Shown: positions 1-64,000 of the stretch, one piece after another | Layout: every line of letters begins with the position of its first letter | How positions within the stretch are numbered: position 1 is the first letter of the stretch | NCBI GenBank assembly: GCA_016432625.1 | Contig: CP066697.1 | Span: 151,113 to 215,112, forward strand | Length of the DNA stretch: 64,000 bases | Origin: Candidatus Berkelbacteria bacterium | GTDB lineage: Bacteria > Patescibacteriota > UBA1384 > 2-12-FULL-50-11 | Direction: 5' to 3' | Notes under the pieces: generated by a model | The model's input: only the letters and a program-made list of their open reading frames with translations | Databases searched by the model: none | What the model was told of the DNA's origin: nothing | Made by a program: the position numbers and the translations under genes

Positions 1-118
1 GTTCTTGGTAAAAATTTTCGTCTTTTGCAGCGCGTAAAGTTACGAGCTCACTTGCGAGCTGTTCGCCAACGGCAATGCCAATAGCTTTGCGTCCGATATC
101 AAGCCCGAGATACTTCAT
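1..118 (-). CDS. ruvX: RuvX/YqgF Holliday-junction resolvase-like protein, first 39 codons only (runs off window edge)
   Basis: Reverse-strand ATG at 118-116 translates to MKYLGLDIGRKAIGIAVGEQLASELVTLRAAKDENFYQE, matching the YqgF N-terminal LGLDxGxKxIGxAV pattern. Absent from the ORF track because it is truncated. Confidence 0.65.
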   Translation of the reverse strand, partial: MKYLGLDIGRKAIGIAVGEQLASELVTLRAAKDENFYQE

Positions 119-119
119 C

Positions 120-1880
120 TCAAGGAACCGGCGTCGGCACTACTGCTGGGGCGGTAACACTTTCGTTAAAACCATACTCAACGCTGATCGCTTGCTTTAG
201 GATCGGTAAGCGCTGTATCCACCAGCTTGGTGACATTGATATTTTTACTTCGCTTGCCTCGTAGTTATCTTTAAGAGCTGCTTCGGCGGCGCTGCTGGTT
301 TTGTGGCGAATCGATGAGGAGATATCATTCTTACTGATGTCGGCCACGCCGTACCCTCCACCGGCAATCTCGAAGCTTAAGACCGTTTTGTCTTCGGAAT
401 AACTTTTGAAAGCAATGGCCGGCTCCGATCCCTCAGGGACTTCCAGCCTCTTGCCTTCCTCTACTTGAGCCTCAAGAGCTTCTTTGAGTTTGGCTTTGGC
501 TACCTCTTTGTCGAAAACAATCGCCGAGAGCTCAGCGACCAATTTAGCGGTGGCGGTGTCAGTCTGATCATCCACTTTCTTGTCGACGGAGCGTTCTTTG
601 ATGTTTTGGTTGATCGCTCCATCAAGCAAAGTTTGACCCGCGGCCTTTGTGGTTAGCTCAGCTTTAGCTTCGTCTAAGGCCTGCTTCTCTAGCTCGGCGT
701 AGGCTTTATCAACGTCCTCTTTGGTCAGAACGGTTACCTGTTTGGTCGTGCCGCCCGATGTTGAACCAGTGCCGCTGATGCGGCTCGATAGCCCGTTAAC
801 TGCGAAGCTGACGTTCGCTAGGTTATAACCCTCGCCTGCTTCGCTGGCGGTGATTGCGATATTGACTGAAGATGAATTACAAACACTGCCGCCGCCAGAA
901 AACGACCCGGCTGGAATTGTTGCGGCGCTATTTGTGGTGAAGGTTTTACCTGAGGCCGTGACTTTGCTGCCAGCGGCGACGGCATGGGCGTTACTATCCT
1001 CACAGTTTTTGAAAGGAACTGTCCCCGTTGCTTTCGTGCCAATATCTTTTTTGCCAGTGGCTGTCACAGCTTTTGTTAGTGATTTTTCCGCGACCAGTAG
1101 ATTGCCGACAACACTTGTCGCTTCACTGTCAGCTACCGTCTTAGCGTTAAGTGTTAGGGTTTGAGCTACGGCTTTAGCTGGTAACGTTACCGTTACTGTT
1201 GCTTTCGGTAATAAAACATAGGTGATGCCAAAGGCCAAAATGAGTAGAATTCCAGCAGCAATCAATGACTTCCACGGCATTTGAAAATTGAATTCACGTC
1301 GCGCGGTCGGAGTACGGCTAATTATCGCTGGCAGTTCTTCGGCAGGCGCTCTATCTTGGGGGATAATTTGAACCGGCTCGCTGGGGGTTATCTCTTGGAC
1401 GGTCTCTTCCTTCTCGACTGCAACTGGTTCAGGTGCTGGTTGCGGTGGTTCAGCCTCGATAGCTTCTTCTATAGGTGCTTCAACGGGCTGTTCTGGCGCC
1501 TCTGTTTTTTCACCGCCAATGACTGTCGGTGGAACGTAGCGATGAATCGGTGTGCCGTCAGGCAGCGCCTCGTCCTTAGTAGTGGCCGGCTGAACAGTTG
1601 GCGAGGAGGGTTTTGGTACTTCCCGAACAGTTCCCAAGCTAGCGTAAGCTTCTATCCCGACTTGGGCGGCTAGACGCTGGCCAACTTTATTACCGGTAAT
1701 AATAACCACTTCTTTATTAGATTCTTTTGCTTGTTTGGCGAGGAGTTTTAAGTTAACCAAGCTTTGGAAGAGGGTGCTGTTTTTTGGTACCACAATACCA
1801 ATCTTGCCTCCACCAGCTTTAGTGAGTTTATCAATGACGGAAGTAATCTCTTCGTCTGGTTCTAAGTAGACTGGTTCCAT
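120..1880 (-). CDS. Membrane-anchored protein of unknown function. It has an N-terminal alpha/beta-like domain, a Pro/Glu-rich linker, one TM helix and a large Ser/Thr/Gly-rich exterior domain.
   Basis: 586-aa ORF immediately downstream of ftsA. TM segment WKSLIAAGILLILAFGITYVLL. No FtsZ GGGTG(S/T)G motif. Confidence 0.6.
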   Translation of the reverse strand: MEPVYLEPDEEITSVIDKLTKAGGGKIGIVVPKNSTLFQSLVNLKLLAKQAKESNKEVVIITGNKVGQRLAAQVGIEAYASLGTVREVPKPSSPTVQPATTKDEALPDGTPIHRYVPPTVIGGEKTEAPEQPVEAPIEEAIEAEPPQPAPEPVAVEKEETVQEITPSEPVQIIPQDRAPAEELPAIISRTPTARREFNFQMPWKSLIAAGILLILAFGITYVLLPKATVTVTLPAKAVAQTLTLNAKTVADSEATSVVGNLLVAEKSLTKAVTATGKKDIGTKATGTVPFKNCEDSNAHAVAAGSKVTASGKTFTTNSAATIPAGSFSGGGSVCNSSSVNIAITASEAGEGYNLANVSFAVNGLSSRISGTGSTSGGTTKQVTVLTKEDVDKAYAELEKQALDEAKAELTTKAAGQTLLDGAINQNIKERSVDKKVDDQTDTATAKLVAELSAIVFDKEVAKAKLKEALEAQVEEGKRLEVPEGSEPAIAFKSYSEDKTVLSFEIAGGGYGVADISKNDISSSIRHKTSSAAEAALKDNYEASEVKISMSPSWWIQRLPILKQAISVEYGFNESVTAPAVVPTPVP

Positions 1881-1925
1881 GTTATTTCGACTCCCCAGAA
1901 GGAGAAATGTGAGTGGTTATGACGA

Positions 1926-3173
1926 TCATTGTTTCAACCCCGTTATTGCTTTGCGCATCATTGACTCTAAAACCGTTCCTGATCCGACCAGATCGAGGCC
2001 AACGTTGCCCAAGGCGAGCGGGGTAACGTCAGCGGGGTCGGTTAAGGACTGGGTCTCATCCTTCATTGTAACAACGTCGCCAGGTTTTAAGAACTGAACA
2101 TCGGGCTGTCTGGCAAATGGCAGGCCCTTGACCCAACCTTTGTCGAGCAGTGCCGTACGCACTTCTGGCAGATTACTCCCGCCGCCGCAGAGTAAGATTT
2201 TCGATGGCAGCAGGTCGGCTTGATCGAATTCTTCTAAAGAAAGTTGTAAGGCGGATATCCAAACCTTGATGTCGTTGCCGAGGGCGTGCTTAACGAGCTC
2301 GGCCTTCTCTGGCTCTAGTTCGTTACGGGAGTACCTTAATTTTGACTCTTCGGCCGCAGGGAATGTCTCGCCCAAAACCGCCGCCACCCTCTTGGTAAAC
2401 GCCCGGCCACCGATGGCAAACATTTTCGTTCCTTCAACGCCGCCGTTTCGTACGACGGCGATATCTGTCGTGCCGCCGCCGATATCAATAAAAATCGCCG
2501 CGAAATCCGTCGACTCTTCATCAAGGCAGCGTGCCACAGCGTACGGCTCAGCCGCGACCGCCAGAAGCTCTAAACCTAGCTCGCGCACGATCGTCTCCAG
2601 CGCCCCAAGCTGTACGATCGGGGCGAATGAGTTATAGACCCCGACTGAAAGCTCCTTACCTTGATAAGAGAGGGGGTTAGAAACCTTATAACCGTCTATC
2701 ACGACTGAAACTATCGCCGCGTTCACTAATTGAACGTCTATTTCTTCCAGGCCAGTCTCTCGGGCAAGCTCGGCACGGGCTTGGCGGAAGGCCTCGGCTT
2801 GGACTTGGTTAACGATGTCTTGCAGCTCGGTCATGGCAATCTGTGAAGCGGGATTAGCCCGGGTTACTTTAACGGAAGTGGTCGTGCCTTTTACTAGTTC
2901 GCCGGCGATACCAACGATCGCCTTTGTTGGCAGGTATTTGGCTTGAGTTGCTGCTTGCTCGATGGCTTTCTCGCAGTTTTGGGCTACACCGTGGATGTCG
3001 GTGACGCCGCCGCCTTGCATGTCGCTTAGGCGCTGCCGTTCGCGGCCAACGCCACGCACTATGCCAACACCGTCGACAACCTCAAAGACGATGGCTTTAA
3101 CAAATTCCGTGCCGATGTCTAAAGAAATTGCCCAATTCGACTGCTGTTTTTTCTTCCCTCCAAAGAGTCCCAT
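1926..3173 (-). CDS. ftsA: Cell division protein FtsA (actin-like ATPase)
   Basis: ISLDIGTEFVKA phosphate-1 motif, IFIDIGGGTTDIAV phosphate-2 motif, LCGGGSNLP adenosine motif. Confidence 0.8.
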   Translation of the reverse strand: MGLFGGKKKQQSNWAISLDIGTEFVKAIVFEVVDGVGIVRGVGRERQRLSDMQGGGVTDIHGVAQNCEKAIEQAATQAKYLPTKAIVGIAGELVKGTTTSVKVTRANPASQIAMTELQDIVNQVQAEAFRQARAELARETGLEEIDVQLVNAAIVSVVIDGYKVSNPLSYQGKELSVGVYNSFAPIVQLGALETIVRELGLELLAVAAEPYAVARCLDEESTDFAAIFIDIGGGTTDIAVVRNGGVEGTKMFAIGGRAFTKRVAAVLGETFPAAEESKLRYSRNELEPEKAELVKHALGNDIKVWISALQLSLEEFDQADLLPSKILLCGGGSNLPEVRTALLDKGWVKGLPFARQPDVQFLKPGDVVTMKDETQSLTDPADVTPLALGNVGLDLVGSGTVLESMMRKAITGLKQ

Positions 3174-3234
3174 CTAGTCACAAGCTTACCGCCGTACACC
3201 AGATAACGCAACGAGTTGTATCGGTGATTGGAAG

Positions 3235-3744
3235 GTGTATCTTTTGGCTATGGACGAGACTGAGCCACAACCGGGTGACGAAACGTCACCGCCCGAGGAA
3301 TGGCGCGAACCGAGCAACCTTGAAATTGCAGAAGGCGGTCAAGAACAAAGCGCCGAACGTGTTACTCTCGAGGAGCTTTTCCCCCGCTTTGGTTTTGTTG
3401 AGACCGAGGCCATGGTCCAAGCCAGGCAAGCAATTGAGATATTAGCCAGCCAGGGTCCTGTCGAAAGGGAGGCGTTCATGGAGAGCTACCTGACGTACGA
3501 TGACCTTGGAACGGCCGAGGTACTAAGCTATCAAGGCTCAAGCGAGATTATGCTCGGTAAATGTCTAGCCGACGTCAGGTTGATGGTACTCGGCGGTTTT
3601 TTCGAACCGGCACTCGAGCAGATCGATGAAACTATCGAAAGACTTGCTGGAACAGATGCCTTAAACTTCCTTGAAGCTTTTCAGCAGGCTCGCGCTTCGA
3701 TTGAGGTGGAAATAATTGCGCGTGCTAATGAAACCGAGCTTTGA
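3235..3744 (+). CDS. Acidic hypothetical protein (start may be the ATG at 3250)
   Basis: 169-aa ORF in an otherwise empty gap, with helical and acidic composition. No recognisable motif. Confidence 0.45.
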   Translation: MYLLAMDETEPQPGDETSPPEEWREPSNLEIAEGGQEQSAERVTLEELFPRFGFVETEAMVQARQAIEILASQGPVEREAFMESYLTYDDLGTAEVLSYQGSSEIMLGKCLADVRLMVLGGFFEPALEQIDETIERLAGTDALNFLEAFQQARASIEVEIIARANETEL

Positions 3745-3756
3745 CTGCTGAGGGCT

Positions 3757-5454
3757 TCAACCCGAAGAATTAAGGCACTTCGCTTTTATCCGGCGGACGC
3801 CCTGCGAAGACGCCTCTTCTTTGACAATCTCGAATTTGCCTAACTCGCCTGTTCGTTTGACGTGTGGGCCGCCGCATAATTCCTTAGAAAAATCCCCAAT
3901 TTTGTATACCGTAACTTTATCACCGTATTTCTGACCAAATTCAGCCAGCGCGCCACTCTTTAGCGCCGCCTCTTTATCCATTTCTTCGCAAACTACGCTC
4001 ATGTCAGCTTTAATTTTTTCGTTGACGATCTGCTCAACTTTTTTCAGCTCCTCATCAGTTAATTTTCGGTCGAAAGCAAAGTCTATTCTTAGCCTGTCGC
4101 TGGTTACATTCGAGCCGCGTTGGACGACCGACTCGCCTAAAACTTGGCGCAGGGCAGCGAGCAATAGGTGATGGGCTGTGTGATGTTGGATGGTTTTCTC
4201 CTCATGATCCGCTAGACCCCCTTTGAATTGTTTGTCTAGGCCCGCGCGCGAAACCTCCTGGTGAGCCGAAAATAGCTTGGCGAAATGTTCCGCGTCAACT
4301 TTCCACCCCAAGCTAATCAAATGCTCCAAAACCATTTCTTTGGGGAAGCCGAATGATTCGTACATGTAAAAAGCAAGTTCGGTAATTTTCTTTTCGTCGC
4401 GATCGTCGCTCGAAGCGAGCCATTTATCGAGGTACCCTTTTGCACGGGTCATATTGCTTTCAAACTGGCTTTTCTCTCTGCCAAAAACTTCCATAATTTC
4501 GGTGGCGCTCTTTAACTCGTATGTCTTGCCGTAAAACGTCCGAATTTGATTAACCGCTTCCTGCCATTTTAATTCTGCTGCGATGTTCGAGCCTAAGAAA
4601 ATTGCCTTCCGTATTAAACGGCGCAAGACATACTCGCGACCTTTATTGGCCGGCGTAATATCGGAGGAGACCAAAAAGACGATCGCTCGCAAGTGGTCGA
4701 TAATCACCCGCGCTTCAACCCTTTTGGATGAACCAATACTTTCAACCCAACTTTTAAACGGCTCGATTTCCCAAACGGAATTCTTACCTTGCAGCGTGGC
4801 ACTCAGGCGTTCCAGGCCGCTGCCGGTATCGACGCCAGGCGTGTCGAGTTTGGCGAACTTGCCATCGCGATCGCAGTGATACTCATTGAAGACCAAGTTC
4901 CAGACTTCAACGCCGTCAATATAAATTTCTGTTGTCGGGCCGCAGGGACCCTCGTCGCCAGTTGGGCCCCAGAAATTGTCTTCGCGAGCGGCGCGTCGAA
5001 TATCTTTAACGCCTAGCACCTGCCAGATTCCCTCGGACTCAGTGTCGGCTGGTATCTCTTTGTCCCCACCAAACACGGTCACATAAACTCGGTCTTCGCT
5101 AACGCCGAGCTCGTCACGAACAAAGCGCCAGGCTTCATCTATCGCCACTTTCTTCATGGCCATGGAACTCTTTTCGCCAAAGCGGAAATTGCCCAGCATC
5201 TCGAAACTTGTTAGGTGAGTGTCGTCGCCGACTTCAGCGATATCGCTAGTGCGGATTACAGGCTGAACTGTGGCAACTTGTGGTGCTGGGGCATCGCTCG
5301 GGTGGGTGTAGAACGGCTTGAACTGTTGCATGCCGGCGGTTGTGAAGAGCACTGAAGGGTCGTTCTGCGGCACAAGCGGCGAAGGCGGCACGACGTCGTA
5401 GCCACTTTCCTGAAAATAATCCAAAAATTTTTGCCGTAAGGAAACGAGGTCCAT
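3757..5454 (-). CDS. alaS: Alanine--tRNA ligase, short form (catalytic plus editing domains, no C-Ala domain)
   Basis: N-terminus FLDYFQESGYDVVPPSPLVPQNDPSVLFTTAGMQQFKPFY. Editing-domain HTAHHLL and CGGPHV motifs near the C-terminus. Only 565 aa. Confidence 0.9.
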   Translation of the reverse strand: MDLVSLRQKFLDYFQESGYDVVPPSPLVPQNDPSVLFTTAGMQQFKPFYTHPSDAPAPQVATVQPVIRTSDIAEVGDDTHLTSFEMLGNFRFGEKSSMAMKKVAIDEAWRFVRDELGVSEDRVYVTVFGGDKEIPADTESEGIWQVLGVKDIRRAAREDNFWGPTGDEGPCGPTTEIYIDGVEVWNLVFNEYHCDRDGKFAKLDTPGVDTGSGLERLSATLQGKNSVWEIEPFKSWVESIGSSKRVEARVIIDHLRAIVFLVSSDITPANKGREYVLRRLIRKAIFLGSNIAAELKWQEAVNQIRTFYGKTYELKSATEIMEVFGREKSQFESNMTRAKGYLDKWLASSDDRDEKKITELAFYMYESFGFPKEMVLEHLISLGWKVDAEHFAKLFSAHQEVSRAGLDKQFKGGLADHEEKTIQHHTAHHLLLAALRQVLGESVVQRGSNVTSDRLRIDFAFDRKLTDEELKKVEQIVNEKIKADMSVVCEEMDKEAALKSGALAEFGQKYGDKVTVYKIGDFSKELCGGPHVKRTGELGKFEIVKEEASSQGVRRIKAKCLNSSG

Positions 5455-6170
5455 TAGCGCAAGAGATTTTGCCAGAGGTCTTCAATCGGGGCGACTTGTT
5501 CCTCGATCTGGTCTATCTGCTGAGTGAAGAGGAAGTTCTTCCAAAACTCGTTCAAGTCGAGCGTAAACAACGAGCTGTCGCGACGCGGCTCAACGTTGAA
5601 CTCCCCGGCGGCCTTGCGAGCGCAAAAGTCGCCGTAGATTTTAATATACGCGTCACGCATCGCGAGGATTCGTTTGGCGTACCCGACGGTGCTTTTGATC
5701 GGGCTGCCGGCTTCGTACAGGCGCACTGCGCCGCCGCCGCCGTTGTAAGCGATCAAGACCTTAGTAAGATTGCCGCCGTATTGGTCGATTAATTCTTTTA
5801 AGTGAAAAGTCCCCATTTGAATTGCCAAATCGGGGTTACCGATAAGCTGGTTGGCGTTGAATTTCGCTCCGGCTTCGGCGCCGTTAATTGTGGTATAGAC
5901 GCGCCTGGCGGTGGACGGAATAAACTGCGTCAAGCCAACAGCGCCAGCGCCTGAGCGAGCGTTTGGGTTCCAGGTGCTTTCAGCCATGATTTTGGCCGCC
6001 TCCAAGTGCACATCGACGCCGTATTCCTTGCTCCATTTGCAGAGCGAATCCTCGTACTTTAACGGGTAAGCAACGCTGGCGAAAAGTACCGGCCCGATGA
6101 CGTAAAGAATCACGCCCAAACCAAGTAGGGCTACAACCGACCAAAGCCACCATTTTATTGATCGCGCCAT
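5454..6170 (-). CDS. Membrane-anchored lytic transglycosylase (SLT domain)
   Basis: N-terminal TM helix. AESTWNPNARSGAGAVGLTQFIP matches the SLT catalytic E-S ... GLMQ-type motif. Confidence 0.8.
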   Translation of the reverse strand: MARSIKWWLWSVVALLGLGVILYVIGPVLFASVAYPLKYEDSLCKWSKEYGVDVHLEAAKIMAESTWNPNARSGAGAVGLTQFIPSTARRVYTTINGAEAGAKFNANQLIGNPDLAIQMGTFHLKELIDQYGGNLTKVLIAYNGGGGAVRLYEAGSPIKSTVGYAKRILAMRDAYIKIYGDFCARKAAGEFNVEPRRDSSLFTLDLNEFWKNFLFTQQIDQIEEQVAPIEDLWQNLLR

Positions 6171-6218
6171 TACTAGAAGTGTACCTGATGGGTAGTTTCG
6201 CCGCTACCGCGGGACGTT

Positions 6219-6539
6219 TTAGGCTTTTAATAGCGGATAAATATCAAAAGCGACTTCTTCATAGGGGTGAGCTACTTTTAATTTTGCAATTGCTTGAGGC
6301 AGGATTTCCTTATTAAGCTCAACCTCAATTCTCTCCTCCTCAACTTGCTCATAGTTTCCTGCCTTACCTATGGTTGGGCTAGAATCTTTGTTGCCTCTAA
6401 AACGTCCGGTACCCTTAGTGGAGAAAGAGCAAAAATCGTAATTACCAATTTTCCCCGCGCCAGCTTCGCCAAGTGCCTGTCGCACGACGTCAGCGTGACT
6501 TGTTGGCACAAAGACGACTAATTTGACGAACTCATCCAT
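6219..6539 (-). CDS. Stand-alone Nif3/YqfO cap-domain-like protein
   Basis: MDEFVKLVVFVPTSHADVVRQALGEAGAGKIGNYDFCSFSTKGTGRFRG...AHPYEEVAFDIYPL resembles the inserted cap domain of NIF3 (GTP cyclohydrolase I type 2) proteins. The track ORF was trimmed to the ATG at 6539 because the upstream extension overlaps two tRNAs. Confidence 0.7.
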   Translation of the reverse strand: MDEFVKLVVFVPTSHADVVRQALGEAGAGKIGNYDFCSFSTKGTGRFRGNKDSSPTIGKAGNYEQVEEERIEVELNKEILPQAIAKLKVAHPYEEVAFDIYPLLKA

Positions 6540-6541
6540 TG

Positions 6542-6625
6542 TGCGCGAGAGAGGACTTGAACCTCCACGGGATTGCTCCCACAGCCACCTCAAGGCTGCG
6601 TGTATACCAGTTTCACCACTCGCGC
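6542..6625 (-). tRNA. tRNA-Leu (anticodon GAG), type II with long variable arm
   Basis: Hand-folded cloverleaf. Acceptor GCGCGAG/CTCGCGC, anticodon stem CAGCC/GGCTG with loop TTGAGGT, T-arm GGAGGTTCAAGTCCTCT. Confidence 0.85.
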
Positions 6626-6642
6626 TTGTAAAATACGAACCG

Positions 6643-6725
6643 TGCCGGAGAGAGGAGTTGAACCTCCATGCCCTTGCGGACACTACGATCTGAACGTAGC
6701 GCGTCTACCGTTTCGCCACTCCGGC
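6643..6725 (-). tRNA. tRNA-Leu (anticodon CAG), type II
   Basis: Acceptor GCCGGAG/CTCCGGC, anticodon stem CTACG/CGTAG with loop TTCAGAT, T-arm GGAGGTTCAACTCCTCT. Confidence 0.85.
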
Positions 6726-6776
6726 GTTCCGAGTAATTTTACCAGAGTTTCTCCTATTTGAGAGGCCTTAGAGGCG

Positions 6777-8090
6777 CTATTTGACGTACCAGTCGGCGAT
6801 TGACCGATAACGGTCTGAAGCGTTTTGGGCGAGCCAGGGCTTCTGAACGGCGATCGTGTCCTCGGCGATAAAACTTACCGACTCCTGCTTCAGAAATTTC
6901 GCAACGCCCTCTCGCTGCAACGCCTCGTGTAACGATTTTATCGCTGCTGTGCGCTCAGCGACATTAGTCAGCTGGCGCAGGGTATCGATTTGAACGTCGA
7001 TACCGTCATTATTGATGCCGGAAAAATTATTGCCCGGCGGTCGGATTTGAGAGGAGTGCCATAAGTAGGTTGGATCCATCTCGGCGCCGTAATCGATTCC
7101 CGTTAGCAAGGCCTGAAACTGCCGGCTCGGCCCGGCCTTGTCTTGGATTTCGTCCAGCGGTTTTAGCTCTAGGGTGACTTGGGCGCCGAGTGCCTGCCAG
7201 CGCTTAACGAGCTCCTCGGCCAGACCCTTATACGGTTCCTGGTCTGCGGCCGTGAGAGTAAATGGCGAATTTGCTACCGTCGATTCGTCAATCAACGCCC
7301 GACGCATCGCCCCGTCACGAAACGGCGACTTGTTAATGTTGAAAATGACGGCGTAATACTTTGACAACTCAAATGATTGCAGGTGATAGCCTTCCGGCAC
7401 TGTTAAGTTTTCGTTCTCGGCGCCGTCTACCTTACCCTTGTCCAGCGCTTGCTGGAGCAACGCTTTGTCGGCGTAGGTGTGGACGATAACTTTGTTCAAG
7501 TAAGGCCGAACCGCCCCCTCGCGCGGATTGCGACTGAAAATCGTTGTCTTGCCGGTCGCTTTATTAAGCTTGTATGGCCCGTAATCAAATAGTGGCTGCG
7601 TCAGCAGTAGGGGAATATTCGGATTGGCCTTAGTCGTTTTGATCGCAATTTCGTCGCCATCGGTCAGTTCTACAGAGGCAGGGCCAAGTAGCTCCAGACT
7701 ATTTTGCAATTCGGTAAGGATTTCGTTCTTACTTACTTCCTTCAAAAGCTTGAAGAAGTACTCGGTTTTTTCTGGATTGACGCGCCAATCTTGGACAAGC
7801 ACGTTTTCCAACTCGCCATCGTTATTAATAGTAAACAACCCAGTTTTTGTCAGACGCGTCGCAATTTGTTGGACGTCACGCTCAGTGCCGACGAGCCCTT
7901 CAACATAACTGCCACCGGCGGTGGCAGTGCCTTGATTCTGGGCAAACTGGCGGTACCAGAAAGTACCGCTAATAACGATCACTACGGCGAGTAGGGCCAG
8001 GATCACTTTTTCGTAATGGCTGATTATCTGCGTCACTCGCGCCGCGTATCGTTTTTGACGCGCAAAGAAATTGTCCATCGAAGATCGCAT
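6777..8090 (-). CDS. Membrane-anchored solute-binding-protein-like protein (family 5 peptide/oligosaccharide-binding fold, tentative)
   Basis: 437-aa ORF with an N-terminal TM helix. General resemblance to SBP_bac_5 proteins, judged by recall only. Confidence 0.5.
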   Translation of the reverse strand: MRSSMDNFFARQKRYAARVTQIISHYEKVILALLAVVIVISGTFWYRQFAQNQGTATAGGSYVEGLVGTERDVQQIATRLTKTGLFTINNDGELENVLVQDWRVNPEKTEYFFKLLKEVSKNEILTELQNSLELLGPASVELTDGDEIAIKTTKANPNIPLLLTQPLFDYGPYKLNKATGKTTIFSRNPREGAVRPYLNKVIVHTYADKALLQQALDKGKVDGAENENLTVPEGYHLQSFELSKYYAVIFNINKSPFRDGAMRRALIDESTVANSPFTLTAADQEPYKGLAEELVKRWQALGAQVTLELKPLDEIQDKAGPSRQFQALLTGIDYGAEMDPTYLWHSSQIRPPGNNFSGINNDGIDVQIDTLRQLTNVAERTAAIKSLHEALQREGVAKFLKQESVSFIAEDTIAVQKPWLAQNASDRYRSIADWYVK

Positions 8091-8116
8091 TGATTCCTAC
8101 TAGACTAGGGAGAAAC

Positions 8117-8341
8117 TCATATCGACGGAATGAGCAACTGGGCAATCACTGCCAGGACAAAAACCGTGGCAAAAATTACAGAAGCTCGTAACAGCAATTT
8201 TTCAATACCTCGGCGACTCCGGTACGACATACCTTCTCCGCCAAAGGCCCCACCTAGACCGGTTCCCCGATGTTGCAGCAGTACGGCGATAACTAGCAGA
8301 AGTCCGGCAGCGATTTGGGCGACCTGTAAGAAACTGGTCAT
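8117..8341 (-). CDS. secG: Preprotein translocase subunit SecG
   Basis: 74 aa, two TM helices. LLQHRGTGLGGAFGG matches the SecG glycine-rich loop. Confidence 0.8.
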   Translation of the reverse strand: MTSFLQVAQIAAGLLLVIAVLLQHRGTGLGGAFGGEGMSYRSRRGIEKLLLRASVIFATVFVLAVIAQLLIPSI

Positions 8342-8423
8342 GTACCGGATATCCTAAGGCTTTGCATGTTTGGCGTCAACCCCTTTTACTCTTTAAGCGC
8401 TTCGATTTTCTACGTTGCTCTTG

Positions 8424-8495
8424 AGGCCACGAGGGGATTTGCACCCCTGTAAAACGGTTTTGCAGACCGTTCCCTGACTACTCGGGCACGTGGCC
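8424..8495 (-). tRNA. tRNA-Cys (anticodon GCA)
   Basis: Acceptor GGCCACG/CGTGGCC, anticodon stem ACGGT/ACCGT with loop CTGCAAA, T-arm AGGGGTGCAAATCCCCT. Confidence 0.85.
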
Positions 8496-8643
8496 GATTC
8501 CCGGGTATTGTACCTTTTAGCTCGTTAAAAAACGAGGCTATAGTCTGGCATTTTCGCGAGAGGGGGTCTAAACTGTACGGGCGTATTTACGCGGTACCGG
8601 GGATGGATCCCCGCGAACCTCTTATCAATGCTACAGGTGCAAC

Positions 8644-9366
8644 ATGTCGATAGTCTCACAGCAAAAACGATCATCACTCGCCCCCACGGGGGCCACGACC
8701 AGTTCGGCGAATGGGCTAATCAGCCCGGCACTCGCCAATGCCAGTCTCCATACCTTGGAAACGCTCGGCCACAGACGGCTCCTGGAAACCAGGCGCGTCC
8801 AGTTCGATAACGTTATCGAAAGGCTTAAGGGGGACGGCCTGACTATGAGGGAGCTCAGAGAGCTGCTGCAGAACACATGCCGCGACATTCCTGACGGGTT
8901 GATCCTGTCTGGCGAAGAGTCGCTGCGCCATCGTCACGAAGAGTTGGGGGTGACGCTGACCTGCCGATCCGACGGCAGCGTCGATGTCTGCTGGAGCGTG
9001 TACAAGGGGCGATCCGACGTCCTTCGCTTACTGCTCACCAGCGACGATCAAGGCTTGGAGCTCGAGGAGCTCAGGTACAAGCCGGAAGAGTTTCAGATGC
9101 CAGGTCTGACAGCTCCAACTCGCCACTTGGAATGGCTGCTTCCAGTCTACGACTGGATAGCGGCCCACGACGTCAGGGGGAAGGACCACTTGGCCTGGAA
9201 ACAAGTCGAAGCGCTCTATGGGCAGACCATCCCGTTTGTCCGCCTTGACCGCAAACGCCACAAGACCCTCGAGGATCTCGGACGCATGCCGTCGATGTTC
9301 CAGCCATTACGGCAGGAATTCCAGCGGTTGAACGCGCTTGGATCCTTGATCCAGTTCCAAAGCTAG
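8644..9366 (+). CDS. Hypothetical protein (GC-rich orphan between two tRNA genes)
   Basis: 240-aa ORF with ATG start, followed by its own hairpin terminator. No recognisable motif. Confidence 0.5.
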   Translation: MSIVSQQKRSSLAPTGATTSSANGLISPALANASLHTLETLGHRRLLETRRVQFDNVIERLKGDGLTMRELRELLQNTCRDIPDGLILSGEESLRHRHEELGVTLTCRSDGSVDVCWSVYKGRSDVLRLLLTSDDQGLELEELRYKPEEFQMPGLTAPTRHLEWLLPVYDWIAAHDVRGKDHLAWKQVEALYGQTIPFVRLDRKRHKTLEDLGRMPSMFQPLRQEFQRLNALGSLIQFQS

Positions 9367-9386
9367 CCCTGTAGCACCCCGCCCAG

Positions 9387-9425
9387 AAAGCCCGAGACAC
9401 GACGTCCCGGGCTTTCCTCTTTTTC
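9387..9425 (+). terminator. Rho-independent terminator after the 240-aa ORF
   Basis: AAAGCCCG ... CGGGCTTT stem followed by CCTCTTTTT. Confidence 0.6.
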
Positions 9426-9427
9426 TG

Positions 9428-9500
9428 AGCGGTAGACCGGTCTCGAACCGGCGACCTTATCCTTGGCAAGGATACGCTCTACCAACTGAGCTACTACCGC
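9428..9500 (-). tRNA. tRNA-Gly (anticodon GCC)
   Basis: Acceptor GCGGTAG/CTACCGC, anticodon stem TATCC/GGATA with loop TTGCCAA, T-arm GCCGGTTCGAGACCGGT. Confidence 0.85.
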
Positions 9501-9582
9501 AAAACTGTTGTAATTTTACCGATTCCGCCAGTAAAGAGCAATTGGCTTGCCCGCTTCCAACAGAAGCGGTAAAGTTTTGGCG

Positions 9583-9906
9583 ATGAGCAAGAAGTCGAAA
9601 CGTAACATTAAGGCTCTACTTGCCAAACGTGCGCAGCTCGAAGAGCTTAATCGCGGCAAGACGAATCTTGTTAGTATCCCTGGTGCGCCGAAATTAGCTC
9701 GACCCGAGGCACCGACTCCGGTGGCCCGGGAACTAAATCGACCGGAACTCCCCGAATACGCTCCGGGCAAGGGAATCTGGCGAACGCTAATTGGCACGGC
9801 AATTATTGCCGTAATTCTTGTTGCTGTTGTCGTTCTAGATAACTCGCGTCATTTCCTGGCGCCATTCGGCGACACACTTTACAACGCCTTGCGCTTGAAC
9901 GACTAA
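9583..9906 (+). CDS. Small basic membrane protein
   Basis: The ATG at 9583 gives MSKKSKRNIK... with one TM helix (LIGTAIIAVILVAVVVL). The track start at 9547 is a TTG. Confidence 0.5.
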   Translation: MSKKSKRNIKALLAKRAQLEELNRGKTNLVSIPGAPKLARPEAPTPVARELNRPELPEYAPGKGIWRTLIGTAIIAVILVAVVVLDNSRHFLAPFGDTLYNALRLND

Positions 9907-10022
9907 TTTATGGCGTTGAGCGTTCTAACGGCGGTATAAACCACGGTCGCGATTGCTGCCATTACTAACAAAACCAAGAAAATCTCGACGATGATTTTGA
10001 TTGGGCCTCCTCCGCGTTCCAT
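9903..10022 (-). CDS. Possible 39-aa membrane peptide downstream of comM
   Basis: MERGGGPIKIIVEIFLVLLVMAAIATVVYTAVRTLNAIN. The ATG is 13 nt after the comM stop. Below the ORF-track size cutoff and no clear SD. Confidence 0.3.
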   Translation of the reverse strand: MERGGGPIKIIVEIFLVLLVMAAIATVVYTAVRTLNAIN

Positions 10023-10035
10023 TGCTTAATTCTAG

Positions 10036-11556
10036 CTACGTGGCGCTAAAGAAGCGATACTGCAGCGCTTCGGCGACGTCCCCCGTCTTAATAGCCTCCC
10101 GGTCGTCAAGGTCGGCAATTGTTCGAGCAACTTTGAGCAATTTATGGTAGCTGCGTCCTGTAATTACGAACTTTACTGCCGCCTTTTCTAGCAAATCCTG
10201 CGCCGCTTGGTCGATCTGACAGATTTTAGCGACGTTCGCGCCAGGGATGTTAGCATTCAGACGACCGGCATTACGTTCCAGCTGACGCGTTCTTGCTCGT
10301 CCGACTTTGGTTCGCGATGTTTTTAGTTCCGCTGTATCACGCTTTGGTGATCGCAGATCGCCGAGCGGCACGGCTTCAACTGCCAAAAACAGGTCGATCC
10401 GGTCTAGGATCGGACCACTAATTTTCTTGCGGTATTGGGAGATTTGATAAGGCGAGCATTGACAATCCCTTTGGGCCGAGTTTAACCAGCCACAAGGGCA
10501 GGGGTTCATGGTTGCGACTAGCATGAACGAAGCCGGGTAACGGATAGTCTGGGCGATTCGCGAGACGTGAACTTCACCGTCCTCCAGCGGCTGCCGCAGC
10601 GCCTCAATGACGTTACGAGGGAATTCTGGCAATTCATCCAAAAATAGAACGCCGCGGTGCGATAAGGAAATTTCGCCTGGTCTTGGGTTACTACCGCCAC
10701 CAACGATGGAGATATGGCTGGCGGAGTGATGCGGCGAACGAAACGGTCGCGATAAACTGTCTAGGGCACGATTCGTCTTCAGCTCGCCGGAGACGCTATA
10801 TAGTTTAACAACCTCGATCATTTCGTCCCTGTCCATTGGCGGCAACAGGGCTCTTAAGCCTCGGGCAACTAGAGTTTTGCCGGCGCCAGGCGGCCCCTCG
10901 AGCAGTAAGTTATGGCCGCCGGCAGCAGCGATTAGTGCCGCTCGTTTGGCTTTCTCCTGACCTTGGATTTGCAACCAGTCGTCATCAAGAATCTCCGACT
11001 GCTCCGGCTCCTCATTTGCTGCCTCTTCTTGCGGACTAAATTCACCGTTAATCCAGCCAATAACTTGCGAGAAGTTTTCTAAGCCGACCAAACTTATTCC
11101 CTCGACCAAGCTGCCTTCGCCAAGATTTGCTCTTGGCATAACAACTGCTTCGTAGCCGTGCTTTTTGGCCCATTCTACAAAAATTAACGTGCCGTGAATT
11201 GCTTGTAGTTGACCGTCCAAAGACAGTCCGGCGACAAACAGCGTTTTTGTCAGTCTTGGATTGGTTTTCAGCTGGTTGTCGGCGAGCAGAACGCCGAGCG
11301 CGATCGGTAAGTCAAAATGAACGCCGGATTTTTTGCGCTCCGAAGGCGCTAGGTGCACCGTAATGCGCGATAACGGAAAAGTAAAACCGGAATGTTTCAG
11401 CGCCGAGCGGACTCGCTCGCGTGATTCCTCGACGGCTTTGTCTGCTAATCCGACGACGATAAAGCCTGGCAAGCCGCTCGATACGTCAACTTCAACTTTA
11501 ACTTCTGAGGCGGCAATACCTTCGGCGGCTACAGAGCCAAGCTTCGCCAGAGCCAT
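10036..11556 (-). CDS. comM: YifB/ComM family Mg-chelatase-like AAA+ ATPase
   Basis: Walker A GPPGAGKT, Walker B VLFLDELPEF, C-terminal ChlI-like region. The start is set at MALAKLGS (11556), which removes the overlap with the upstream gene. Confidence 0.85.
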   Translation of the reverse strand: MALAKLGSVAAEGIAASEVKVEVDVSSGLPGFIVVGLADKAVEESRERVRSALKHSGFTFPLSRITVHLAPSERKKSGVHFDLPIALGVLLADNQLKTNPRLTKTLFVAGLSLDGQLQAIHGTLIFVEWAKKHGYEAVVMPRANLGEGSLVEGISLVGLENFSQVIGWINGEFSPQEEAANEEPEQSEILDDDWLQIQGQEKAKRAALIAAAGGHNLLLEGPPGAGKTLVARGLRALLPPMDRDEMIEVVKLYSVSGELKTNRALDSLSRPFRSPHHSASHISIVGGGSNPRPGEISLSHRGVLFLDELPEFPRNVIEALRQPLEDGEVHVSRIAQTIRYPASFMLVATMNPCPCGWLNSAQRDCQCSPYQISQYRKKISGPILDRIDLFLAVEAVPLGDLRSPKRDTAELKTSRTKVGRARTRQLERNAGRLNANIPGANVAKICQIDQAAQDLLEKAAVKFVITGRSYHKLLKVARTIADLDDREAIKTGDVAEALQYRFFSAT

Positions 11557-11564
11557 CTTTGTTT

Positions 11565-12209
11565 CTAGGGTCCAAAAATAATCACAAAGAATCCGAAGAG
11601 GCAGATGGCGATAACGCTCCACCCCATAAAGATTATCGGTAGGCGACGGCCAAGAACGGCCAGAACTGTTCCAGCTACATAGGCCGCGGCGATCAAAACC
11701 AGCGTCAAAATATTTGGCCCGCCTGTGGGTAACGGCTCAGCGGCAGCGGCTTGGAAGCCTTCGCTTGATGCGGCAGCGACTGTCAGGATGCCGCCGGCCA
11801 CGGTTAGCATGGCAGCCAAAGCGGCCTGAGATCGTGAGTAAAGACCAAGAGCTGCGGAGCTGCCGTTTTCGGCAAGCCAATTGTTGAACAGCGCTAACTG
11901 GCCGCGGGGGTAGAACGTGCCGCGGCAATCTGGGCAAGTCCACATCTTAAATCCGGTTGGCCCAGCGTCATGTTCGGATTGTTCTAGCAAAGTTTGGTCG
12001 CTAGGACAGAGGAGATTTATGCTCTGCAGCGAGTAATTAGGTTGGGCTTGGTCAATTTCTGAAACCGACGTAGCCGAAAGCCCTTCGTCAGTGCCGGAAT
12101 CAAACCAAACGCCGCCGCACTGTCCGCAACGGCGAGCCCTCCGGATGTCGCCACTTAGACTGCGAATGGAGACGGGCTCGAACTCGCCTTCGCATAACGG
12201 ACACTTCAT
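11565..12209 (-). CDS. Zinc-ribbon membrane protein
   Basis: Two CxxC...CxxC pairs (CPLC...CGQC; CPSD...CPDC), followed by hydrophobic C-terminal helices. Confidence 0.6.
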   Translation of the reverse strand: MKCPLCEGEFEPVSIRSLSGDIRRARRCGQCGGVWFDSGTDEGLSATSVSEIDQAQPNYSLQSINLLCPSDQTLLEQSEHDAGPTGFKMWTCPDCRGTFYPRGQLALFNNWLAENGSSAALGLYSRSQAALAAMLTVAGGILTVAAASSEGFQAAAAEPLPTGGPNILTLVLIAAAYVAGTVLAVLGRRLPIIFMGWSVIAICLFGFFVIIFGP

Positions 12210-12302
12210 TTACCCCTCCCGCGCATATCCACACTGTAGCGTAACTGGGTTGAGTTTCAAGAAGTTTCCAGGTAAAATGCCCAAGTTCGAGGATCCGCAG
12301 CC

Positions 12303-13109
12303 TTATCTCAACAACCGTGGACTCGGGCCCGGCGACTTCGGTCGCCGGTTTTTATAACTCAGCCACTTTTTGACTAATATTTCTGCCTCAACCTCGTTTT
12401 TCACGAATTGGATATCGCCGTGATGACGCCACCAGGTTAACTGTCGTCTAATATAATGTCGGCTAGATTTCTGGAACTCCTCGATGGCAATCTGGCGGTT
12501 CATTTTTTGCCGCAGATAAAAACTCGCGAAACGATAATCAAGGCCAAGCTTTTCCAGCCATTCATGACTTACGCCCTGGCTTAATGTTGTCCGTGTTTCA
12601 TCGAGCAACCCGTCAAAAATTCTCTCAAATCGTTCGTCTGATTTTTGATATAACGTCTCGCGGTCAACATCCGGCTGCAGGATCAACGAGTCGAAGCTAT
12701 TACTTCTCCTTCGTTTCGAGAATCGGCCTGCGCCGGGCTCATAACCTTCAAGCAAGGCCGTAACGTAAAGGCCCGTCCCGCCAACAATTATGGGTAATTT
12801 TTCGTGGCTCCAAATAAGTTTTACCGCGTCCTCGGCCTGTTCCAGCCAATCGTTGAGGGTAAAAGGCGTTTCCGGCTCGACGATGTCAACCAGTAGCTGC
12901 GGCACACCCTCAATGATCCTTGCCGGTTGGTTCTGCCACCTGCCCGGCTCACCTTCTTTATTAGTCCCGACGTCTAATCCTTTATAGACCTGTCGCGAAT
13001 CGGCGCTCAAAATTACGCCGTCAAAAACCTTGGCGAGCCGAACGCCAAGGTTTGTTTTTCCCGACCCCGTCGGCCCAACAACGGCCAGAATTTTGTTTTC
13101 GCTTCTCAT
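12303..13109 (-). CDS. miaA: tRNA dimethylallyltransferase MiaA
   Basis: ILAVVGPTGSGKTNLGVRLA P-loop, SADSRQVYKGLDVGTNK motif. Confidence 0.85.
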   Translation of the reverse strand: MRSENKILAVVGPTGSGKTNLGVRLAKVFDGVILSADSRQVYKGLDVGTNKEGEPGRWQNQPARIIEGVPQLLVDIVEPETPFTLNDWLEQAEDAVKLIWSHEKLPIIVGGTGLYVTALLEGYEPGAGRFSKRRRSNSFDSLILQPDVDRETLYQKSDERFERIFDGLLDETRTTLSQGVSHEWLEKLGLDYRFASFYLRQKMNRQIAIEEFQKSSRHYIRRQLTWWRHHGDIQFVKNEVEAEILVKKWLSYKNRRPKSPGPSPRLLR

Positions 13110-13130
13110 TTTTGATACTTTCGAGTTCGG

Positions 13131-13859
13131 ATGCTACTGCTGAAAACACTCTCAAAAGAATTCTACCAGACGCGCAACACGACATTTCCCGTTATCAAGT
13201 CGTTGAGCCTGACGGTCAAGAAGGGCGAAGTCTACGGCTTCTTGGGGCCGAACGGTGCCGGCAAAACGACAACCGTCAAAATGATCGCCGGCCTACTTTT
13301 TCCCGACAAAGGAAGCGTGACGATTGGCAAATACCCGGCCGGATCAAATGAAGCGGCGCAAATTTTAGGCTTCATGCAGGAAAATCCGCAATTTTACCGC
13401 TACTTGAGAGCGAGCGAAGTGTTAGAGTTTGTCGGGGAACTGTTCGGCCTTGAAAAAGAAGTTATCGCCGCTCGGTCGAATAAACTTTTACAGCAAGTGG
13501 GTTTGGAGAAGTTCGCCGACATCGCGGTACGCAATTTCTCCAAAGGCATGCATCAGCGCCTAGCCTTTGCCGTTGCCTTAATGAACGACCCCGAGCTGTT
13601 GGTTCTTGACGAGCCGCTCGACGGACTTGATCCGCTGGGACGACTAGACTTCAAAAAACTGATGGCTACCTGGAAAAAAGAAGGCCGGACTATATTCTTT
13701 AGCTCTCATATTTTAAGCGACGCCGAGGAGCTTTGTGACAGGGTCGGGATTTTGCAGCACGGTCAGCTTCTGGCCGAAGGCAAGCCTCGCGATCTGATTA
13801 AAGGCCAAGCTAAAACTTTGGAAGAGTACTTTGTCAAAACCGTAAGGCAGAATGCTTAA
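13131..13859 (+). CDS. ABC transporter ATP-binding protein (ABC-2 type)
   Basis: Walker A GPNGAGKTT, signature FSKGMHQRLA, Walker B LLVLDEP. Confidence 0.85.
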   Translation: MLLLKTLSKEFYQTRNTTFPVIKSLSLTVKKGEVYGFLGPNGAGKTTTVKMIAGLLFPDKGSVTIGKYPAGSNEAAQILGFMQENPQFYRYLRASEVLEFVGELFGLEKEVIAARSNKLLQQVGLEKFADIAVRNFSKGMHQRLAFAVALMNDPELLVLDEPLDGLDPLGRLDFKKLMATWKKEGRTIFFSSHILSDAEELCDRVGILQHGQLLAEGKPRDLIKGQAKTLEEYFVKTVRQNA

Positions 13860-14616
13860 AACTATTTTTGCGATTGCTCGAAACACATTCAAGGAAACAA
13901 TCCGCGACCGCGTTTTATATTCGTTAATCGGTTTTGCGGTTATCGTCATCGCCGCGAGTTTACTAGCGGCGTCGGTCTCGTTAGGCCAGGAAACGCGAGT
14001 AATTCAAAGTTTCGGCCTGACAGCGATGCTCGTTTTCCTACTCATAATTACTATTTTTATCGGTACCCAACTCGTCTGGCGGGAGGTCGAACGCAGGACC
14101 ATTTATATGGTGCTGTCGAAACCAGTCAGCCGCGAGGCATTTTACCTGGGCAAGTTCCTTGGCCTCTGCCTGACTATTCTGGTTGTCATGCTAATTATGG
14201 GCGCGGTGTTTGTGGCGCTGGTTGGTTATAAAACTAAAGCTGTCAGCGGCGTTCAAATTGCGGCGATCGTGATGATGATGGTCGAAGCCTGGCTGCTAAC
14301 CGCCGTTGGAATGTTATTTGCGAGTTTCACTTCGCCGCTTGCTAGCGCCGTTTACGCCTTCGCACTGGCGTTAATTGGGCATTCGGCAACCTCAATTTAT
14401 ATCATCGCCGCTAAATCGACTGGCTTTGCCAAATACATGTTAGAAGCGGTCTACTACGCTTTTCCGAATCTTGAAAAATTCAATCTGCGTAACGAAGTGA
14501 TTTTCAACGCGCCGCTAGACTTCAGTTATTTCTGGACGGCAATGCTATATTTTGTCGGCTATACCGCGGCGATGTTGCTACTAGGCATAGCCATCGTGCG
14601 CAAACATGAGTACTAA
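13852..14616 (+). CDS. ABC-2 type transporter permease
   Basis: Polytopic 254-aa protein that overlaps the ATPase gene by 8 nt. Confidence 0.7.
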   Translation: MLKTIFAIARNTFKETIRDRVLYSLIGFAVIVIAASLLAASVSLGQETRVIQSFGLTAMLVFLLIITIFIGTQLVWREVERRTIYMVLSKPVSREAFYLGKFLGLCLTILVVMLIMGAVFVALVGYKTKAVSGVQIAAIVMMMVEAWLLTAVGMLFASFTSPLASAVYAFALALIGHSATSIYIIAAKSTGFAKYMLEAVYYAFPNLEKFNLRNEVIFNAPLDFSYFWTAMLYFVGYTAAMLLLGIAIVRKHEY

Positions 14617-15454
14617 TTTTCTATTTCGCCGCCCAGCGCTACTGGCGCTCGTCTTTCTTGTCGTTGCGTACGCAGCGCAGATTTTTACGGACACACGGCG
14701 GTTTTACTCTAACCAGGGCAAGGTGGCGGTAAGCGCCAACATCTATATCGAACCGCAACCGCTATTCCCAGAAACAGCTAAGCTTGTTAGCTTTGGCGCC
14801 CGGGAATTCTTAGCCGATTGGTACTGGCTGAAGCTCATCCAATACTACGGCGGCGGCGACCCGCAGGGCAAATATCGTAAGCTCGGCGAGATGTTCAATG
14901 TCGTCACGGAATTATCACCGAAGTATTCTGCCGCTTACCAAACTGGCTTATTGGTCTTGCCGGGCGAAGGCTTTATTGATGAAGCGATCAAACTGGGTGA
15001 GAAAGGTCAGAAGAATTTACCAGATAAGTGGGAGATGCCGTACTACACCGGTATCGTTTACCACGTCTATAAAAAAGATTACGTTGCCGCTGCGAAAAAG
15101 TTTGACCAAGCCGCAGCGATCCCGGGAGCGCCGGAAACCACCAAGTTATTCGCGGCGATTTATTACAACAAAGCTGACGAACGACAAACCGCTTATCAGA
15201 TTTTCAAAACTGTTTACGAGACAAGCGACAGTGAATTTGCCAGGGACCGAGCCGAAAAATATGTCGAGCACCTCGACGTGTACTTTTTCCTTGAAGATGC
15301 AACCAAGAATTTCAAACAACGTTTTGGTCGCTACCCGGCAACGCTTGATGAGCTAGTGACTCGCGGCGTGATTAAAGAAATTCCTTCTAGCCCGCTCAGC
15401 GTGCCGTTTACAATCAACCCGGAGAACGGACAGATTAGCGAGTCAAAACGTTGA
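14606..15454 (+). CDS. Membrane-anchored helical-repeat protein, function unknown
   Basis: 282-aa ORF overlapping the permease gene. N-terminal TM helix, then TPR-like helical composition. Confidence 0.5.
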   Translation: MSTNFLFRRPALLALVFLVVAYAAQIFTDTRRFYSNQGKVAVSANIYIEPQPLFPETAKLVSFGAREFLADWYWLKLIQYYGGGDPQGKYRKLGEMFNVVTELSPKYSAAYQTGLLVLPGEGFIDEAIKLGEKGQKNLPDKWEMPYYTGIVYHVYKKDYVAAAKKFDQAAAIPGAPETTKLFAAIYYNKADERQTAYQIFKTVYETSDSEFARDRAEKYVEHLDVYFFLEDATKNFKQRFGRYPATLDELVTRGVIKEIPSSPLSVPFTINPENGQISESKR

Positions 15455-16415
15455 GCTTGGCGCGTAGCGGTGACTTTGCCGCTCGCAGTACAACATCAGC
15501 TAATTTCTCCGCGTCGTGGTAGAGCGGCCGCTGCTCGTCTATTACGTCAGCCAAAATAACTGGCATGCCCTCAATTTCGGTTTTGTCGGTTGTAATATTG
15601 CACACTTGTCCGAGCTTGCCCTCGTTGTTTGATTGGGCAACGACGGTATCATTAACGATCACGCCGTCGAAACGTGTGCCATTGACGTATTCGCGCAAGC
15701 GCCGGACGTGGTCTTCGACGCGATAGTTCTCGGTCTCGCCGCGCTCAGTGGAGGCGTTGCAGACGTAAAGTTTGCTGCCCTTGGCCTTCTCGAAAGCATC
15801 GCGAATCTCCTTAATTAAAAAGTTAGGCACAACGCTGGAGTAAAAACTACCTGGGCCGACAAGAATTAAGTCGGCTTCCTCAAGAGCGCGAACCGCCGCC
15901 GGATTAGCTGTCGCGTCCGGTGGCAGAAGCTGCACCCGTTTGATCGGCGAGCGGTGTCCCAGTACTGAAACGTCAACTTGCCCAAGGGCTGTCTGGCCAT
16001 TTTCAAGCTCGGCCGTTAGATTGACGTTGTCGAAAGTCGAAGGGATAACCTTCCCTTTGACGGCTAAGAATTGACTGGAGGCTTCAACGGCCGACTCAAA
16101 GTCGCCGGTAATATCGGCAAGCGCTAGTAGCAGTAAATTGCCCAAACTGTGCCCAGACAATCCTCGGCCCTGCTTGAAACGGTAAGCGAAAAGTTTGGTC
16201 GCTAGCTCCTCGTCTTTAGCCAGCGCTGTCAGGCAGTTACGGACGTCGCCCGGCGGCAGGATGCCTGTTTCTCGACGAAGACGGCCGCTGGAGCGGCCGT
16301 TGTCGGTCATCGTTACTATGGCGGTAAGTTTAACTGGATAGCTTTTTAAGCCTCGCAGCAAGGTTGCCAAGCCGCTTCCCCCGCCCAAGGCAACAATCTT
16401 CAGATGATCATTCAT
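15435..16415 (-). CDS. yvcK: YvcK/CofD-like (UPF0052) gluconeogenesis-factor family protein
   Basis: IVALGGGSGLATLLRGLK N-terminal motif and PGSFYSSVVPN motif. Confidence 0.8.
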   Translation of the reverse strand: MNDHLKIVALGGGSGLATLLRGLKSYPVKLTAIVTMTDNGRSSGRLRRETGILPPGDVRNCLTALAKDEELATKLFAYRFKQGRGLSGHSLGNLLLLALADITGDFESAVEASSQFLAVKGKVIPSTFDNVNLTAELENGQTALGQVDVSVLGHRSPIKRVQLLPPDATANPAAVRALEEADLILVGPGSFYSSVVPNFLIKEIRDAFEKAKGSKLYVCNASTERGETENYRVEDHVRRLREYVNGTRFDGVIVNDTVVAQSNNEGKLGQVCNITTDKTEIEGMPVILADVIDEQRPLYHDAEKLADVVLRAAKSPLRAKLNVLTR

Positions 16416-16942
16416 GGCAGTAAAGGATAGACGAAATCATTCTTCTCGTCATCTTTACCCCAGGCCTGCACTGTAAAAGACTCCTCCGCGCTAGCGGTTT
16501 GCCGATTAACTGAGCCGTGTACCGTAATCCTAAAAAGGCCGATATCGTGAAAGTCGCTGACTTTAAACCGGTAAGAATACCGGCCTGTCTCGTCGGCGTT
16601 AACTTGTCGGGTCTCCGGGCGCTCGTAATTACCGTTCGAACCAGCGGCGACGATGTTCAACTCGGCGAAAGGCAGCGCGGTAACTGTAACGACTTGGTAC
16701 TGCCCAAGCTTCATTACCTTGCGGGACAACTCAAGCTTCAACTTAAAGTCCTGTCTTGAGGAGTTTCCAGCTTCTGCGAGTACTGTTTGGGCGATGGATA
16801 TCGGTTCTCTCTGGGCAGCCGATTGCTTATTCCAAGCAACCCCGGCACCAGTCAAAACGACAACCGCTCCGGTAAAGACCGTGTTACGGATAGTTTTGAT
16901 TAAGGCTTGAGTCTGTTCCGGGGTTCTACGCGAGCGGGACAT
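16412..16942 (-). CDS. Membrane-anchored hypothetical protein
   Basis: 176-aa ORF with a 4-nt overlap with yvcK. One TM helix near the N-terminus. Confidence 0.5.
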   Translation of the reverse strand: MSRSRRTPEQTQALIKTIRNTVFTGAVVVLTGAGVAWNKQSAAQREPISIAQTVLAEAGNSSRQDFKLKLELSRKVMKLGQYQVVTVTALPFAELNIVAAGSNGNYERPETRQVNADETGRYSYRFKVSDFHDIGLFRITVHGSVNRQTASAEESFTVQAWGKDDEKNDFVYPLLP

Positions 16943-17030
16943 TAAGGGTATTGTAGCAAACCATCGCTCGCGTACGCGGTACGGCTGCTTTTCTGGTTGG
17001 CTAAAATGTGGTTATGCTAAGAAAGCTATC

Positions 17031-18008
17031 ATGACAGATGTTTTAGTTATCGGTTCAGGTATGGCAGGGCTTTCAGCAGCGATTTACGCTGCTCGTTATA
17101 ATTTGGAAACGCTTGTTATTGGTCATGAGTTTGGCGGTGCCACCTCAACTGCTTGGACTATCGAGAACTATCCCGGCTACGTCTCAATCGATGGCTACGA
17201 CCTAATGATGAAGGTTAAAGAGCAGGCAGAAAAGACCGGCGCCAAGATTGTCACGGACCGAGTTATTAAACTCGAAAAGAAGAACGATCACTTCGTGGCT
17301 CAAACTTTTGAGGGCGAAATGTACGAAACTAAAACTATTATTCTTGCCTGTGGCGCGGCGCGAAAAAAAATGGGACTGGCACGTGAAGATGAGTTCGCAC
17401 TCGGAAAAGGCGTCCACTACTGCACTACCTGCGACGGCCCGCTCTACAAAGGCAAAACCGTCGCCGTAATCGGTAGCGGCGATTCGGCGGTCAAGGGTAT
17501 AAAGCTCGCCGTACAGTACGCTGAGAAAATTCACTGGCTAATCCGTGGTGAAGTTATTAAAGCCGAGCCGTTCAATTATGAAAAAGTTAAACACTACTTC
17601 GGCGACAAGATTATTGTTCACTACAACACGTCCATTACCGAGCTTTTGGGCGAGAAACGACTTAACGCCGTCAAGCTTAATACCGGTGAGACCCTAGAGC
17701 TTGATGGCTTGTTCGTTGAGATCGGCGCTCTTCCTGAAGTTGAGCTCGCTCACCACTTAGGCGCGGCGCTCGACGAGTTCGGTTTTATAAAAGTAGACAA
17801 CATGATGGAGACTAACGTTGATGGCATCTACGCTGCCGGCGACGTGACGAACTTTTTCGGCCACTTTAAGCAAGACATTACCGCCGCGGCAATGGGTTCA
17901 GTCGCCGCCACTAGCGCTTTTAAGCATATTCAACACGCCCCAACAGTCCAGGAGGCGAAAGCCACGCCCGCCGAGCAGCCATCAACGGTTAGTAATTTGA
18001 ATAAGTAG
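17031..18008 (+). CDS. trxB: Thioredoxin-disulfide reductase
   Basis: VIGSGMAGLSAAIYAAR FAD motif, redox-active CTTCDG, VIGSGDSAV NADPH motif. Confidence 0.9.
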   Translation: MTDVLVIGSGMAGLSAAIYAARYNLETLVIGHEFGGATSTAWTIENYPGYVSIDGYDLMMKVKEQAEKTGAKIVTDRVIKLEKKNDHFVAQTFEGEMYETKTIILACGAARKKMGLAREDEFALGKGVHYCTTCDGPLYKGKTVAVIGSGDSAVKGIKLAVQYAEKIHWLIRGEVIKAEPFNYEKVKHYFGDKIIVHYNTSITELLGEKRLNAVKLNTGETLELDGLFVEIGALPEVELAHHLGAALDEFGFIKVDNMMETNVDGIYAAGDVTNFFGHFKQDITAAAMGSVAATSAFKHIQHAPTVQEAKATPAEQPSTVSNLNK

Positions 18009-18054
18009 TGGGTCGGGTGGGGATTTCCTCCGCTGCGCTCCGGTATCCCCACCC
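18008..18054 (-). repeat. tRNA-Lys 3'-end copy 1 (short form) abutting the trxB stop codon
   Basis: GTGGGTCGGGTGGGGAT (18008-18024) is identical to the tRNA-Lys 3' end read on the plus strand. It pairs with ATCCCCACCC at 18045-18054 around a 20-nt CGCT-rich loop. Confidence 0.75.
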
Positions 18055-18065
18055 TCTTGGCCAAG

Positions 18066-18090
18066 TGCAAAAACCGCCCATGAGGGCGGT
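18066..18090 (-). terminator. Rho-independent terminator (minus strand)
   Basis: ACCGCCC-tcat-GGGCGGT followed by TTTTT when read on the minus strand. Confidence 0.6.
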
Positions 18091-18100
18091 CTCTGCATTG

Positions 18101-18196
18101 GTGGGTCGGGTGGGGATCTCGCGCCTTCGGCGCTTGAAAGCTCCTTCGCTCACGCTCTGTCGCTATCGAACCCACTTCGTGCGTTCTCTCCCCACC
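18101..18196 (-). repeat. tRNA-Lys 3'-end copy 2: pseudo-tRNA 3' fragment with a roughly 48-nt structured insert in the T-loop
   Basis: Minus-strand reading is GTGGGTTCGAT[AGCGACAGAGCGTGAGCGAAGGAGCTTTCAAGCGCCGAAGGCGCGAG]ATCCCCACCCGACCCAC. Removing the bracketed part restores the T-arm and acceptor 3' strand of the neighbouring tRNA-Lys. Confidence 0.75.
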
Positions 18197-18203
18197 ACAA
18201 ACG

Positions 18204-18224
18204 AAAAAGCTGCCAAATGGCAGC
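18204..18224 (-). terminator. Rho-independent terminator directly after tRNA-Lys
   Basis: GCTGCCA-tt-TGGCAGC followed by TTTTT on the minus strand. Confidence 0.6.
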
Positions 18225-18235
18225 GCTTCCGTTTG

Positions 18236-18307
18236 TGGGTCGGGTGGGGATCGAACCCACGACACACGGCTTAAAAGGCCGTTGTTCTACCACTGAACTA
18301 CCGACCC
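18236..18307 (-). tRNA. tRNA-Lys (anticodon TTT)
   Basis: Acceptor GGGTCGG/CCGACCC, anticodon stem ACGGC/GCCGT with loop CTTTTAA, T-arm GTGGGTTCGATCCCCAC. Confidence 0.9.
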
Positions 18308-18724
18308 TGAGCTCTGAGCGAGCGCAGGAGTGGAACCGGAAGGCGCGGAAAATGCTGTTATTTTTCGGCATTTGCAGCGCCGAGGGATTCCTTCAAGTTA
18401 TTTTACGGGAAACATGCCTTTTCCTCAATTAGGAAACGGATCAAGAAACGGTTGAGCTTTTGACAGTAGGTGCTATCATTGTTAGACCTTTGCGCTTCAA
18501 CGACGCAGTGCAAGGGAAATCGGAGGGTATCCAATCGTGTCATTTAATAGAAGCAATCTCGTCGCTCATGCGTCCAACAGGACGACCTTCTCCTTCAAGG
18601 GAGGGAACCGCCGACCGGCACCGAACTGCTCGCCTCTGAGCAATCAGCGTCGGCTGCAGAACATCAACGGCGGCAAACGCCAGCAGGCGAAGAAGTAGAG
18701 GCGAATCCGCTTCACACCAAAGAA

Positions 18725-18752
18725 AGGCCGGACACATCCGAGTGTCCGGCCT
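18725..18752. terminator. Strong hairpin, probable terminator of the 18772-19302 gene (possibly bidirectional)
   Basis: AGGCCGGACAC-atccga-GTGTCCGGCCT. T-rich runs follow on both strands. Confidence 0.6.
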
Positions 18753-18771
18753 CTTCCTTATATTTTAATAT

Positions 18772-19302
18772 TTAGTAATCGGAAGAACTTCTTGATTTCC
18801 CAAGTCCACCTGTCGCAATGAGCGCGATAAGCGGCGCTATCATCCACCATGGGGTGTGGCTAATAAAAATCCGGGCGATTCGTGAGTTCTGGGCGAACTG
18901 ATCCCGCGCCGCCGGATCCATAAACGAGAAAATGGCGGTTAAAATTAAGGCTGAATTTAAAAAACTAAAAATCGCCAGCTCAAAAGCCGAGAGTGCGCCG
19001 CGACCGCTTGAGCCTTTGCCCATACCGGAGCGGATCGAGACCAGTACCGTCGTTAACAAGAATATTCCCGCTGAAATTGTAAAAGGCGAGGCGTTGGCTT
19101 TAATGAATAGCTGGTTGCCGATTGTTTTATCGCCTTGGAAGAACTGCTGCAGCGGCGCGCCCAACACCTGCGCCATCACGATACCGGCGTAAATCGCCAG
19201 TAACGTCACCACAACCTTATCGCGCTGCAACACGAAGCTGTAGCCGATCGAAACGATGAAAAATATTGCTAAAAACAGATCCCAGCTTGGTACGGTTTGC
19301 AC
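18772..19302 (-). CDS. Polytopic membrane protein, function unknown
   Basis: 176-aa ORF with about 5 hydrophobic helices. Confidence 0.6.
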   Translation of the reverse strand: MQTVPSWDLFLAIFFIVSIGYSFVLQRDKVVVTLLAIYAGIVMAQVLGAPLQQFFQGDKTIGNQLFIKANASPFTISAGIFLLTTVLVSIRSGMGKGSSGRGALSAFELAIFSFLNSALILTAIFSFMDPAARDQFAQNSRIARIFISHTPWWMIAPLIALIATGGLGKSRSSSDY

Positions 19303-19351
19303 TCTTCTTTCCCTCCGCTACTACTTTCTCTAGTTTCAGGAGGAGTGTCAA

Positions 19352-19957
19352 TTAGCGTTGCAGATTGCGGAGTTGCTCGTACAGATCACGTTCTTCGCGT
19401 GAGGGGCGCTTGGGGATTTCAATATGGATAACAACCGTCAAATCTCCCCGACCGCGGCGAGTTTGGGCGCCTTTGCCACGAAAACGAAAAGCCGCGCCTT
19501 CGGGTGTGCCGGGTGGAATCTTCAGCTCGATCTCATCGCCAAAATTGGTTTTGAAACGAACCGTGTCGCCAAGCACCGCTTGCGGGATCGAAACTGCCAA
19601 TTGAACCTGGACTTGAGAGAAGGCTGATTCGAACAAATCCTCAAAAATTGAGCCAAAACCTCCGCCGCCCTGACCACTAAAACTGCTGAAGTCGAAACCC
19701 CCAGCTTGACTCCCGAAACCGCTTTGGCTGCCAAAACCGGCTCCGGCCCGTGCCCCAGCGTGGCCGAACTGATCGTACTGGGCTCGTTTGTTTTTATCCC
19801 CCAGTACCTGGTAGGCCTCGTTTATTTCCTGGAACGCCGCCTTATCCCCACCTTTGTCGGGATGTAATTTGTGCGCTTTCGAACGGTAGGCCTTTTTAAT
19901 TTCGCCATCGCTGGCACCGCGGGGAACACCTAAAACTTCGTAAAAATCTCGAGCCAT
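19352..19957 (-). CDS. dnaJ: DnaJ-like co-chaperone, truncated architecture (J domain, G/F region, one C-terminal beta domain, no zinc finger)
   Basis: [35 protein letters not shown] with the HPD tripeptide, followed by a G/F-rich stretch. No CxxCxGxG repeats. 201 aa. Confidence 0.8.
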
Positions 19958-19979
19958 ATTTTCGATATTTTACCCTAAA

Positions 19980-20008
19980 AATGTCAAGTTTGCTTTACAG
20001 AGTATAAT
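19980..20008. promoter_or_regulatory. Divergent dnaJ-like / ybjQ promoter region containing operator copy O3 (TGTCAAG-TTTG-CTTTACA, 19982-19999)
   Basis: On the minus strand the palindrome reads TGTAAAG-CAAA-CTTGACA, with GACATT at the position where the other two copies have TACAAT/TACATT. On the plus strand a TATAAT at 20003-20008 lies 6 nt before the ybjQ ATG. Confidence 0.5.
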
Positions 20009-20014
20009 GAATTC

Positions 20015-20338
20015 ATGGATAAGGAAAATATTACAACCTCTTTTGAGCTACCGAATAAGAAAATTGTTAAAAATTTCGGCCTAGTCCGCGGCATAACCGT
20101 TCGCTCCCGATCGATTTTTGGGACAATCGGCGGCTCGCTGCAGACCATTCTTGGCGGCAATATCACCCTGTTTACCGAGCTGTGTGAGAAAACGCGCCAG
20201 GAAGCCTATGCCCTGATGGTCAAACACGCGGAAGAGATGGGCGCCAACGGCATTGTTATGGTTCGCTATGACGCCAACGAAGTTATGAGCGGTGTAACCG
20301 AAGTGCTCTGCTACGGCAGTGCAGTGGAGGTTGAATAA
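20015..20338 (+). CDS. ybjQ: YbjQ/UPF0145 family protein
   Basis: 107 aa. GLVRGITVRSRSI...GGNITLFTELCEKTRQEAYALMVKHAEEMGANGIVMVRYD matches the YbjQ pattern. Confidence 0.8.
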   Translation: MDKENITTSFELPNKKIVKNFGLVRGITVRSRSIFGTIGGSLQTILGGNITLFTELCEKTRQEAYALMVKHAEEMGANGIVMVRYDANEVMSGVTEVLCYGSAVEVE

Positions 20339-20565
20339 TGGACGAGGTAAAAAAAGTTAAAGTGAATATGCCTAGAGGCATTACGATCGTAAACCGTTAC
20401 AAAGGACCGGGCGGTGGCGCTTATTTCCTGGGTTTCCTAGGGGCTTTCATTTACTACATGCAAACGGCGGCTACTTTCGGCGATGGTGTTATCGGATTTC
20501 TAAAAGCCCTTGTCTGGCCGGCGTTTTTGGTTTATCACATCTATAAATTCTTGGGGCTCCAGTAG
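20338..20565 (+). CDS. Small membrane protein
   Basis: 75 aa with two hydrophobic helices. The start overlaps the ybjQ stop (TAATG). Confidence 0.5.
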   Translation: MDEVKKVKVNMPRGITIVNRYKGPGGGAYFLGFLGAFIYYMQTAATFGDGVIGFLKALVWPAFLVYHIYKFLGLQ

Positions 20566-20574
20566 AATTTAGGC

Positions 20575-21240
20575 CTAAACCACCGATACCTCACCGTTTT
20601 CCACAACTAAATACGTTGCTACCGGGGGTTCGAATATCCCGGAATTTGCGAAATGGTTTTCCTTGTCAACGACTGCCAAATGGCTGTGAGCGCAAATTAG
20701 CCAGTGTTCTTTAGGCAAATTGGTGTTTTTCCAGGCAATCATCTTTTCGTTGTCCTTTCGGTAGATGTGTAAAAACGGCTTGCCGAAGTTTTGTATACAA
20801 AAGCGCTCAATTTTTACCGCGATCTCATAGAACCAGTAAAAATAGGCGATTCGAGGCAGGCGCATGTCTAAAGTCGGGGCAAGTTTGTCGCCATGGCGGA
20901 CATGGAACGTGACGCCGTTTTGAATAAAATCGTATTCGTTACTTGTCAAAACTGAAAACTCGTTCGTTCGCGAGTCATTTTTATATTCCCGGTCGTGGTT
21001 GCCGTAAAGGTAAACTGCCTCCTTGTTTTTGAATAAGCCAAAAAGCTTTCTCCAGTCGAAGGTTAGAAATTCTTCCAAAGTGTAAGCAAAACCTTCCCAA
21101 AGATCGCCGTTAATTATTAGCTTGTCAGCTGGACTCACGGCGCTATTAATTTGGGCGAATTTTATCTCGTTAAACTTTTTACCTAAATGTAAGTCGGAAA
21201 TTATTACCACCTTTTTCCCGCTGAGGTCTTCCGGTGTCAT
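20575..21240 (-). CDS. Calcineurin-like metallophosphoesterase
   Basis: Motifs ISDLHLG, NGDLWE, GNHD, HGD and AHSH in the canonical order. Confidence 0.7.
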   Translation of the reverse strand: MTPEDLSGKKVVIISDLHLGKKFNEIKFAQINSAVSPADKLIINGDLWEGFAYTLEEFLTFDWRKLFGLFKNKEAVYLYGNHDREYKNDSRTNEFSVLTSNEYDFIQNGVTFHVRHGDKLAPTLDMRLPRIAYFYWFYEIAVKIERFCIQNFGKPFLHIYRKDNEKMIAWKNTNLPKEHWLICAHSHLAVVDKENHFANSGIFEPPVATYLVVENGEVSVV

Positions 21241-21324
21241 TGCTTTGCAATTTTACTACAAAGCGGTCCAGCATAAGAGGAATGGGGAGGGTACAGGAAT
21301 CCGCCCGGCGAGTGCCGAGCGGAT

Positions 21325-21588
21325 CTAGTGCGGCCAAAGCACCCGATAGATAGTGATGCTGGCCATGACGACTGGGAAAACGATGCCAAAGAAAGCGATG
21401 AACTTTTTCAGGCCGTTGCTGTGGAAGTATGCCCTCCAGTAAACAACGAAGACGAAGACGTTGATCGCCAGCTGAATGACAGCGGCGATCTGGTTTGCTC
21501 CCTGGAAAACATGGGAGAAGTTGGCGATCAAGAAGAACGCGAACCCCATGCTTCCGGAGAGAATCATCCAGAACGTACTGTTTTTCAC
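21325..21588 (-). CDS. Small three-helix membrane protein
   Basis: GTG start preceded by GGAGG at 9 nt and by a near-consensus promoter. 87 aa. Confidence 0.55.
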   Translation of the reverse strand: MKNSTFWMILSGSMGFAFFLIANFSHVFQGANQIAAVIQLAINVFVFVVYWRAYFHSNGLKKFIAFFGIVFPVVMASITIYRVLWPH

Positions 21589-21615
21589 TGCTATTCAACC
21601 TCCGAAGTCTGGTGG

Positions 21616-21644
21616 ATTATATTCCTCAAACCTGTAAAAGTCAA
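21616..21644 (-). promoter_or_regulatory. Sigma-70-type promoter for the 87-aa membrane protein
   Basis: Minus strand reads TTGACT - 17 nt - TATAAT. Confidence 0.6.
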
Positions 21645-21787
21645 GGATTGGGGCGGCTTTTTCTCGGGTATGCGAAAAGAAAAATAGAGAGCCTAATTAC
21701 CTTTTACTGCATAGAAAAGGAACTGAAGTATAACTTTTGGTTATTCTACAGCCAGTCTCTTTTTCGGCAAACTCACGAATCTCCGTT

Positions 21788-22159
21788 TCAAACGCTTTTC
21801 TTTTGGCCGTCTCTAACTGAGAGTTGGTCAGAGTACGTGTTACGGAGCTTGATATATTCATCAATCGTGTAGGCCCTCTGCCAATCACACTCCAACACAT
21901 CAACCAAATGGAAAAAATTATTTTCAAGTTTCGCTCTGCGCTCATCAATCTGCTCCCGCGAGCGAAGATCACGGATACCTAAGTATTTTTCATAGATTCC
22001 TTTCGCTCTCAGATGGAAAGAATCCAGTTTGGTTTCGATTAACTCTCTATTTTTCCACCAAGAATTACGGGCGGTATCCAGAATTTCGTTGGCGTGAGTC
22101 CGTACACATTTGCCCTGGCATCTTCTTTCGGCCTGAGCGAAAAATCTTCTGTGACGCTT
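21788..22159 (-). pseudogene. Start-less open frame continuing the 163-aa ORF in the -1 frame (frameshifted gene, programmed slip, or homopolymer error)
   Basis: 123 stop-free codons with no ATG, GTG or TTG in the first 80 or so. They encode ...NEILDTARNSWWKNRELIETKLDSFHLRAKGIYEKYLGIRDLRSREQIDERRAKLENNFFHLVDVLECDWQRAYTIDEYIKLRNTYSDQLSVRDGQKKSV. The frames join at an A5 run (T5 on the plus strand, 22050-22054). Confidence 0.45.
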
Positions 22160-22530
22160 TCAAAAGTTCCTTTTGGGCATAATATTACTACCACCTTTGG
22201 CATAACGGCCGTGCCGAATTGAATCAACCTGTTCTGGTAGTGAGTCTTTGTCCAATAGAATAAAACTTCAAGGCCTTCACTCTTTTCTTGAAAGGCTTCC
22301 CAGAAGTGTTGAAAATCCATTTTATTGGTAATAAACCCAGAAATTTCTCGATCAATACCCTTGCACCTCAGCGAGATAGTGGCGTAGGGAACGTCTTTTA
22401 CCTTAGATATTACTTCGCCATTTTCAACCGTACTACCAAGCGGTCGGAGTTCGTTAGCTATACATAACTTGCTATCGATAACCGACCACTCATTATCTCT
22501 AAGTAGGACAACTTCTTCTGAGTTATTCAT
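22039..22530 (-). CDS. Hypothetical protein (AT-rich islet), probably the 5' part of a longer frameshifted gene
   Basis: 163-aa ORF with ATG start. No recognisable motif. Confidence 0.5.
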   Translation of the reverse strand: MNNSEEVVLLRDNEWSVIDSKLCIANELRPLGSTVENGEVISKVKDVPYATISLRCKGIDREISGFITNKMDFQHFWEAFQEKSEGLEVLFYWTKTHYQNRLIQFGTAVMPKVVVILCPKGTFESVTEDFSLRPKEDARANVYGLTPTKFWIPPVILGGKIES

Positions 22531-22593
22531 AGCTGAATTTTACTACTTCCTGAATTGATTCAAAGAGAACTGCTCCCTATGCATGTGCCGTTC

Positions 22594-23952
22594 TTATTCT
22601 TTGAGACCCATCTCGGACCGTATATCGCTAATAAAAGTCTTCGCTTTCTCTTCAAGTATATTTTGATCGGGCCTGACACTTGCTAGGAACAACTCGAAAT
22701 ATTTTAGTGCCTTAACTAGGTCGCGCAACTTTTTATAGGCAATGTAGCCAAGCCAAAAATGCAGTTGATTCCTATCAGGATAAGTTTCAAGGAGATTCAA
22801 ACAAAACTGTTCAACCTCTTGGATGGTAAGCCATTCTTCGGAATACTCATGCTCAACAATTTTCCTCGAGGACTTATAAGCCTCGTCGTATTCCGATAAC
22901 CAATAATGCAAAAATGCATCGCTGTACCTCCACTCCTGGGCTCCATTAGCTAAGTTCTTCGCAAGCGCGATTTCTTGTTGCGCCGCCTTCGCATCACCTT
23001 CCTTGAATAGTTCCACGGCTCTTACTAGATGAAAACCGTACTGATTAGGGTAATAACTCTGTGCTCTTTTCGAAAACGTTGAGTACGACGCTAGGTCATC
23101 CTTCAGTAAAGACATTCGTGCTTTTAGCAAATAACTACCTGCCAATAATTGTTTGGCCTTGATCTTTACTTCCTCAATATTTGGAGGTAAATCATTTCTT
23201 TGAAAAAGCTTATCGTCAATTAGGCGCTCGTGGAGGGTTATTGCGAGGTTGACGTCACCAGATAAGAATGCAGCAATACCTACTATGTACTTTGCCGATA
23301 AATAAACAAAATCAGCGGTTAAGGCGAACCCTCTAAATCGGAATTCTTCTAACATCTCCACTTCTTTAGGTAGGGATCTTACAAAGTCGGCAGATAATTT
23401 AAACTGACTGTTTTTGTCTATCGGTGAGTGCACTACTAAACCACTTAAATCAATAAAAATCTTTTCCTTTTCTCCATCAGGACGTTTTTTAACGTCTCCG
23501 AAGACGAAATAGTGTCCATGGACTGTCTCATTTATTGTTCGCGCAATTTCATAGTTTTTTACTTTCTCGGCAATATGGTTGGGTACTTTTACTACTGTGA
23601 CTAACTCACTCAATCCATCTGCGACTAAGTTTTTTCTTACCTGGTCAAGAAAGTCCTTTTTAGCATCTATTTCCTCGAGGTTATCCTCGCTGTAAAGCGC
23701 GAAAACTAATCCAAGCTTCCCCTCGGGTATTTTTGGAAGCCACTTCCTTACTACTATCCAAGCAACTATCTCAATTAAGAGTAATACTACGAGGCCCCAT
23801 CTTAGATAACTGACTCCAAAAAGTTCTAAGAGGGGTTTATAGATAGCCGCAAATATAATGCCCGTTAACACTACCGTGACTAATAATCCGCGAAAACTTG
23901 CAAAGTTAATTCTGATGTATGACAAATAGGGTCGCAGTTTATCAATTGGCAT
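22594..23952 (-). CDS. Two-TM membrane protein with a central alpha/beta-like domain and C-terminal TPR-like repeats (AT-rich islet)
   Basis: The ATG at 23952 gives MPIDKLRP... The track ORF instead begins at a TTG at 24000, immediately after the dnaK stop. TM helices occupy residues 30-90. The C-terminal half is helical-repeat-like (YGFHLVRAVELFKEGDAKAAQQEIALAKNL...). Confidence 0.6.
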   Translation of the reverse strand: MPIDKLRPYLSYIRINFASFRGLLVTVVLTGIIFAAIYKPLLELFGVSYLRWGLVVLLLIEIVAWIVVRKWLPKIPEGKLGLVFALYSEDNLEEIDAKKDFLDQVRKNLVADGLSELVTVVKVPNHIAEKVKNYEIARTINETVHGHYFVFGDVKKRPDGEKEKIFIDLSGLVVHSPIDKNSQFKLSADFVRSLPKEVEMLEEFRFRGFALTADFVYLSAKYIVGIAAFLSGDVNLAITLHERLIDDKLFQRNDLPPNIEEVKIKAKQLLAGSYLLKARMSLLKDDLASYSTFSKRAQSYYPNQYGFHLVRAVELFKEGDAKAAQQEIALAKNLANGAQEWRYSDAFLHYWLSEYDEAYKSSRKIVEHEYSEEWLTIQEVEQFCLNLLETYPDRNQLHFWLGYIAYKKLRDLVKALKYFELFLASVRPDQNILEEKAKTFISDIRSEMGLKE

Positions 23953-24000
23953 CAGCCTATAAAGAAAGAGAGCTGATAGCTCTCTTTCTTGTTTCTCCAA

Positions 24001-25998
24001 TTAGTCTTTTTTGTCCCCGTCATCTTTTGGTTCTTCCGGCACATTTGTGTCCGGGGTGCCATCCGCCTTCGCCGAGGCTTCGTCGGATGAATCGTCTTTG
24101 GGGAGTTCTTCTTCCGGCTTCGGCTGTCCCTCCTGCGCTGAAGCTTCCTCCTTCGCAGATGCTTCGGAGGACGAGTCGGCGGGCGAGTCATACATCGCGG
24201 CGCCGACTTTTTGGAGGGCGGCACTCAATTTTTCCGCCTCCTCTTTGATTTTGTCTTTATCGTCGTTGTGGATGACGGCTTTGACGGCGGTAACGGCGTC
24301 TTCGACTTCGCGTTTGTCGTCCGGTTTGATCTTATCGCCCGCGTCTTTGAGGGTTTTTTCGCTCAAGTGAATAAGGTTTTCGGCGGCGTTTCGTTCTTCG
24401 ACCAGCTCTTTTTTCTTGGCGTCGTCGGCGGCGTGAGCCTCGGCCTCGGTTTTCATCTTTTCGATCTCTTCTTTGGATAGCCCACTCGAAGCCGTAATGG
24501 TGATGTGTTGTTCTTTGGAAGTGGCTTTGTCTTTGGCTTTGACGTTCAGAATTCCGTTTGCGTCGATGTCAAACGTCACCTCAACTTGCGGGACGCCGCG
24601 GGGAGCCGGTGGAATACCATCGAGATGGAACTTACCTAGCGTCCGGTTGTCGGAGGCCATTGGCCTTTCGCCTTGTAAGACGTGGATTTCCACAGATGGC
24701 TGGTTGTCGCTGGCCGTGGAAAACGTTTCCGTTTTTGAAGCGGGAATAGTGGTATTGCGCTCAATGAGCGGCGTCATTACTCCACCCAGAGTTTCGAGAC
24801 CCAAGGTTAGCGGGGTGACGTCGAGCAGAAGAATATCCTTAACTTCGCCTGATAAGACGCCGCCGTTAATGGCCGCGCCTAAAGCAACCGCTTCGTCGGG
24901 GTTAACGCCTTTCGATGGCTCTTTGCCAAAAACATCTTTAACAACTTGCTGAATCATCGGCATGCGGGTCATCCCACCGACCAAGATAACTTCGTCAATG
25001 TCAGATTTGGTGAGTTTGGCGTCTTTCAAAGCGGCTTCGCAGATGCCTCGGGTTTTCTTGATGAGGTCGCCAACTAAACTTTCCAATTTTGCGCGCGACA
25101 GATTCATCTGCAGGTTTTTTGGACCGTCAGCGTCAGCGGTAATAAACGGCAAGTTGATCTCGGCTTCCTGGGTTTGAGAGAGCTCGATCTTGGCTTTTTC
25201 AGCTGCTTCTTTGACCCGTTGCATAGCCATAGCGTCGCCAGTTAGATCGACACCCTCTTTGGCTTTGAATTCGTCGACGATCCAGTTCATCACTTGAATG
25301 TCGATGTCGTCTCCACCGAGGTGAGTATCACCGTTCGTCGAGAGCACTTCGAAGCTGGATTCGCCTTTGTCTTCGCCAATTTCGATGATGGTGATATCAA
25401 ATGTTCCACCACCAAAGTCGTAAACGGCGACTTTCTGGTCTTTTTTGTCTTCTTTGTTAATGCCGTAGGCGAGAGCCGCGGCGGTTGGTTCGTTGATAAT
25501 GCGCTTAACTTCGAGGCCAGCAATGGTGCCGGCGTCTTTGGTAGCCTGGCGCTGGGAGTCGTTAAAGTATGCCGGGACGGTAATAACAGCGCCGTCGACT
25601 TTTTCGCCGAGATAAGCCTCGGCATCAGCTTTGATTTTGGCCAGGATCATTGAGGAGATTTCTTGGGGGGTAGACTCGTTTTCGGCCATTTTGACCTTAA
25701 CGCCATCGCCGCTCTTTACAATTTTGTAAGGCATCAGTTTGATGTCGCGCTGAACTTCTTCGTCAGTGAAGCTACGACCCATTAAGCGTTTAACAGAGTA
25801 GATAGTATTTTCCGGATTGGTGACAGCTTGGCGCTTGGCGAGCGTGCCAACAAGGCGTTCGCCTTTTTTATTGACCGCGACGATGGACGGCACTAAGTTG
25901 CCGCCCTCAGCGGTTGGGATCATTTTGGCTTTACCGCTTTCGATGACGGCTGAAGCCGAGTTAGTTGTTCCCAGGTCAATTCCGATTATCTTAGACAT
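24001..25998 (-). CDS. dnaK: Chaperone DnaK (Hsp70) with an acidic low-complexity C-terminal tail
   Basis: [22 protein letters not shown]-type motif ([12 protein letters not shown]), [11 protein letters not shown]. The start is set at the ATG at 25998 rather than the in-frame GTG at 26004. Confidence 0.95.
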
Positions 25999-26056
25999 TT
26001 GCACCCCATTCTATGTCTGAGATATCCAAAACGGTGTTTTTGATAATCTTTCCCAT
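25991..26056 (-). CDS. Possible 21-codon upstream ORF overlapping the dnaK start
   Basis: ATG at 26056 with an AAGGAGGAGAG tract about 10 nt upstream. Encodes [21 protein letters not shown]. Its stop (TAA, 25993-25991) lies 2 codons after the dnaK ATG in another frame. Confidence 0.35.
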
Positions 26057-26099
26057 TTTGAGTAAGCTCTCCTCCTTAATTAGTCTATGTCTAAAGAAA

Positions 26100-26127
26100 A
26101 TTGTAAAGTTTCCTTTACATTTGTCAA
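26100..26127 (-). promoter_or_regulatory. dnaK promoter with embedded operator copy O1 (TGTAAAG-N4-CTTTACA, 26102-26119)
   Basis: Minus strand reads TTGACA-AA-TGTAAAG-GAAA-CTT-TACAAT. The -35 and -10 boxes are 16 nt apart and the perfect 7-bp-arm palindrome overlaps the -10 box. Confidence 0.65.
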
Positions 26128-26217
26128 TGGCGAAAGATGGCGTAGAGCGTTGAGTTTGAGAGGTGCTTATGAGAAAATGATGGCCGCTCGTAACCACGGG
26201 CAGCAATAGGAGCGGAA

Positions 26218-26967
26218 ATGACCCTTCGAGAAACTTTACAATCCAATCGCCAACCCGACGTCGCCCTGGCGGACGACGTCGCCTTCGCCGTGATCGACTC
26301 GATCCGCCCGTTGATGGGCGCTGAACCACCTCCGGCTCGCGTCGACGGCGACCAAAGCCAACGGATGCGCTCCGCCCGCCTGGCCTACTTCATGCTTCGA
26401 GAACGAAGCGCGCACCTCGACACCTGTTTGCGCGTCATCGGTTCGGAAGAATTTCCGGTCGATGTACTCATTGCCGACTTGAAGGATGCCGAAAAGCGAC
26501 TTCATGCTCGGGCTCACAACGAGAACCAGACACTTAGTTGGCTGGGTCTTGCCGCTGTCGATTTCGATACGGTACTGATAGATGGGAACCAGCACGTCGA
26601 CTTCGACAAAGTCGTTTGTTACGGTTCCGCGACGCAAGAACAAGCCTTCTTTGGCACGATCGCCGGCCTGATGCCGCGACTGGCGTCCGAGGACAACACA
26701 AGCTTCACTAGTCACCTAGCAAAGTCTCTGTGCGCGGCCACGCGCCAGAAGCTCTGCAACGACTGGAACGGTACTGAGCTTTGTCTTGATGCCACGGCGT
26801 TCGGCTTCGCGCTGGGAACACGCGACCTGTATAGGCAGGCACAGACCCTGGCGTTCGAAAACAAGGAGCCGCTGCAACTGGATCATTTCGGCCGAGCAAA
26901 AGGCTGGGAGTCTCTCGCGCTTTTCGCGAGCTATCCGACGATCCGCGCCGCTATCCTGCCCAAATAA
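26218..26967 (+). CDS. Hypothetical protein (GC-rich insert between grpE and dnaK)
   Basis: 249-aa ORF with ATG start, on the strand opposite the chaperone genes, followed by a terminator. Confidence 0.5.
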   Translation: MTLRETLQSNRQPDVALADDVAFAVIDSIRPLMGAEPPPARVDGDQSQRMRSARLAYFMLRERSAHLDTCLRVIGSEEFPVDVLIADLKDAEKRLHARAHNENQTLSWLGLAAVDFDTVLIDGNQHVDFDKVVCYGSATQEQAFFGTIAGLMPRLASEDNTSFTSHLAKSLCAATRQKLCNDWNGTELCLDATAFGFALGTRDLYRQAQTLAFENKEPLQLDHFGRAKGWESLALFASYPTIRAAILPK

Positions 26968-26983
26968 GGCCATGCCCTGACTG

Positions 26984-27019
26984 AAAGCCCCTCCTCCCAC
27001 CATAGAGGCGGGGCTTTTC
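26984..27019 (+). terminator. Rho-independent terminator
   Basis: AAAGCCCC ... GGGGCTTT stem followed by a T run. Confidence 0.6.
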
Positions 27020-27106
27020 ACTATCCAAAAAAGTGCTCTAGCAACTGGATTTTCCCACTTTTTAAGATATAATTCGCACACGAACCTATCAGTTCAGGAG
27101 GCAGCT

Positions 27107-27658
27107 ATGCAGAAATTCACCCCGCTTGGCGGACCAATGCTTCAAGGCATTGAGATGCTAGCACGACAACACGGCCTTCGCGGCCAGTTCAGTATTCTCC
27201 TTGCCGTGCGAACGCAGGAAATGATTGCGGACCACGACGAGAGATGCAGCGGCTGGTCAGTAATGGCTAGCGCCCGCAAAGACGGGAAGATACTCATTTA
27301 CCCATGGATGTGGGAAAGGTTTCTTGAAGAGGACGTCGCGACTGCGGTTGGCTGGATGGCCAATACGCTCGCCGAGGAAATCGGGCATCTCATCGATTAC
27401 GAGCGGTTTCCGGCCTGGACGGAAAGCTTGCTGGATTGGCGGTTTCTGCTGATTCGCAATCTCCGAGACCGGCTCGGGAAATCGATCCCGCGCCTACAGC
27501 CGTCGCTCGTCAAGCTCTACGAATGGGCTTACAGGCGCAGCTTCTTTGAGAAAAGAGCGAAGCGCTTCGCCGAGGATCATGAAGAGCAGTACTTCGCTGC
27601 TATCTGGCCTCACTTCCACTACTACAGGGAGGTCTATCTCAACTTGTCACGGGAATGA
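27107..27658 (+). CDS. Hypothetical protein (GC-rich insert). It contains an AEEIGH motif that loosely resembles a degenerate HExxH/ImmA-type site.
   Basis: 183-aa ORF. AGGAGG lies 6 nt upstream of the ATG and a TATAAT lies further upstream. Confidence 0.55.
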   Translation: MQKFTPLGGPMLQGIEMLARQHGLRGQFSILLAVRTQEMIADHDERCSGWSVMASARKDGKILIYPWMWERFLEEDVATAVGWMANTLAEEIGHLIDYERFPAWTESLLDWRFLLIRNLRDRLGKSIPRLQPSLVKLYEWAYRRSFFEKRAKRFAEDHEEQYFAAIWPHFHYYREVYLNLSRE

Positions 27659-27681
27659 GCGTAAGCTTGTTCCCGTTTCCT

Positions 27682-28218
27682 TTACCCCTTTGAAACGCGG
27701 ACTTTGGCCGGTTTTATTACTTTGCCCTTAAGCATCCAGCCGGATTCAATTTCATCGATGACGGTTTCTGCTGGCAGGTCGCACGCTTCGTAGGAGATTG
27801 CTTCGTGCAAGTTATGATCGAAATGCGCCCCTTGGGTCGGAATGCGCGTCAGGCCGGCGTCGGCGACGATCGTTTCGAGCTGTTTTTCGATTTGGCGTAA
27901 ACCTTCAAAATAGGCGTGAATCTTTTGAAAAGCCTCTTCGCTTAAGGTTGTTTGGTCGTCGTCAAGTGAAATTGTCGGGGCGTGGGTTGAAGCGCGGTAG
28001 AAATTGTCCAGTACAGGGAAGAGTTTATGCAGCCAGTGGGCTAACGTCCGTTCCTCGAGCACGGCTCGGTCGTCGTGCATGCGCCGTTCTAGGTTAGAGT
28101 AATCCGCCGCCAAGCGTTTGCGACTGTTTTCGGCAGTTTCAAGTTTGGTCTTAATCTCGGCCAATTCTTTTTTGAGCTTATCGATTTCGTTGTCGTTTAA
28201 TTTCTTTTTAGGAGTCAT
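27682..28218 (-). CDS. grpE: Nucleotide exchange factor GrpE
   Basis: Coiled-coil N-terminus. DNFYRA (family DNFRKR-like position) and a C-terminal beta domain GWMLKGKVIKPAKVRVSK. Confidence 0.9.
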   Translation of the reverse strand: MTPKKKLNDNEIDKLKKELAEIKTKLETAENSRKRLAADYSNLERRMHDDRAVLEERTLAHWLHKLFPVLDNFYRASTHAPTISLDDDQTTLSEEAFQKIHAYFEGLRQIEKQLETIVADAGLTRIPTQGAHFDHNLHEAISYEACDLPAETVIDEIESGWMLKGKVIKPAKVRVSKG

Positions 28219-28279
28219 GTCAGGAGTATTCTAAAAGACTTTTGTATTAACTTCCAGCCTAAGGTATTACGATTAAAGC

Positions 28280-29482
28280 ATGGGCGTTACTGTTACGCCA
28301 TCACAAAAATTCCTTATTTTTTGGCTGGCCTTGATTGCCGGCCTGGCTGTGGGCTCAAAAATCGATTTGCCGGTGATGACTTTGTTCTGGCTTTTGGCGC
28401 TCTGGCTCTGCTTACTGATAAGTGGCCAACAGGAACGGGTGGAGTTGATCAGTATTATTATGAGCGCCTTTATCGGCGGCTTGGCGGTCTGGCAGCTCAC
28501 TGGTGGCGAGATCTGGTTCAAAGCTGGATTTTTGCAGGGGATTGTGGCGAAGTTAGAACAATTTCGTGACACGATTACTGATCGAATTTTTCTCGCAATG
28601 CCCGAACCGCACGGCTCCTTACTCACTGGGATATTACTTGGCAATCGGGTTAAGCTGGATCGTGACTTGCTAGAAACCTTCAGGGTCGTTGGTCTGAGTC
28701 ACCTTATCGCCGTTTCTGGATATAACTTGAGCATTTTAACCGTTAACGCGCAGGCGTTATTGCGGCCGTGGTTAGGGCGCCGCGCTGTCTTTTTGTCCTT
28801 CGCGCTAATTGTAGCTTTCGTTATCCTATCCGGCGCGCCGAGCTCAATCTTGCGCGCCGCAGTCATGGCATCGGCGTTGTTGCTGGCAACGTATTTGGGT
28901 CGCCCGAGGCGATCGATTAACATTTTGATTTTTGCGGCTGGGTTTTTGGCATTATTCGAGCCGAAGATAATTTTCGAGATTGGTTTTCAACTCTCAATCG
29001 CCGCGACATACGCCCTGGTACGACTGGCGCCGGTTATCGCCTGGTCGTTGGAGCGGTATCCAAAAATACCCGAAACATTACGTTTGATTATTGCTGAGAC
29101 GCTTGCCGCGACTTTAATGACCGCACCAATTTTAATCGCCTATTTCGAGCGCATCTCATTAGTCTCGCCGTTGTCCAATCTTTTAGTGCTGCCGATTATG
29201 CCGATACTAATGGGGATCGGCATTGCTGGGACGGCGTTAGTGCTGCTGGTGCCGGCGCTTGGTAATTTAGCTCTAATGCTTGGCTGGCCGCTTCTGGAAT
29301 GGATCATCCAAGTTTCGCACCGCCTGGGCGGCCTTGAACACGCTGTCGAAGCCGCCTCGCTGCCACTTTGGGCGACCGTATTGATTGTGGTGGGGATGGT
29401 TGTGGCGGTAGAGTGGCTCTTCCTCACTTGGCGGCGGCGCGTTCCGGACATCGCCGTTAACTTCCGTCTCGCACGAATATGA
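28280..29482 (+). CDS. comEC: ComEC/Rec2 DNA-uptake channel, membrane (competence) domain only
   Basis: Polytopic. LLTGILLGNRVKLDRDLLETFRVVGLSHLIAVSGYNLSIL is the ComEC competence-domain signature. Confidence 0.8.
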   Translation: MGVTVTPSQKFLIFWLALIAGLAVGSKIDLPVMTLFWLLALWLCLLISGQQERVELISIIMSAFIGGLAVWQLTGGEIWFKAGFLQGIVAKLEQFRDTITDRIFLAMPEPHGSLLTGILLGNRVKLDRDLLETFRVVGLSHLIAVSGYNLSILTVNAQALLRPWLGRRAVFLSFALIVAFVILSGAPSSILRAAVMASALLLATYLGRPRRSINILIFAAGFLALFEPKIIFEIGFQLSIAATYALVRLAPVIAWSLERYPKIPETLRLIIAETLAATLMTAPILIAYFERISLVSPLSNLLVLPIMPILMGIGIAGTALVLLVPALGNLALMLGWPLLEWIIQVSHRLGGLEHAVEAASLPLWATVLIVVGMVVAVEWLFLTWRRRVPDIAVNFRLARI

Positions 29483-30339
29483 GAACTATCCCGCAACTAA
29501 TCGGCGTCCTGACGCTGCTAGCGTTAATTGTTTTTGGTGCCAGCAAATATGATGCTCAGGAATCACACAACGACCTTAGGGTCTGGTTTTTTGACGTCGG
29601 CCAGGGCGATGCCATATTGCTCGATACTCCCGAGAATCAGCAAATCCTAATTGATGGTGGTCCGGACGGCAGTATCTTGCGCGAACTCAATAAAGCCTTG
29701 CCGTTTACCGACAAAGATATCGATCTCGTGATTGTTACCCACAACCACGCCGACCACATCACTGGAATTGTGGAAGTTCTGAGACATTATCAGGTTAAAG
29801 AAATTTGGCTGACGGGTGCCATTCACACCACGAATATCTTCCGAACAATGCTCGAGGAAATTAATAAACGCGGCGTTAAAGCCGAAGTTGTTGCTGCCGG
29901 AAAAACTATTAATTTCGGCAATTTGGGCGGCATAGTCCTCTACCCACTCGAAGCAAAGACCGGTTCGACACCGGAAGACCAGAACGCCTTATCGCTAGTA
30001 ACCTTCTGGCAGTACGGTGGGACAACCCTATTGATGACGGGGGACGCAGGCGTTGAGCAGGAGTCCGAGCTCTTAGGCCGCCAGTTACTTCGCTCGACAA
30101 CAATTCTAAAAGTCGGCCACCAAGGAAGTCACACAAGTTCAAGTGAGGCGTTCTTAAAACTAATCCAGCCCAAAGTTGGTGTTATCTCAGTGGGGGCGAA
30201 AAATCAGTACGGCCATCCGCACCAGGACGTCCTGGACCGTTACCTAAGTTTAGGGATACCGTTGCTACGCACCGATCAAGACGGGACGATCCGCTTCGAT
30301 ATAACGCTAGAGGGGTACTCATATAAAACTGGTCTCTAG
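29479..30339 (+). CDS. ComEC C-terminal metallo-beta-lactamase domain encoded as a separate ORF
   Basis: 4-nt ATGA overlap with the preceding ORF. N-terminal TM helix. FFDVGQGDAILL and HNHADH motifs. Confidence 0.8.
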   Translation: MRTIPQLIGVLTLLALIVFGASKYDAQESHNDLRVWFFDVGQGDAILLDTPENQQILIDGGPDGSILRELNKALPFTDKDIDLVIVTHNHADHITGIVEVLRHYQVKEIWLTGAIHTTNIFRTMLEEINKRGVKAEVVAAGKTINFGNLGGIVLYPLEAKTGSTPEDQNALSLVTFWQYGGTTLLMTGDAGVEQESELLGRQLLRSTTILKVGHQGSHTSSSEAFLKLIQPKVGVISVGAKNQYGHPHQDVLDRYLSLGIPLLRTDQDGTIRFDITLEGYSYKTGL

Positions 30340-30372
30340 TCCGTTCGGTTTTTGTCCGGTAAGATAAGATTA

Positions 30373-31101
30373 ATGTCGGGTCATTCTAAGTGGGCGCAAA
30401 TCAAAAGGCAGAAGGGCGTTGCTGACGCCCGTCGCTCGGCAACTTTCGGCAAACTAACATGCGCTATTACGATTGCTGCCCGCCAGGGCGCCGATCCGAC
30501 GATGAATTTTCAGCTGCGGATCGCTATAGACAAGGCCAAAGCTGCCAACATGCCCAAAGATAATATCGAACGAGCGATCGACCGCGGTAAAGGTGGTGCG
30601 GCCGGTGGCTTGGAAGAAATGTCGCTCGAGGCTTACGGCCCGGGCGGCACGGCGTACCTAATTGAGGCGGCAACTGATAACCGTAATCGGACAATCAGTG
30701 AAGTTCGTGCCCATCTAAATAAGTTCGACGGCAAGCTGGCGGAATCCGGCGCCGTCAAATACCTCTTCAAGCACGTCGGGCAGATTATTTATGAGACTGA
30801 TAAACCGGAGGAGCTAGAGCTCTCGGCGATCGACGCCGGGGCGACAGATGTTGAGCAAGACGGCGGGACGGTTGTGGTGACTACTGAACCGAAAGGGCTG
30901 GAAGCGGTGCGCCGTAACCTTGAGGAGCTTGGGTACGAGAGCAACGAGGTCGGCTTAGAATGGCACCCAACCGCAACTGTTCCAGTGACCGATCCGGCCA
31001 TCGCGAAGAAAGTTATTCATCTTAGCGAAGCTCTCGACGTACTTGACGACGTAACGCACGTCTCCAGTAACTTTGATGTACCCGCGGAGCTGATAGAGTA
31101 G
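30373..31101 (+). CDS. yebC: YebC/PmpR family transcriptional regulator
   Basis: MSGHSKWAQIKRQKG N-terminus (ATG at 30373) and a full-length family pattern. Confidence 0.9.
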   Translation: MSGHSKWAQIKRQKGVADARRSATFGKLTCAITIAARQGADPTMNFQLRIAIDKAKAANMPKDNIERAIDRGKGGAAGGLEEMSLEAYGPGGTAYLIEAATDNRNRTISEVRAHLNKFDGKLAESGAVKYLFKHVGQIIYETDKPEELELSAIDAGATDVEQDGGTVVVTTEPKGLEAVRRNLEELGYESNEVGLEWHPTATVPVTDPAIAKKVIHLSEALDVLDDVTHVSSNFDVPAELIE

Positions 31102-31107
31102 GACAGC

Positions 31108-31593
31108 ATGGAGGGCAAACGAATTCTTGGCATCGATCCGGGCACGACCAGGCTCGGTCATGGCTTGATAGAAATTATCGAAGGCAAACCGTCGCTAATT
31201 AATCACGGCTGTATTGAAACGACGCCGAACTCCCCCGAAACCCAAAAGCTGTCGCATATTTACGAAGAGATGGTTCGATTGGTGAAAGAAATCAAGCCGG
31301 ACTTAATTGCTGTCGAGATGATCTTTTTTGCTCGCAATTCAACGACTGCTTTTGCTGTTGGCCAGGCCCGCGGTATCGTTCTGTTAGTCGCGGCACAGGC
31401 TAATATCCCGATTGCTGAAGTTGCCCCCCTCCGCTTGAAAAAAATCTTGCTTGGCAATGGCACTGCCAAGAAAAAAGATATTCAACACTTTATTAAAGAC
31501 TACTTCGGCCTTGAGAAGATTCCGAAACCGGACGACGCCGCTGATGCTATTGCCGTGGCGCTGACGCAGTTTTTGGTACCAAAAGCGCTGTAG
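31108..31593 (+). CDS. ruvC: Crossover junction endodeoxyribonuclease RuvC
   Basis: ILGIDPGTTRLGHGLIE, plus a C-terminal PKPDDAADAIAVAL motif. Confidence 0.9.
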   Translation: MEGKRILGIDPGTTRLGHGLIEIIEGKPSLINHGCIETTPNSPETQKLSHIYEEMVRLVKEIKPDLIAVEMIFFARNSTTAFAVGQARGIVLLVAAQANIPIAEVAPLRLKKILLGNGTAKKKDIQHFIKDYFGLEKIPKPDDAADAIAVALTQFLVPKAL

Positions 31594-31679
31594 CTTTGGG
31601 CACTTTGACTGGATTCTACATCTGGAAAAGAGTATAATTTTTGCTACCACAGCTCCAGAATAAAAAAGAAAAGGAGAGC

Positions 31680-32909
31680 ATGTCTCCATTAAATACCCGC
31701 GGTAAATTAGCCGTCCGCCTTAAGGCGACGGAACCGCGCGTCCGGGTAATCTACGTCTCAACCTACATCCCACGCGAGTGCGGTATTGCGACGTACACCA
31801 AAGACCTTACTAATGCTATAAACCTGCTTAATCCTTATTGTCTGGCGGACATTGTTGCGATCGACGATCGCGATATGAACAAAACCAACTACCGCTACCC
31901 GTGGGAGGTGAAATATAAAATCCAGCAAAACAGCCCGAAGTCCTGGCGCGAGGCAGCCGCTTATATTAACCAGTCCAGCGCGGAGATTGTTCACTTTCAG
32001 CACGAATTTGGTATCTATAGTTCATCTGCTGGCTCTGCCGGTGAGCACGCCGTTTTGCTTGCTGAAGCGGTCAACAAACCGATCGTTGTAACTTTCCACA
32101 CGGTCTTGCCACGTCCAAGCAAGGCTCAACTAGCAAGTGTTCGTAAGCTCGCCAAGCTTGCCACGGCCATCACTGTTATGGTCGGTGCGGCGGTTAAACT
32201 TCTAGTAGATGTCTACGGCATCGACGAGAAGAAAATTGTTGTCATACCGCACGGCGTGCCAGACATTGGCTACACAACCACCAAAGGCGCCAAAGAGTAT
32301 CTAGGCCTCGGAGACGCGACGATAATTTCTGGTTTTGGCTTACTCAGCGAAGGCAAGGGTTATGAATACGCCATCGAAGCGATGCCCGCGATCGTCAAGC
32401 AAAACAGCAACGTCAAACTCCTCATCATTGGCGAAACTCATCCTGTTGTTCTTCGCCATCAAGGCGAGGCATATCGCCATAAACTCCACGCTCTAATTAA
32501 AAAACTCAAATTGTCACGTTCAGTAAAAATGGTAAATCGTTACCTGACGCTTGGGGAAATAATCGATTACCTAAAGGCGACAGATATATATATCACGCCG
32601 TTTTTGGGATTGGAACAGATTACTTCCGGCACGCTCTCTTATGCCATCGGTGCCGGTAAGGTCTGCGTTACTACGCCATATCGCTACGCGGAAGAGGTGG
32701 TGGACGACGATCGCGGCGTGTTAGTACCGCCAAGAGACTCGTGCGCAATGGCCGCGACTATCAACGATCTGCTCGCCCACCCAAGAAAGTGCTCGATTAT
32801 GTCCAAAAAAGCATATGCCTATGGGCGTAATATGATCTGGCCGAGCGTTGCCCTGAGGCATCTAGATCTCTTCGAGATCGTTAAAAAGGTTAGCTATGCT
32901 CGAGCTTAA
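31680..32909 (+). CDS. Glycosyltransferase family 4 (GT-B, group 1)
   Basis: ATG at 31680 preceded by AAAGGAGAG. C-terminal GT1-type region ITPFLGLEQITSGTLSYAIGAGKVCVTTPYRYAEEVV. Confidence 0.8.
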   Translation: MSPLNTRGKLAVRLKATEPRVRVIYVSTYIPRECGIATYTKDLTNAINLLNPYCLADIVAIDDRDMNKTNYRYPWEVKYKIQQNSPKSWREAAAYINQSSAEIVHFQHEFGIYSSSAGSAGEHAVLLAEAVNKPIVVTFHTVLPRPSKAQLASVRKLAKLATAITVMVGAAVKLLVDVYGIDEKKIVVIPHGVPDIGYTTTKGAKEYLGLGDATIISGFGLLSEGKGYEYAIEAMPAIVKQNSNVKLLIIGETHPVVLRHQGEAYRHKLHALIKKLKLSRSVKMVNRYLTLGEIIDYLKATDIYITPFLGLEQITSGTLSYAIGAGKVCVTTPYRYAEEVVDDDRGVLVPPRDSCAMAATINDLLAHPRKCSIMSKKAYAYGRNMIWPSVALRHLDLFEIVKKVSYARA

Positions 32910-33930
32910 AGAGTTTCGTAACCGGCCGGTACTTACCCACTTGAAACGCCTGACAACAAAAGACGGGCTAGTTCAGCACGCCGATAAAGAAGTCCCCGAC
33001 CCGAGTTTTGGGTACTCGATTGACGATAACGCCCGCGCCTTAATGGTCTGCCTCTGGCACCACAAGATATTCGGCGATGAGGCAATTCTACGGCTGGCCG
33101 AAATCTACTTTAACTACGTTAAAAAAGTCGAAAAAGACGGCGGAAGCTTTCACAACTTTCTTAGTTTTACCGAACAAATTTTGGATAACGAGGGCTCGGA
33201 GGACTCTATCGGCCGCGCGATTTGGGCCCTGGGAGAAGCATGTGCAGATTCACCGATGAAGTTCATGAAAGAAGCTGCAGAGGGGTCCTTGAAGCGCTCA
33301 GCGCTAGAGCATCACTTGGAGCATCCACATGTGCGGACAAAAGCATATGTTTTACTTGGTTTAATTTCAGCGAATGACGAAACAATGGCTCGAATTTGGG
33401 CCAATAAATTAGTCGATATTTTTCACGCTAATTCAAGTCCCGACTGGCAGTGGTTTGAGGAAGCTCTGCGTTACGCTAACGGCATTTTGCCGTACGCCTT
33501 GGCGAAAGCTTACATTTCTACCAAAGACAAACGATACCTGGAAATTTCAGAGCAATCTTTCCGTTGGTTGAATGGAGTCTCAAGGCTCGATGACAAGCCT
33601 GCACCGATTGGCCAGAACGGCTGGTACTTCAAGGATGGTGACAAAGCTGAATACGACCAACAGCCACTAGAGGCGGCCGACATGGTTCTTGCTGCCACGG
33701 CGCTCTACGAGGCAACGAAAAACGAGGAGTTTCTACGAAACGCCCTTGAATGGATGAGTTGGTATCACGGCAATAACACCGCTAATAAACCGCTCATTAG
33801 CGAACAGACTGGCGGCATATACGACGCTGTGACGCCAGGCGGTGTCAACGAGAACCAAGGAGCCGAGTCGATCGTCACATATTTGCTGGCCTACCTTGCC
33901 TTGTCCGAGATCGCTCATGAGTCCGCATAA
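32896..33930 (+). CDS. Hypothetical protein, possibly an (alpha/alpha)6-barrel glycosidase-like fold
   Basis: 344-aa ORF overlapping both neighbours. Helical-repeat composition with a DDNARALMV motif. The fold call is recall-based and tentative. Confidence 0.45.
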   Translation: MLELKEFRNRPVLTHLKRLTTKDGLVQHADKEVPDPSFGYSIDDNARALMVCLWHHKIFGDEAILRLAEIYFNYVKKVEKDGGSFHNFLSFTEQILDNEGSEDSIGRAIWALGEACADSPMKFMKEAAEGSLKRSALEHHLEHPHVRTKAYVLLGLISANDETMARIWANKLVDIFHANSSPDWQWFEEALRYANGILPYALAKAYISTKDKRYLEISEQSFRWLNGVSRLDDKPAPIGQNGWYFKDGDKAEYDQQPLEAADMVLAATALYEATKNEEFLRNALEWMSWYHGNNTANKPLISEQTGGIYDAVTPGGVNENQGAESIVTYLLAYLALSEIAHESA

Positions 33931-34879
33931 ATTGGGCGTCATTGGCGCTGGGGCTTTTACGGACTTCGCACTCCAAGGTTACAAAGAGCATCTCGACACG
34001 CTTGAATTAACAGCGATCACCGACCCTAAATTGGAGCTCGCCAAGAGTCTGGCCGCAAAATATGGCATAAAAAAAGTATATGCTTCGAACGAGGAGTTGT
34101 TTCAGGATGAGAGTATCAGTATCGTTTTGATCCTGACGCCGCCTAACACTCATTTTGTACTAGCCAAGCAAGCGCTCGAACATGATAAACATGTGTTAGT
34201 CGAAAAGCCGATCGCCTTTAAGGAAGATGACGCCCTCGAGTTAATCAACTTGGCAGACGCAAAATCCAGACAACTTTCCGCCAACCTAGTTTTGCGCCAC
34301 CACCCATTCCACAGAAAAATTGCCGACTACGTTCAGAACGGCTCGCTGGGTAAACTAGAGAGAATCGAGTCGGTCGCTAAACTTGCCGCTTATCCGGTCG
34401 GCCACTGGTACTGGGACGCCAAGATCAGCGGCGGGTTTTTCCTGAACACTTTTTGTCACTTCTTAGACTTGTATGATTTCATCTTTGGCTTGTCGCCAGG
34501 CAGTCTTGAGTCCTCAGGAAGTACCGACAAGGTCGTGACAATTAAATCAACCTATCCTGACGGCCAGAGCGCGACGCTTCAGGCAGATATCCACGTCAAG
34601 AACGAAGACGAGTTTGTGGAGACCGTCTATTTTTTCGAAAAAGCCGTCATTAAAACCCGTGGCTGGCTGCCAGAAGAAATGGCTATAGAGCAAGACGGCG
34701 CACTCAAGACCTGGCGAAATGATGAAAAGTTGCCACTTTATCGCCAGCTACTCGCCGAAATTATGGAGGAACTACTACGACGCGTTGATAATCCCGCCGT
34801 GAAGACGCTCATAACTCACCAGGCCTTGCTTCAAGCGGTCAAGAGCCCTACAAGAGCAGAGCATAATTGGTTAAGCTAA
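33917..34879 (+). CDS. Gfo/Idh/MocA family oxidoreductase
   Basis: The ATG at 33917 gives MSPHKLGVIGAGAFTDFAL (Rossmann GxGxxG). EKP motif (VLVEKPIA). Confidence 0.75.
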   Translation: MSPHKLGVIGAGAFTDFALQGYKEHLDTLELTAITDPKLELAKSLAAKYGIKKVYASNEELFQDESISIVLILTPPNTHFVLAKQALEHDKHVLVEKPIAFKEDDALELINLADAKSRQLSANLVLRHHPFHRKIADYVQNGSLGKLERIESVAKLAAYPVGHWYWDAKISGGFFLNTFCHFLDLYDFIFGLSPGSLESSGSTDKVVTIKSTYPDGQSATLQADIHVKNEDEFVETVYFFEKAVIKTRGWLPEEMAIEQDGALKTWRNDEKLPLYRQLLAEIMEELLRRVDNPAVKTLITHQALLQAVKSPTRAEHNWLS

Positions 34880-34972
34880 GTCTCAGGGAGGGAACCAATC
34901 GAACAATACGGCGAGTTTTCCCATCAGGGAGACGAATACATTATCTATCGGCCTGATACGCCCAAACCTTGG

Positions 34973-37297
34973 GTGAACTTTATAACTAACGGCCAATACG
35001 TCGCGCAGGTTTCCCAGACAGGCGGCGGGCATTCGTTTATTGAAGACTCGGCCTATAACCGTATAACCAGGGAAATCCCGGGCGATAACCTCATCGAAGA
35101 CCGCCCCGGGCGTTACGTCTATATCCGCGACAACGATACCGGCGAGTATTGGGGCTTAACCTGGCAGCCGGTCATGAAGAAACTCGACCATTTTCAGACT
35201 CGTCACGGCATCGGCTACACCACCATTGAATCGTCGTACGACGGCATTGATGGCTCAATTACTTATTTCGTGCCACTTGAGGACCCGTGTGAGATCTGGC
35301 AGATCAAACTCAATAACTTTACAGAGCGCAAAAGGCGCCTAAGTATTTTTGTTTTCGTTGAATGGGATCTAGGCGTCAGACATGAAAATATCCTTGAGGC
35401 AGCCTTTAACGATTTGTTTAACGACATGATCTTTAAAGACAACACGATTTTCGCGACCAAACGGCGCTGGAACACTGCCGAGCGGGAGGGTCTGTATTGG
35501 GATAAAGTAGCGTTTCTGACTATGGATCATCAGGCGGATAGTTTTGACTGCATTAAAGAAAGATTCACCGGTATGTACGGTGACATTATTGCGCCGAAGG
35601 CTGTCATCGAAGGTAAATGCACCCGGAGTCAGGGATTAGGTCACCGCGCCGTTGGCGTTTTGCAGAAAAATATCACTCTCGGTCCGAAAGCGCCGGCGCA
35701 TTTCAACGTAATTCTCGGCGCTGGTTACACAAATCCCGAAGCAAAGAGCTTCGTTCAAGCCCAAACTTCGGGCATGCGTCACGCGGCCAAAATCATTGAA
35801 AAGTATCAGAAACCAAGCGCCATCGAACAAGCTTTTGAAGCTGTTCGCGCTCACTGGGAAGAGTATAACGGCCACGTTATGAGTAAATCGCCCGACCCGT
35901 TATTCGATTATTCATTTAATTATTGGAACAAGTATCAGTCTTGGATTACCAGCCACTGGTCTGAGATGGACACATATTATATCGGCGGCGGCGGCACGAT
36001 CGGTTTTCGAGACATGGCGCAGCACTTGATCGGCGTCATGCCAAACGATATCACCCTCGCTCGTAAACGTCTGCTCGAATTGCTCAGCTACCAATTCAAA
36101 GAGGGTCGTACAGTACATAACTGGGACAAGCTGACCAAGCGGGGTCATGTCACTGACCATTCCGACGACACTCAGTGGCTGATTACCTCAGTGTTGTTTT
36201 ACCTGAAAGAAACCGGCGACCTCAAATTCCTCAAAGAGGAAGTCGATTACTACGACACCGGACGGGCCACGATTTTACATCACGTCATTCGAGCGATGGA
36301 TTACAGCTTGAAGCACTTGTCCAGCCGCCATTTGCCGTATCGGATGAGCGCCGACTGGAACGACGCCCTAAATGGGGAACACGAGAGCAAAGGCGAGAGC
36401 CAGATGGTTGCTTGCCAGATTTGTTACAACATCCGCGAACTGGCGCCGTTCTTAAATGAGATCGGCGAGCACGAGTTGGTTGATAAATACCAGCGGATTT
36501 ATAAGAAAATAAAAGAATCTGTTAATCACTATCTTTGGGATGGCGGTTGGTACACTCGGGGTACCGCCAAAGACCATTCCGCTATTGGCTCAAAAAAGAG
36601 TAAAGCCAACAAGATCGATATTAACGCCCAAAGTTGGGCGGTGCTAAGCGGTGTTGCCGACAAGCCCCGCGGTATTAAGGCGATGGACGCGGTCTGGAAA
36701 CACCTCAACACCAAATACGGTCCGGCGATGTTTTTACCTTCATATCAACACCCAGAAGAACGCTACGGCGTGATCTCGCAATTTACGCCTGGCACTAAAG
36801 AGAACGGCGCTATCTTTAACCATCCGGTGGCCTGGGCGGTTATTGCTGAAACGGTTCTGGGGCGAGGGGATCACGCCTATAAGTTCTGGAAAGAGACGAG
36901 TTTCGCCTATCGAGGTCAGGAACCAGAGCTCTATCGCGTCGAGCCGTACGTCTACGCAGAGTTTGTTTACGGTCCGGAGCACCCGGAGTTTGGCCGAGGG
37001 TCTTTCACTTGGGCAACTGGTTCCGCCTCCTGGTTCTGGCGCGCCTGCTTAGATTACATCCTAGGTCTGCAGCCGGTTTTGGGTGGTTTGAAAATCGACC
37101 CATGCTTGCCCAAAGACTGGCGGCAGGTTGAGATCGGCCGCAAGTTCCGTGGTGCCGATTATCACATCCGGATTCAAAATCCGTTCCGCGTTAATCGTGG
37201 CGTTGACCGAATTCTCGTTGACGGCGTCAGAATTACCGGCAACGTTATCGCTCCGTTTAATTCCGGCGTCCACTTTGTCGAAGTAGTCTTAGGCTAA
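34973..37297 (+). CDS. GH94 glycoside phosphorylase (cellobiose/chitobiose-phosphorylase-like). The 5' end is anomalous (see findings).
   Basis: 774 aa from the first canonical start (GTG). Family-typical N-terminal region PWVNFITNG...GGGHSF...GRYVYIRD and a catalytic-domain-sized body. Confidence 0.8.
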   Translation: MNFITNGQYVAQVSQTGGGHSFIEDSAYNRITREIPGDNLIEDRPGRYVYIRDNDTGEYWGLTWQPVMKKLDHFQTRHGIGYTTIESSYDGIDGSITYFVPLEDPCEIWQIKLNNFTERKRRLSIFVFVEWDLGVRHENILEAAFNDLFNDMIFKDNTIFATKRRWNTAEREGLYWDKVAFLTMDHQADSFDCIKERFTGMYGDIIAPKAVIEGKCTRSQGLGHRAVGVLQKNITLGPKAPAHFNVILGAGYTNPEAKSFVQAQTSGMRHAAKIIEKYQKPSAIEQAFEAVRAHWEEYNGHVMSKSPDPLFDYSFNYWNKYQSWITSHWSEMDTYYIGGGGTIGFRDMAQHLIGVMPNDITLARKRLLELLSYQFKEGRTVHNWDKLTKRGHVTDHSDDTQWLITSVLFYLKETGDLKFLKEEVDYYDTGRATILHHVIRAMDYSLKHLSSRHLPYRMSADWNDALNGEHESKGESQMVACQICYNIRELAPFLNEIGEHELVDKYQRIYKKIKESVNHYLWDGGWYTRGTAKDHSAIGSKKSKANKIDINAQSWAVLSGVADKPRGIKAMDAVWKHLNTKYGPAMFLPSYQHPEERYGVISQFTPGTKENGAIFNHPVAWAVIAETVLGRGDHAYKFWKETSFAYRGQEPELYRVEPYVYAEFVYGPEHPEFGRGSFTWATGSASWFWRACLDYILGLQPVLGGLKIDPCLPKDWRQVEIGRKFRGADYHIRIQNPFRVNRGVDRILVDGVRITGNVIAPFNSGVHFVEVVLG

Positions 37298-37464
37298 AAT
37301 AGCGGCTGGCTCAAGTCGATAGTAATCGGTTCGAAGAATTCTGCGGCCCCAATGCCGCTATTTTGCAGTTGAATTAGCAACGCATAAGCGCCGATTGCCA
37401 GAGTTACGAAAAATACAAACGCGTAGAGTAGTAACCAGCGACGTTCCTTGTGGCGCGCACTCAT
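37294..37464 (-). CDS. Possible 56-aa single-TM protein
   Basis: MSARHKERRWLLLYAFVFFVTLAIGAYALLIQLQNSGIGAAEFFEPITIDLSQPLF. ATG start. Below the ORF-track cutoff. Convergent 4-nt overlap with the GH94 stop. Confidence 0.35.
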   Translation of the reverse strand: MSARHKERRWLLLYAFVFFVTLAIGAYALLIQLQNSGIGAAEFFEPITIDLSQPLF

Positions 37465-37483
37465 TAGAATTAGACTACATCAA

Positions 37484-39493
37484 ATGCCAGAGCCTATCAC
37501 GCTTTCAAGCAGTATCACCAAATTGTATGGCGTGGGAGAGCAAGTGCAGACCAAGCTCTCTAAGCTCGGCGTCAAAACCGTCAGAGACCTGCTTGAATTA
37601 TTGCCTCATCGCGCCGAAGATCGGACGAACCTTTGTTTGATTAAAGATTTAAAGATCCAAGACGAAGCGGTGATTCACGGCACGATAACTCGTGTCAGCG
37701 CCCGGATGAGCAAGCGCGGTGTTTTGGTAATTGAAGCGAGAGTTAAAGATAACAGCGGCTCGATTAACGCAGTTTGGTTCAATCAACGTTACTTGCTGAA
37801 GAATTTAGAAGAGGGACAAAGCATCAGTCTTTACGGCGCTAAACGAATTGTACCGACAATGGGGAACCCGTTTTTCGTTAAGAAAATTATTTCTAACTTG
37901 GAAATTGCTCCTATATATCCCGGAACCTCGGGTCTGAATCAGGCAACAATCAGCCGATTGATTTCGCAAGTTCGGCCGCTCCTAACCAGCATTAAGGATA
38001 TTATCCCACCCAAAGTCGTGACAGAACTTGGCCTGCCGTCACGTCGGTTAGCGTTGGAAGCGGCGCATTTTTCGCCAAACGAAAAAACCTTAGAACAAGC
38101 ACGCAAGTTACTTGGCTTCGAAGAGCTATTTATACTGTGTTTGCAGGCTTTGGTTGCCAAAGAGTCTCGTCAAGAGGATCGGGCGATGAGCATTAAGCCT
38201 GAGGGTAAAGAAATCGCAAGAATAAAAAGTAGTGTTGGTTTTGATTTAACGGCTTCTCAGGAGGAAGTGCTGTCGGAAGTGATCTCGGATCTAAGCGAAT
38301 CTTACCCGATGAACCGCTTGCTCTACGGAGAAGTTGGTAGTGGCAAGACGGCAGTTGGTTTGATAGCGGCGGCAATGGTCGCCCGACGAGGCAAAAAAGT
38401 GGTTTGGCTTAGTCCAACAACGGCGCTTGCCAACCAGCAAGCGCGGCTAACGGGAGAATATTGTAATAAGTTACAGTTAACTTGTAGTCTACTGACCGGT
38501 CACCATAAGGATCCACATGAAAAGGCGTCAGTTATCGTTGGTACGCACGTTCTTTTGCAAGAGAAGGTTACCTTGGGAGATGTGGGGCTGGTGGTTATCG
38601 ATGAGCAGCATAGGTTCGGGGTCGACCAGCGCAACTTCTTACTGAAAAATCATCCGCACGCCCATTTATTAATGCTCAGCGCTACGCCAATTCCTCGCAC
38701 ACTCGCGCACACCCTCTTCGGCCACTTAGATGTTAGCTATTTGACCGAAAAACCATCACATCAAAAACCGATTGAGACATATGTCTTTGAAGACGATGAG
38801 CGCGAGAAAGTTGAAGCGCATATTAATAAGCGACTCGAAAGCAAACAGCAAGGGTATATCATTTGCCCACTTATTAATCCGACAGGAAATACGACAACGC
38901 TATTCCAAAGCGAACGAAAAGCCGTGACGACTGAGCTGAAGCGTGTTGAAGAGGCGCATCCTACGGCCAAAGTCGGTCTCTTGCACGGAAGATTAAAGCA
39001 GGAAGATAAGGAGGCGGTAATGCAAGGTTTCATGGAGGGGGAGATCGACATCCTGCTTTCCACAAGCGTAGTAGAAGTTGGCATCGATAATAAAAACGCC
39101 ACTTGGATATTAATTGAGGAGGCAGATTGTTTCGGGCTGAGCCAGCTTCATCAATTGCGTGGTCGAGTTGGCCGAGGTGAACGGCCGTCGGTTTGTTTTC
39201 TGCAAAATTCACAAACTACTGAGCACGCAACTGAGAGATTGAAAGCTTTGAGGAACGCTAAAGATGGTTTAGAAATAGCTGAGTTTGATTTAAAGTTTCG
39301 CGGGCCGGGCAATATCGCGGGTTACGAGCAAAGCGGCTTGCCCAATCTTCGTTACGCTGACTTAAATGACCTCGGGGAAATAAAAAAAGCATATACTGCA
39401 GCTAAGGAAATTATGGACGAAGGGTTGAGTAAGTATCCGCTGCTAACAAAACAGCTAAAGAATGGTCAGGAAAATGGACTTGCCGCGGCTTGA
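37484..39493 (+). CDS. recG: ATP-dependent DNA helicase RecG
   Basis: Wedge/OB N-terminal region. Helicase motifs GEVGSGKT, VIDEQHRFG, SATPIPRT, QLHQLRGRVGRG. Confidence 0.9.
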   Translation: MPEPITLSSSITKLYGVGEQVQTKLSKLGVKTVRDLLELLPHRAEDRTNLCLIKDLKIQDEAVIHGTITRVSARMSKRGVLVIEARVKDNSGSINAVWFNQRYLLKNLEEGQSISLYGAKRIVPTMGNPFFVKKIISNLEIAPIYPGTSGLNQATISRLISQVRPLLTSIKDIIPPKVVTELGLPSRRLALEAAHFSPNEKTLEQARKLLGFEELFILCLQALVAKESRQEDRAMSIKPEGKEIARIKSSVGFDLTASQEEVLSEVISDLSESYPMNRLLYGEVGSGKTAVGLIAAAMVARRGKKVVWLSPTTALANQQARLTGEYCNKLQLTCSLLTGHHKDPHEKASVIVGTHVLLQEKVTLGDVGLVVIDEQHRFGVDQRNFLLKNHPHAHLLMLSATPIPRTLAHTLFGHLDVSYLTEKPSHQKPIETYVFEDDEREKVEAHINKRLESKQQGYIICPLINPTGNTTTLFQSERKAVTTELKRVEEAHPTAKVGLLHGRLKQEDKEAVMQGFMEGEIDILLSTSVVEVGIDNKNATWILIEEADCFGLSQLHQLRGRVGRGERPSVCFLQNSQTTEHATERLKALRNAKDGLEIAEFDLKFRGPGNIAGYEQSGLPNLRYADLNDLGEIKKAYTAAKEIMDEGLSKYPLLTKQLKNGQENGLAAA

Positions 39494-39911
39494 AGAGCAG
39501 CTTAGTCACCGGTTCGGCTGGGTGGTGACGTTATTTCTTGTTGCTGGAACGGCCTTCATCCTCGGTCGGCAGTATCAACCAAGAATCGAGACGACCTCGG
39601 GGGACGAGGTCGTCAGCGCTAGCCAACCGGCGGGCATAATTCAGGATATTCAACAGTCGCTATCTAGCGGAACCGATACCGACGTTGTCACTTCTAGCGA
39701 CCCTATCGCTGAAAGCACGGGGATTGTTCACCTAAATAGCGCCACTCTTGCCGAGCTCGACAAGTTACCCGGGATCGGTCCAACGAAAGCTCGAGCCATT
39801 ATTGACTACCGGACGGCCAATGGCCCGTTTGTTCGCGTTGACGATCTCGTGAACGTAAAAGGTATTGGACCAGCGACGTTAGAGAAACTGCGTAGCCAAA
39901 TTACCTTATAA
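39462..39911 (+). CDS. comEA: ComEA DNA-binding competence protein (helix-hairpin-helix). The start could instead be the ATG at 39474.
   Basis: N-terminal TM helix. LNSATLAELDKLPGIGPTKARAIIDYR and VKGIGPATLEKL HhH motifs. Confidence 0.8.
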   Translation: MVRKMDLPRLEEQLSHRFGWVVTLFLVAGTAFILGRQYQPRIETTSGDEVVSASQPAGIIQDIQQSLSSGTDTDVVTSSDPIAESTGIVHLNSATLAELDKLPGIGPTKARAIIDYRTANGPFVRVDDLVNVKGIGPATLEKLRSQITL

Positions 39912-39961
39912 CTGCTGAATTTGTTCGAGATTTTTGTTAAAATTAACCAGTTAATTAGGCA

Positions 39962-40044
39962 GCCGGGATGGCGAAATGGTAGACGCACTAGCTTTAGGAG
40001 CTAGCGGGAGCAATCCCATGGAGGTTCAAGTCCTCTTCCCGGCA
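39962..40044 (+). tRNA. tRNA-Leu (anticodon TAG), type II
   Basis: Acceptor GCCGGGA/TCCCGGC, anticodon stem CTAGC/GCTAG with loop TTTAGGA, long variable arm, T-arm GGAGGTTCAAGTCCTCT. Confidence 0.85.
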
Positions 40045-40045
40045 C

Positions 40046-40124
40046 TGAACCCAAGGTTCACTACGAACCGCCGAAGGCGGTGAAGTGCCAAGCACGTTAG
40101 TGCGAGCGGTCCTCTCCCAGGCAC
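40046..40124 (+). repeat. Hairpin-rich segment ending in a degenerate copy of the tRNA-Leu(TAG) 3' end
   Basis: GTCCTCTCCCAGGCAC (40109-40124) matches GTCCTCTTCCCGGCAC (40030-40045) at 14/16 positions. Between them lie TGAACC-caa-GGTTCA and ACCGCC-gaa-GGCGGT hairpins. Confidence 0.5.
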
Positions 40125-40141
40125 GGACGAGTTAGGTTAGA

Positions 40142-41173
40142 ATGTGCAAAATGCCTCTGACGGTTCTCGAGGAAAGAATATTAGATTCGATTATTGTTGC
40201 CTCAGACAACGACCCCGCAAAGCCGGAGTTTCCTGCCGATGATCCGAAGTTTCCAGCAACGCCGACATACAAAATCGAAATCCCAGGTTTTAGTAATGTT
40301 TGGCTTAAAGATGAGTCGCATAACCCAACTGGCACCCACAAAGACCGGATGGCCTGGGAGATCATCGTCACCTACCGTGACTTTTTAGTAGCAAAAGAGA
40401 GCGGCCAAGTCTCCGGCGGACTGCCGACGCTGTCCATTATCTCCTCGGGTGGAGCAGCAGTTTCTATCCAGACCCAGTTACGTAAATATAAACTACCGAA
40501 CCTCAAGGTCTTAGCCGACAAGACGACATCAAAAACCATACTGGCTTTTCTGCACCATTTAGGATGCGAACTTTATCTAACCGATTTATCCAGGCGGCCA
40601 TTTAGTACTAGGGAGATTCTGAAGCTAACGAACAATCCTAGCGGTTTCGATATTACTTCAAGCGAAGCGCTTGATCCGACAACAAGATTTTATGACTGGT
40701 TAAGTTATGAGGTTCTTAATAATTCACCGGAATATTGCTTTATCCCTTTCGGGACTGGGAATCTTTACGAGAACATACTCAATATAAATAAGCGGGAGGC
40801 GACGGCCGACACACACGATCCGCGTTTCAAAGGCGATGTTCGGATTTTGCGACAGTGCAACTTTTTTGGCGCTACATCAAACAACCGCAATACCAAAGCC
40901 GACAAGCTATATTCGCCGCACTTGCCGTTCGTACACTACGACGAGCAGTGGATCCGGTTTTATCGCCAAGCCGGTTACTGCGGTCCCGATTCTGATGTCT
41001 TTCCGGTGGAGGAGAAGTACTTCGATGAAGCAATGCAACTAGCTGATGCTAATAACGTGAGGTGTGAGTACTCAGGGATCGCTGGACTAGCGCTAATGTT
41101 GCAGATGAAAGACTCCCTGCCGCGTGACAAGAAAATGTTGATAGTAAATACCGGTAAATCCGTCTCCTCATAG
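40142..41173 (+). CDS. Fold-type II PLP-dependent enzyme (threonine synthase / cysteine synthase-like)
   Basis: LKDESHNPTGTHKDR resembles the PLP-lysine motif (NPTGSFKDR) of this superfamily. 343 aa. Confidence 0.6.
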   Translation: MCKMPLTVLEERILDSIIVASDNDPAKPEFPADDPKFPATPTYKIEIPGFSNVWLKDESHNPTGTHKDRMAWEIIVTYRDFLVAKESGQVSGGLPTLSIISSGGAAVSIQTQLRKYKLPNLKVLADKTTSKTILAFLHHLGCELYLTDLSRRPFSTREILKLTNNPSGFDITSSEALDPTTRFYDWLSYEVLNNSPEYCFIPFGTGNLYENILNINKREATADTHDPRFKGDVRILRQCNFFGATSNNRNTKADKLYSPHLPFVHYDEQWIRFYRQAGYCGPDSDVFPVEEKYFDEAMQLADANNVRCEYSGIAGLALMLQMKDSLPRDKKMLIVNTGKSVSS

Positions 41174-41382
41174 CTGGTGTTACAGCAACTCCCAAAGGTG
41201 CCTGAAAATCGATGAATATGGTCCAGAACGAGGTTTTCGTGCGTCTCCAAACCTAACAAAAGAAGGGCTTGGCGGCTTGATTTAGCGACCTAAAGTGTGT
41301 AAGATTTGGGGCGTCCAAAGCTCTTTTACGGGGCAATGGCGCAAATCTCATCACTGAATGGATCCGAAAGGAGTAGAAAAGA

Positions 41383-42366
41383 TTGAAGTTTCTCCGATCT
41401 CTAAAGGAATACCTCCTCTTTGCCTGGGAATACCTGACGCATGACCCGGGCAAGGGGCGCTACGCCCTCCACATGTTCGCCAACACGGCCGACATGTACT
41501 TTTTCGTTAACAGGGGTGGCGTCTTAAGGGGATCAGAGAACCCGGCCACTCAACTGACTCGTCAACGGCTCGGCGGCAGCTACAAACCGCTCCTGCCTAA
41601 TGAGGACCTCGGTATGGTTATCGAGTGCCTCGAGACTGGACAGCCCAAGGAAATCTTTGGGTTATTCGACGGCAAACGTGCCGTCTGGACCTGCACGCCT
41701 AGGCTCGGAACCGGCGAAGTGATGGTTTGCCTCTCGGTTGAACGAGGGGAGCTAATCCACCAAGCCACGATCCACCCCTTGAGCGGCCTACGTAACAGGT
41801 TGGCCTTCGAGACTGACTTAGACCGGATGCCTTCGGTCGAGAACGGCACCTACGAAGCCATAGTGTTCATTGATGTCGACAACTTTGGCGACTTCAATAG
41901 CAGCCTTGGCCACGAAATAGGTGATTTCGTCATCCGCGAGGTGGGTCATGCCACCAGGGAACAGTTCCGCCAGATCGACATGTCGTACACCTACGGTGGC
42001 GATGAGGAGGTCGTGCGAATGCGCGAGATACCTGGCGAATTTGCTGAAGCGAAGAAGGTCGTGGAACAGACGACCAAACTGCTTCAGCGCAGGATCGCTC
42101 GCATCAAGCACAAGGGCAAAGCACTTGGCATCACCGTCTCGATTGGCGTTACGCTTTTCGAGAGCGGTGAAACCGATCTGCAGCAGCGGATCAAGGAGGC
42201 CGACGACGCCCTCTACTTCGCCAAGGAAACAGGACGAGACAGGGTCTGCTTCTTCCAAGAAGTCGATCCGTCCTGGCTATCCGAACGCCGCAAAGTCGCT
42301 CCGACTATCGGAGCGACGGAGCAGAAACGGCCTGTTGTAGTGAAAACCGCAAAGAGCCCGGCCTAG
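41383..42366 (+). CDS. GGDEF-domain protein (diguanylate cyclase-like) with an uncharacterised N-terminal domain. The active-site motif reads GGDEE.
   Basis: TTG start with AAAGGAG 9 nt upstream. Motifs HPLSGLRNRLAF, FIDVDNFGDFNSSLGHEIGD, RQID-x5-GGDEE, SIGV, ADDALYFAKETGRDR. Confidence 0.8.
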   Translation: MKFLRSLKEYLLFAWEYLTHDPGKGRYALHMFANTADMYFFVNRGGVLRGSENPATQLTRQRLGGSYKPLLPNEDLGMVIECLETGQPKEIFGLFDGKRAVWTCTPRLGTGEVMVCLSVERGELIHQATIHPLSGLRNRLAFETDLDRMPSVENGTYEAIVFIDVDNFGDFNSSLGHEIGDFVIREVGHATREQFRQIDMSYTYGGDEEVVRMREIPGEFAEAKKVVEQTTKLLQRRIARIKHKGKALGITVSIGVTLFESGETDLQQRIKEADDALYFAKETGRDRVCFFQEVDPSWLSERRKVAPTIGATEQKRPVVVKTAKSPA

Positions 42367-42431
42367 TGCCGGGCTCGACTCTTACCCTCCAAGTTTTGTA
42401 TTAAAGAAACGTCCCTGTAACAATACGTTTG

Positions 42432-43349
42432 ATGCTGAAGCGAAAAATAATCCTCGAACCTCGCGATCTTTGGTGGGAAGCTCAGGGCGTGTTTAATCCG
42501 GGGGTCGCTGAATATAATGGTCGCACCTATATGCTTTATCGCGCTTTTGGCCGCGATAATTTGTCGCGTCTTGGCCTAGCAATCTCAGAGGACGGCGAGC
42601 ATTTTGAACGATTTGATCAACCAATGCTCGAAGCGGATGAGCATAATCCGTACGAGCGTCTTGGTGTTGAAGACCCACGAATTACCAAAATCGACAAGGA
42701 TTATTACATCACCTACATCGCCGCCTCCGTCTACCCGGCGGACTATAAAGGGATGAGCGCGCACTCTTTGAATACCCCTGGGGTACCTTGGCGAGTGAGA
42801 GTTTGCGGATACCGAACCCGCGACTTCCGGACCTTCGAGAAGCTCGGCGTTCTCATTCCTAATTTAGACACCAAAAACCCAGCGCTCTTTAGCCGCAAAA
42901 TTCAAAATAACTATTGGTTAATTCATCGAATATCGCTGGCCATCTACGTCTCAGTTTCGACAAACTTGAAACAGTTTGGCGGTGGCTATCAACTGATGCA
43001 GCCGGAAACGGAGTGGGAAGCGGCCAAGGTTGGGGTTGCCTGCCCACCGCTCGAAACTGAGCACGGCTGGCTGATGTTTTATCACGGGGTTGACGAGAAA
43101 TCGGTCTACCATATCGGTGTCGCCCTCCTTGATCGTCAAAACCCCGCCTTTATCCTGAAGCGAACTAAAACGCCGCTCATGAGCCCAGAAGAGCCCTGGG
43201 AGAAGAAAGGCTATGTAAATAATGTTGTGTTCGTAACTGGTGTAACTGAGCGTCGGGGCATGCTGAATTTGTACTATGGGGGTGGCGATAAGGTAGTCGG
43301 TGTTGCTAAAATCTCAATTGATGCAGTACTTGAATCTCTCGATCGCTAA
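42432..43349 (+). CDS. GH130 family glycoside phosphorylase/hydrolase-like protein
   Basis: GVFNPGVAEYNGRTYMLYRA and EDPRITKIDKDYYITY motifs are typical of GH130 (DUF377) beta-propellers. Confidence 0.75.
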   Translation: MLKRKIILEPRDLWWEAQGVFNPGVAEYNGRTYMLYRAFGRDNLSRLGLAISEDGEHFERFDQPMLEADEHNPYERLGVEDPRITKIDKDYYITYIAASVYPADYKGMSAHSLNTPGVPWRVRVCGYRTRDFRTFEKLGVLIPNLDTKNPALFSRKIQNNYWLIHRISLAIYVSVSTNLKQFGGGYQLMQPETEWEAAKVGVACPPLETEHGWLMFYHGVDEKSVYHIGVALLDRQNPAFILKRTKTPLMSPEEPWEKKGYVNNVVFVTGVTERRGMLNLYYGGGDKVVGVAKISIDAVLESLDR

Positions 43350-43641
43350 ATCAGGCTACGATCGGTGGCGATCGCTATCCGAAGAACATCGCCTAACTGT
43401 TAGATGGGCAATGGTGACGGCCATGACGGTGGCTGTCTACTTTTGGGCGCTATTCGTTATGCCAGAGAATCAGACGGTTATGCGTTATTTCTTGAGCCTT
43501 TATGTTGTTGATAGTATCGTTTTCTTCCTTATTTTTCGCGACTATCAAGCCCTTGGCAAGACAATGCTAGTCTTCCTTTTCGCCTTAGAATTGGTCGTCG
43601 CGCTTTACTACGGCTTCAATTATTTGAGCGCTGGGGTATGA
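43321..43641 (+). CDS. Small three-TM membrane protein (start uncertain, 43300-43321)
   Basis: Overlaps GH130 at its 5' end and GT2 at its 3' end (ATGA). Hydrophobic helices. Confidence 0.45.
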   Translation: MQYLNLSIAKSGYDRWRSLSEEHRLTVRWAMVTAMTVAVYFWALFVMPENQTVMRYFLSLYVVDSIVFFLIFRDYQALGKTMLVFLFALELVVALYYGFNYLSAGV

Positions 43642-45155
43642 AGCCTTTCCACGTTCGGTTGTGGGAGGTAATTCCTGGCTTCATGACCTGGTCAACGATC
43701 ATTCTGCTACTGCTCTTCTCTTTTAGCGAGCCGTATATAGTTGCGACGATCGTGATGATTTACTCGATCTACTGGTTGATTCGAATTTTTATCATGACAG
43801 GCTTTCTAATTGCCGGCTTTGTCCGCTACCGTCGCGAAATTGCCATTGATTGGCAGCAACGCCTCAAAACCGAATTTCCGCTTCGCGAGGAGGAGCTATA
43901 TCACTTGGCAATCGTACCCTCTTACAAAGAGGATATCTCGATCTTACGCCACACTTTAGACTCAATCCGGCGCAGTCATTACTCGCACCGAAAAATGATC
44001 GTGGTTTTGGCTTTTGAGGAACGTGACAAAGAGCTTGCGCCGCAGTACGCGCCGATTCTAACTCGTGAATACGAACACCAATTTGCGAAGTTTATGGTTA
44101 CGCACCATCCGACTGATATCCCGGGTGAAGTTCGCGGCAAAGGGCCGAATATTACCTGGGCGGCACGTCAGATAAAGGAATGGATTGACGACAAGAAAAT
44201 TCCTTATGAAAAAATTATTACCACCACCTTAGATGCGGATAACCGCGTCGACCCACAATATTTCGCGAATGTCGCTTGGGCATTTTTGAGTTCGGACGAC
44301 CCGCATCATAAAACGTTCCAACCGTTGCCGATGTTCTTCAATAATATTTGGCAAGTGCCATTGCCGGTCAAAATTACGGCTCTGAGCTCCACCTTCTGGC
44401 AAATGATTCAGGCGCTTAGGCCGCACCATGCCCGTAATTTTTCCGCTCACGCCCAGAGCTTTAAGGCTTTGGTCGAAACTGACTTCTGGTCAGTTACTAC
44501 TGTGGTCGAAGACGGCCATCAGTATTGGCGGTCATTCTTCCGCTTTAACGGTAATCACCGGATTGTGCCGATCTTTGTCCCGGTCTATCAAGACGCTGTG
44601 CAGGGGGAAAATATGTACGATACATTTCGCGAACAGTACCTGCAGCGCCGTAGGTGGTATTGGGGCGCTTCAGACATCCCTTACGTATTTCATATGTCGT
44701 TTCGTAACAGCAATATCCCCTTTTTCTACAAATGGCTGCAACTAGGACGACTGGTTGAGGCCCATTACTCTCTGGCGACTCAGTCCTTTATTCTGTTGAT
44801 CGGATGGTTGCCGTTGCTGGCGGTTTCCGAGTTTCGTACGACGGTTATTGGCTATAATTTCCCCGCCGTCTATCGCGCGGTTCTGGCCGCGGCTTGGATC
44901 GGCATGATTGCCAACATGACAATCGCCTCAAGCTTGGTACCGCCACGCCCAGGTAGTCGCGGCATGTACTGGCTTATGCTGGCTCGCGAGTGGGTTTTTG
45001 CACCGATTGCCATGCCGATCTCCGGAATTTTGTTTTCTGCCTTGCCGGCGATAGACTCACAGACCCGGATGTTAATAAATAAACCCTTTACCGTTTTCAA
45101 CGTCACGAAAAAAGCCGCAATACCGAGCGGAGTGTTACAAAAGAGCAGTCCTTAA
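43638..45155 (+). CDS. Membrane-integrated family 2 glycosyltransferase (processive synthase-like)
   Basis: TM helices at both ends. TLDADN (DxD), VVEDGH (ED), LQRRRWYWG (QxxRW-like). Confidence 0.75.
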   Translation: MKPFHVRLWEVIPGFMTWSTIILLLLFSFSEPYIVATIVMIYSIYWLIRIFIMTGFLIAGFVRYRREIAIDWQQRLKTEFPLREEELYHLAIVPSYKEDISILRHTLDSIRRSHYSHRKMIVVLAFEERDKELAPQYAPILTREYEHQFAKFMVTHHPTDIPGEVRGKGPNITWAARQIKEWIDDKKIPYEKIITTTLDADNRVDPQYFANVAWAFLSSDDPHHKTFQPLPMFFNNIWQVPLPVKITALSSTFWQMIQALRPHHARNFSAHAQSFKALVETDFWSVTTVVEDGHQYWRSFFRFNGNHRIVPIFVPVYQDAVQGENMYDTFREQYLQRRRWYWGASDIPYVFHMSFRNSNIPFFYKWLQLGRLVEAHYSLATQSFILLIGWLPLLAVSEFRTTVIGYNFPAVYRAVLAAAWIGMIANMTIASSLVPPRPGSRGMYWLMLAREWVFAPIAMPISGILFSALPAIDSQTRMLINKPFTVFNVTKKAAIPSGVLQKSSP

Positions 45156-45216
45156 CCTTCGCGAGGTATATGCGCAGTGCAATTATCCCCAGCGGCGTCG
45201 TCAGGATTAGCGAGAG

Positions 45217-45831
45217 CTAGTTGTTCTTGAGGTAGAAATTGTGGCTGCAGCTTTGCACGAAGTCGTCTTTGTCGCAGAGCTTGAACCCTAAGCTACCGCC
45301 GGTCTGGAATTCGGTGCTATATGGCTTCAGGTCGGTTGCGGGATCGGGCGCGCTATCGCTCATGTTGACCGATCGCTCAAGCCGACCCATAAGGTAGAAA
45401 CCTTTCGGCGTTTGTGACACGCCTTCGCTGACGGCAGTGTAGATGAATTGCCCGAAGTTGGCGTCATAACACTGTTCGCCGACGTGGAGCTGGTAGACGG
45501 GATCCTGAGGAATAGTGGTGACGTAGACTGGCGCGAGGAATTCTTTGTCGCCGTACGGCGGACAGCCAGAACCGCCAATTTTCTCAAGCTGCCAGCGGGC
45601 GATAAATAATCCACGGGGATTGGCGGTTATCGGCGGATAGTGTCTATTCTCGAGGTAGTACTGCTCTAGACCGTTCTTTATAAGTTGGAGGTCGGTGATT
45701 CGTTGATAATCGCGTGAGCGCACTAACGACGAGTTGTACATGTAGGTAGTAATGGTCACCAGGATCCCGATTATTGAAACAACCGTTAGCACCTCGACTA
45801 AAGTGAAGCCCCGTCGCAATGTTGAACGCAT
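45217..45831 (-). CDS. Type IV pilin-like protein (prepilin N-terminal cleavage/methylation domain)
   Basis: The ATG at 45831 gives MRSTLRRGFTLVEVLTVVSIIGILVTI, the class III signal G|FTLVE plus hydrophobic helix. Confidence 0.75.
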   Translation of the reverse strand: MRSTLRRGFTLVEVLTVVSIIGILVTITTYMYNSSLVRSRDYQRITDLQLIKNGLEQYYLENRHYPPITANPRGLFIARWQLEKIGGSGCPPYGDKEFLAPVYVTTIPQDPVYQLHVGEQCYDANFGQFIYTAVSEGVSQTPKGFYLMGRLERSVNMSDSAPDPATDLKPYSTEFQTGGSLGFKLCDKDDFVQSCSHNFYLKNN

Positions 45832-45890
45832 AAAGCAAGTGTGCCGCAGAATTGCCCGGAGCGCAAACAAACGCTGGTACAATGCTTCTA

Positions 45891-46376
45891 ATGAGCGATC
45901 TATTGTGGATTTTCAGTTCGGTGGTGCTGATGTTGCCGGCTGTGGTAGGTATTTTCATTCCGGTTGTTCCTGGGATACCGCTGATGTTCTTAGTGGCGTT
46001 AGTTTTTGGTTTTATTAATAAGTTCGCAGCATTGACTGCTAGTGAGCTTGTAATCTTGCTGACAATTGCCCTGGTTTCAATCGCTGTTGATTATCTTGCC
46101 GGGGTCTTGGGCGCCAAATACTCCGGCGCCTCAGCCCGTGCCTTGGTAATTGGTTTCATCTGTATGATTCTCGGCGTGCTTATCTTGCCGCCGTTTGGTG
46201 GCTTGATAGGTTTGTTTATCGGCGTATTGGTGGCGGAGCTCGGAAATCGCACTCACCGCGAAGCAATCAGGGCGGCAACTGGCAGTCTAATCGGCGCCTT
46301 AACGGGAATCCTTATCAATTTCTTGCTAGCGCTACTCTTTATCACCCTTTTCATTATTTTTGCCTGGCCGCGCTAA
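45891..46376 (+). CDS. DUF456-like polytopic membrane protein
   Basis: ATG at 45891. An extended -10 (TGgTACAAT, 45875-45883) lies 7 nt upstream. GIPLMFLVALVFGF-type helices. Confidence 0.6.
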   Translation: MSDLLWIFSSVVLMLPAVVGIFIPVVPGIPLMFLVALVFGFINKFAALTASELVILLTIALVSIAVDYLAGVLGAKYSGASARALVIGFICMILGVLILPPFGGLIGLFIGVLVAELGNRTHREAIRAATGSLIGALTGILINFLLALLFITLFIIFAWPR

Positions 46377-46409
46377 ATTTTCTTGACAGCCGAAGGTAGC
46401 TAACGGAGT

Positions 46410-47192
46410 ATGGAAGTAATGAAACTCAGGCGGTTACTGGCTTTAACTGTCGGGCGCAATCTGCTTATTGCCGCGGTTTTTGCGTCGGTTGGCGTCGTGC
46501 TACTCTTGACCGCTCCCAAGGAGAAACCTGTACAGGCCCAAGTTGGTGGGCAATACAGCGCCAATTGGGAAGCGACCCACCTACTTATCGCTCGCTTGGT
46601 TCAACCTGACCTGTTAACTAAACAGAAGTGTGAAACCGTGAACTCAGTGACTCGCCCTTACGGTGAGCCCGCTAACTCGGAAGTGGCCATCGGCCCGTCC
46701 CGCTGGGAGGTAAGAGGTCAGATGGATGACGGCTCTCGGTTTAAAGAAATCTGGACCACGGCCCAGATCCCTGCTCGGATCACTTACGGTGAGGGAACCT
46801 GGTACACGAACTGGTTTTTCAACGGTTACTGCAGTACACCTGGCTTAAAGTTAAAGATTATGGGTAACCAGAACCAGGAAGACTGGATCATCGGCTTCAT
46901 GCAGGACAGAAGCCTAGGAATGTCGGCGATGGAATTTCGGACAATCGGTGTCAACGACGCGATGACTAATACTAGTAACTATCCTGATGGTAACGTACGG
47001 AACATCAGTAAAACGACTTCTTGCCAACGAACAAACCGCTGTGTCTTTACAACCGGTCCGTATGCCTGGACGACTTTCCACGAAATCGACCAAGCTACCG
47101 AAAGTAAGTACGAGAATGTCGGAACCTTAATACCTGCTCACTGGGATGTGAGGGGTACGTTATGTCCTGTGGGGGATAACCGTTGTGATTAA
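46410..47192 (+). CDS. Secreted six-cysteine protein, paralogue 1 of 3 (start may be the ATG at 46419)
   Basis: Signal/anchor LLIAAVFASVGVVLLL...VQAQ. Blocks shared with paralogues 2 and 3 (SEVAIG, RFKEIW, TTSCQ, GDNRCD at the C-terminus). Confidence 0.6.
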   Translation: MEVMKLRRLLALTVGRNLLIAAVFASVGVVLLLTAPKEKPVQAQVGGQYSANWEATHLLIARLVQPDLLTKQKCETVNSVTRPYGEPANSEVAIGPSRWEVRGQMDDGSRFKEIWTTAQIPARITYGEGTWYTNWFFNGYCSTPGLKLKIMGNQNQEDWIIGFMQDRSLGMSAMEFRTIGVNDAMTNTSNYPDGNVRNISKTTSCQRTNRCVFTTGPYAWTTFHEIDQATESKYENVGTLIPAHWDVRGTLCPVGDNRCD

Positions 47193-47469
47193 TATGACGC
47201 CGCAAAAGTTTTCGAACGCAGTTTTGGCCTTGAGCGTGCTAGTTTTGCTTTTGGGTATCTCAACATATTGGCAAAGTAACGCGGAGCCAAATCTTGACTC
47301 AAAGACCTCGGTTACAGAGCGGGACGCCGCACTTTCGAGAGCTAGAATCGGCGACGGCACGTATAGTTTCTCAACTAGCTTCATCCCAGGGCTTGGCTAC
47401 ATCGGCTCTGCCGAGCAGACCAGACAAAAATTTAAGCAAGATAATAAAGGAGCGATAACCAACCAATGA
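47185..47469 (+). CDS. Small membrane-anchored protein embedded in the paralogue array
   Basis: 94-aa ORF overlapping both neighbours (8 nt and 4 nt). One TM helix (AVLALSVLVLLLGI). Confidence 0.45.
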   Translation: MINMTPQKFSNAVLALSVLVLLLGISTYWQSNAEPNLDSKTSVTERDAALSRARIGDGTYSFSTSFIPGLGYIGSAEQTRQKFKQDNKGAITNQ

Positions 47470-48170
47470 AGCGTGCTGCTAGTCTGTCCGTCATATTGCT
47501 AGGGATACTAGGTTTAGTTCTGGTTAATTCGCAACAAGTGAGCGCTCAAAGTAGCGACTACACAACCAAGTGGGACGCAAATAGTCTAATCGTTGGGACG
47601 TTGCACCGCCCGATTACTGGTAACTCCGAGGGCGATTGCGTTAATGGCACGCTTCTTGGTAATTACGGCGACCCGGCCGGATCAGAAATCGCCTTCGGTA
47701 TTAATCAGTGGACCGTCAAGGGGCGTATCACTGGCTCGACAAAATTTAAAGAAGTCTGGTCGGCACCGCAGTTGCCTTATGCTTACACCTACGGCGGCAC
47801 TTGGAATGGCAGCTGCCAAAACCTTAAGCTAATTGTCTCCGGCAACAACAGCATGACTGATTGGCTGATGGGCTACATTTCTAATGAAACATATACGCGG
47901 AGCGTAATGGCTTTTCGCTCAGTTGGTATCTCGCAAGGTATCAATAATAAGGTTAACGTCGACGTTTCTCGGGCTGACAACATCGGCAAAACGACGTCAT
48001 GCCAACGCCAGAACAACTGTTTGTATGCCACTGGCGGCTATGGCTGGACGGCTGCGCACGAAATCGATGACGCCCATGCCTGGAAGCCGATCAATGTTGG
48101 TATATTAATGCCTCTCAAGTGGACGATCAGTGGTGATATCTGCGACGGTGGAGACACTAGATGCGATTAA
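47466..48170 (+). CDS. Secreted six-cysteine protein, paralogue 2 of 3
   Basis: Signal peptide MKRAASLSVILLGILGLVLVNSQQVSAQ. Shared blocks SEIAFG, KFKEVW, TTSCQ and C-terminal GDTRCD. Confidence 0.6.
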   Translation: MKRAASLSVILLGILGLVLVNSQQVSAQSSDYTTKWDANSLIVGTLHRPITGNSEGDCVNGTLLGNYGDPAGSEIAFGINQWTVKGRITGSTKFKEVWSAPQLPYAYTYGGTWNGSCQNLKLIVSGNNSMTDWLMGYISNETYTRSVMAFRSVGISQGINNKVNVDVSRADNIGKTTSCQRQNNCLYATGGYGWTAAHEIDDAHAWKPINVGILMPLKWTISGDICDGGDTRCD

Positions 48171-48901
48171 AAATCATGGCTAATAGATTAGGCATTTTGA
48201 GGGTCTTGGTGGCGGTGCTAGTCCTTTTGGTGGGGTCAATCTTAGTCGGCGACGTGCCGGCCGTAGCACAAGCCAGTGACTACACAATCAACTGGCAAGC
48301 CACTGATCTAATCGTCGCCCGACTTAAGAAACCGAATTACGCACATAACCAGGCGGAGTGCACAACTTGGCGGCTTGACCCCCTTGGTACTCCCATCGAT
48401 TCTGAAGTGGCTATAGGTGTCCATAAGTGGACTGTCAGAGGCGAGCTTCCAGGCTCAGCAAGATTCAAAGAAATCTGGAGCACTCCCGCATTACCGAGAG
48501 CTTTCACATACACAGGTGATTTCATCAATGGCGAATGTCGAAACGGTCGCTTGATTATCGATGGCTTGGCAGGTCCTAACGACTGGCTGACCGGATATCT
48601 CAATGTAAGTAACCTTGGAGTCTCAGCCATGGAAATAAGAACGGTGGGTGTCACAACTGAGGTCGGACATCACAATCTAGACCCAGGCAGTGTTCGCAAC
48701 ATCGGCAATACTACATCATGTCAGGCGAGTGGGGGCGATACTGATCGCTGTACCTACACGACCGGTGCTTATAGTTGGCTCACTCTCCACAGGTTTCAGT
48801 CGGGAATGGATAAGAAGCACATGAATCTCGGTACGATGATCCCGCTCAAATGGTCTGTCAGCGGTACCTTCTGTGAACCTGGCGACAATCGCTGCGACTA
48901 A
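48161..48901 (+). CDS. Secreted six-cysteine protein, paralogue 3 of 3 (alternative start ATG at 48176)
   Basis: Signal peptide ...VLVAVLVLLVGSILVGDVPAVAQA. Shared blocks SEVAIG, RFKEIW, TTSCQ and C-terminal GDNRCD. Confidence 0.6.
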   Translation: MRLKIMANRLGILRVLVAVLVLLVGSILVGDVPAVAQASDYTINWQATDLIVARLKKPNYAHNQAECTTWRLDPLGTPIDSEVAIGVHKWTVRGELPGSARFKEIWSTPALPRAFTYTGDFINGECRNGRLIIDGLAGPNDWLTGYLNVSNLGVSAMEIRTVGVTTEVGHHNLDPGSVRNIGNTTSCQASGGDTDRCTYTTGAYSWLTLHRFQSGMDKKHMNLGTMIPLKWSVSGTFCEPGDNRCD

Positions 48902-48915
48902 CGGGCGAAAAATCT

Positions 48916-48999
48916 GCGGTCCCAACGGGAAGTCTCGCAGCTGAGCTGCTCGGAAAGCTCCTACGCTAACGCTCCGTCGCTACCGAACCCGCGGGTTCG
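48916..48999 (-). repeat. tRNA-Glu 3'-end copy with the same structured T-loop insert as the tRNA-Lys copy 2
   Basis: GCGGTCCCAACGGGA (48916-48930) equals 49053-49067 inside and next to tRNA-Glu. Minus-strand reading is GCGGGTTCGGT[AGCGACGGAGCGTTAGCGTAGGAGCTTTCCGAGCAGCTCAGCTGCGAG]ACTTCCCGTTGGGACCGC. Confidence 0.75.
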
Positions 49000-49053
49000 A
49001 CACCGCGAGCAGGTAGTAAACACGGCCCGGAAATTCCGCGCCGTGTTCCCTAG

Positions 49054-49127
49054 CGGTCCCAACGGGAGTCGAACCCGTGATTTCCGGGATGAAAACCCGG
49101 CGTCCTAGGCCACTAGACGATGGGACC
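49054..49127 (-). tRNA. tRNA-Glu (anticodon TTC)
   Basis: Acceptor GGTCCCA/TGGGACC, anticodon stem CCGGG/CCCGG with loop TTTTCAT, T-arm ACGGGTTCGACTCCCGT. Confidence 0.9.
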
Positions 49128-49227
49128 AATTTACGAAAGCCTAACAGGTCAATTTTACTGAATACGCCACCAGTTATCAATGCTAAGATGATCGCCAATA
49201 ACCGACTTTCTTGGTAATAATTAGTTG

Positions 49228-50082
49228 ATGAGGGGGTTGCTACTTTTTTCGATCGCCGTTTTAGCCGCTGCGGTAGGAGTGGTTTTATTTCTTGTGTCAT
49301 ACGGCGGAAAGATCGCCGGGACGGAGCAACCTAATAGTAAAGTTGTCGCGGCGGATATACCTATAAAAACGCCAGAAACACGCCGTCGCGCGGAAGTGCC
49401 CATCCTGATGTACCACTACATTCGGGATTATAAGAGCGAAACGGACCCGCTCGGCGTCCAACTATCTGTTTCACCGGCGGCGTTTAGGGCTCAGCTGCAA
49501 GCCCTAAAGCGCGACGGCTATTCGACGATTAGTCTATCGGAATTCGCCAAAGGTAATTTTGGCTCTAAGCCGATCGTCCTGACTTTTGATGACGGGTACG
49601 AGGACCACTTCACTACAGCGTTACCGATCCTGCAGGAACTCAACTACACTGCTACCTTTTTTATCGTCAAAAATTTCATTGGGCGTCCTGGTTACTTGAG
49701 TGCTGCGCAAATAAGCATGCTACAGGACGCCGGTATGGAAATAGGCGGCCATTCCACAAATCACGCTAACCTCTCGAAAATGACTTATGAGAAGGCCGTC
49801 GCCGACATCTCCTCTAGTCTAGCTGGTCGCGACAACGTCTTTTCTTACCCCTCAGGGCAGTATACTTACGAGACCCTGGACGTAGTTAGCGGCCTGGGAG
49901 TAACGGCTGCGGTGACAACCGAACAGGGCGTCGCCACAACCGAAACCAACCTGCTGGAGCTGCCGCGTATTAGGGTAAAAGAGAAGACTGATCTAATTAG
50001 CAAGATCGCCGAGCTTAGAGACATCCAAGTACCGTCGAAGGCTTCACAGCCACCGGCCGCTGAGGTAGAATTACAGGAGTAG
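49228..50082 (+). CDS. Membrane-anchored polysaccharide deacetylase (NodB homology domain)
   Basis: PILMYHYI, VLTFDDGYEDHF, GGHSTNH motifs. ATG at 49228 (the track start at 49225 is a TTG). Confidence 0.8.
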   Translation: MRGLLLFSIAVLAAAVGVVLFLVSYGGKIAGTEQPNSKVVAADIPIKTPETRRRAEVPILMYHYIRDYKSETDPLGVQLSVSPAAFRAQLQALKRDGYSTISLSEFAKGNFGSKPIVLTFDDGYEDHFTTALPILQELNYTATFFIVKNFIGRPGYLSAAQISMLQDAGMEIGGHSTNHANLSKMTYEKAVADISSSLAGRDNVFSYPSGQYTYETLDVVSGLGVTAAVTTEQGVATTETNLLELPRIRVKEKTDLISKIAELRDIQVPSKASQPPAAEVELQE

Positions 50083-50154
50083 CGCGGTTAGCTCAGCTGG
50101 TAGAGCATTTCCTTGACGTGGAAAGGGTCAGTGGTTCGAGTCCACTACCGCGCA
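50082..50154 (+). tRNA. tRNA-Val (anticodon GAC)
   Basis: Acceptor GCGCGGT/ACCGCGC, anticodon stem TTTCC/GGAAA with loop TTGACGT, T-arm AGTGGTTCGAGTCCACT. Abuts the preceding stop codon and the following ATG. Confidence 0.9.
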
Positions 50155-50155
50155 C

Positions 50156-50713
50156 ATGAAAGGTTTAACGCTACTTATTGTGATCGCGCTGGTTATCATC
50201 GGCGCGTTTATGTTGGTTCCAAAAAAACAAAATGAAGGAGGCGCTGTGACAACAACTACCAATAATACTGCCGTAAAAAAAGCAATAATTGAAACCGATA
50301 AGGGCAATATCGAGCTCGATCTTTACCCTGACGTGGCGCCAAAGACTGTGGATAACTTTATTCAAAAAGCTAACGCCGGTTTCTTTAATGGCTTGAAGTT
50401 TCACCGAGTGGAAGATTGGGTTATTCAGGGCGGTGATCCGCTGAGCCGTGATGAGTCTCAAAAAGACTTGTGGGGCACTGGTGGCGGCAATATTGATACC
50501 GAGCTTTCGGACAAACCGTTCGGCGTTGGCGCTTTGGGCGTAGCCAGAGGCAACGAGATAAAGATCTCGAACGACTCGCAATTCTTCATAACCAAAAAGG
50601 ACGCGCAGTTTTTAAACAGCCAGTACACGATCTTTGGTCAAGTCACCGCCGGCATGGACGTCGTTGAAAAAATCGCCATCGGCGACCTCATCAAATCCGT
50701 AACTATTAAATAA
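50156..50713 (+). CDS. ppiB: Membrane-anchored cyclophilin-type peptidyl-prolyl isomerase
   Basis: FHRVEDWVIQGGDP and SNDSQFFIT motifs. N-terminal TM helix. Confidence 0.9.
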   Translation: MKGLTLLIVIALVIIGAFMLVPKKQNEGGAVTTTTNNTAVKKAIIETDKGNIELDLYPDVAPKTVDNFIQKANAGFFNGLKFHRVEDWVIQGGDPLSRDESQKDLWGTGGGNIDTELSDKPFGVGALGVARGNEIKISNDSQFFITKKDAQFLNSQYTIFGQVTAGMDVVEKIAIGDLIKSVTIK

Positions 50714-50900
50714 CAAGCGAAAAACGGGCGAATCTAACTATGCAGGTTATTCACCCGTTTTTCACCTTGTCCACGACAGTGAGCGTGCTTGGGTGGGGAG
50801 TGCAGAGGGGTAGGGCAGCGCTTCGCAAGTAGCACCCGTACCCCTCTGCAAAACAAAAAAGCGCCGTAGCGGCGCCTTTTGCTTCGCTTGAAAAGCGAGT

Positions 50901-51605
50901 CTACTTCTTCTTCACCTGAATCTTCGTGGTCTTCGGCTTAGCCGGTTCCACTTTCGGCGCCACTATCTTAAGCGTCCCGTTTTCGAGTTTGGCCTCAACC
51001 TTGTCTTCTTTGATCGGCGTGGCAAATCGAATTGAACGACTGAACTCACTGTGTTGCCACTCACGACGCACAACATTCTTGCCTTCTTTCTCATTTTCGT
51101 CGTGCTTTTTAGTGCCAGTGATAGTTAGTGTATCTTCCGTCATCTCGATCTGAACATCGTCTTCGGCGTAACCCGGAACCTGTAATTCGATTTCGTACTC
51201 TTTGTCGGTTTCATGAATATTCATGGCGCCGGCAACGGTGCCCAGTGCTCGCGACCAATCACCACGACCAAAATTACGGTTGACCATCTCGCTCATCTCT
51301 TCTTGCATTCGATCCATTGCCTGAAACGGACTCCATGGTGCTAATTGCATCTTCGACTGCTCACCTCCTTCCTGAATTTCGTTATCGGTTGCTTGCTGAA
51401 CAATGTTTATGCCTTCGATTAAATCCGGCAAATTACAGCGGAAAAATTCCATCAGTGAAATCAAAACTGGCGCGCTAGGCAGATACTCGCCACGTTCAAG
51501 CGAGATTATCGATTGGCGAGATACGTTTAATTCCCGAGCCAATTCTTCTTGGCTCAGATCTCGCTGGGTGCGTAACTGGCGTAGTAATAAACGGAATCGA
51601 GGCAT
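50901..51605 (-). CDS. Fusion protein: N-terminal XRE/Cro-type helix-turn-helix domain plus a complete Hsp20/alpha-crystallin small heat-shock protein
   Basis: Residues 1-65 (LRQLRTQRDLSQEELARELNVSRQSIISLERGEYLPSAPVLISLMEFF) fit the HTH_3 pattern. Residues about 125-215 (HETDKEYEIELQVPGYAEDDVQIEMTEDTLTITG...FSRSIRFATPIKEDKVEAKLENGTLKIVAPK) fit the alpha-crystallin domain. The C-terminal KIQV is an I-x-I/V motif. Confidence 0.8.
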   Translation of the reverse strand: MPRFRLLLRQLRTQRDLSQEELARELNVSRQSIISLERGEYLPSAPVLISLMEFFRCNLPDLIEGINIVQQATDNEIQEGGEQSKMQLAPWSPFQAMDRMQEEMSEMVNRNFGRGDWSRALGTVAGAMNIHETDKEYEIELQVPGYAEDDVQIEMTEDTLTITGTKKHDENEKEGKNVVRREWQHSEFSRSIRFATPIKEDKVEAKLENGTLKIVAPKVEPAKPKTTKIQVKKK

Positions 51606-51615
51606 TTATACGCCT

Positions 51616-51644
51616 AATGTAAAGTAAACTTTACATAGCGTCAA
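51616..51644 (-). promoter_or_regulatory. Promoter of the HTH-Hsp20 gene with embedded operator copy O2 (TGTAAAG-N4-CTTTACA, 51618-51635)
   Basis: Minus strand reads TTGACG-CTA-TGTAAAG-TTTA-CTT-TACATT (17-nt spacer). The ATG lies 10 nt after the -10 box, which implies a near-leaderless mRNA. Confidence 0.65.
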
Positions 51645-51655
51645 GGGAAAGGTTT

Positions 51656-52852
51656 TTACTCAAACCGCAAAGCGTCGACGGGATTTTTACGGGCGGCGCG
51701 AATTGCCGGGAAAAGGCCAAAGACAATACCAGCAAAAGCGCCCATTCCAACGGCTAACATGATTGTTTGCCAGCTCATAACGGGATTAAGCGGGGAGAAT
51801 CTAGCGATTAGTAGCGTCGAGATACGCGCTAAGCCAATGCCGATCAAAGAGCCAAAGAGGGTCAACAGTATTGCTTCGATCAGAAATTGCAACAAGATTG
51901 CACTTTCGGTAGCGCCAACGGCCTTTCGAATACCGATCTCTCGCGTCCGCTCTGTCACAGTGACGAGCATGATATTGGAGATGCCTATTCCGCCGACAAG
52001 CAGGGAGATAGAGGCAATTCCAACCACGAGATAAGCCATGACGTCGGTAATTTGATTGACCGTCGAAAGCAGATCGGTCGGCTTAAAGACTGAAAAGTCA
52101 CTCGTACCGTGTTTCGCGGTAAGCAGGCTTTTAACCTCCGCTATCGCCGGGTCAACGTCTTCAACCGTTTTGGCTTTGACGACAATGCGGTTAACGGCTT
52201 CTGATTTATTAATCTCGGTGGCGACGCTCGCCGGAACCAAAAACATATCGCCGGTCGTAGAAGTGAGATTCAATTCTTGGTCAATTTTGAATAAGCCCAC
52301 AACCTCAAAAGTTGACGCCCCAATTTTGACGCTATCGCCAACTTTAACGCTTATTTGTTCAGCTGACTTCTCGCTTAAGACGATTACCCTGTTCTTATTG
52401 GTAAGGTCGTTGTCGTTGATACTGCGGCCACCGACTATCTTGACGCTGAATAAATCTTCCGCGCCAGGCGTTATACCAACTGGCAGGCCGTTCAGCTTCT
52501 TGTCGTTGTGGTTAACGAGTCCGCCAAAGAAGACGGCGTACTCCATGTCTGGATCAAGTAATTTAGATTTGTCTTGCAAGTGCGTCACATCGTCAACGAA
52601 AATCGTTGACGGTGCCGTTATGCCAGAGATACTCGGCGCCCCTTCTTCAGCTTGTTCGCCCGGCATAATCAGGATCGTCCGTGGCCCAAAGTCCTCAACG
52701 AAGCCGGCAATTTGTTTCTGTACGCCACGGGCGGCCGAAAGCAACGTCACCACGGCGTAGATGCCGATAACGATGCCAAGCACCGTCAGGAAGCTACGCA
52801 GTTTATTGGCCCAGAGTGAGCCGATGGCGCTCCGTAAGCTGTCAAGCAGCAT
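51656..52852 (-). CDS. MacB/FtsX-type ABC transporter permease
   Basis: N-terminal TM helix, large periplasmic-type domain, and a C-terminal FtsX 3-TM bundle (REIGIRKAVGA motif). Confidence 0.8.
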   Translation of the reverse strand: MLLDSLRSAIGSLWANKLRSFLTVLGIVIGIYAVVTLLSAARGVQKQIAGFVEDFGPRTILIMPGEQAEEGAPSISGITAPSTIFVDDVTHLQDKSKLLDPDMEYAVFFGGLVNHNDKKLNGLPVGITPGAEDLFSVKIVGGRSINDNDLTNKNRVIVLSEKSAEQISVKVGDSVKIGASTFEVVGLFKIDQELNLTSTTGDMFLVPASVATEINKSEAVNRIVVKAKTVEDVDPAIAEVKSLLTAKHGTSDFSVFKPTDLLSTVNQITDVMAYLVVGIASISLLVGGIGISNIMLVTVTERTREIGIRKAVGATESAILLQFLIEAILLTLFGSLIGIGLARISTLLIARFSPLNPVMSWQTIMLAVGMGAFAGIVFGLFPAIRAARKNPVDALRFE

Positions 52853-53528
52853 TGCTCCTCCGCTCGTCTTTAGTAATCTGGCCGTCCTTCATCTGAATGA
52901 CACGGTCGGCGTAATTTAACAGCTCGGTATTGTGCGTCACCATAACGATCGTGGTGCCAGTTTTATGAATTCGTTTAAAAAGTTCCATGATTTCCAGGCC
53001 GGTCTTGGTGTCTAGGTTCCCGGTTGGTTCATCGGCAAGGATAACTTTTGGCGCCGTGACGAGCGCTCGGGCGATGGCAACACGCTGCTGTTGGCCGCCA
53101 CTTAGCTGATTTGGCCGACTATGCTCACGATCGAGCAAGCCGACGTTTCCTAATACCTCGCGCGCTTTCTGGTCCCGGGAGTCGCCGTGGCGGTATTTCA
53201 ACGGCAACATGACGTTGTCGTAAGCCGTAGTTCGCGGCAAAAGATTAAAAGACTGAAAAACAAAACCGAAGGTCTCGTTTCGATACTTGGCGCGCTGTTT
53301 ACTATTTAAGTCGTCAACTCTTTTGCTGTCGATGATGTATTCGCCAGAATTAGGTACGTCGAGCAAGCCGATAATGTTTAATAGTGTCGATTTACCGCAG
53401 CCGCTCGGTCCGATAATGCCGATGAACTCGCCGTCCCGAATCGTTAGATTAAGGTCATCAAGGGCGTGGATCGTCTCGCCCAGTTTATAGTCGCGGTTAA
53501 TACTTTTGAGCTGAAGCATCAAAAGCAT
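52842..53528 (-). CDS. MacB/LolD-type ABC transporter ATP-binding protein
   Basis: Walker [10 protein letters not shown], signature [15 protein letters not shown], Walker [12 protein letters not shown]. Confidence 0.9.
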
Positions 53529-53578
53529 CTTATACCCTGTGAAAGTAAAGAAAAAGCCGCCCTGCGGTGACTTTTTCT

Positions 53579-53965
53579 TGGTGGACCTGCCGGGAGTTGA
53601 ACCCGGGTCCGAGAACCTACGAACGAAGACGTCTACAAGCGTAGAAAGTTTAAAGTCTTAGCAGCTGGGCTTGAGAGCTTTCAAAAAACCCGACTGAGCA
53701 ACATCTTATTCTGAGGAGTTGTACCGATGTGCGCACAATCCCGGTTCTACTTTTTGACGCCTCGTTACCTTAGTAGAAGTCAGGTGACGAAACGGCATTG
53801 GCCGTTAGGCTAATGCTGTTGCAAAAGAAGGAGTCGCGAACAAGTTCGCAACACGAGCTTTTGCAGTTTCAAATGCGTTTGCACGTATTTGTTTTGCGCT
53901 CTAAGGCAGGCGCGTCCGCTTGCAGTCCTCGCTGTAAACGTTCCCGTCGAAGCCAGTACAGGCCC
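53579..53965 (-). ncRNA. ssrA: tmRNA (SsrA), about 387 nt, CCA encoded
   Basis: 5' GGGCCUG pairs with 3' CAGGUCC-ACCA, giving a G3:U pair. 3' T-arm GGACCCGGGTTCAACTCCCGGCAGGTCCACCA. The internal tag frame ends ...ATPSFATALA-TAA. Confidence 0.9.
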
Positions 53966-53975
53966 GTTAAGATCT

Positions 53976-54004
53976 TTCTTACCACTTTCAACCTGTTAAG
54001 TCAA
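53976..54004 (-). promoter_or_regulatory. Candidate tmRNA promoter
   Basis: Minus strand reads TTGACT - 17 nt - TAAGAA, about 10 nt upstream of the tmRNA 5' G. Confidence 0.4.
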
Positions 54005-54098
54005 TGGTACTAGCCCTATTTTGCTTTGAAGCCCTTGCGTTATTTTGCAGCTTAGCTTTAATATTGAGGAGTAGTAATAATCCTGAAAAGGAGGATAG

Positions 54099-54362
54099 AT
54101 GTGGGTAGATATCATAGGTGGACTGATTGGTGGTTTGATCCTTACATGGATTGCCGCCATGGTCGTTAAGAACGCTATGGTCGCGATGATTATCGGTTTT
54201 GTCATAATGATGATCGTCTTCGGCTTTGGTTGGTTGGGCGAGGGTATTAACGTTTACAACGTTATTGCTTCTCTCGTCGGTGCCTTTATTGGGTACTTTG
54301 CAACCAAGGGTCGCTCGGGGAGCACCCCGCCAGCTGCGCCGCCAGCTGCTCCAACCGCCTAA
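54099..54362 (+). CDS. GlsB/YeaQ/YmgE-family small stress membrane protein with a Pro/Ala-rich tail
   Basis: AAAGGAGGA lies 4 nt upstream of the ATG. Glycine-zipper helices IIGGLIGGLILTWIA. Confidence 0.65.
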   Translation: MWVDIIGGLIGGLILTWIAAMVVKNAMVAMIIGFVIMMIVFGFGWLGEGINVYNVIASLVGAFIGYFATKGRSGSTPPAAPPAAPTA

Positions 54363-54383
54363 CTTTAGGTATTTAGGAGACAG

Positions 54384-54409
54384 AAAAAGCCGCCGTGAGG
54401 CGGCTTTTT
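54384..54409. terminator. Bidirectional rho-independent terminator
   Basis: AAAAAGCCGCC-gtga-GGCGGCTTTTT between convergent genes. Confidence 0.75.
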
Positions 54410-54422
54410 CTTTACTGGTAAT

Positions 54423-54992
54423 TTACAAGCTAATTTCTTCGGCGATTTCTTTCATGGCGTCTAACACAATGCCGGTGAACTCATCTAAGGCAATGCCTAG
54501 TTTCGCCTCGCAAAGCTCAATTTTCTCCCGGTCAACACCGGCGGCAAATGATTTTTGCGGCAGCTTATTGAGTACTGTTTCCGCGGTAACGGAAGCAAGT
54601 TTTTTGTCAGGCATAACGAGCGCACAGGCGACAATTAGTCCCGTTAGCTCGTCGCAGCAGTACAGCGCCCACTCCATGAGGCTTTGGGGCGGTTCGTGGC
54701 CGTTGTGAAAGTGGTTATGAGCGAGGATAGCGCCCTTAATCCCCTCATCGCCAAGATCCAAATCTTCGAGCCACTCGACGACTTTTTTGGCGTGGATTTC
54801 CGGAGTGTCGCGAGTAACTTCCCAATCGGCGTCATGAAGCAAGCCAGCAATGCCCCAAGACTCCTCGTCTTCGTTGAAATAGTTGGCAAGCCCCTTCATT
54901 GAAGCCTCAACAGCCAGGCAATGTCGAATCAGGTTATCGCTCTGTACTTTGCTGACAAGCAGCTTGTAGGCTTCGTCTCGACTAACAGGCAT
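54423..54992 (-). CDS. HD-domain (HDIG-type) phosphohydrolase
   Basis: IRHCLAVE ... GLLHDADWE ... ILAHNH metal-ligand pattern. Confidence 0.75.
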   Translation of the reverse strand: MPVSRDEAYKLLVSKVQSDNLIRHCLAVEASMKGLANYFNEDEESWGIAGLLHDADWEVTRDTPEIHAKKVVEWLEDLDLGDEGIKGAILAHNHFHNGHEPPQSLMEWALYCCDELTGLIVACALVMPDKKLASVTAETVLNKLPQKSFAAGVDREKIELCEAKLGIALDEFTGIVLDAMKEIAEEISL

Positions 54993-55552
54993 TACTCAAC
55001 CTCTTTTTTGACACGCTCCTCGATTTGCTCAGCGTTTAGAGTCTCCGTCATTTCGGTCAGCTCACTATCAGGCTTCTGAATCCCCAAATGTTGTTGGATT
55101 TCCTGCAGCATCTCCAAGCACTTAGTGATTTCATGCTCGGCTTGAACATTCACCTGGAAGTCCACTTCTTCACGCAAGTCGGCGATATCGGCCTCACGCG
55201 ATTGACTCATTAAGACAAAGATCGCCAGGATAATCGCTTCCAGTGAGACGATGGTGGTCAGCATCACGAATGGGAATGGATCAAAGATTGGGAAGATCGG
55301 CAGCGCCCCACTGTTAACAAGTACCCAGCAGGTGAAGAACAGGACGTTTATCGTCAAGAAAGCGAACGTGCCTGAGCGTGTGGTAACGAAATCGGCGATC
55401 TTTTGCGTTGGCGTTCGATGGGAGTTAGCTTTTGCCTTAAAAGTGCGGTACGCCTCGCGACTTTGTTCCATCTGTTCTGCTTTGTGATTACTGATGGCCC
55501 CTAAAACGTGACCAAGCGTTTCGGTTAACTTGTTACGGTCGTAGCTGTTCAT
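54992..55552 (-). CDS. DUF1003-like membrane protein
   Basis: The ATG at 55552 gives MNSYDRNKLTE... FADFVTTRSGTFAFLTINVLFFTCWVLVN and two TM helices fit DUF1003. The longer track ORF has an implausible N-terminal extension. Confidence 0.65.
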   Translation of the reverse strand: MNSYDRNKLTETLGHVLGAISNHKAEQMEQSREAYRTFKAKANSHRTPTQKIADFVTTRSGTFAFLTINVLFFTCWVLVNSGALPIFPIFDPFPFVMLTTIVSLEAIILAIFVLMSQSREADIADLREEVDFQVNVQAEHEITKCLEMLQEIQQHLGIQKPDSELTEMTETLNAEQIEERVKKEVE

Positions 55553-55753
55553 AACACTAAAGTAACTTATTCTTCGTGGGGATACCACGGGTGGCAAAGT
55601 CCCTCGCGAGAGCTGTCGCCGCTTTACGGAGCAGAGTGGTGCGAAGCGAAGAAGAAGATGTCCTGAGCCGCTGGCCAGGGCATCTTCATTAGGAACCAAT
55701 CCTCAAACGGTCGACTATTTAACCTCCTAATGCTATACTTGCCCTGTTTTTAC

Positions 55754-55833
55754 GCCCCCGTAGCTCAGTGGATTTTACGCGCTAGCGCTTCAATCCCCTT
55801 CGCTACTTCGGCAAAATGAAACAATAGTATTCT
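55754..55833 (+). repeat. Duplicate of the first 21 nt of tRNA-Arg, followed by a hairpin and a CGCT-rich tail
   Basis: GCCCCCGTAGCTCAGTGGATT occurs at 55754-55774 and again as the tRNA 5' end at 55834-55854. The first copy is followed by GCGC-ta-GCGC TTCAATCCCCTTCGCTAC. Confidence 0.75.
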
Positions 55834-55907
55834 GCCCCCGTAGCTCAGTGGATTAGAGCGGGACGGTTCTAACGTCAAGGTCGCAGGTTCGAATCCTGCC
55901 GGGGGTA
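55834..55907 (+). tRNA. tRNA-Arg (anticodon TCT)
   Basis: Acceptor GCCCCCG/CGGGGGT (G1:U72), D-arm GCTC/GAGC, anticodon loop GTTCTAA, T-arm GCAGGTTCGAATCCTGC. Confidence 0.75.
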
Positions 55908-55955
55908 CTACTTCTACTTGACAAGCTCGGCATTTCCCCCGATTGTAGTGTGTAG

Positions 55956-57005
55956 ATGGAGGGAAGTGTGAACGCCCGCAAACTGGTTATATACGGAGGG
56001 GTTATTTTCTTGTCGTTGACAACGATATTTGCCGTGATTGCCAACAGTAGCCTTTATCGCGCTCAGGTTGCCCTCGAAGAGCCTTGTATCGCCGAGACTG
56101 ACGTTAATGGCGACGGTTTAATCAATAACGACGATTGTACTGGCGGCGGGGGCGGTAACGTTGAGCCTTGTCCTGAGCCCATTCCTGTTGAAGAGGGTAC
56201 GGCAATTACACAAACGGTCCCGAAAGAGTGTGAGGAGGATCCGGTTTGTGAGCCTGACCCACCATTTGATACCGCATTCGAGGGCCACACAATTGGAGCG
56301 TTCGGCAGCGGCGGTAGCGGTGCAAATCAAATTACTCAGCCGCTCAGCACACTACTTGGCGTTGACGCAGCGCTTGCCCAGTCCGGTGGCAGCCAACTGA
56401 GCGAAAGCCGCAAGTTCGAAGAAAAGGCTAAGCAGTTGATACTGCAGTCCTGGGATGAAGTAAAATTCCGCTATGACCGCACGTTGTTGATTCTGCGAAA
56501 TCCGTCCGACTGGTTCAATAATCAATCTAACTTGAATCGTTTTGCCTCTACTTTCTCTAGCGAGATTACCGAAGTTATGACCGACCCGACGCTACCTTAT
56601 TACGAACGTTGGCGTGCCGCCCAGCAGGCTGCGCCGGACGCGTTCAAGCGAGCGATGGAGCAGTTTGCTTATGGTAAAAAGGACAAACATGCGGAAGGAC
56701 ACGTTAAGGTGCCTGACAACGATAACCCATGGAAACTTGACGTTGAGCCAAACTGGTCCGAGTTCGTGACCTCAGGACTACGTAACTTAGAGTTACATGC
56801 AGATGTTTACAACTGGGTTGGCAGTAATAGCGGCTCCTATACGAAATGTGACGCTGACTTTGGGTTCGCTTCTGGCAATAGCTCCAACAGGTTCAAAGGG
56901 CTTAAGCTTAATATTGAACATGGCAGTAATACAACACTCTTCCGTGCCTCAGTTGGCTGGAATCACGGTTTGACCTTCGGGGCGTTCTACCAGAAGTCGT
57001 TCTAA
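55956..57005 (+). CDS. Secreted or anchored protein with a dockerin/EF-hand-like Ca-binding loop and a Cys/Pro/Glu-rich segment (start may be the GTG at 55968)
   Basis: TM/signal VIYGGVIFLSLTTIFAVIA, DVNGDGLINNDDC loop, and a C-terminus ...GLTFGAFYQKSF. Confidence 0.55.
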   Translation: MEGSVNARKLVIYGGVIFLSLTTIFAVIANSSLYRAQVALEEPCIAETDVNGDGLINNDDCTGGGGGNVEPCPEPIPVEEGTAITQTVPKECEEDPVCEPDPPFDTAFEGHTIGAFGSGGSGANQITQPLSTLLGVDAALAQSGGSQLSESRKFEEKAKQLILQSWDEVKFRYDRTLLILRNPSDWFNNQSNLNRFASTFSSEITEVMTDPTLPYYERWRAAQQAAPDAFKRAMEQFAYGKKDKHAEGHVKVPDNDNPWKLDVEPNWSEFVTSGLRNLELHADVYNWVGSNSGSYTKCDADFGFASGNSSNRFKGLKLNIEHGSNTTLFRASVGWNHGLTFGAFYQKSF

Positions 57006-57021
57006 ACAAACTTAAAACGAC

Positions 57022-57056
57022 AAAAGCCGCTGGCGTTATTCACGCTGGCGGCTTTT
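57022..57056. terminator. Bidirectional terminator hairpin
   Basis: AAAAGCCGC ... GCGGCTTTT between convergent genes. Confidence 0.7.
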
Positions 57057-57076
57057 GGTATTTACTCAGCTGGTCG

Positions 57077-57751
57077 TCAGTTAACGACGTCAAGCCTCGT
57101 GATCCGGAGCTTGCCATCGACCTTGCCGAAGCGAAGGTCTAGACCGAACGACATGCCAGGGCGTGGCCCTTTGGCATCGCGCGAGGTCATCTTGACCTTG
57201 ACACCGTGTTTGGTGAGCTCGTAGGCCTCGAAGTTCTTAATGCCCTCCTCGTTGCCGTTCAAGCTGCCTCGCTCCTTGAGAAACTCAATTCGTTCGGCTA
57301 GATATTCCGGCCAAGCCGGATGATCTGGTCCCTTGACGATCGCAGTCGGGTCGCTACCCGATTGGGCTGTCTCGACGAAGTACTTCGCGAGCGCCAACCG
57401 GGAATCGAGCAGCTTTCCCGAGGCCTCAGCGACGAGCGGCAGCTTGCCGCCGGCCGAGACTTTCAGGCTGAGCTCGAAGCCCGCTTTGTCGAACTTTTGG
57501 GCGTCGTTAACGGCTCGGAAGTTGGTTAGACCATCGGCATCGGAGCGATAGAGGGTAACGTTGCCGTCGGTGCAAAAGGCTTTGAAGTCCTTGAGCGCCT
57601 GTTGCAACCCCACCTGGTTCCGGCCGTCGGTCGTTACCATGAGTAGGGCTTCGGCTGGGTCCTTCTGGGCCCGGGCGACGAAGTCGTCGAGTTGGTCGGC
57701 GCTTGTCAGACACGCAGTTGCAAGCAAAAGAAGTGCGAAAAGATGTTTCAT
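57077..57751 (-). CDS. Secreted or lipoprotein-like hypothetical protein (GC-rich)
   Basis: Signal MKHLFALLLLATACLTSA. 224 aa with no known motif. Confidence 0.55.
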   Translation of the reverse strand: MKHLFALLLLATACLTSADQLDDFVARAQKDPAEALLMVTTDGRNQVGLQQALKDFKAFCTDGNVTLYRSDADGLTNFRAVNDAQKFDKAGFELSLKVSAGGKLPLVAEASGKLLDSRLALAKYFVETAQSGSDPTAIVKGPDHPAWPEYLAERIEFLKERGSLNGNEEGIKNFEAYELTKHGVKVKMTSRDAKGPRPGMSFGLDLRFGKVDGKLRITRLDVVN

Positions 57752-57833
57752 CTGATCCTCCTGAGGGAAACGTGCGCTAATTTTAACCGAACGCTAACCG
57801 TAGATCAATGATAACGAGGCCAATTTTGGTGGA

Positions 57834-58319
57834 TCAAATTTTAATGAGTGTGCCGACAAAAACCGCCACCGCTATTACAACGGCACCGATCAGGGTGATT
57901 TTGATGGCGCCGCGCAGCGGGTGGTGATGCACGAAATAACCCTTAAAGAGGCCGACGCAAAACAGGGCGAAGAGACTAGCGCCGATCGACCAATAGAAAG
58001 CCATCATGGTGTTGTCGAAAATTATATAGGGTAATAGTGGGATTAAACCGATTAGGGCGTAAGAAAAGAGCATAACGATCGCATCGCTAAGTTGGTTCTC
58101 TTTTTCTGCCGGGTCAAGTTCTTTCTCGGAATCCTCGGAGATATAAACTCCAGCTCCCATAGAGATAGCCTCGACCATAATTAGAATTACGCCGCTTAAA
58201 ATAATTTCGCGCGACGGAAGACCTGCGAAGCTAACGCCGGAAAGCAGTCCGACCGTTGAAACCAAGCCGTCTTCGGCTCCGAAGACGAAGTTACGCAGGA
58301 AACCTTTGGAGCCCTTCAT
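57834..58319 (-). CDS. VIT1/CCC1 family iron/manganese transporter
   Basis: The ATG at 58319 gives MKGSKGFLRNFVFGAEDGLVSTVGLLSGV, the VIT-family signature. Five TM helices. Confidence 0.8.
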   Translation of the reverse strand: MKGSKGFLRNFVFGAEDGLVSTVGLLSGVSFAGLPSREIILSGVILIMVEAISMGAGVYISEDSEKELDPAEKENQLSDAIVMLFSYALIGLIPLLPYIIFDNTMMAFYWSIGASLFALFCVGLFKGYFVHHHPLRGAIKITLIGAVVIAVAVFVGTLIKI

Positions 58320-58323
58320 AAAC

Positions 58324-58893
58324 CTATTGTAACGCAATTGTCCCGGCCGTGCCGGCCGGGACAATGATCGGGGTCTTATCGACGCTCTCTAAGCGCCAGA
58401 TTTCATCTGTGGGCTTGCCGGGAAGCTTCTTCCAGCGCAACCGCCACTCAAAGCCTTTCAGCTCTAAGCCTACGGGAATGACACCCTCCGGATAGCGGAA
58501 TCGGACGATCACGAGATCCTGAGTGTCATTCTTCTTGTCACCCATAACGAGCTCGTAGCTGATCGTTTTGCCTTTGAGGGAGGGGTTGCGTTCGAGCTCA
58601 GTCCATCCCTGGGCGAAGTCCTTGATGAAGTAGACGCGCCGTTCCTCTCGGAGACGGTCAAACTCGGTCTCGATGAGCTGGGGATCGAAATACACCATAT
58701 TCTTGACGGCGTCGTAGCCGTCTTTTAGGGTGCCAATAGGCGTTTCCCGACCAACGGCGCGAGTTTTCTCGATCATGACCCGCGTGAGGTTAACCCGAAT
58801 GTCCTCGGAAGGATTCATCGGGAACAACGATGTCGAAGCGTCGGCACAACCTAGGGTTGCAACGACGATAAATGGAAGAACGAATAGTCGCAT
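58324..58893 (-). CDS. Secreted or lipoprotein-like hypothetical protein (GC-rich)
   Basis: The ATG at 58893 gives MRLFVLPFIVVATLGCADAS (lipobox-like LGC). Confidence 0.5.
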   Translation of the reverse strand: MRLFVLPFIVVATLGCADASTSLFPMNPSEDIRVNLTRVMIEKTRAVGRETPIGTLKDGYDAVKNMVYFDPQLIETEFDRLREERRVYFIKDFAQGWTELERNPSLKGKTISYELVMGDKKNDTQDLVIVRFRYPEGVIPVGLELKGFEWRLRWKKLPGKPTDEIWRLESVDKTPIIVPAGTAGTIALQ

Positions 58894-58964
58894 ATTTGCC
58901 TCCGTGCAACGAATGCCTGACAATTTTCGACTAATTTTAAGCGCAAATCAAGAGGCTGGGTTCT

Positions 58965-59930
58965 TTACTTACGGCCAACGTAGGCGACAACGTTACCGCG
59001 TGGGATGGCGCGCTTGGTAACAACGGCCCAACCGGCGAAGTTCATCTCTGAAACATAGACGTATTGGGCGTCGAATCCTTCAACGTAGGCGACGTGTCCA
59101 ACGGGCGATTCCCAAGTTACAGCCACGTCTCCGACAGCTGGTGAGGATTTGACAGGAATGCCGTTTAAGCGGGCATAAGCAGGGTACTGGCCGCCATTGC
59201 CCATCTTTGCCGGCAAGTCAGGACGCTTGTATTTGACCCAGTTGGTGCATTGGCCACGGAAAGCGCCGTTAGTTGGCAGATTGGTAAATTTGCCAACCAC
59301 AGTGTAATCGCCGTAGCTTGCCACTCTAGTACCCCCGCTTCGCGGGGTTGTAGTTCGCTGGTTGCGCTGTAGGCGACGCTGCTTTTCTAGCTCAGCCTGA
59401 CGCGCGGCTTCGCGTTCCTTTTCCTTAATGGCGTTCAATTCGTCTAGCCATGCGAGTGAGGTTGAATCTGGTTTCTCGCTGGACGGAATAAGAATCTCGG
59501 TGCCCGGCTTAATCTTCTCAATATCAGCCACGGCAATGTTGTTGGTCTCTATAAGCTGAGCAACGGTAGTGTTATAGCGACCAGCGATGCCCATCAAGCT
59601 ATCGCCCTTCTCTACGGTATAAGAAAAAGCGTAAAGCTGTTGAACTTCACCAGTAAGAATGGTTTGGCCGATAAAGAGTTGCGGCTTGCCGACAAAACCA
59701 GCGGCTTGCGCCTCGATCTGCTCGTCGATGATTGAAGAGGCGTAAAAGTTCGGGTCGTAGGCCTGGCCTTCCCCAACTGAAAAGGTTAGAAAGACCAAAA
59801 TAAACGAGCCGAAGCTAAGCTGTGTCGAGTAACGGCGGATAAATTTTCGGACGCGCTTGGTTTGTGGCCTGGCAAGATATGACCTCAGAAACAGCCGGCT
59901 GTTGTCGGCACCGTTAATAAGCCGGTTCAA
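58965..59930 (-). CDS. LysM plus CHAP domain peptidoglycan hydrolase, membrane-anchored (5' end uncertain, see findings)
   Basis: LysM YTVEKGDSLMGIAGRYNTTVAQLIETNNI. CHAP GQCTNWV ... GHVAYVE. Confidence 0.8.
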   Translation of the reverse strand: MNRLINGADNSRLFLRSYLARPQTKRVRKFIRRYSTQLSFGSFILVFLTFSVGEGQAYDPNFYASSIIDEQIEAQAAGFVGKPQLFIGQTILTGEVQQLYAFSYTVEKGDSLMGIAGRYNTTVAQLIETNNIAVADIEKIKPGTEILIPSSEKPDSTSLAWLDELNAIKEKEREAARQAELEKQRRLQRNQRTTTPRSGGTRVASYGDYTVVGKFTNLPTNGAFRGQCTNWVKYKRPDLPAKMGNGGQYPAYARLNGIPVKSSPAVGDVAVTWESPVGHVAYVEGFDAQYVYVSEMNFAGWAVVTKRAIPRGNVVAYVGRK

Positions 59931-60100
59931 TATTGGCTCTAAATGTCTGGAAAGTTTTTTTAGTCGAAGTTGTAGCGAATGAAATGTATCAGCAAGGATA
60001 CGAATCTGCCTCCTTTTGGTGAGACGAGACCCAGTTTACCGGTTATGACTTTTCTGTCAACCCCCAGCTAAGCTTCGCTATTAGAGGAATATACAAATGC

Positions 60101-60481
60101 CTAACGCCAGAAGTCCAGATAGAGGCCGAGCAACAAGGCGACAAACGATGAGGCGAAAATCACGACGGAATTCCACTTCTCTTTGGTGGAGCGCAGGGTG
60201 CCGAAGATATAACGCAAACTACCCTTATCCGTTTCTGTTAGGTCTAGGCTTTCGATCTTTTTCTCTAAGTCATTCTCGACAATCAAGCGCGCACGGGTTT
60301 GAGAAATCTGGTAGCGGTGCAAGAAGTAGATAATAAAGCCGATCGTACCGATGTACCAGGTTAGTTGGACTAACTCTCGGTCGCTGATGATAACAATCGA
60401 ACGATAGGCGAGTGTGGCGACGATCCCGCAAAGAAAAAATAAATAACGGACAAAATTAGAGTGAGGCTTGGGGGCTTCCAT
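60101..60481 (-). CDS. Four-helix membrane protein, function unknown
   Basis: 126-aa hydrophobic ORF with ATG start. Confidence 0.5.
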   Translation of the reverse strand: MEAPKPHSNFVRYLFFLCGIVATLAYRSIVIISDRELVQLTWYIGTIGFIIYFLHRYQISQTRARLIVENDLEKKIESLDLTETDKGSLRYIFGTLRSTKEKWNSVVIFASSFVALLLGLYLDFWR

Positions 60482-60565
60482 ATATCTAATTTAGACATAA
60501 ATTATCGGTTGGCCTAGTCTTGTGTTGTTTAGCCGCCGTTGGCCGCCTGAGCAGTATGATAGCGA

Positions 60566-61087
60566 TCAGGCATTCTGACGACAGAGCTTGATAGCTTCGG
60601 TTATCTCTTCCTCGATCCCTTCAATGCACTGGTAATCCAGGATCTCCTTATCGTTAACCCAAGCATAATCGGAAAAAGCACCCTTCTCTGGCCGGACTTT
60701 GCCGGACTTATATTCAGCGATGAAAACCGCAAACATGACGGGAATTTCATCAGGTCGGACAAACATCAAACTCTTTAGATAAGTCATCTTGTCTTTAATC
60801 TGAATCCCGGCCTCTTCGAGAACCTCTCGCTGCAGGAGTTTTTCGATCGGTCGATGAAAATTTGCTACTTCATCATTCAAGGTTCGGTCTGGATGGGTAA
60901 TGTCGAAGTCCTGGTGCTCGAGTTTGCCGCCGATCATCCCCCAAAGGCCGGGAAAAACTTTCTCTGTTTCAGCTCGTTTCAAAATTAAAACCCGCGCATC
61001 TTTGGCGCGGTAGACGACGACGTTGGCGACAAAATAGAACAGCTTCTCAGGTTTAGCGTTGTCGGTGGATATTCTTGAGGGCAGCAT
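60566..61087 (-). CDS. NUDIX hydrolase
   Basis: Nudix box GGKLEHQD...REVLEEAGI. Confidence 0.8.
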   Translation of the reverse strand: MLPSRISTDNAKPEKLFYFVANVVVYRAKDARVLILKRAETEKVFPGLWGMIGGKLEHQDFDITHPDRTLNDEVANFHRPIEKLLQREVLEEAGIQIKDKMTYLKSLMFVRPDEIPVMFAVFIAEYKSGKVRPEKGAFSDYAWVNDKEILDYQCIEGIEEEITEAIKLCRQNA

Positions 61088-61181
61088 GAGTCAATTAATA
61101 ACCTAATTTTTTCCAGGCTACTAGCGTTGAAAACGGTCGAGATTAGCTTTACTATATACCAACCACAACCTGTGGTTTGAG

Positions 61182-61502
61182 GTGAATCTCATGCGATTTG
61201 GTAAAAAGAAGGCGCAGAATCAAGCGCCGGCCGATCCGAACCTTCCAAGTTCAGCCGATGATCCGGGCGCAACACCAGTTGCATCCAAAAGGAGCATCAG
61301 GCTGCCAAGCGTCAGACTTCCCGGTATCTACCCGACAGTCGTCGCCCTCGGCGTTGTTATCATCACGCTGACCGTCGGCGTATGCGTAGCGATAGCCACG
61401 GGAAACTCTCAGCTGGTGACGCCGCTACTCGCTCTCGACGGCGGACTCGCTGTTCTGGCGATGATCTGCTGCGTGGTCGGTGCCGCTAACGGTGCGACGT
61501 AG
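61182..61502 (+). CDS. Small membrane protein (start may be the ATG at 61191)
   Basis: 106-aa ORF with two hydrophobic helices. Confidence 0.4.
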   Translation: MNLMRFGKKKAQNQAPADPNLPSSADDPGATPVASKRSIRLPSVRLPGIYPTVVALGVVIITLTVGVCVAIATGNSQLVTPLLALDGGLAVLAMICCVVGAANGAT

Positions 61503-61601
61503 GCTGGGCTCTAGAGACCCGGCCAATCTCTTTAGGCTGCCGCTCCCACGGCAGCCTAAAAAATATTTGCAAATACCGCCAAACCAGTTACATTAGCCTT
61601 A

Positions 61602-62024
61602 ATGACTCCTCGCCAAGTGTTGTATGCTAAAGCGGCCTTCGTAATATCCTTAGTGGCGACAATAGGCAGCTTATATTTCAGTAATGTCGCGCTCTACGCG
61701 CCGTGTGACCTTTGTTGGTACCAACGAATCGCCATCTACCCATTGTTAGCGATCGTTGGAGTTGGCCTAATAAGACATGATAACAATTTACATTTTTACG
61801 CTCTGCCGCTGCTAATGTTTGGCTTAATCGTGTCTGTCTATCAGAATTTACTCTATTACGGCATCGTCGCTGAGAGTACGGCAGTTTGCGGCTTGGGCGT
61901 ATCGTGCGCCGCTAAATACATTGAATGGCTCGGTTTTATAACAATCCCCCTGCTATCACTTATCGGATTGATTACTCTAACGGTGTTAATGTTTGCTTTC
62001 AAAAAAGAAGGAGCGACTAAATGA
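61602..62024 (+). CDS. Disulfide bond formation protein DsbB/BdbC family
   Basis: CDLCWYQRIAIYPL motif and a second Cys pair, VCGLGVSCA. Four TM helices. Confidence 0.8.
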   Translation: MTPRQVLYAKAAFVISLVATIGSLYFSNVALYAPCDLCWYQRIAIYPLLAIVGVGLIRHDNNLHFYALPLLMFGLIVSVYQNLLYYGIVAESTAVCGLGVSCAAKYIEWLGFITIPLLSLIGLITLTVLMFAFKKEGATK

Positions 62025-62677
62025 GTTCTGATATGAAGTTTGTCGGTGCGATTGTAGTAGTTGCAGTTCTAGCGATCGTCGGATTTGTTATTTTTGGCAA
62101 AAACGCTAAAACCAGCGATCCCGCGGCACAGGTTGAGGCGGCCGCCTTGACTGACGCTGGCCAGCAAGTCCGTCCTGATTCATACAAAAAAGGTATCGAA
62201 AACGGCAAGGTGATCGTAGTTGAGTGGGGAGATTATCAGTGCCCAGCCTGCCAAGCGGCAGATACCGAAGTAACGCAGATAGTTAGCGATTTTGCCGACC
62301 GCATTACATTTGTTTTCCGCCATTTCCCGTTGCCTAACCATAAATTCTCACAACTTACGGCGACTGCCGTTGAGGCAGCAGGGGCGCAAGGTAAATATTG
62401 GGAGATGCACGCCAAGCTTTATGGTAATCAAGAGGAATGGAGCACGGCTTCTACCTCAAAAGCGGTCGAACTTTTTGTCGGTTACGCTAAGGATCTTGGA
62501 ATCGACACCGAAAAGTTCCGCGCTGACTTGGTGGGACGTGTCTACAACGACAAGATCGCTCGGGATCTCGCGGACGCCGCGGCGATCGGTGTCAGTAAAA
62601 CCCCAACCTTCTTCGTTAATAGCGTCGAAGTTGGCCTGGATGGTTTGCGAACAGCAATTGAAGAGGGGTTAAAGTAA
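62021..62677 (+). CDS. Membrane-anchored DsbA/BdbD-like thiol:disulfide oxidoreductase
   Basis: Thioredoxin-fold CPAC active site (YQCPACQ). 4-nt overlap with the dsbB-like gene. Confidence 0.8.
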   Translation: MSSDMKFVGAIVVVAVLAIVGFVIFGKNAKTSDPAAQVEAAALTDAGQQVRPDSYKKGIENGKVIVVEWGDYQCPACQAADTEVTQIVSDFADRITFVFRHFPLPNHKFSQLTATAVEAAGAQGKYWEMHAKLYGNQEEWSTASTSKAVELFVGYAKDLGIDTEKFRADLVGRVYNDKIARDLADAAAIGVSKTPTFFVNSVEVGLDGLRTAIEEGLK

Positions 62678-63454
62678 CGATCCCAACCAGCCCGAGAACA
62701 CTTGCCTAAACTCGTTGAGGTGTTTCTTTTCGTGCGGTGTGTGGCGCATGCCGTTAATAACGTGAAGCTCTTTTTTGCCTGGCAGTTTTCCGACCAGAAT
62801 TTCTTGGTGTTCTAATGGGCAGGATTCGTCGTTACTACCGACAATAATAAGGAGTGGCATGGTGATTTTATTGGCGGAAGGCAAAACGTCGTATCTTAAG
62901 CGATCGGCCATGTGCGACCATTTGAGTTTCTTTGTAACTCCAGGCTTGGAGGTGCTTGGTTGAATCTGCCAACCGGTTCCTTGCCAAACTTTCATGCTTT
63001 CAGGATCCTTTTTGAGTAGGTAATCGTATGAAAGTTGGCCGGAAACTAATGGGGCCATCGGTGCTAAGGCCAACACATTTTCCGGATGGTCTTCGGCATA
63101 GAGTATGGAGCACATCCCGCCCAAACTATGGCCGGCTAGGATAAATGGCTGCTGATACCAGTCTTGGGTTGCAGCCCAGGTTATTACATCGTCATAATCC
63201 TCTTTGTAGTTGGTAACGGTAGCGTCTTCATAATTTCCGTCTGATTCGCCGAAACTATTTGTAGCGTCAAATCTCACCGTCGAATAGCCGTGCCGAAGCA
63301 ACTCTTCGGCAAGAACTTGGATATGCGGCTGTTCTTTAAATCCGCCCAGGCCATGCATGACGAACGCCAAGCCCTTTTGTGGCTGAGCTAGCTCAACCAG
63401 GACGGTAATCTTCTGTTCATGCCGATTGATGATGGATGCCTTCATCCCGCCCAT
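62669..63454 (-). CDS. Alpha/beta hydrolase
   Basis: Nucleophile elbow GHSLGG and a C-terminal H in GMRHTPH. Confidence 0.75.
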   Translation of the reverse strand: MGGMKASIINRHEQKITVLVELAQPQKGLAFVMHGLGGFKEQPHIQVLAEELLRHGYSTVRFDATNSFGESDGNYEDATVTNYKEDYDDVITWAATQDWYQQPFILAGHSLGGMCSILYAEDHPENVLALAPMAPLVSGQLSYDYLLKKDPESMKVWQGTGWQIQPSTSKPGVTKKLKWSHMADRLRYDVLPSANKITMPLLIIVGSNDESCPLEHQEILVGKLPGKKELHVINGMRHTPHEKKHLNEFRQVFSGWLGSLL

Positions 63455-63781
63455 CTTAGATCTGAGAGTTAGATCTGTCGACCCTTGTTACTGGGGGGAT
63501 TAGGAGTATGGTGAGACAGGTTATTGGTGTCAATTTTCGGATATCGGGAATTGAATCCTCACAAGAGGTCGCCCGAGAGGGCGACTTTTTGTAAGCAGCA
63601 TAATTCGGGTACTAAAGATGGACTTTTGGGAAGCTTCGTGCTACGATTGCATAACTTTATGTGATTCCTGGCCACAATTCAGGACTAAGTAAAGCAAATA
63701 TTGCTTTCGGATTGTTGCCCCACAAATAATAGGCGGCACTACTGTCTGGGAGCCCAAACAGTAGAAAGGCTGTAATTATAA

Positions 63782-64000
63782 ATGAATAGTCATATTAAAA
63801 ACCGCAGTCGCGGTTTCAATCGCTTGCGAAGTTTCGGTGGTCGTACGCGACCTGCGAAAACTTCTCGAGTCAACTCGTCAATGTACATCAACAAGGCTGT
63901 TGATGTACCGGACCAAGTAAATGAACCAATCGTCCATCGCTTTGAGGACTTCCAGTTAGCGGAACGGATCGTTGAACGCGTTAAAGCACGCGGTTTCACG
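63782..64000 (+). CDS. DEAD-box RNA helicase, N-terminal 73 codons (runs off window edge)
   Basis: The ATG at 63782 gives a basic N-terminal tail, then FEDFQLAERIVERVKARGFT, the Q-motif region of DEAD-box helicases. Confidence 0.7.
   Translation, partial: MNSHIKNRSRGFNRLRSFGGRTRPAKTSRVNSSMYINKAVDVPDQVNEPIVHRFEDFQLAERIVERVKARGFT

Follow-up and report, generated by a model that had tools for sequence, protein, structure and literature searches.

The window, a 64,000-nucleotide stretch of DNA from a Berkelbacteria genome, contains a tRNA cassette that converges with trxB, the gene for thioredoxin reductase (17031-18008, plus strand; open reading frame and translation, Pfam Pyr_redox_2). The cassette carries tRNA-Lys(UUU) on the minus strand at 18235-18307 (ARAGORN; Rfam tRNA, 75.7 bits), and its sequence includes a promoter-like site, TTGAGG-17-TAAAAT, on the same strand at 18400-18428. 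The tRNA-Lys gene encodes C74 but not C75A76. An exact search of the window finds exactly three plus-strand occurrences of GTGGGTCGGGTGGGGAT, which corresponds to tRNA-Lys nt 58-74 and runs from A58 in the T-loop to C74. [quoted passage not shown] A middle copy lies at 18101-18117 and a distal copy at 18008-18024, both on the minus strand in the sense of the tRNA. The start-to-start spacings are 93 and 134 nt, and the gaps of 76 and 117 nt between the 17-mers contain no ORF. None of 100 dinucleotide-preserving shuffles has any match to the 17-mer with 2 mismatches allowed. The middle copy is followed by CA (CCA at 18098-18100), so CCA is encoded there. The distal copy shares one base with trxB, the G of the TAG stop codon (18006-18008) being the complement of its C74. 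This overlap of stop codon and repeat is also present in the related loci L011 and L033, and in the insertion-free relatives L008 and L041 the stop codon overlaps the real tRNA. The distal copy thus lies where the real tRNA ends in L008 and L041, at the ancestral position of the 3′ end, which argues that it is the displaced original end.

The DNA between the copies is organized into two modules within 230 nt 3′ of tRNA-Lys and on the same strand. The 117-nt body of module 1 (18118-18234, minus strand) was delineated by terminator scan, inverted repeats, folding and its L033 ortholog, which is 93% identical. Terminator 1, found by the scan, has its core at 18209-18224 on the minus strand. Next come the G-box GGTGGGGA (18196-18189), whose pairing partner is nt 59-66 of the middle copy, and hairpin 1, GAACGCAC-GAA-GTGGGTTC (18186-18168). 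Hairpin 1 overlaps a repeat of tRNA nt 49-59, ATCGAACCCAC, at 18175-18165. Between this repeat and the 17-mer lies a 47-nt insert (18118-18164) that contains the family-1 motif AGCGACAGAGCGTGAGCGAAGGAGCTTTC (18164-18136) and hairpin 2, GCGCC-GAAG-GCGC (18133-18121). The middle module folds with −41.9 kcal/mol and z = −4.0.

The 76-nt body of module 2 (18025-18100, minus strand) was defined by comparing filled and empty sites with L033. It is made up of CAATGCAGAG and then terminator 2, after which a linker leads into hairpin B, represented by its 5′ arm and loop. Terminator 2 (ACCGCCC-TCAT-GGGCGGT-TTTT, 18069-18090, minus strand), recognized in the sequence as an inverted repeat, just misses the T-run rule of the scan, is conserved in L001 and L035, and matches the terminator part of the RNAI model. 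Hairpin B (18015-18054, minus strand) was identified from the inverted repeat, folding and homologs. A perfect 10-bp stem joins its 5′ arm GGGTGGGGAT (18054-18045) to nt 58-67 of the distal copy (18024-18015) and closes a 20-nt purine-rich loop, leaving GACCCAC as a single-stranded 3′ tail. The hairpin folds with −24.4 kcal/mol and z = −2.65 and has homologs in L001, L005, L011, L038 and L040. The module 2 body plus one 17-mer makes up a 93-nt unit that has a 65% identical homolog in L001. The termini of the modules, CAATGCAG... / ...GGAGGAA and AAACGGAAG... / ...GCGCGAG, are not inverted repeats.

A preliminary description had reported the three direct copies, with the third inside a real tRNA-Lys gene and the first overlapping the trxB stop codon, and these observations are confirmed. 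It had also given the order tRNA, terminator, fragment with an enlarged T-loop, second terminator, and fragment closing a 20-nt loop, which is right. Its interval of 82 nt is slightly off, the measured value being 76, and its 116 nt is right if the repeat is counted as an 18-mer.

Several further features were considered and discarded. A closing stem was dropped as a universal feature, since outside the B-type modules only some of the A-type have a strong and significant one. The 87-nt leader of tRNA-Lys has three segments complementary to module loops; a leader-trailer processing stem was dropped because the order of these segments is not nested and the family HMM detects no such segments. 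A small ORF after Shine-Dalgarno-like AAGGAG motifs showed no consistent start codon or spacing on inspection.

Besides the two units at tRNA-Lys, the 64 kb contain one at tRNA-Glu and a degenerate one at tRNA-Leu(UAG). The module 3′ of tRNA-Glu (tRNA at 49053-49127; module at 48916-49052, minus strand) was recognized from its sequence and by motif search, the family-1 motif giving 2 matches versus 0 expected. It consists of a terminator, the palindrome CGAACCCG/CGGGTTCG, the family-1 motif (48981-48953), the hairpin GCAGC-TCA-GCTGC and a duplicate of nt 57-74 from tRNA-Glu that has one extra T (48934-48916). The palindrome is perfect over 16 nt and joins antisense and sense pieces of the T-arm. 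Local comparison with tRNA-Leu(UAG) detects the degenerate module at 40046-40124 on the plus strand, where GAACC-caa-GGTTC and CCGCC-GAAG-GCGG precede a 14/16 copy of the tRNA 3′ end (40109-40124). tRNA-Arg (55834-55908) has a mirrored duplication on its 5′ side (55754-55833, plus strand). The sequence there contains an exact copy of nt 1-21, up to the D-loop (55754-55774), and a 59-nt spacer with a −10-like TAGTAT. A 5′ mirror case like this one occurs at tRNA-Lys of L004.

The arrangement recurs in related Patescibacteria, where the local tRNA-Lys end is duplicated once or twice in 11 of 22 loci. A wider sample of 40 Patescibacteria tRNA genes has a downstream 3′ copy at 14 (Lys, Glu, Gly and Ser) and an upstream 5′ copy at 2. 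The repeat corresponds exactly to nt 58-74 throughout, with a left boundary that always lies in the T-loop at positions 57-60, and the DNA enclosed by the repeats measures 39-142 nt with no ORF and no integrase in the 12 Patescibacteria loci with fragments. The bodies form families that are common to different tRNAs, family 1 occurring at Lys and Glu and family 2 at Lys and Gly; neither has a further occurrence in the approximately 400 kb searched. A covariance model across all modules was abandoned when MAFFT could not align the variable-length hairpins. An exact-protein look-up of TrxB returned the same contig only.

Filled and empty sites are both represented. One pair with clean boundaries is the window, which has the 93-nt unit, and its closest relative L033, which lacks it. 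Conversely, tRNA-Gly of L033 carries 142 nt plus a 17-nt copy that are missing from the window, L034 and L035, and the terminator after the second copy is shared. Identical tRNA-Lys genes are empty in L041, followed by family 2 in L002 and followed by family 1 in L037. Comparison of these sequences indicates that the modules are exchangeable: loci acquire and lose them, one family takes the place of another, and related bodies stand at different tRNAs. The sites are empty in close relatives, and therefore the modules are dispensable. The whole tRNA cassette is inverted between relatives. Whichever way it faces in them, an AATTGAG...TAAAAT motif goes with the tRNA.

Identity between module bodies is 55-69%, yet the 17-mers change only at positions at which the local tRNA does too. 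A simple binomial calculation gives P ~0.007 for the window versus L001 and ~0.002 for L001 versus L040. The 5′ arm of hairpin B covaries with nt 60, 64 and 66 of the copy, the changes at these positions being compensatory. Hairpin 2 changes from GCGCC/GGCGC to GCAGC/GCTGC, GCCGC/GCGGC and GAGAG/CTCTC. The contrast between bodies and 17-mers suggests that the copied ends undergo concerted evolution with the local tRNA; in some loci, young age alone could account for the identity of the repeats.

The closest known structures are the tRNA-linked repeats (TLRs) of E. coli, a link that the preliminary description lacked. Knowledge of E. coli TLRs goes back to 1978, the RtT repeats of tyrT/tyrV having reportedly been described by Egan & Landy (1978) and by Rudd (1999). 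Under stress, coverage of the tyrT-rttR region is reported to rise (bioRxiv 10.1101/2024.07.17.603846). In MG1655, nt 58-76 of tRNA-Tyr (19 nt) are repeated six times at tyrT-tyrV. In the unit, a 5′ arm can pair with the copied end (GGGGAAGGAT/ATCCTTCCCC), and the 5′ half of the T-arm, AAGGTTCGA, is present with an insert between this half and A58. The criterion of a pairing arm plus a split T-arm was drawn up here by using the sequence of MG1655 together with Rfam's consensus structure for RtT, and the tRNA-Ser module of L016 also has both features. E. coli TLRs occur as one to five units per locus at several loci per genome, the 3′ end of the unit being identical over 18-19 bp to the 3′ end of the upstream stable-RNA gene, and their function is unknown (PMC8144298).

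The modules agree with the tyrT repeats in being same-strand units directly 3′ of a tRNA, with one to five units per locus and several loci per genome. In both, the unit ends in an exact copy from A58 to the end of the gene, has a 5′ arm that pairs with the copied end and separates the 5′ half of the T-arm from A58. GAGCG/GCGAG-rich purine motifs and a "..GAGT/A58" junction are also common to the two. The repeat is 17 nt here and 19 nt in E. coli, and the only reason for the two missing bases is that CCA is not encoded. The modules differ further in measuring 39-142 nt versus about 160 nt, in usually beginning with an intrinsic terminator, and in having a minimal hairpin-only form (type B). 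They also show insertion polymorphism, family turnover and 5′ mirror versions, and their host is a CPR bacterium, not an enterobacterium.

Rfam ranks RtT (RF00391) as the top family for module 1, with a full-length alignment of 18099-18211 to model positions 1-130. The score of 19.2 bits (E = 0.16 in a 241-nt search) is below the gathering score of 45. No RtT match was returned by Rfam for the Glu, family-2 and L034 modules, which matched only terminator-like parts of leader families. Short motifs are collinear with E. coli TLRs at p ~0.004-0.03. With the RtT and rrB bodies of E. coli as queries, nhmmer gave nothing significant in 360 kb from Patescibacteria (E > 1), and therefore homology to E. 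coli TLRs is not claimed.

The TLRs of rrnA, rrnB and rrnD (rrA, rrB and rrF) share a second layout with the modules, in which a stable-RNA gene is followed by terminator T1, a structured body, the end copy and terminator T2. The order 5S-T1-body-repeat-T2 at rrnB of MG1655 was compared with window positions 18307 to 18066. The rrB hairpin GTTGC-GAA-GCAACGG resembles hairpin 1 of L034 and L037. A functional tRNA trailer of E. coli, 3′ETS-leuZ (cited in PMC8144298), would resemble the modules in being a non-coding piece of a tRNA precursor, freed in its case by tRNA processing. It is not known to carry a copy of the tRNA end or to be repeated or polymorphic. The rrn elements copy the last 16-18 nt of the gene, which is 5S rRNA and not a tRNA as here (Stenum et al. 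2021, PMC8144298). The body of rrA, rrB and rrF is transcribed by read-through of T1 and has its 3′ end just after the repeat, which Stenum et al. (2021) proposed as a processing signal (PMC8144298). The rrn TLRs bind Hfq and CsrA in vitro via GGA loops (PMC8144298). By this comparison, the modules match the layout of the E. coli TLRs, both the tyrT RtT repeats and rrnB T1-rrB-T2, and these are their closest known kind.

These results favor, with a probability of about 0.62, the reading of the three copies as two TLR-type modules, each a non-coding segment between the tRNA gene and a duplicate of its last 17 nt. The comparative data thereby support one of the two origins that the preliminary description had offered, small structured elements copying the ends of tRNAs. 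How the modules insert, and what role a module RNA would have in the cell, are inferred. A module would enter by recombination with its junction in the T-loop at A58, the boundaries being observed and the enzyme presumed. It would carry or generate a second copy of nt 58-74, and therefore the tRNA would stay intact while the old end was displaced downstream, to the trxB stop codon. Most 3′ modules bring a terminator that stands beside the restored end of the tRNA; on the 5′ side, modules appear to supply a promoter. The copies would then be kept identical to the local tRNA, a pattern that is observed; most likely, this would come about through gene conversion or unequal exchange among the repeats, or through a fresh duplication with every insertion. 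A strong terminator lies between the tRNA and most modules, and therefore transcription of the modules is an assumption. Folding and the behavior of E. coli rrB suggest that, on read-through of terminator 1, nt 58-67 would be locked in the module hairpin. Locked in this way, the copy would not rival the true tRNA 3′ strand when the RNA folds. It would also present a second "helix plus single-stranded tail" 3′ end to the machinery that processes stable-RNA 3′ ends, and a short module RNA would be released.

Within the literature searched, TLRs are discussed only for enterobacteria and without an accepted origin or function. Their architecture now appears in a very distant, genome-reduced CPR lineage at ~1/3 of the sampled tRNA genes. 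Clean filled and empty sites, the replacement of body families at identical tRNAs and a strict co-evolution of the copied end with the local tRNA accompany it. These features move an E. coli curiosity into tractable comparative genomics, where a co-occurring enzyme, the homogenization of the copies and RNA processing become accessible. Island finders that use tDNA fragments, and tRNA or pseudogene annotation of metagenome-assembled genomes, will encounter such fragments frequently. A broader proposal, which we regard as improbable, is that TLR-type modules are widespread non-autonomous mobile non-coding elements, from Enterobacteria to CPR, that target the T-loop/3′ end of stable RNAs (sometimes the D-loop/5′ end) and duplicate nt 58 to the end by an unrecognized mechanism. 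If so, either a recombinase would act in trans on minimal circles that consist of att alone, or insertion would be duplicative, Cas1-like or mediated by RNA, and arrays would record one insertion after another, with the tRNA body as their "leader".

The arrangement also resembles the att repeats reportedly found at tRNA-integrated islands and prophages (Williams 2002), a likeness that the preliminary description had pointed out and that is real. Serial tyrosine-integrase islands or prophages could have entered the T-loop of tRNA-Lys, each with a replacement 3′ end, and lost their interiors so that only the attL- and attR-proximal ends were left. We consider this history unlikely. The textbook mark of an island is a direct repeat that spans T-loop to 3′ end and points the same way as the tRNA, and the locus has the co-oriented tDNA fragment beginning in the T-loop region that Islander uses. 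The gene end would be restored by insert-carried sequence, beside which stand terminators on the 3′ side or promoter-like sequence on the 5′ side, and the distal copy occupies the place where the tRNA ended ancestrally. Relatives vary in the genes that they carry between tRNA-Lys and dnaJ, and 5′ fragments and tandem arrays are known for islands (Islander statistics, PMC4383910). Against this, the two intervals fall short of Islander's island size, being about 0.1 kb rather than kilobases and without cargo, and no integrase lies within 3 kb, among 30 window ORFs scanned against Pfam or in the Pfam lists of neighboring genes, in agreement with the preliminary description. The relatives reinforce the point, none of the 12 loci with fragments having an integrase or ORF between the repeats and the spacers being uniformly short instead of showing a spread of decay sizes. 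The heavily decayed tandem integrations put forward earlier are therefore a poor fit. The same body families at different tRNAs, and fragments that track the local tRNA while the bodies diverge, are likewise at odds with integration scars. No attP-like site was detected in viral contigs: the four matches to the Lys 17-mer are all coding-sequence coincidences, and the family-2 motif has no match. The family-1 motif AGCGACNGAGCGTNAGCGNAGGAGC gave three GAGCG-rich matches in viral and metagenome contigs, none near a tRNA. No intact element was seen at the 22 sampled tRNA-Lys loci, a limited sample.

Target-site duplication by a non-autonomous element, which is quite unlikely, would generate the repeat by staggered nicks at A58 and after C74, insertion of the module and gap repair that duplicates nt 58-74. 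The enzyme could be encoded elsewhere and be Cas1/casposase-like or act by target-primed reverse transcription. Such a process would explain why the repeat always derives from the local target, even with related bodies at different tRNAs, why insertions are clean, and why families replace each other at an identical tRNA. A precedent is the A. boonei casposase, which anchors on a tRNA T-loop segment and duplicates 15 bp where the tRNA ends (PMC5137440). The resemblance extends to the palindromic nature of the T-loop anchor, the length of the duplication and, conceptually, a leader-repeat array (Béguin et al. 2016, PMC5137440). In contrast to the present repeats, the A. boonei duplication overlaps the tRNA by only 5 bp (PMC5137440). 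Casposons are also large and encode Cas1, and the terminal inverted repeats that they carry were not seen at the module ends. No Cas1, transposase or reverse transcriptase is among the 30 scanned window ORFs of this 769-kb genome. The left boundary wanders over positions 57-60, and terminator-first modules are better explained if the module carries a replacement end.

It is highly unlikely that the repeats are functionless by-products of replication or repair, in which template switching at the T-arm would leave partial direct or inverted duplications and filler DNA at a highly transcribed palindromic gene. The antisense-plus-sense T-arm pieces, including the tRNA-Glu palindrome, the perfect 10-nt inverted arms of hairpin B and the inverted tRNA cassette would fit such events. 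Random filler cannot give body families conserved across tRNAs and genomes, and neither the constant A58-C74 unit nor the architecture shared with E. coli is accounted for.

Tandem duplication of the whole tRNA-Lys gene with decay, or an assembly artefact, the two refuting scenarios of the preliminary description, explains the repeat itself and nothing more, and its likelihood is negligible: whole-gene duplication is excluded because only nt 49-74 are represented and nothing is similar to nt 1-48, aligning the flanks locally with the tRNA brings up no more than nt 56-73, both ARAGORN and Rfam report one tRNA, the same sharp boundary occurs in >12 independent genomes, and an independent Logan assembly of SRR12113407 is base-for-base identical over 6,978 bp.

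The two non-coding units downstream of tRNA-Lys, modules A and B, are read as an array of the type formed by the tRNA-linked repeats (TLRs) of E. coli, with a probability of roughly 60-70%. Across the 64 kb of the window, the 17-mer GTGGGTCGGGTGGGGAT has exactly three matches (18008, 18101 and 18235), and 100 shuffles gave none even with two mismatches permitted. The match at 18235 belongs to the tRNA-Lys(UUU) gene itself (18235-18307, minus strand) and forms its 3' end. The 17-mer corresponds to tRNA nt 58-74, from the final three bases of the T-loop through the 3' sides of the T and acceptor stems to the discriminator and C74. In the tRNA sense, the gene is followed by terminator 1, the 117-nt body of module A, the 17-mer, CAATGCAGAG, terminator 2 and module B, a hairpin that uses the first part of the last 17-mer as its 3' arm. 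The trxB stop codon, on the opposite strand, overlaps the final base of this 17-mer. Module A holds a second tRNA piece, nt 49-59 at 18175-18165, and the copy therefore resembles a T-arm with its loop expanded by 47 nt. The preliminary description of three tRNA-Lys 3' copies, one with an enlarged T-loop, is borne out, as is its claim that no integrase is present: none was found in the neighborhood of the locus or among the scanned ORFs of the window. Both modules fold more stably than shuffled sequence (z = -4.0 and -2.65).

TrxB places the source of the window, a MAG with a 769-kb contig, in Patescibacteria (Candidatus Berkelbacteria), and the trxB/tRNA-Lys locus was compared in 22 related genomes. 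One or two extra copies of the local tRNA-Lys nt 58-74 lie 3' of the gene in 11 of the 22 loci, and locus L005 retains a truncated, hairpin-only version. In two loci without a module (L008 and L041), the real tRNA end and the trxB stop TAG overlap by one base. In three loci with modules (the window, L011 and L033), the most distal fragment lies at exactly the position of the real tRNA end in the module-free loci, which indicates that the added DNA separated nt 57 from the old nt 58-74, with a new copy restoring the tRNA. The window matches L033 except for an additional 93-nt unit (76-nt body and 17-mer), and the L033 tRNA-Gly matches the window tRNA-Gly except for an additional 142 nt and a 17-nt copy, both with clean edges; the terminator common to the two tRNA-Gly loci follows the second copy in L033. 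The tRNA-Lys genes of L041 (empty), L002 and L037 are identical, and the bodies in L002 and L037 come from two different sequence families. Bodies measure 39-142 nt, and no locus has an ORF between the repeats. These loci define the duplicated unit (A58 to the gene end) and its addition site, and the modules are polymorphic and turn over.

Homologous bodies are 55-69% identical between genomes, and 17-mer differences are confined to positions where the local tRNA differs. T67 in the L035 fragment tracks the tRNA, in which it pairs with A6, the L002 and L037 fragments have T66/G69/T71 as in their local tRNA, and all three copies in L001 have T66. Simple arithmetic on the body and fragment identities, with the fragment taken as neutral, gives binomial P values of ~0.007 (window versus L001) and ~0.002 (L001 versus L040). 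The fragments evolve in concert with the local tRNA, and compensatory changes preserve the hairpins. In the module B hairpin, the 5' arm changes with the copied strand at nt 60, 64 and 66, the hairpin pairing copy nt 58-67 is conserved, and hairpin 2, whose sequence changes completely, is always present 2-5 nt before the 17-mer.

Comparable arrangements occur at other tRNAs. The window tRNA-Glu is followed by a module and a copy of its own nt 57-74, tRNA-Leu(UAG) has a degenerate copy, and tRNA-Arg shows the mirrored case, with a perfect duplicate of nt 1-21 located 59 nt upstream; the L004 tRNA-Lys has the same 5' arrangement. Among 40 sampled Patescibacteria tRNA genes, 14 have a 3' copy and two a 5' copy, and only three control matches had the wrong place or orientation. 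Modules are also found at L033 tRNA-Gly and at tRNA-Ser(CGA) of the Patescibacteria single-cell genome AM-311-L09 (L016, 2769-3000). The latter has the architecture of the window modules, with GGGAGAGGGG pairing with copy nt 61-70 and, after it, GAGGGGTTCGAAC, ~80 nt of inserted sequence and a perfect nt 58-74, so modules of this kind are not confined to the Berkelbacteria-like clade. Individual body families are found behind more than one tRNA. In the window, family 1, with TAGCGACNGAGCGTNAGCGNAGGAGC and a covarying hairpin, is present at both Lys and Glu, two matches where none is expected. Family 2 (GACTGCGAGC...GCGAGAAGTGGAG) is present at tRNA-Lys of L002 and L035 and at tRNA-Gly of L033. 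Neither occurs elsewhere in the about 400 kb searched.

Decayed integrase islands would account for the repeats and the gene-restoring signals, but leave the uniform tiny size, the cross-tRNA families and the concerted evolution unexplained, and no integrase was found at the site in any of the relatives compared; this origin is unlikely. Slightly less probable still is a duplicative mobile element, casposase-like or RNA-mediated, which would explain target-derived repeats and spread across tRNAs, but the modules have no inverted termini and the scanned ORFs no such enzyme. By-products of replication or repair are improbable and do not explain conserved families. Whole-gene tandem duplication and an assembly artefact, the outcomes that the preliminary description had named against itself, are refuted, the latter because an independent assembly is identical to the window structure.

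The first pointer to TLRs was a weak match of module A to RtT, the Rfam family of tyrT-type TLRs (19.2 bits, threshold 45; E = 0.16 for a search of 241 nt). The alignment spans the model end to end, and the RtT consensus structure pairs exactly the GGGGAAGGAT arm and the copied-end arm. The other modules have no RtT match in the Rfam search, and nhmmer with E. coli TLR bodies gave nothing significant. E. coli K-12 has 22 TLRs at ten loci, one to five each, behind tRNA or 5S genes, each ending in 18-19 bp identical to the 3' end of the upstream gene and with 'no known function' (PMC8144298). Those behind rrnA, rrnB and rrnD lie between dual terminators and are transcribed by T1 read-through; the transcripts end just past the repeat and bind Hfq and CsrA in vitro (PMC8144298). 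The rrnB sequence confirms the layout 5S-T1-body-repeat-T2, the same order as tRNA-Lys-T1-module A-repeat-T2 in the window. In the E. coli tyrT sequence, tRNA-Tyr nt 58-76 is repeated six times, and the repeat thus begins at A58 as in the window. Each 178-bp unit contains GGGGAAGGAT, which is the first part of the copied end in reverse complement, and AAGGTTCGA, the T-arm 5' half, with an insert between it and A58; both features have matches in the Patescibacteria modules. GAGCG/GCGAG-rich motifs and a junction of '...GAGT' with A58 are also found in several of these modules. Short collinear motifs are the only sequence likeness that stands out, and the array is assigned as a TLR array in a CPR bacterium by architecture; sequence homology to the E. 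coli TLRs is not claimed.

This kind of element is already known but unexplained. New are its presence in Patescibacteria, its high frequency, the minimal hairpin-only form and the 5' mirror versions, together with direct evidence of polymorphic insertions, of one family replacing another and of co-evolution with the tRNA. No new principle emerges, and the arrays provide a useful handle on a 45-year-old loose end.

The individual mechanistic steps are each less certain than the TLR-type assignment. Modules may be introduced by recombination at a T-loop junction, either carrying their own tRNA-end copy (Campbell-type or att-like integration) or generating it. Carriage of a copy fits the observation that most 3' modules begin with a terminator and 5' modules hold promoter-like sequence. 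Repeat identity would be maintained by conversion or unequal exchange between repeats. In a read-through transcript, the hairpin could sequester the extra 3' strand so that it does not compete with the genuine strand, and may also create another 3' end of the stable-RNA type that can be processed, as has been suggested for E. coli rrB.

The cassette of promoter, tRNA-Lys and modules (18008-18430 in the window) occurs in both orientations among the genomes compared, flanked each time by trxB and the same downstream gene. Its tRNA is on the plus strand in L001, L005, L007, L022 and L035 and on the minus strand in L002, L008, L011, L033, L040 and L041. The tRNAs of L001 and L040 are identical and their first modules homologous, yet the orientations are opposite; the cassette has therefore inverted repeatedly. 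The interval from tRNA-Lys to dnaJ varies in gene content among close relatives (L034 13400-14455; L035 15047-16132; window 18540-19957). L034 and L035 encode a bacterial type IB topoisomerase (Top1B_N_bact/Topoisom_I), L035 and L038 an F420 ligase and RibD_C, and L035 also Vut_1; none of these is in the window. TopIB and tyrosine recombinases have a common catalytic fold, and TopIB is a speculative candidate for the recombination activity behind the modules.

The tRNA-Lys 5' leader (18308-18395, minus strand) is 87 nt, compared with 21 nt in the closest relative, L033. Its extra sequence is GAGCG-rich, has three segments complementary to the loops of modules A and B (inverted repeats I5, I6 and I13), and may represent the remains of another module in inverted orientation, a reading for which the family HMM gave no support. 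GAGCG-rich stretches like the family-1 motif also occur in L029 (330-440; an IMG/VR viral contig, ...TTCGAACGCGCTAGCGACCAGCGACGGAGCGTAAGCGGAGGAGCGGAGCGGG), L030 (1130-1190) and L031 (2050-2090), with no tRNA near them, and might reflect either chance similarity of low-complexity sequence or distant kinship with the motif. The 65-aa ORF beside the tRNA-Lys promoter is followed by a strong, bidirectional terminator-like hairpin of 13 pairs (18723-18754), which weakly matches the L20 leader model (E = 0.015), restricted to the model's terminator part. Three tandem paralogous ORFs of 260, 234 and 246 aa (46410-48901, plus strand; direct-repeat families D1, D4 and D7) have no Pfam match, and the last ends 14 nt from the tRNA-Glu fragment. 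All nine tRNA genes of the window (6541-55908) encode C74 after the discriminator without C75A76, and some tRNA genes in L033 and L038 have the full CCA exactly where the following module or terminator unit starts with 'CA'. The tmRNA gene (53579-53965, minus strand) encodes CCA and specifies a long tag of 25 residues, ANAFETAKARVANLFATPSFATALA.

What the first reader, a model, noticed from the sequence alone, without database searches (positions are those of the whole stretch)
19980..20008. Operator O3: third copy of the palindrome (one mismatch) in the divergent dnaJ-like / ybjQ intergenic region
Read toward the dnaJ-like gene, the sequence is TTATAC-TC-TGTAAAG-CAAA-CTT-GACATT. This is the same 7+4+7 palindrome, with a single T-to-G change in the right arm. 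It again runs into a -10-like hexamer in the same register as at dnaK and HTH-Hsp20. On the other strand it overlaps the -35 region of a TATAAT box that lies 6 nt upstream of the ybjQ ATG. All three chaperone transcription units with visible promoters in this window (dnaK, dnaJ-like, sHSP fusion) therefore carry the site. The grpE upstream region does not.
Basis: seen in the sequence. Interest (0 to 1): 0.7.

Follow-up and report, generated by a model that had tools for sequence, protein, structure and literature searches.

The report
Shared operator for chaperone gene promoters
An 18-bp palindrome between the dnaJ-like and ybjQ genes is a real, conserved regulatory site that sits on both promoters, and it belongs to an apparently undescribed heat-shock regulon of Patescibacteria (CPR bacteria) whose likely repressor is a DNA-binding domain fused to a small heat-shock protein.

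Summary
Window 19982-19999 is TGTCAAG-TTTG-CTTTACA, one mismatch from TGTAAAG-N4-CTTTACA. Only three such sites occur in 64 kb: ahead of dnaK, ahead of an HTH-Hsp20 fusion gene, and here.

The site is conserved. 16 of 17 orthologous dnaJ-like loci keep it. It lies between divergent ybjQ/orf75 and the dnaJ-like operon, or ahead of dnaK-dnaJ-like. It also precedes dnaK in 9 of 9 loci and the fusion gene in 18 of 18, down to about 30% protein identity.

The dnaJ-like -10 box is most likely TAAAAT (19967-19972), 9 nt past the palindrome, not GACATT. On the other strand, TATAAT (20003-20008) serves ybjQ. Both mRNAs look leaderless, so one bound dimer would cover both promoters.

The binding protein is inferred, not shown. 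It is most likely the XRE-HTH::sHSP fusion, whose recognition helix is invariant and which co-occurs with the sites on six contigs. No CIRCE, HAIR or CtsR site, curated family, solved structure or paper matches this system.

The fusion gene also carries a conserved internal Shine-Dalgarno sequence plus ATG, so it probably makes two products.

I rate this a new variant of a known kind of system. Interest is about 0.7.

The parts
19982..19999 (.). Operator O3. The plus strand reads TGTCAAG-TTTG-CTTTACA, and toward dnaJ-like it reads TGTAAAG-CAAA-CTTGACA. It has one mismatch to the 7+4+7 palindrome.
   Evidence: 27.1 bits against 1.7 for the best non-site. Conserved in 16 of 17 orthologous loci. 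The same variant arm, CTTGACA, occurs at the orthologous site in L004 and L011.
19967..19972 (-). Likely -10 box (TAAAAT) of the dnaJ-like promoter. It lies 9 nt downstream of the palindrome and 9 nt upstream of the ATG, which implies a leaderless or near-leaderless mRNA.
   Evidence: The module palindrome+TTTTTnnGG+TAAAAT carries about 2 bits per position in 10 loci, and TAAAAT sits 6-10 nt before the ATG. This is an inferred promoter. No transcription start site data exist.
19352..19957 (-). dnaJ-like gene. It encodes 201 aa with a J domain, a Gly/Phe-rich stretch and the C-terminal part of DnaJ_C. It has no zinc-finger domain.
   Evidence: Pfam DnaJ 1.4e-23 and DnaJ_C 1.1e-12. It scores below the NCBIfam cut-offs for full-length DnaJ.
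18772..19302 (-). CvpA-like membrane protein gene, 50 nt downstream of dnaJ-like with its own Shine-Dalgarno sequence. It is probably in the same operon.
   Evidence: Its Colicin_V match is weak and below cut-off. The dnaJ-like then CvpA-like gene order is conserved in L001-L017.
20003..20008 (+). -10 box (TATAAT) of the ybjQ promoter. It lies 3 nt from the palindrome and 6 nt before the ATG, which implies a leaderless mRNA. The palindrome would span about -33 to -16.
   Evidence: ATGTCA-N16-TATAAT, 10 of 12 matches. The same layout (palindrome + 3-8 nt + -10 + 6-9 nt + ATG) is seen on the ybjQ/orf75 side in L001, L004, L005, L007 and L011.
20015..20338 (+). ybjQ (YbjQ_1/UPF0145 family, 107 aa). 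It is the first gene of the divergent unit.
   Evidence: Pfam YbjQ_1 1.3e-27. It lies next to the palindrome in L001, L004, L006, L009 and L010.
20338..20565 (+). orf75, a small protein of 75 aa with hydrophobic stretches. Its start overlaps the ybjQ stop, so the two genes form one operon.
   Evidence: No family hit. Homologues lie next to the palindrome in L005, L007, L009, L010, L011 and L017.
26102..26119 (.). Operator O1, ahead of dnaK. It is a perfect palindrome lying between the -35 box TTGACA (26122-26127, minus strand) and the -10 box TACAAT (26100-26105, minus strand), and its arm overlaps the -10.
   Evidence: Conserved in 9 of 9 dnaK loci.
24001..25998 (-). dnaK.
   Evidence: Translation. 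70-91% identical to Patescibacteria DnaK proteins.
51618..51635 (.). Operator O2, ahead of the HTH-sHSP gene. It is a perfect palindrome. The -35 box is TTGACG (51639-51644, minus strand). The -10 box is TACATT (51616-51621, minus strand), 10 nt before the ATG.
   Evidence: Conserved in 18 of 18 fusion loci.
50901..51605 (-). Gene for the inferred regulator. It encodes an XRE-type HTH (residues 8-62), a disordered linker, and a complete small heat-shock protein: an N-terminal W-x-P-F region, an alpha-crystallin domain at 130-231, and a C-terminal I-x-V motif.
   Evidence: Pfam HTH_3 9.8e-15 and HSP20 8.1e-21. In alignment A1 the recognition helix SRQSIISLE is invariant. In the AlphaFold model both domains have pLDDT above 90 and the linker is below 50.
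51348..51368 (-). Internal Shine-Dalgarno sequence (GGAGGTGA, 51361-51368) and in-frame ATG (Met86, 51348-51350) inside the fusion gene. Initiation here would give a 149-aa stand-alone sHSP.
   Evidence: The Shine-Dalgarno sequence is conserved at the nucleotide level in 14 of 14 genes scored, even where the encoded residues differ.

Best explanation
O3 is a functional operator. One dimer of an XRE-type repressor binds the 18-bp palindrome, whose half-sites are 11 bp apart centre to centre, about one helical turn. That dimer covers two back-to-back, probably leaderless promoters at once:
- P(ybjQ-orf75), with -10 box TATAAT at 20003-20008 and the operator at about -33 to -16.
- P(dnaJ-like, probably continuing into the CvpA-like gene), with -10 box TAAAAT at 19967-19972 and the operator at about -39 to -22.

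The repressor is most likely the HTH::small-heat-shock-protein fusion encoded at 50901-51605. The same protein would bind O1 (dnaK) and O2 (its own promoter). Dimerisation would come from the alpha-crystallin domain.

Under heat or unfolded-protein stress, the sHSP part would be drawn into substrate complexes or change its oligomeric state. Operator occupancy would fall, and dnaK, dnaJ-like, ybjQ-orf75 and the fusion gene would be induced together. Recovery of proteostasis would restore repression.

What is shown here: the site, its significance, its conservation, its position on core promoter elements, and its co-occurrence with the fusion gene.

What is inferred: which protein binds, the direction of regulation (repression), the transcription start sites, and the stress signal.
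For: - Statistics. There are three sites against 0.14 expected by chance, and the weight-matrix scores drop from 27-34 bits to 1.7 bits.
- Conservation of O3. 16 of 17 dnaJ-like orthologues (52-76% identity) keep the palindrome. It lies between divergent ybjQ/orf75 and [Metallophos-]dnaJ-like, or ahead of dnaK-dnaJ-like. Information content is about 2 bits across the arms and 0.2-0.7 bits in the flanks. L009 has one site for each divergent gene.
- Negative control. There are no hits with 2 or fewer mismatches in 63 non-CPR DnaJ loci, 507 kb in total.
- Position. The palindrome always overlaps or abuts a -10 or -35 element whose -10 box lies 6-13 nt from the start codon, or sits between TTGACA and TACAAT at normal 16-17 bp spacing. 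That placement fits occlusion of RNA polymerase. -10 boxes at leaderless distance are common in this window.
- Link to the fusion protein. A palindrome with 0-1 mismatches lies in the promoter of 18 of 18 fusion genes, down to about 30% identity. The recognition helix is invariant. The fusion gene and palindrome-bearing dnaK or dnaJ-like genes share a contig in six cases, including the complete genome CP011213.1. Related stand-alone XRE proteins with a slightly different helix have similar palindromes before their own genes.
- Other known heat-shock operators. CIRCE and HAIR are absent from the window, and the CtsR box gives only 3-mismatch matches at chance level, none near a chaperone gene.
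Against: - There is no experimental evidence of any kind: no binding, no transcription start sites, no expression data.
- The regulator assignment rests on autoregulatory placement and co-occurrence. I could not scan whole genomes for palindrome-bearing genomes that lack the fusion.
- Fusion loci were collected with a pattern that included the recognition helix (SRQSIISLE), so the joint invariance of helix and operator is partly a selection effect.
- O3 carries a mismatch and scores 7 bits lower than O1 and O2, so it may be bound more weakly.
- On the dnaJ-like side there is no recognisable -35 box, and the palindrome occupies that position. An activating role at this one promoter is therefore not strictly excluded.
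- L016, a 52%-identical orthologue on a 3.9-kb contig, has no site.
Confidence: 0.7

Rival explanations
1. The palindrome is a genuine operator, but a different and so far unidentified regulator binds it, for example a stand-alone XRE protein encoded elsewhere in the genome. On this view the HTH-sHSP gene is only one more regulon member.
For: Only 64 kb of a 769-kb contig was visible. Small stand-alone XRE proteins with a related helix and similar palindromes do exist (L100, L106). Heat-shock regulons commonly include an sHSP gene as a target.
Against: The fusion carries the only HTH found next to any of the sites. Its promoter holds a site in 18 of 18 cases. Its recognition helix is invariant across about 30-100% overall identity. 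The stand-alone XREs seen have a different helix (SRQTIGSLE) and lie in unrelated contigs.
Confidence: 0.14
2. O3 in this genome is a decaying remnant. The mismatch has weakened it, so it no longer regulates dnaJ-like or ybjQ, although O1 and O2 still work.
For: O3 has one mismatch and scores 27.1 bits against about 34. The locus has been rearranged relative to many relatives. The Metallophos gene now lies apart from the operator and has no palindrome of its own.
Against: The same CTTGACA variant is kept at the orthologous site in L004 and L011. The mirror-image variant TGTCAAG occurs in L010 and before a fusion gene in L089. Position 4/15 is the most tolerant arm position in the matrix. The surrounding 33-bp module is intact.
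Confidence: 0.08
3. The palindrome is an activator site or a special promoter element recognised under stress, rather than a repressor site.
For: On the dnaJ-like side the palindrome sits where a -35 box would be, and no -35 consensus is present.
Against: At dnaK and the fusion gene, the palindrome lies inside an already near-consensus promoter (TTGACA-N16/17-TACAAT) at optimal spacing. This is the layout of repression. It is not the layout of MerR-type activation, which from general knowledge uses 19-20 bp spacers. Its distance to the -10 box varies: overlapping, +1 to +3, or +9. A module that moves like this is a separate operator, not a fixed sigma-factor element.
Confidence: 0.05
4. The palindrome acts at the RNA level, as a hairpin, terminator or thermometer, or it is a chance or repeat-element sequence.
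For: A 7-bp inverted repeat with a 4-nt loop could fold as RNA.
Against: With -10 boxes 6-10 nt from the start codons, the palindrome lies upstream of both inferred start sites and would not be transcribed. There is no Rfam match and no terminator-like T-run. There are only three copies in the window, each in a promoter. The arms are conserved as sequence, with no compensatory changes.
Confidence: 0.03

Closest known systems
HspR / HAIR (MerR-type heat-shock repressor of the dnaK operon in Actinobacteria, Helicobacter and Campylobacter)
   Same: It is a palindromic operator on the dnaK promoter. The repressor is autoregulated, and chaperones feed back on it. The regulons are small and centred on dnaK and dnaJ.
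   Different: The HAIR consensus CTTGAGT-N7-ACTCAAG is absent here. The regulator here has an XRE-type HTH, not a MerR-type one. The chaperone-like module is fused to the regulator rather than recruited as a separate protein. DnaK acting as HspR co-repressor is stated from general knowledge.
HrcA / CIRCE
   Same: It gives negative control of class I chaperone genes through an inverted repeat that overlaps the promoter.
   Different: CIRCE (TTAGCACTC-N9-GAGTGCTAA) is absent from the window at up to 3 mismatches. No hrcA lies next to grpE or dnaK here. The operator sequence, its length and the protein family all differ.
RheA-hsp18 of Streptomyces albus and CtsR of Firmicutes (repressors that sense temperature themselves)
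   Same: These are single-protein heat sensors that repress chaperone or sHSP genes and their own gene. This comparison is from general knowledge.
   Different: The protein families and operators are unrelated. The CtsR direct repeat gives only chance-level 3-mismatch matches away from chaperone genes. Neither regulator contains an alpha-crystallin domain.
Cro/CI-type (XRE family) repressors, such as CylR2, PbsX-family regulators and DdrO
   Same: The HTH_3 domain matches CylR2, a PbsX-family regulator and DdrOC in the PDB sequence search. The operator is a short palindrome with half-sites one helical turn apart that overlaps the regulator's own promoter.
   Different: No solved XRE protein and no curated family carries an sHSP as its C-terminal domain. 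The targets here are chaperone genes, not phage, toxin or DNA-damage genes.
ClgR (XRE-family regulator of clp and lon genes in Actinobacteria)
   Same: It is an XRE-type HTH protein dedicated to protein-quality-control genes. PMC3976341 describes Rv2745c/clgR as a Clp protease gene regulator (seen).
   Different: ClgR is a small stand-alone protein, it acts as an activator (general knowledge), and it recognises a different motif. It has no sHSP domain.
E. coli IbpA self-regulation (an sHSP acting as an aggregation sensor)
   Same: An sHSP is itself the sensor. Titration by aggregates relieves repression of its own expression (bioRxiv 10.1101/2020.04.20.050740, abstract seen).
   Different: IbpA acts on translation of its mRNA and has no DNA-binding domain. 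Here the sHSP is fused to an HTH, and control would act on transcription of several operons.

Membership tests
XRE (Cro/CI-type) repressor-operator system | The regulator has an HTH_3-type helix-turn-helix domain. | tested here: met
   Pfam HTH_3 E=9.8e-15, residues 8-62. PDB sequence matches to a PbsX-family regulator, CylR2 and DdrOC. The AlphaFold model gives a five-helix domain with pLDDT above 90.
XRE (Cro/CI-type) repressor-operator system | The operator is a short palindrome with half-sites about one helical turn apart. | tested here: met
   TGTAAAG-N4-CTTTACA has half-site centres 11 bp apart.
XRE (Cro/CI-type) repressor-operator system | An operator overlaps the regulator's own promoter (autoregulation). 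| tested here: met
   18 of 18 fusion genes have the palindrome between -35 and -10 of their own promoter.
XRE (Cro/CI-type) repressor-operator system | The protein binds the operator specifically. | not testable with these tools
   This needs a gel-shift assay, footprinting or ChIP.
Small heat-shock protein (alpha-crystallin) family | Alpha-crystallin domain. | tested here: met
   Pfam HSP20 E=8.1e-21, residues 130-231. PDB matches to Hsp16, Hsp16.9, Hsp21 and HspA. The model shows a confident beta-sandwich.
Small heat-shock protein (alpha-crystallin) family | C-terminal I-x-I/V oligomerisation motif and an N-terminal region with W-x-P-F. | tested here: met
   I229 and V231 are nearly invariant, and P93 plus the PW-x-PF stretch are conserved in A1. 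The role of these motifs is taken from general knowledge.
Small heat-shock protein (alpha-crystallin) family | Holdase activity and heat-dependent oligomer dynamics. | not testable with these tools
   This needs biochemistry.
HrcA-CIRCE regulon | CIRCE element TTAGCACTC-N9-GAGTGCTAA at chaperone promoters. | tested here: not met
   0 matches at up to 3 mismatches in 64 kb.
HspR-HAIR regulon | HAIR element CTTGAGT-N7-ACTCAAG at the dnaK promoter. | tested here: not met
   0 matches at up to 2 mismatches.
CtsR regulon | Direct repeat GGTCAAA-NAN-GGTCAAA at chaperone or protease promoters. | tested here: not met
   Only two 3-mismatch matches, which is at chance level (2.0 expected). Both lie inside coding regions away from chaperone genes.
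Heat-shock regulon (functional class) | Target genes are induced by heat or proteotoxic stress. | not testable with these tools
   Inferred only from gene content: dnaK, dnaJ-like and an sHSP. No expression data are available for these uncultured organisms.

The most novel reading that the evidence does not exclude
Much of the Patescibacteria (CPR) may control the core chaperone genes with a previously unrecognised class of heat-shock regulator. In it, sensor and repressor are one polypeptide: an XRE HTH fused to a complete small heat-shock protein.

The sHSP part would report unfolded-protein load or temperature directly to operator occupancy. This would be chaperone titration acting within a single molecule.

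The same gene would also produce a stand-alone sHSP from a conserved internal ribosome-binding site. Long (DNA-binding) and short (chaperone-only) isoforms would then co-assemble, and their ratio would set the response. O3 would be the site where this regulator switches two divergent leaderless promoters with a single dimer.
Probability: 0.4. Interest if true: 0.85.

Novelty: new variant of a known kind. Interest (0 to 1): 0.72.

Why it matters
- Almost nothing is known about gene regulation in Patescibacteria/CPR. These are uncultured bacteria with small genomes and few recognisable regulators.
- This is a compact regulon that can be tested directly. It has one 18-bp motif, four transcription units (dnaK; dnaJ-like; ybjQ-orf75; the regulator gene) and one candidate regulator. 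It is conserved from Berkelbacteria to MAGs labelled Saccharimonadales.
- If the HTH-sHSP fusion is the repressor, it would join HrcA, HspR, CtsR and RheA as a further, mechanistically distinct solution to heat-shock control. It would also be the first in which a small heat-shock protein is physically part of the transcription factor.
- The regulon draws the uncharacterised YbjQ/UPF0145 family and a small membrane protein into a proteostasis response.
- The system is small enough to be tested in E. coli or in vitro without culturing the organism. It could also serve as a portable sensor of heat or protein aggregation.

Tried and rejected
Rejected in favour of TAAAAT (19967-19972), because ten orthologous loci conserve TAAAAT 6-10 nt before the ATG.
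- The promoter call TTGACA-N18-GAAAAT on the minus strand. Rejected because its -10 box abuts the ATG, so transcription would start inside the gene. It is also not conserved in L004 or L011.
- CIRCE, HAIR and CtsR boxes. Absent or at chance level.
- Rfam scan of the whole window. Only tRNAs and a tmRNA were found, nothing at the sites.
- 'Stand-alone sHSP' relatives of the fusion (147-179 aa). I first read these as evidence for unfused versions. L167 shows an intact full-length ORF with the gene called from the internal start. L166 has a single in-frame TAG. They are therefore artefacts or a pseudogene.
- The worry that published Berkelbacteria genomes with palindromes lack the fusion, because the first search returned no UniRef-sourced hits. 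A second search resolved this. CP011213.1 encodes P0393, a 233-aa HTH+HSP20 protein with its own palindrome.
- Eight literature searches covering HTH/XRE plus Hsp20/sHSP, the motif words, Saccharibacteria/Patescibacteria heat shock, and sHSP domain architectures. None found a description of this fusion or this palindrome. A survey of transcription-factor companion domains does not mention HSP20.
- No curated NCBIfam model passes its cut-off for the fusion, and no PDB chain spans both domains.
- I did not run a fold search, because the sequence-level domain assignments were already unambiguous.

Full report
**1. The observation**

The core palindrome is 19982-19999, with one mismatch to TGTAAAG-N4-CTTTACA. 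A search allowing two mismatches finds exactly three sites in the 64-kb window:
- 19982, with 1 mismatch.
- 26102, with 0 mismatches.
- 51618, with 0 mismatches.

Shuffles give 0.14 sites on average, and none of 100 shuffles reaches three. A symmetrised 24-nt weight matrix scores the three sites 27.1, 34.5 and 34.2 bits, and the next best position scores 1.7 bits.

The flanking genes are as described:
- 19352-19957(-) is a 201-aa J-domain protein with a partial DnaJ_C domain.
- 20015-20338(+) is a YbjQ_1 protein.
- 24001-25998(-) is dnaK.
- 50901-51605(-) is an HTH_3 + HSP20 fusion.
- 27682-28218(-) is grpE, which has no site upstream.

The fusion protein is 100% identical to a protein annotated 'Hsp20 family protein [Candidatus Berkelbacteria bacterium]' on a 768,791-bp contig. 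The window therefore comes from a Patescibacteria (CPR) genome.

**2. Conservation of O3**

I fetched 17 orthologous dnaJ-like loci at 52-76% identity (L001-L017). Sixteen carry the palindrome with 2 or fewer mismatches. Mapping the window's proteins onto these loci shows three recurring layouts:
- ybjQ and/or orf75, then the site, then dnaJL-cvpA, as in the window (L004, L009, L010, L011, L017).
- ybjQ/orf75, then the site, then Metallophos-dnaJL (L001, L005, L006, L007). L002 and L003 also carry the site ahead of Metallophos-dnaJL, but no ybjQ or orf75 homologue was found beside it.
- grpE, then the site, then dnaK-dnaJL (L014, L015).

L009 has two sites, one for each divergent gene. When the sequences are anchored on the palindrome, information content is about 2 bits per position across both arms and 0.2-0.7 bits in the flanking intergenic DNA. 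Sixty-three non-CPR DnaJ loci (507 kb) contain no hit at all.

The window's variant arm (CTTGACA) recurs at the orthologous site in L004 and L011. Its mirror image (TGTCAAG) occurs in L010 and before a fusion gene in L089. Position 4/15 is the most tolerant arm position in the matrix.

**3. Promoter anatomy**

*dnaJ-like side.* Ten loci, including the window, share palindrome + TTTTT + NN + GG + TAAAAT, with TAAAAT 6-10 nt before the start codon and no Shine-Dalgarno sequence. In four other loci the palindrome is followed after 1 nt by TATAAT; in three of these (L008, L009, L013) the ATG follows 8-10 nt later. The working -10 box for dnaJ-like in the window is therefore most likely TAAAAT at 19967-19972 (minus strand), 9 nt from both the palindrome and the ATG. 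The operator would cover about -39 to -22.

*ybjQ side.* The palindrome is followed after 3 nt by TATAAT (20003-20008) and after 6 more nt by the ATG. This places the operator at about -33 to -16. The same layout recurs on the ybjQ/orf75 side in L001, L004, L005, L007 and L011.

-10 boxes at 6-10 nt from start codons, without a Shine-Dalgarno sequence, are frequent at first genes of transcription units in this window, for example grpE, 16412-16942, 22039-22530 and the Metallophos gene. Leaderless transcription is therefore plausible for this organism, but no start-site data exist.

*dnaK and the fusion gene.* Here the layout differs. It is TTGACA/G, 2-3 nt, then the palindrome, with TACAAT or TACATT formed by the distal arm. 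The palindrome thus sits inside a near-consensus promoter with 16-17 bp spacing.

The palindrome keeps its own sequence while its distance to the -10 box varies: overlapping, +1 to +3, or +9. That is what a separate protein-binding module does, and what a fixed sigma-factor element does not. In every layout it covers core promoter DNA, which indicates repression.

**4. Which protein binds**

The only DNA-binding domain found next to any of the sites is the N-terminal XRE-type HTH of the fusion protein. The evidence linking it to the palindrome is as follows.
- Fifteen full-length relatives from metagenomes (28-76% identity, L081-L095) all carry the palindrome with 0-1 mismatch in their own promoter. 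So do L166, L167 and L169, giving 18 of 18.
- The recognition helix SRQSIISLE is invariant in a 36-sequence alignment.
- dnaK carries a perfect palindrome in 9 of 9 loci: the window, L014, L015, L161-L165 and L168.
- The fusion gene and a palindrome-bearing dnaK or dnaJ-like gene lie on the same contig in six cases. These include the complete Berkelbacteria genome CP011213.1 (P0393 and P0216).
- Small stand-alone XRE proteins with a related but different helix (SRQTIGSLE) have similar palindromes (TGGAAAG-N4-CTTTACA) before their own genes.

Two caveats apply. The metagenome scan used the helix peptide as its search pattern, so the joint invariance of helix and operator is partly a selection effect. 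I also could not survey whole genomes for counter-examples. I put the regulator assignment at about 0.7-0.75.

**5. The fusion protein and a proposed mechanism**

After the HTH (residues 8-62) comes a linker that the AlphaFold model predicts to be disordered (pLDDT below 50 for 69-90). A complete small heat-shock protein follows:
- The N-terminal W-x-P-F region.
- The alpha-crystallin domain (130-231, pLDDT above 90).
- The C-terminal I-x-V motif.

No PDB chain spans both domains, and no NCBIfam model passes its cut-off. An exhaustive profile search finds 58 clusters (at 50% identity) with E of 1e-30 or better, mostly full-length two-domain proteins of 195-260 aa. A second word-based search from a divergent member adds more than 100 further 90%-identity clusters.

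The most economical mechanism is this. The alpha-crystallin domain dimerises the HTH on the palindrome. Heat or unfolded proteins then engage the sHSP part, through substrate binding or oligomer rearrangement. The repressor is lost from DNA and the regulon is induced, including the repressor gene itself. This step is inference by analogy with chaperone-titration circuits such as HspR-DnaK, HrcA-GroEL and sigma32-DnaK, which I cite from general knowledge, and with E. coli IbpA acting as an aggregation sensor (bioRxiv 10.1101/2020.04.20.050740, abstract).

**6. An unexpected extra: two products from one gene**

In the window gene and in all 14 relatives scored, a Shine-Dalgarno-like run (GGAGGTGA, AAGGAGG or AAGGAG) lies 4-13 nt upstream of an in-frame ATG at the start of the sHSP N-terminal region. 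In the window this is Met86, with the ATG at 51348-51350 and the Shine-Dalgarno sequence at 51361-51368.
- Predicted pairing with the anti-Shine-Dalgarno sequence averages -10.7 kcal/mol at this Met, against -2.2 kcal/mol at other in-frame Met codons.
- The purine run persists where the encoded residues differ: KGGE, GKEAF, GKETK, and HEEVRNF in CP011213.1. This argues for selection on the RNA rather than on the protein.
- Gene callers sometimes report only the short product (P0099, P0107 and others), although the long ORF is intact (L167).

The gene therefore probably yields a long HTH-sHSP from a leaderless or short-leader start and a 149-aa canonical sHSP from the internal site. How the two interact is unknown.

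**7. Comparison with known systems**

- CIRCE and HAIR are absent from the window, and the CtsR box gives only chance-level 3-mismatch matches away from chaperone genes.
- No Rfam family overlaps the sites.
- Eight full-text searches found no description of an HTH-sHSP regulator or of this palindrome. A survey of transcription-factor companion domains does not mention HSP20. The library does not hold most subscription-journal papers, so prior description cannot be fully excluded.

The logic of the system is an autoregulated repressor with a palindromic operator on chaperone promoters, which is a known kind. The regulator family, the operator sequence and the covalent sHSP module are not described. 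I therefore rate it a new variant of a known kind.

**8. Verdict on the finding**

O3 is real, statistically supported and evolutionarily conserved. It most likely serves as a single shared operator for two back-to-back promoters. Binding, the direction of regulation and the inducing signal remain to be shown.

Noticed in passing
window 51348-51368 (minus strand), inside the fusion gene 50901-51605; also L081-L093, L166, L167, L169: A conserved internal Shine-Dalgarno sequence (GGAGGTGA) lies 4-13 nt before an in-frame ATG (Met86) at the start of the sHSP part. Pairing energy averages -10.7 kcal/mol, against -2.2 for other in-frame Met codons. The motif is kept even where the encoded amino acids differ. 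The gene probably makes both a 234-aa HTH-sHSP and a 149-aa stand-alone sHSP.
   Followed up: partly
window 25991-26056 (minus strand), in the dnaK leader: A 21-codon upstream ORF ([21 protein letters not shown]) starts behind the strong Shine-Dalgarno sequence AAGGAGG, exactly where dnaK starts in relatives (MAKIIG). It ends overlapping the real dnaK start (ATGTCTAA). It looks like a roughly 60-nt insertion or duplication at the 5' end of dnaK, which would leave dnaK translation dependent on coupling or re-initiation. A short direct repeat AGACATAGA flanks it.
   Followed up: partly
window-wide, e.g. upstream of 28218 (grpE), 16942, 22530, 21240, 20015, 19957: Many first genes of transcription units have a TAnnnT -10 box 6-10 nt before the start codon and no Shine-Dalgarno sequence. 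Genes inside operons do have GGAGG-type sites. This suggests that leaderless mRNAs are widespread in this Berkelbacteria genome.
   Followed up: partly
window 20575-21240 (minus strand) and 21241-21300: In L001, L002, L003, L005, L006 and L007 the Metallophos gene lies between the palindrome and dnaJ-like. In the window it lies beyond ybjQ-orf75. It has only a TAAAAT box 9 nt before its ATG and no palindrome, so a local rearrangement has removed it from the regulon.
   Followed up: partly
window 26218-26967 and 27107-27658 (plus strand): Two ORFs with no family match, in slightly GC-richer DNA, separate grpE from the dnaK operator. In L162 grpE is followed directly by the operator and dnaK. 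In L161, L163, L164 and L165 other small family-less ORFs occupy this gap instead. This looks like an insertion hot spot.
   Followed up: no
L095 437-916, L125 37-465; proteins P0478-P0500: A subfamily of about 140-160 aa keeps the same HTH and recognition helix but only the last strands of the alpha-crystallin domain plus the C-terminal I-x-V/I tail. L095 has a perfect palindrome upstream. These may be regulators that dock onto separate sHSP oligomers through the tail.
   Followed up: no
L100 653-716 and 732-935; L106 3756-3975: Stand-alone 67-aa XRE proteins with the helix SRQTIGSLENGRY have similar palindromes (TGGAAAG-N4-CTTTACA and TGTAAAG-N4-CTTTCCA, two copies in L100) just upstream of their own genes. 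They are possible relatives of the HTH module that was fused to the sHSP.
   Followed up: no
all sites: The 4-nt centre of the palindrome tends to be gene-specific. It is CAAA at dnaJ-like sites (read toward dnaJ-like), TTTN at fusion-gene sites, and GGAA or GGAG at most dnaK sites. The arms often extend to AAA...TTT, which gives a palindrome of up to 24 bp.
   Followed up: partly
L168 2567-3000: In one Berkelbacteria contig the dnaK operator lies about 430 nt from dnaK. The gap is filled by tandem copies of a roughly 45-nt GC-rich repeat (ggatccccaatccgaagcgctttgctttcggttgaggatgac...), which looks like a small inserted repeat element.
   Followed up: no
L166 2348-3040: One fusion gene has a single in-frame TAG replacing the conserved Tyr of 'ERGEY' in the HTH. 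This may be a sequencing error, a pseudogene, or a naturally split gene. The gene caller split it into a 40-aa HTH fragment and a 179-aa sHSP.
   Followed up: no
L010 3842-4000: About 150 nt lie between the conserved TAAAAT box and the dnaJ-like ATG, against 6-10 nt in the other loci. The insert contains a GC-rich hairpin (gggtcgccttgcggcgaccc) and tRNA-like fragments.
   Followed up: no

What the first reader, a model, noticed from the sequence alone, without database searches (positions are those of the whole stretch)
21650..24000. AT-rich islet directly downstream of dnaK encoding a 2-TM/TPR-like protein and a broken partner gene
From the dnaK stop (24001) down to about 21.65 kb the sequence is clearly AT-richer. 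Spot counts give 19/60 G+C at 23401-23460 and 24/60 at 22681-22740, against 34/60 just inside dnaK. The islet encodes only orphans. One is a roughly 450-aa protein with two N-terminal TM helices, a central alpha/beta-like domain and C-terminal TPR-like repeats. The other is a 163-aa ORF plus out-of-frame continuations. The islet separates dnaK from the rest of the chaperone neighbourhood (the dnaJ-like gene lies 4 kb further on). A membrane sensor-like repeat protein plus a small partner in a compositionally foreign patch is the kind of layout seen for accessory or defence modules. Nothing in the sequence identifies a function.
Basis: partly seen in the sequence, partly recalled or inferred. 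Interest (0 to 1): 0.55.

Follow-up and report, generated by a model that had tools for sequence, protein, structure and literature searches.

The report
Restriction-linked membrane TPR gene beside dnaK
The AT-rich patch after dnaK is a horizontally acquired insert whose intact gene belongs to a large, unnamed family of membrane-anchored repeat proteins that in other microbes usually sits inside restriction-modification (anti-virus) operons, so it is a credible but untested candidate phage-defence gene; its "partner" is an unrelated ORFan that may be decaying.

Summary
Window 21650-24000 has 40.9% GC against 50.8% elsewhere and is the deepest trough in the 64 kb. Third-codon-position GC is 0.40-0.42 against 0.52-0.76 in neighbouring genes. 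The window is a Candidatus Berkelbacteria genome.

The 452-aa protein (22594-23952, minus strand) is not an orphan. A full HMMER scan found 1,107 cluster representatives, nearly all 440-490 aa and aligned end to end. They carry no Pfam family beyond TPR repeats and no PADLOC model. A confident AlphaFold model (pLDDT 94.6) shows a 2-TM hairpin, a cytoplasmic alpha/beta domain and a TPR-like array.

In 32 other loci from many bacterial phyla, one archaeon and one viral contig, 17 have a restriction or defence gene as immediate neighbour. Thirteen of these lie inside or beside type I hsdM/hsdS/hsdR operons. The gene is AT-richer than its host in 21 of 23 loci, and its tree conflicts with taxonomy.

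None of 80 related dnaK loci carries it, and one relative has dnaK-dnaJ-cvpA contiguous. The 163-aa ORF has no detected homologue and is not a conserved partner.

Best reading: a solo, horizontally acquired copy of an uncharacterised restriction-linked candidate defence gene.

The parts
21650..24000 (.). AT-rich patch, the most foreign part of the dnaK-dnaJ spacer
   Evidence: GC is 0.409 against 0.508 +/- 0.015 elsewhere, the lowest 2,350-bp window in the 64 kb. It also has the top tetranucleotide distance in the window.
22594..23952 (-). Intact gene for a 452-aa protein (NCBI HZB70_01985). Layout: 2-TM hairpin (about residues 22-40 and 50-68), cytoplasmic alpha/beta domain (about 78-201), long helix (202-230), TPR-like array (234-448).
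   Evidence: Searches give the ORF, annotation and start. AlphaFold2 with 64 sequences gives pLDDT 94.6 and pTM 0.86. Hydropathy is and the positive-inside count. The family has 1,107 representatives.
23962..23990 (-). Perfect 13-bp stem with a 3-nt loop, between the dnaK stop and the ATG of the 452-aa gene. Probably a dnaK terminator or attenuator.
   Evidence: Found as repeat I5. RNA fold energy is -22.7 kcal/mol, z = -4.3, with 0 of 200 shuffles as stable.
22039..22530 (-). 163-aa ORFan (NCBI HZB70_01990)
   Evidence: ORF. Its only hit in the word-indexed search of 5.8 billion proteins is itself. No Pfam, NCBIfam, PADLOC, PHROG, PDB or phage hit. GC3 is 0.42.
21697..22038 (-). Stretch with no long single-frame ORF. 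It is open in the -1 frame from inside ORF163 to a TGA at 21788-21790, then open again in the ORF163 frame to a stop at 21697. Possible decayed 3' part of ORF163, with candidate slips at A-runs 22050-22054 and 21796-21804. This is unverified.
   Evidence: Three-frame translation and the sequence itself. The -1-frame stretch has no start codon for about 80 codons, read directly from the sequence. No Rfam match.
21616..21644 (-). Promoter-like TTGACT-17-TATAAT (11 of 12 matches), followed by GGAGG and the GTG start of the 87-aa membrane ORF. Marks the lower edge of the patch.
   Evidence: and the sequence.
24001..26004 (-). dnaK, native flank (GC3 0.585)
19352..19957 (-). Short dnaJ-like gene (201 aa), native flank. 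In relative L026 it directly follows dnaK.
   Evidence: Pfam DnaJ and DnaJ_C. 47% identical to the L026 gene that starts about 120 nt after the dnaK stop, or 58 nt between stop-to-stop ORFs.
19958..21649 (.). Rest of the lineage-specific dnaK-dnaJ spacer: an 87-aa TM ORF, a Metallophos gene, YbjQ and a 75-aa TM ORF. GC3 is native-like.
   Evidence: None of these genes was found in 80 related dnaK loci. The change-point fit gives 19930-24029.

Best explanation
The patch is a horizontally acquired insert in the dnaK-dnaJ spacer of a Candidatus Berkelbacteria genome.

Its one intact gene encodes a solo copy of a large, unnamed protein family of about 450 aa. The protein has an N-terminal 2-TM hairpin, a cytoplasmic alpha/beta domain with conserved E89, D100, H147, R157 and H175, and a C-terminal TPR-like array. 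Elsewhere this family sits inside or next to restriction-modification operons, most often hsdM-hsdS-X-hsdR.

I read it as a stand-alone, single-gene candidate anti-phage (abortive-infection-type) module that travels through the same hotspots as other restriction-embedded defence genes.

Proposed mechanism (inferred, not shown): the cytoplasmic TPR array senses a phage protein or a disturbed restriction complex. This changes the oligomeric or conformational state of the protein. The output is either damage to the membrane through the TM hairpin or an activity of the alpha/beta domain.

The adjacent 163-aa ORF is an unrelated ORFan, possibly decaying, that arrived with the insert or next to it. 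It is not a functional partner conserved with the family. The adjacency to dnaK is incidental.
For: Shown, foreign composition: GC and GC3 are both low.

Shown, absent from relatives:
- 0 of 80 loci with DnaK at 58-73% identity carry the family gene.
- dnaJ lies downstream on the same strand in 46 of them, with a median gap of 128 nt.
- L026 has dnaK-dnaJ-cvpA contiguous, with a dnaJ 47% and a cvpA 39% identical to the window's.

Shown, family size and architecture:
- 1,107 representatives at E<=1e-3 and 381 at E<=1e-30, nearly all 440-490 aa and aligned end to end.
- AlphaFold2 model at pLDDT 94.6.
- The segment after TM2 holds 4.4 K/R per 12 residues against 0.08 per residue in the inter-TM loop, so the soluble domains are cytoplasmic.

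Shown, genomic context: all 22 loci found with a motif pattern in species-representative genomes are true family members.
- HsdS, HsdM or HsdR are immediate neighbours in L004, L009, L011, L017, L019, L020, L021 and L023, and in the viral contig L105. Intergenic spacing is 0-26 nt.
- L006 has a DpnII restriction enzyme upstream. L008 has ApeA and a type IIG enzyme upstream.
- Look-ups of nine further members: type I operons for P0008, P0009, P0010 and P0014; a Type ISP enzyme for P0040; HinfI plus Mrr for P0005.
- In total 17 of 32 informative loci have a restriction or defence gene next door.
- In a census of 89 neighbour proteins the top Pfam families are Methylase_S, N6_Mtase, Eco57I, HsdM_N and HSDR_N.

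Shown, mobility:
- GC3 is lower than in neighbouring genes in 21 of 23 loci, mean difference -0.117, Wilcoxon p = 4.5e-6.
- In the tree an archaeal copy is sister to an Omnitrophota copy, and Bdellovibrionales, Levybacteria and Portnoybacteria copies cluster together.

Precedent: PrrC and DarTG2 are defence genes embedded between hsdS and hsdR. 'Guilt by embedding' has been used to predict defence genes (PMC12255303; bioRxiv 10.1101/2024.01.29.577857).
Against: - No experiment exists for any family member.
- No PADLOC model matches any of 64 members, and no literature on the family was found.
- In this window no restriction gene lies within 64 kb.
- In the pattern-derived tree, the window's nearest loci (L001, L005, L013, L018) are not inside type I operons. 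The closest look-ups at 32-35% identity are restriction-linked.
- About half of the sampled loci show no recognisable defence neighbour.
- The sample of loci was chosen by a motif and by hit rank, not at random. No formal background rate was computed.
Confidence: 0.6

Rival explanations
1. The protein is an accessory or regulatory subunit of restriction-modification enzymes, not an autonomous defence gene. For example, it could tether or regulate the enzyme at the membrane where foreign DNA enters. The window copy would then be an orphaned remnant of a lost restriction operon.
Against: It accompanies mechanistically unrelated restriction types: type I, DpnII and HinfI type II, type IIG, Type ISP and Mrr type IV. 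It also occurs with no restriction gene nearby: the window, L001, L013, L106 and L116. That pattern fits a hitch-hiking autonomous module better than a dedicated subunit. No Hsd remnants are detectable in the patch.
Confidence: 0.15
2. It is mobile-element cargo with a non-defence role, such as a membrane stress sensor or an addiction-type toxin kept in check by a small HTH protein. In this genome the patch is simply a decaying insertion with no current function.
For: Small HTH genes lie directly upstream in L006, L007, L014 and L106, and a ParE toxin pair lies beside L106. Serine recombinases are nearby in L007 and L019. The neighbouring ORF in the window looks degraded.
Against: The window gene is full length and keeps the residues conserved across the family. 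The dominant neighbours are restriction genes, not transposition or conjugation genes. No match was found in the plasmid or phage collections.
Confidence: 0.15
3. It is a TPR co-chaperone or membrane adaptor of DnaK, placed after dnaK for functional reasons.
For: It lies immediately downstream of dnaK on the same strand, 48 nt away. Many structural matches are Hsp70 or Hsp90 co-chaperone TPR domains such as Tom71, P58IPK, FKBP52 and STI1.
Against: 0 of 80 related dnaK loci carry it. None of the pattern-derived family loci compared by sequence (L001, L003-L024) encodes DnaK, DnaJ or GrpE nearby, and no Hsp70 or DnaJ domain appears in the Pfam-annotated look-up loci. A strong hairpin separates it from dnaK. 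Its composition is foreign. This DnaK ends in ...DDGDKKD, not the EEVD-type motif bound by TPR clamps. TPR matches to co-chaperones are generic.
Confidence: 0.04
4. The islet is an artefact: a mis-assembly or binning chimera, or an AT-rich look caused only by amino-acid composition.
For: The genome is a metagenome-assembled genome. The family is rich in K, N, I, F and Y.
Against: An independent Logan assembly is identical over 21.4 kb spanning both junctions. The patch lies inside a 768,791-bp contig. The deviation is as strong at synonymous (third-codon) positions.
Confidence: 0.02

Closest known systems
PrrC anticodon nuclease of the EcoprrI type Ic restriction locus (hsdM-hsdS-prrC-hsdR)
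   Same: A single accessory gene embedded in a type I restriction operon, next to hsdS and hsdR. It is the textbook case of a back-up defence riding inside a restriction system, and is cited as almost exclusively embedded in type I systems.
   Different: No sequence or fold relationship. PrrC is a soluble ATPase-plus-nuclease protein, whereas this family is membrane-anchored with a TPR array. This family also occurs with other restriction types and alone.
[quoted passage not shown]
   Same: It occupies the same hsdS-hsdR site, which that paper describes as a likely recombination hotspot for defence systems. Small HTH regulators are found upstream in some loci of both.
   Different: DarTG2 is a two-gene toxin-antitoxin system that ADP-ribosylates DNA. 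There is no homology to the present family. Here there is one gene and no antitoxin-like partner.
Restriction-embedded candidate defence families found by 'guilt by embedding' (Payne et al. 2024 preprint; the PDC models in PADLOC)
   Same: The same kind of evidence applies: recurrent embedding in type I restriction systems. That study counted 3,231 embedded protein families.
   Different: None of 64 family members matches any PADLOC 2.0.0 model, including the PDC candidates. The family is therefore not in that catalogue as far as I could test.
Defence proteins with a TM-helix effector joined to a cytoplasmic sensor (CBASS, Pycsar and retron 2-TM effectors; SLATT domains)
   Same: An N-terminal TM hairpin joined to cytoplasmic domains, and a plausible membrane-disruption output.
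   Different: No Pfam SLATT or other effector model matches. No cyclase, reverse transcriptase or signal-producing partner gene is present. The resemblance is recalled from knowledge of those systems, not tested here.
TPR-based sensors in immunity (Avs/STAND TPR sensors, BcTir/Tpr, TPR-CHAT Csx29, IFIT proteins, RRNPP peptide receptors)
   Different: The similarity is generic to TPR arrays (Foldseek TM-score <=0.30). There is no NTPase, TIR or protease domain.
TolB N-terminal domain and PelC alpha/beta fold
   Different: Those are periplasmic domains, whereas this one is predicted to be cytoplasmic. There is no sequence similarity (profile against PDB sequences). The aligned residue ranges were not reported, so the assignment is inferred.

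Membership tests
Restriction-embedded (guilt-by-embedding) candidate defence genes | The gene recurs between or beside genes of a known defence system in unrelated genomes | tested here: met
   Family level: 13 of 32 loci are inside or beside type I hsdM/S/R operons. Four more are beside DpnII, ApeA plus type IIG, Type ISP, or HinfI plus Mrr.
Restriction-embedded (guilt-by-embedding) candidate defence genes | This particular copy is embedded in a defence system | tested here: not met
   No Hsd or other restriction gene was detected anywhere in the 64-kb window. The flanks are dnaK and an ORFan.
Known or candidate defence systems catalogued in PADLOC-DB 2.0.0 | Match to a PADLOC profile | tested here: not met
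   0 families for the window protein at E<=0.1, and 0 of 64 family members at E<=1e-3.
TPR repeat proteins | Pfam TPR model above its gathering score | tested here: not met
   The window protein scores 17.2 bits on TPR_16 against a cut-off of 32.7. Eighteen of 64 relatives hit TPR_2 at E<=1e-3.
TPR repeat proteins | Stacked helix-turn-helix repeat fold | tested here: met
Classical genomic island | Deviant composition and absence from relatives | tested here: met
Classical genomic island | Integrase or recombinase, tRNA target, flanking direct repeats | tested here: not met
   There is no recombinase ORF in 19.9-24.0 kb. No convincing flanking direct repeats were found. The nearest tRNA (Lys, 18235-18307) is 3.3 kb from the patch.
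PrrC / RloC anticodon nucleases | ABC-type ATPase domain plus a C-terminal nuclease domain | tested here: not met
   No ATPase or nuclease family appears in Pfam or NCBIfam. The model shows a TM hairpin, an alpha/beta domain and a TPR array.
Hsp70 TPR co-chaperones | Conserved linkage to or interaction with DnaK; an EEVD-type tail on the partner | tested here: not met
   0 of 80 dnaK loci carry the gene. No family locus has dnaK nearby. The DnaK tail here ends in DDGDKKD. Physical interaction is not testable with these tools.
   ORF163 and its continuations have no detected homologue. None lies in the pattern-derived family loci compared by sequence. Downstream neighbours of the family gene do not cluster with one another, apart from HsdR and HsdS.

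The most novel reading that the evidence does not exclude
The family is a previously unrecognised, widespread single-gene anti-phage system with a 2-TM hairpin, a TolB-N-like alpha/beta domain and a TPR sensor. It spreads between bacterial phyla, candidate-phyla-radiation lineages and archaea. It preferentially lodges in restriction-modification operons, possibly acting as a membrane-level back-up that fires when restriction fails. The Berkelbacteria copy would then be one of very few non-restriction defences identified in these reduced-genome bacteria.
Probability: 0.45. Interest if true: 0.65.

Novelty: new variant of a known kind. Interest (0 to 1): 0.5.

Why it matters
If the family is a real defence gene, it adds a membrane-anchored TPR sensor-effector to the set of systems that ride inside restriction operons. 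It has more than a thousand diverged members and a confident structural model, both ready for mutagenesis. It would also give a handle on phage defence in candidate-phyla-radiation bacteria. To my knowledge (not tested here), these bacteria largely lack CRISPR and are thought to rely on restriction enzymes.

For this genome, the result shows that the grpE-dnaK-dnaJ chaperone cluster has been split by lineage-specific insertions. This serves as a reminder that 'orphan' calls from word-indexed searches can be wrong: one homologue by that method against 1,107 by full HMMER.

If it is not a defence gene, the finding is an ordinary small horizontally acquired insert.

Tried and rejected
- Word-indexed homologue searches badly under-reported the family. 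They gave one homologue with the single protein and three hits with a 64-sequence profile. The full HMMER scan was needed.
- The search for related loci with the two-sequence alignment found nothing in viral or species-representative genome contigs. A hand-built degenerate DNA pattern for the Y-x-x-G-x-A-[AS]...S-G-[DN]...H motif worked.
- The first AlphaFold2 run, with two sequences, was unusable at pLDDT 52.
- The afdb50 fold library was unavailable.
- Profiles of the whole protein and of the alpha/beta domain against PDB sequences gave nothing significant. The BFVD viral structure search gave only weak TPR and glycosyltransferase-TPR matches.
- A metagenome scan with the neighbouring Metallophos protein found no relatives.
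- No match for the 452-aa protein in the plasmid or phage collections. No match for repaired ORF163 in PDB or phages.
- No Rfam family in 19800-24200.
- I considered an invertible or MITE-like element, because a 13-nt perfect inverted repeat brackets the 351-nt 'continuation' segment. I rejected it as unsupported: about 0.1 such pairs are expected by chance in 4 kb, and inversion would not restore an ORF.
- I considered programmed -1 frameshifting at GGAAAAAT (22050-22054). It is not a canonical slippery heptamer and no homologue exists to support a fused product.
- A Pfam '8xMP' hit in one of 64 members led nowhere in the literature.
Full report

Yes. The window averages 50.3% GC. The stretch 21650-24000 is 40.9% GC. 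All 2,350-bp windows that do not overlap it have mean 50.8%, sd 1.5% and minimum 47.3%, so this is the deepest trough in the 64 kb (profiles). It also has the largest tetranucleotide deviation.

The deviation is not an amino-acid effect. GC3 is 0.40 for the large gene and 0.42 for the 163-aa ORF. dnaK, grpE, dnaJ, cvpA, trxB and the 87-aa membrane ORF range from 0.52 to 0.76.

The upper edge is sharp at the dnaK stop codon. The lower edge at about 21650 coincides with a near-consensus promoter (TTGACT-17-TATAAT, 21644-21616) and a Shine-Dalgarno sequence in front of the native-looking 87-aa ORF. A one-segment change-point fit instead returns 19930-24029, which is exactly the dnaJ-start to dnaK-stop spacer. 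The patch is therefore the most foreign part of a larger lineage-specific spacer.

An independent Logan assembly of SRR12113407 is identical over 21,359 bp, including both junctions and the frame shifts.

**2. What is in the patch?**

The organism is a Candidatus Berkelbacteria metagenome-assembled genome with a 768,791-bp contig.

The large gene runs from ATG 23952 to stop 22594 on the minus strand and encodes 452 aa (HZB70_01985). The TTG at 24000 listed by the ORF finder is not the start. Both the NCBI annotation and the closest homologue begin at the ATG.

A perfect 13-bp hairpin lies between the dnaK stop and that ATG (23962-23990; -22.7 kcal/mol, z = -4.3). It is probably the dnaK terminator or attenuator.

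The 163-aa ORF (22039-22530, HZB70_01990) follows 63 nt downstream. After its stop the sequence stays open in the -1 frame from inside the ORF to 21788. That stretch has no start codon for about 80 codons. The sequence is then open again in the original frame to 21697. A-runs sit at both candidate slip sites.

The repaired 277-aa product hits nothing but itself in a word-indexed search of 5.8 billion proteins, a method that also under-detected the large gene's family. It has no Pfam, NCBIfam, PADLOC, PHROG, PDB or phage match. Whether it is a broken gene, a short real gene plus junk, or non-coding cannot be decided. There is no Rfam RNA in the region.

**3. The large protein is not an orphan.**

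The word-indexed search found a single homologue at 44% identity. A full HMMER scan of 1.84 billion representatives with the two-sequence profile found 1,107 proteins at E<=1e-3, 847 at E<=1e-10 and 381 at E<=1e-30. Almost all are 440-490 aa and aligned end to end. Sampled members are all 'hypothetical protein'.

Across 64 members Pfam sees only TPR repeat models, in a minority of members. PADLOC sees nothing.

With the 64-sequence alignment AlphaFold2 gives a confident model (pLDDT 94.6, pTM 0.86). Its parts are:
- an N-terminal amphipathic helix;
- two hydrophobic helices at about 22-40 and 50-68;
- an alpha/beta domain at about 78-201, with strands at 80-88, 118-122, 148-159, 162-173 and 197-201;
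- a long helix at 202-230 carrying the family's YIxGxAAxxSGD motif;
- eleven paired helices to residue 448.

The segment just after TM2 is strongly basic (4.4 K/R in 12 residues). The inter-TM loop is not (0.08 per residue). The soluble domains are therefore cytoplasmic.

Residues conserved in at least 80% of members include W65 in TM2. In the alpha/beta domain they are E89, D100, H147, G152, R157 and H175. On the long helix they are S231 and D233. In the repeats they are W341, Y343 and F347.

**4. Where the family lives.**

A degenerate DNA pattern for the long-helix motif retrieved 22 loci from species-representative genomes. All were confirmed as family members at E between 1e-69 and 1e-168. 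They come from many candidate-phyla-radiation lineages: Moranii-, Paceibacterota, Gracili-, Parcu-, Saccharibacteria, Levy-, Portnoy-, Peri- and Sungbacteria. They also come from Gammaproteobacteria, Nitrospiraceae, Bdellovibrionales, Caldisericaceae, Calditrichaceae, Acidobacteriota, an Omnitrophota genome and a Thermoplasmatota archaeon. One further copy lies on an IMG/VR viral contig.

Clustering of neighbour genes plus Pfam annotation shows the recurring partners are HsdS, HsdM and HsdR.
- The layout hsdM-hsdS-X-hsdR, or X between hsdM and hsdS, occurs in L004, L009, L011, L017, L019, L020, L021, L023 and L105. Spacing is 0-26 nt.
- L006 has a DpnII system upstream. L008 has a type IIG enzyme plus ApeA.

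Look-ups of nine more members, including the window protein's best hits, gave the following:
- type I operons for P0008, P0009, P0010 and P0014;
- a Type ISP enzyme for P0040;
- HinfI on one side and Mrr on the other for P0005;
- DNA methylases a few genes away for P0006;
- an HTH gene plus a ParE pair for P0151;
- no defence neighbour for P0011.

In all, 17 of 32 informative loci have a restriction or defence gene as the immediate neighbour. Thirteen of these are type I.

In a census of 89 proteins within three genes of the family gene, the commonest Pfam families are Methylase_S, N6_Mtase, Eco57I, HsdM_N and HSDR_N. PADLOC agrees. This was not a random sample and I computed no formal background rate.

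**5. Mobility.**

The family gene has lower GC3 than its neighbours in 21 of 23 loci (mean -0.117, p = 4.5e-6). Being AT-rich relative to the host is therefore a family trait, not a peculiarity of this window.

The family tree conflicts with taxonomy. The archaeal copy is sister to the Omnitrophota copy. Bdellovibrionales, Levybacteria and Portnoybacteria copies are near neighbours.

**6. Is the position after dnaK meaningful?**

No. Among 80 metagenome loci whose DnaK is 58-73% identical to the window's, none carries the family gene. None carries homologues of the other spacer genes or of the two ORFs between grpE and dnaK. dnaJ lies downstream on the same strand in 46 of them, with a median gap of 128 nt.

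In L026 the order dnaK, short dnaJ, cvpA is contiguous. Its dnaJ is 47% and its cvpA 39% identical to the window's. The window has the same order with 4.04 kb inserted between dnaK and dnaJ.

No family locus compared by sequence has dnaK, dnaJ or grpE nearby, and none appears in the Pfam-annotated look-up loci. The co-chaperone reading suggested by TPR matches to Tom71, P58IPK and FKBP52 is therefore not supported.

**7. How it most likely works.**

Shown:
- an intact, horizontally mobile gene;
- a membrane anchor with cytoplasmic alpha/beta and TPR domains;
- recurrent embedding in restriction operons of several mechanistic types, and occurrence alone.

Inferred: it is an autonomous single-gene defence or abortive-infection-type module. 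It uses the same insertion hotspots as PrrC and DarTG2. The TPR array would be the sensor, either for a phage protein or for a disabled restriction complex. The output would be the TM hairpin or the conserved polar cluster of the alpha/beta domain.

I put about 0.6 on the overall reading (acquired, restriction-linked, defence-type). I put roughly 0.25-0.3 on the specific sensor-to-membrane mechanism.

Rivals:
- a restriction accessory or regulatory subunit (0.15);
- non-defence mobile cargo or a functionless remnant in this genome (0.15);
- a DnaK co-chaperone (0.04);
- an artefact (0.02).

**8. Comparison with known systems, and novelty.**

The family works like, but is not a member of, the PrrC and DarTG2 class of restriction-embedded defences. 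It resembles TM-effector and TPR-sensor defence proteins only in layout. It fails membership tests for PADLOC families, for PrrC and for a classical integrase-bearing island. As a TPR protein it passes by fold but not by Pfam score.

I rate it a new variant of a known kind, namely restriction-embedded candidate defence genes. Thousands of such embedded families have been counted, so it is interesting and testable rather than startling.

Noticed in passing
window 26218-26967 (+) and 27107-27658 (+): Two high-GC (0.58 and 0.55) ORFs of 249 and 183 aa on the opposite strand separate grpE from dnaK. They have no Pfam, PADLOC, NCBIfam or PHROG family. No homologue was found in 80 related dnaK loci, where grpE and dnaK are mostly adjacent. 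They look like a second, GC-rich insertion in the chaperone cluster.
   Followed up: partly
window 19958-21649: The rest of the dnaK-dnaJ spacer is also lineage-specific. It holds an 87-aa 3-TM ORF (21325-21588, GC3 0.76, with its own promoter-like site) and a Metallophos phosphoesterase (20575-21240). The phosphoesterase has weak hits to PADLOC PDC-S10 (5e-4) and to PdeM (1.5e-6). The spacer also holds YbjQ (20015-20338) and an overlapping 75-aa TM ORF (20338-20565).
   Followed up: partly
window 18005-18025, 18098-18118, 18232-18252: There are three direct copies of a 17-21-nt sequence. The third copy is the 3' end of tRNA-Lys (18235-18307, minus strand). The two extra copies just downstream of the tRNA look like attachment-site scars of past integrations.
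   Followed up: no
window 21679-21691 and 22043-22055: A perfect 13-nt inverted repeat (GAAAAATAGAGAG / CTCTCTATTTTTC) brackets the 351-nt segment that holds the out-of-frame continuations of ORF163. It may be chance (about 0.1 expected in 4 kb), and inversion would not restore an ORF.
   Followed up: partly
window 19352-19957 (-); L026 2744-3349: The DnaJ here is only 201 aa, with a J domain plus part of the C-terminal domain and no zinc-finger region. The same short form (47% identical) directly follows dnaK in relative L026, so it is a conserved reduced co-chaperone rather than a truncation.
   Followed up: partly
L017 (Thermoplasmatota archaeon) and L020 (Candidatus Saelkia, Omnitrophota): The family proteins from an archaeal and a bacterial metagenome-assembled genome are close sisters in the tree, and both sit in type I restriction operons. 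This is either very recent inter-domain transfer or a binning error.
   Followed up: no
L114 5964-6773; L115 2811-5082; L008 4100-5536: Other genes share the restriction operons with the family gene. These are a Bro-N protein (L114), a NYN nuclease plus two unknown ORFs (L115), and ApeA (L008). The operons therefore act as multi-cargo defence hotspots.
   Followed up: no
family alignment A2 (one member): One of 64 family members hits Pfam PF24838 '8xMP' (octameric membrane protein family) at 5e-5. It may be relevant to how the TM hairpin assembles, but I could not identify the member or find literature on the model.
   Followed up: partly
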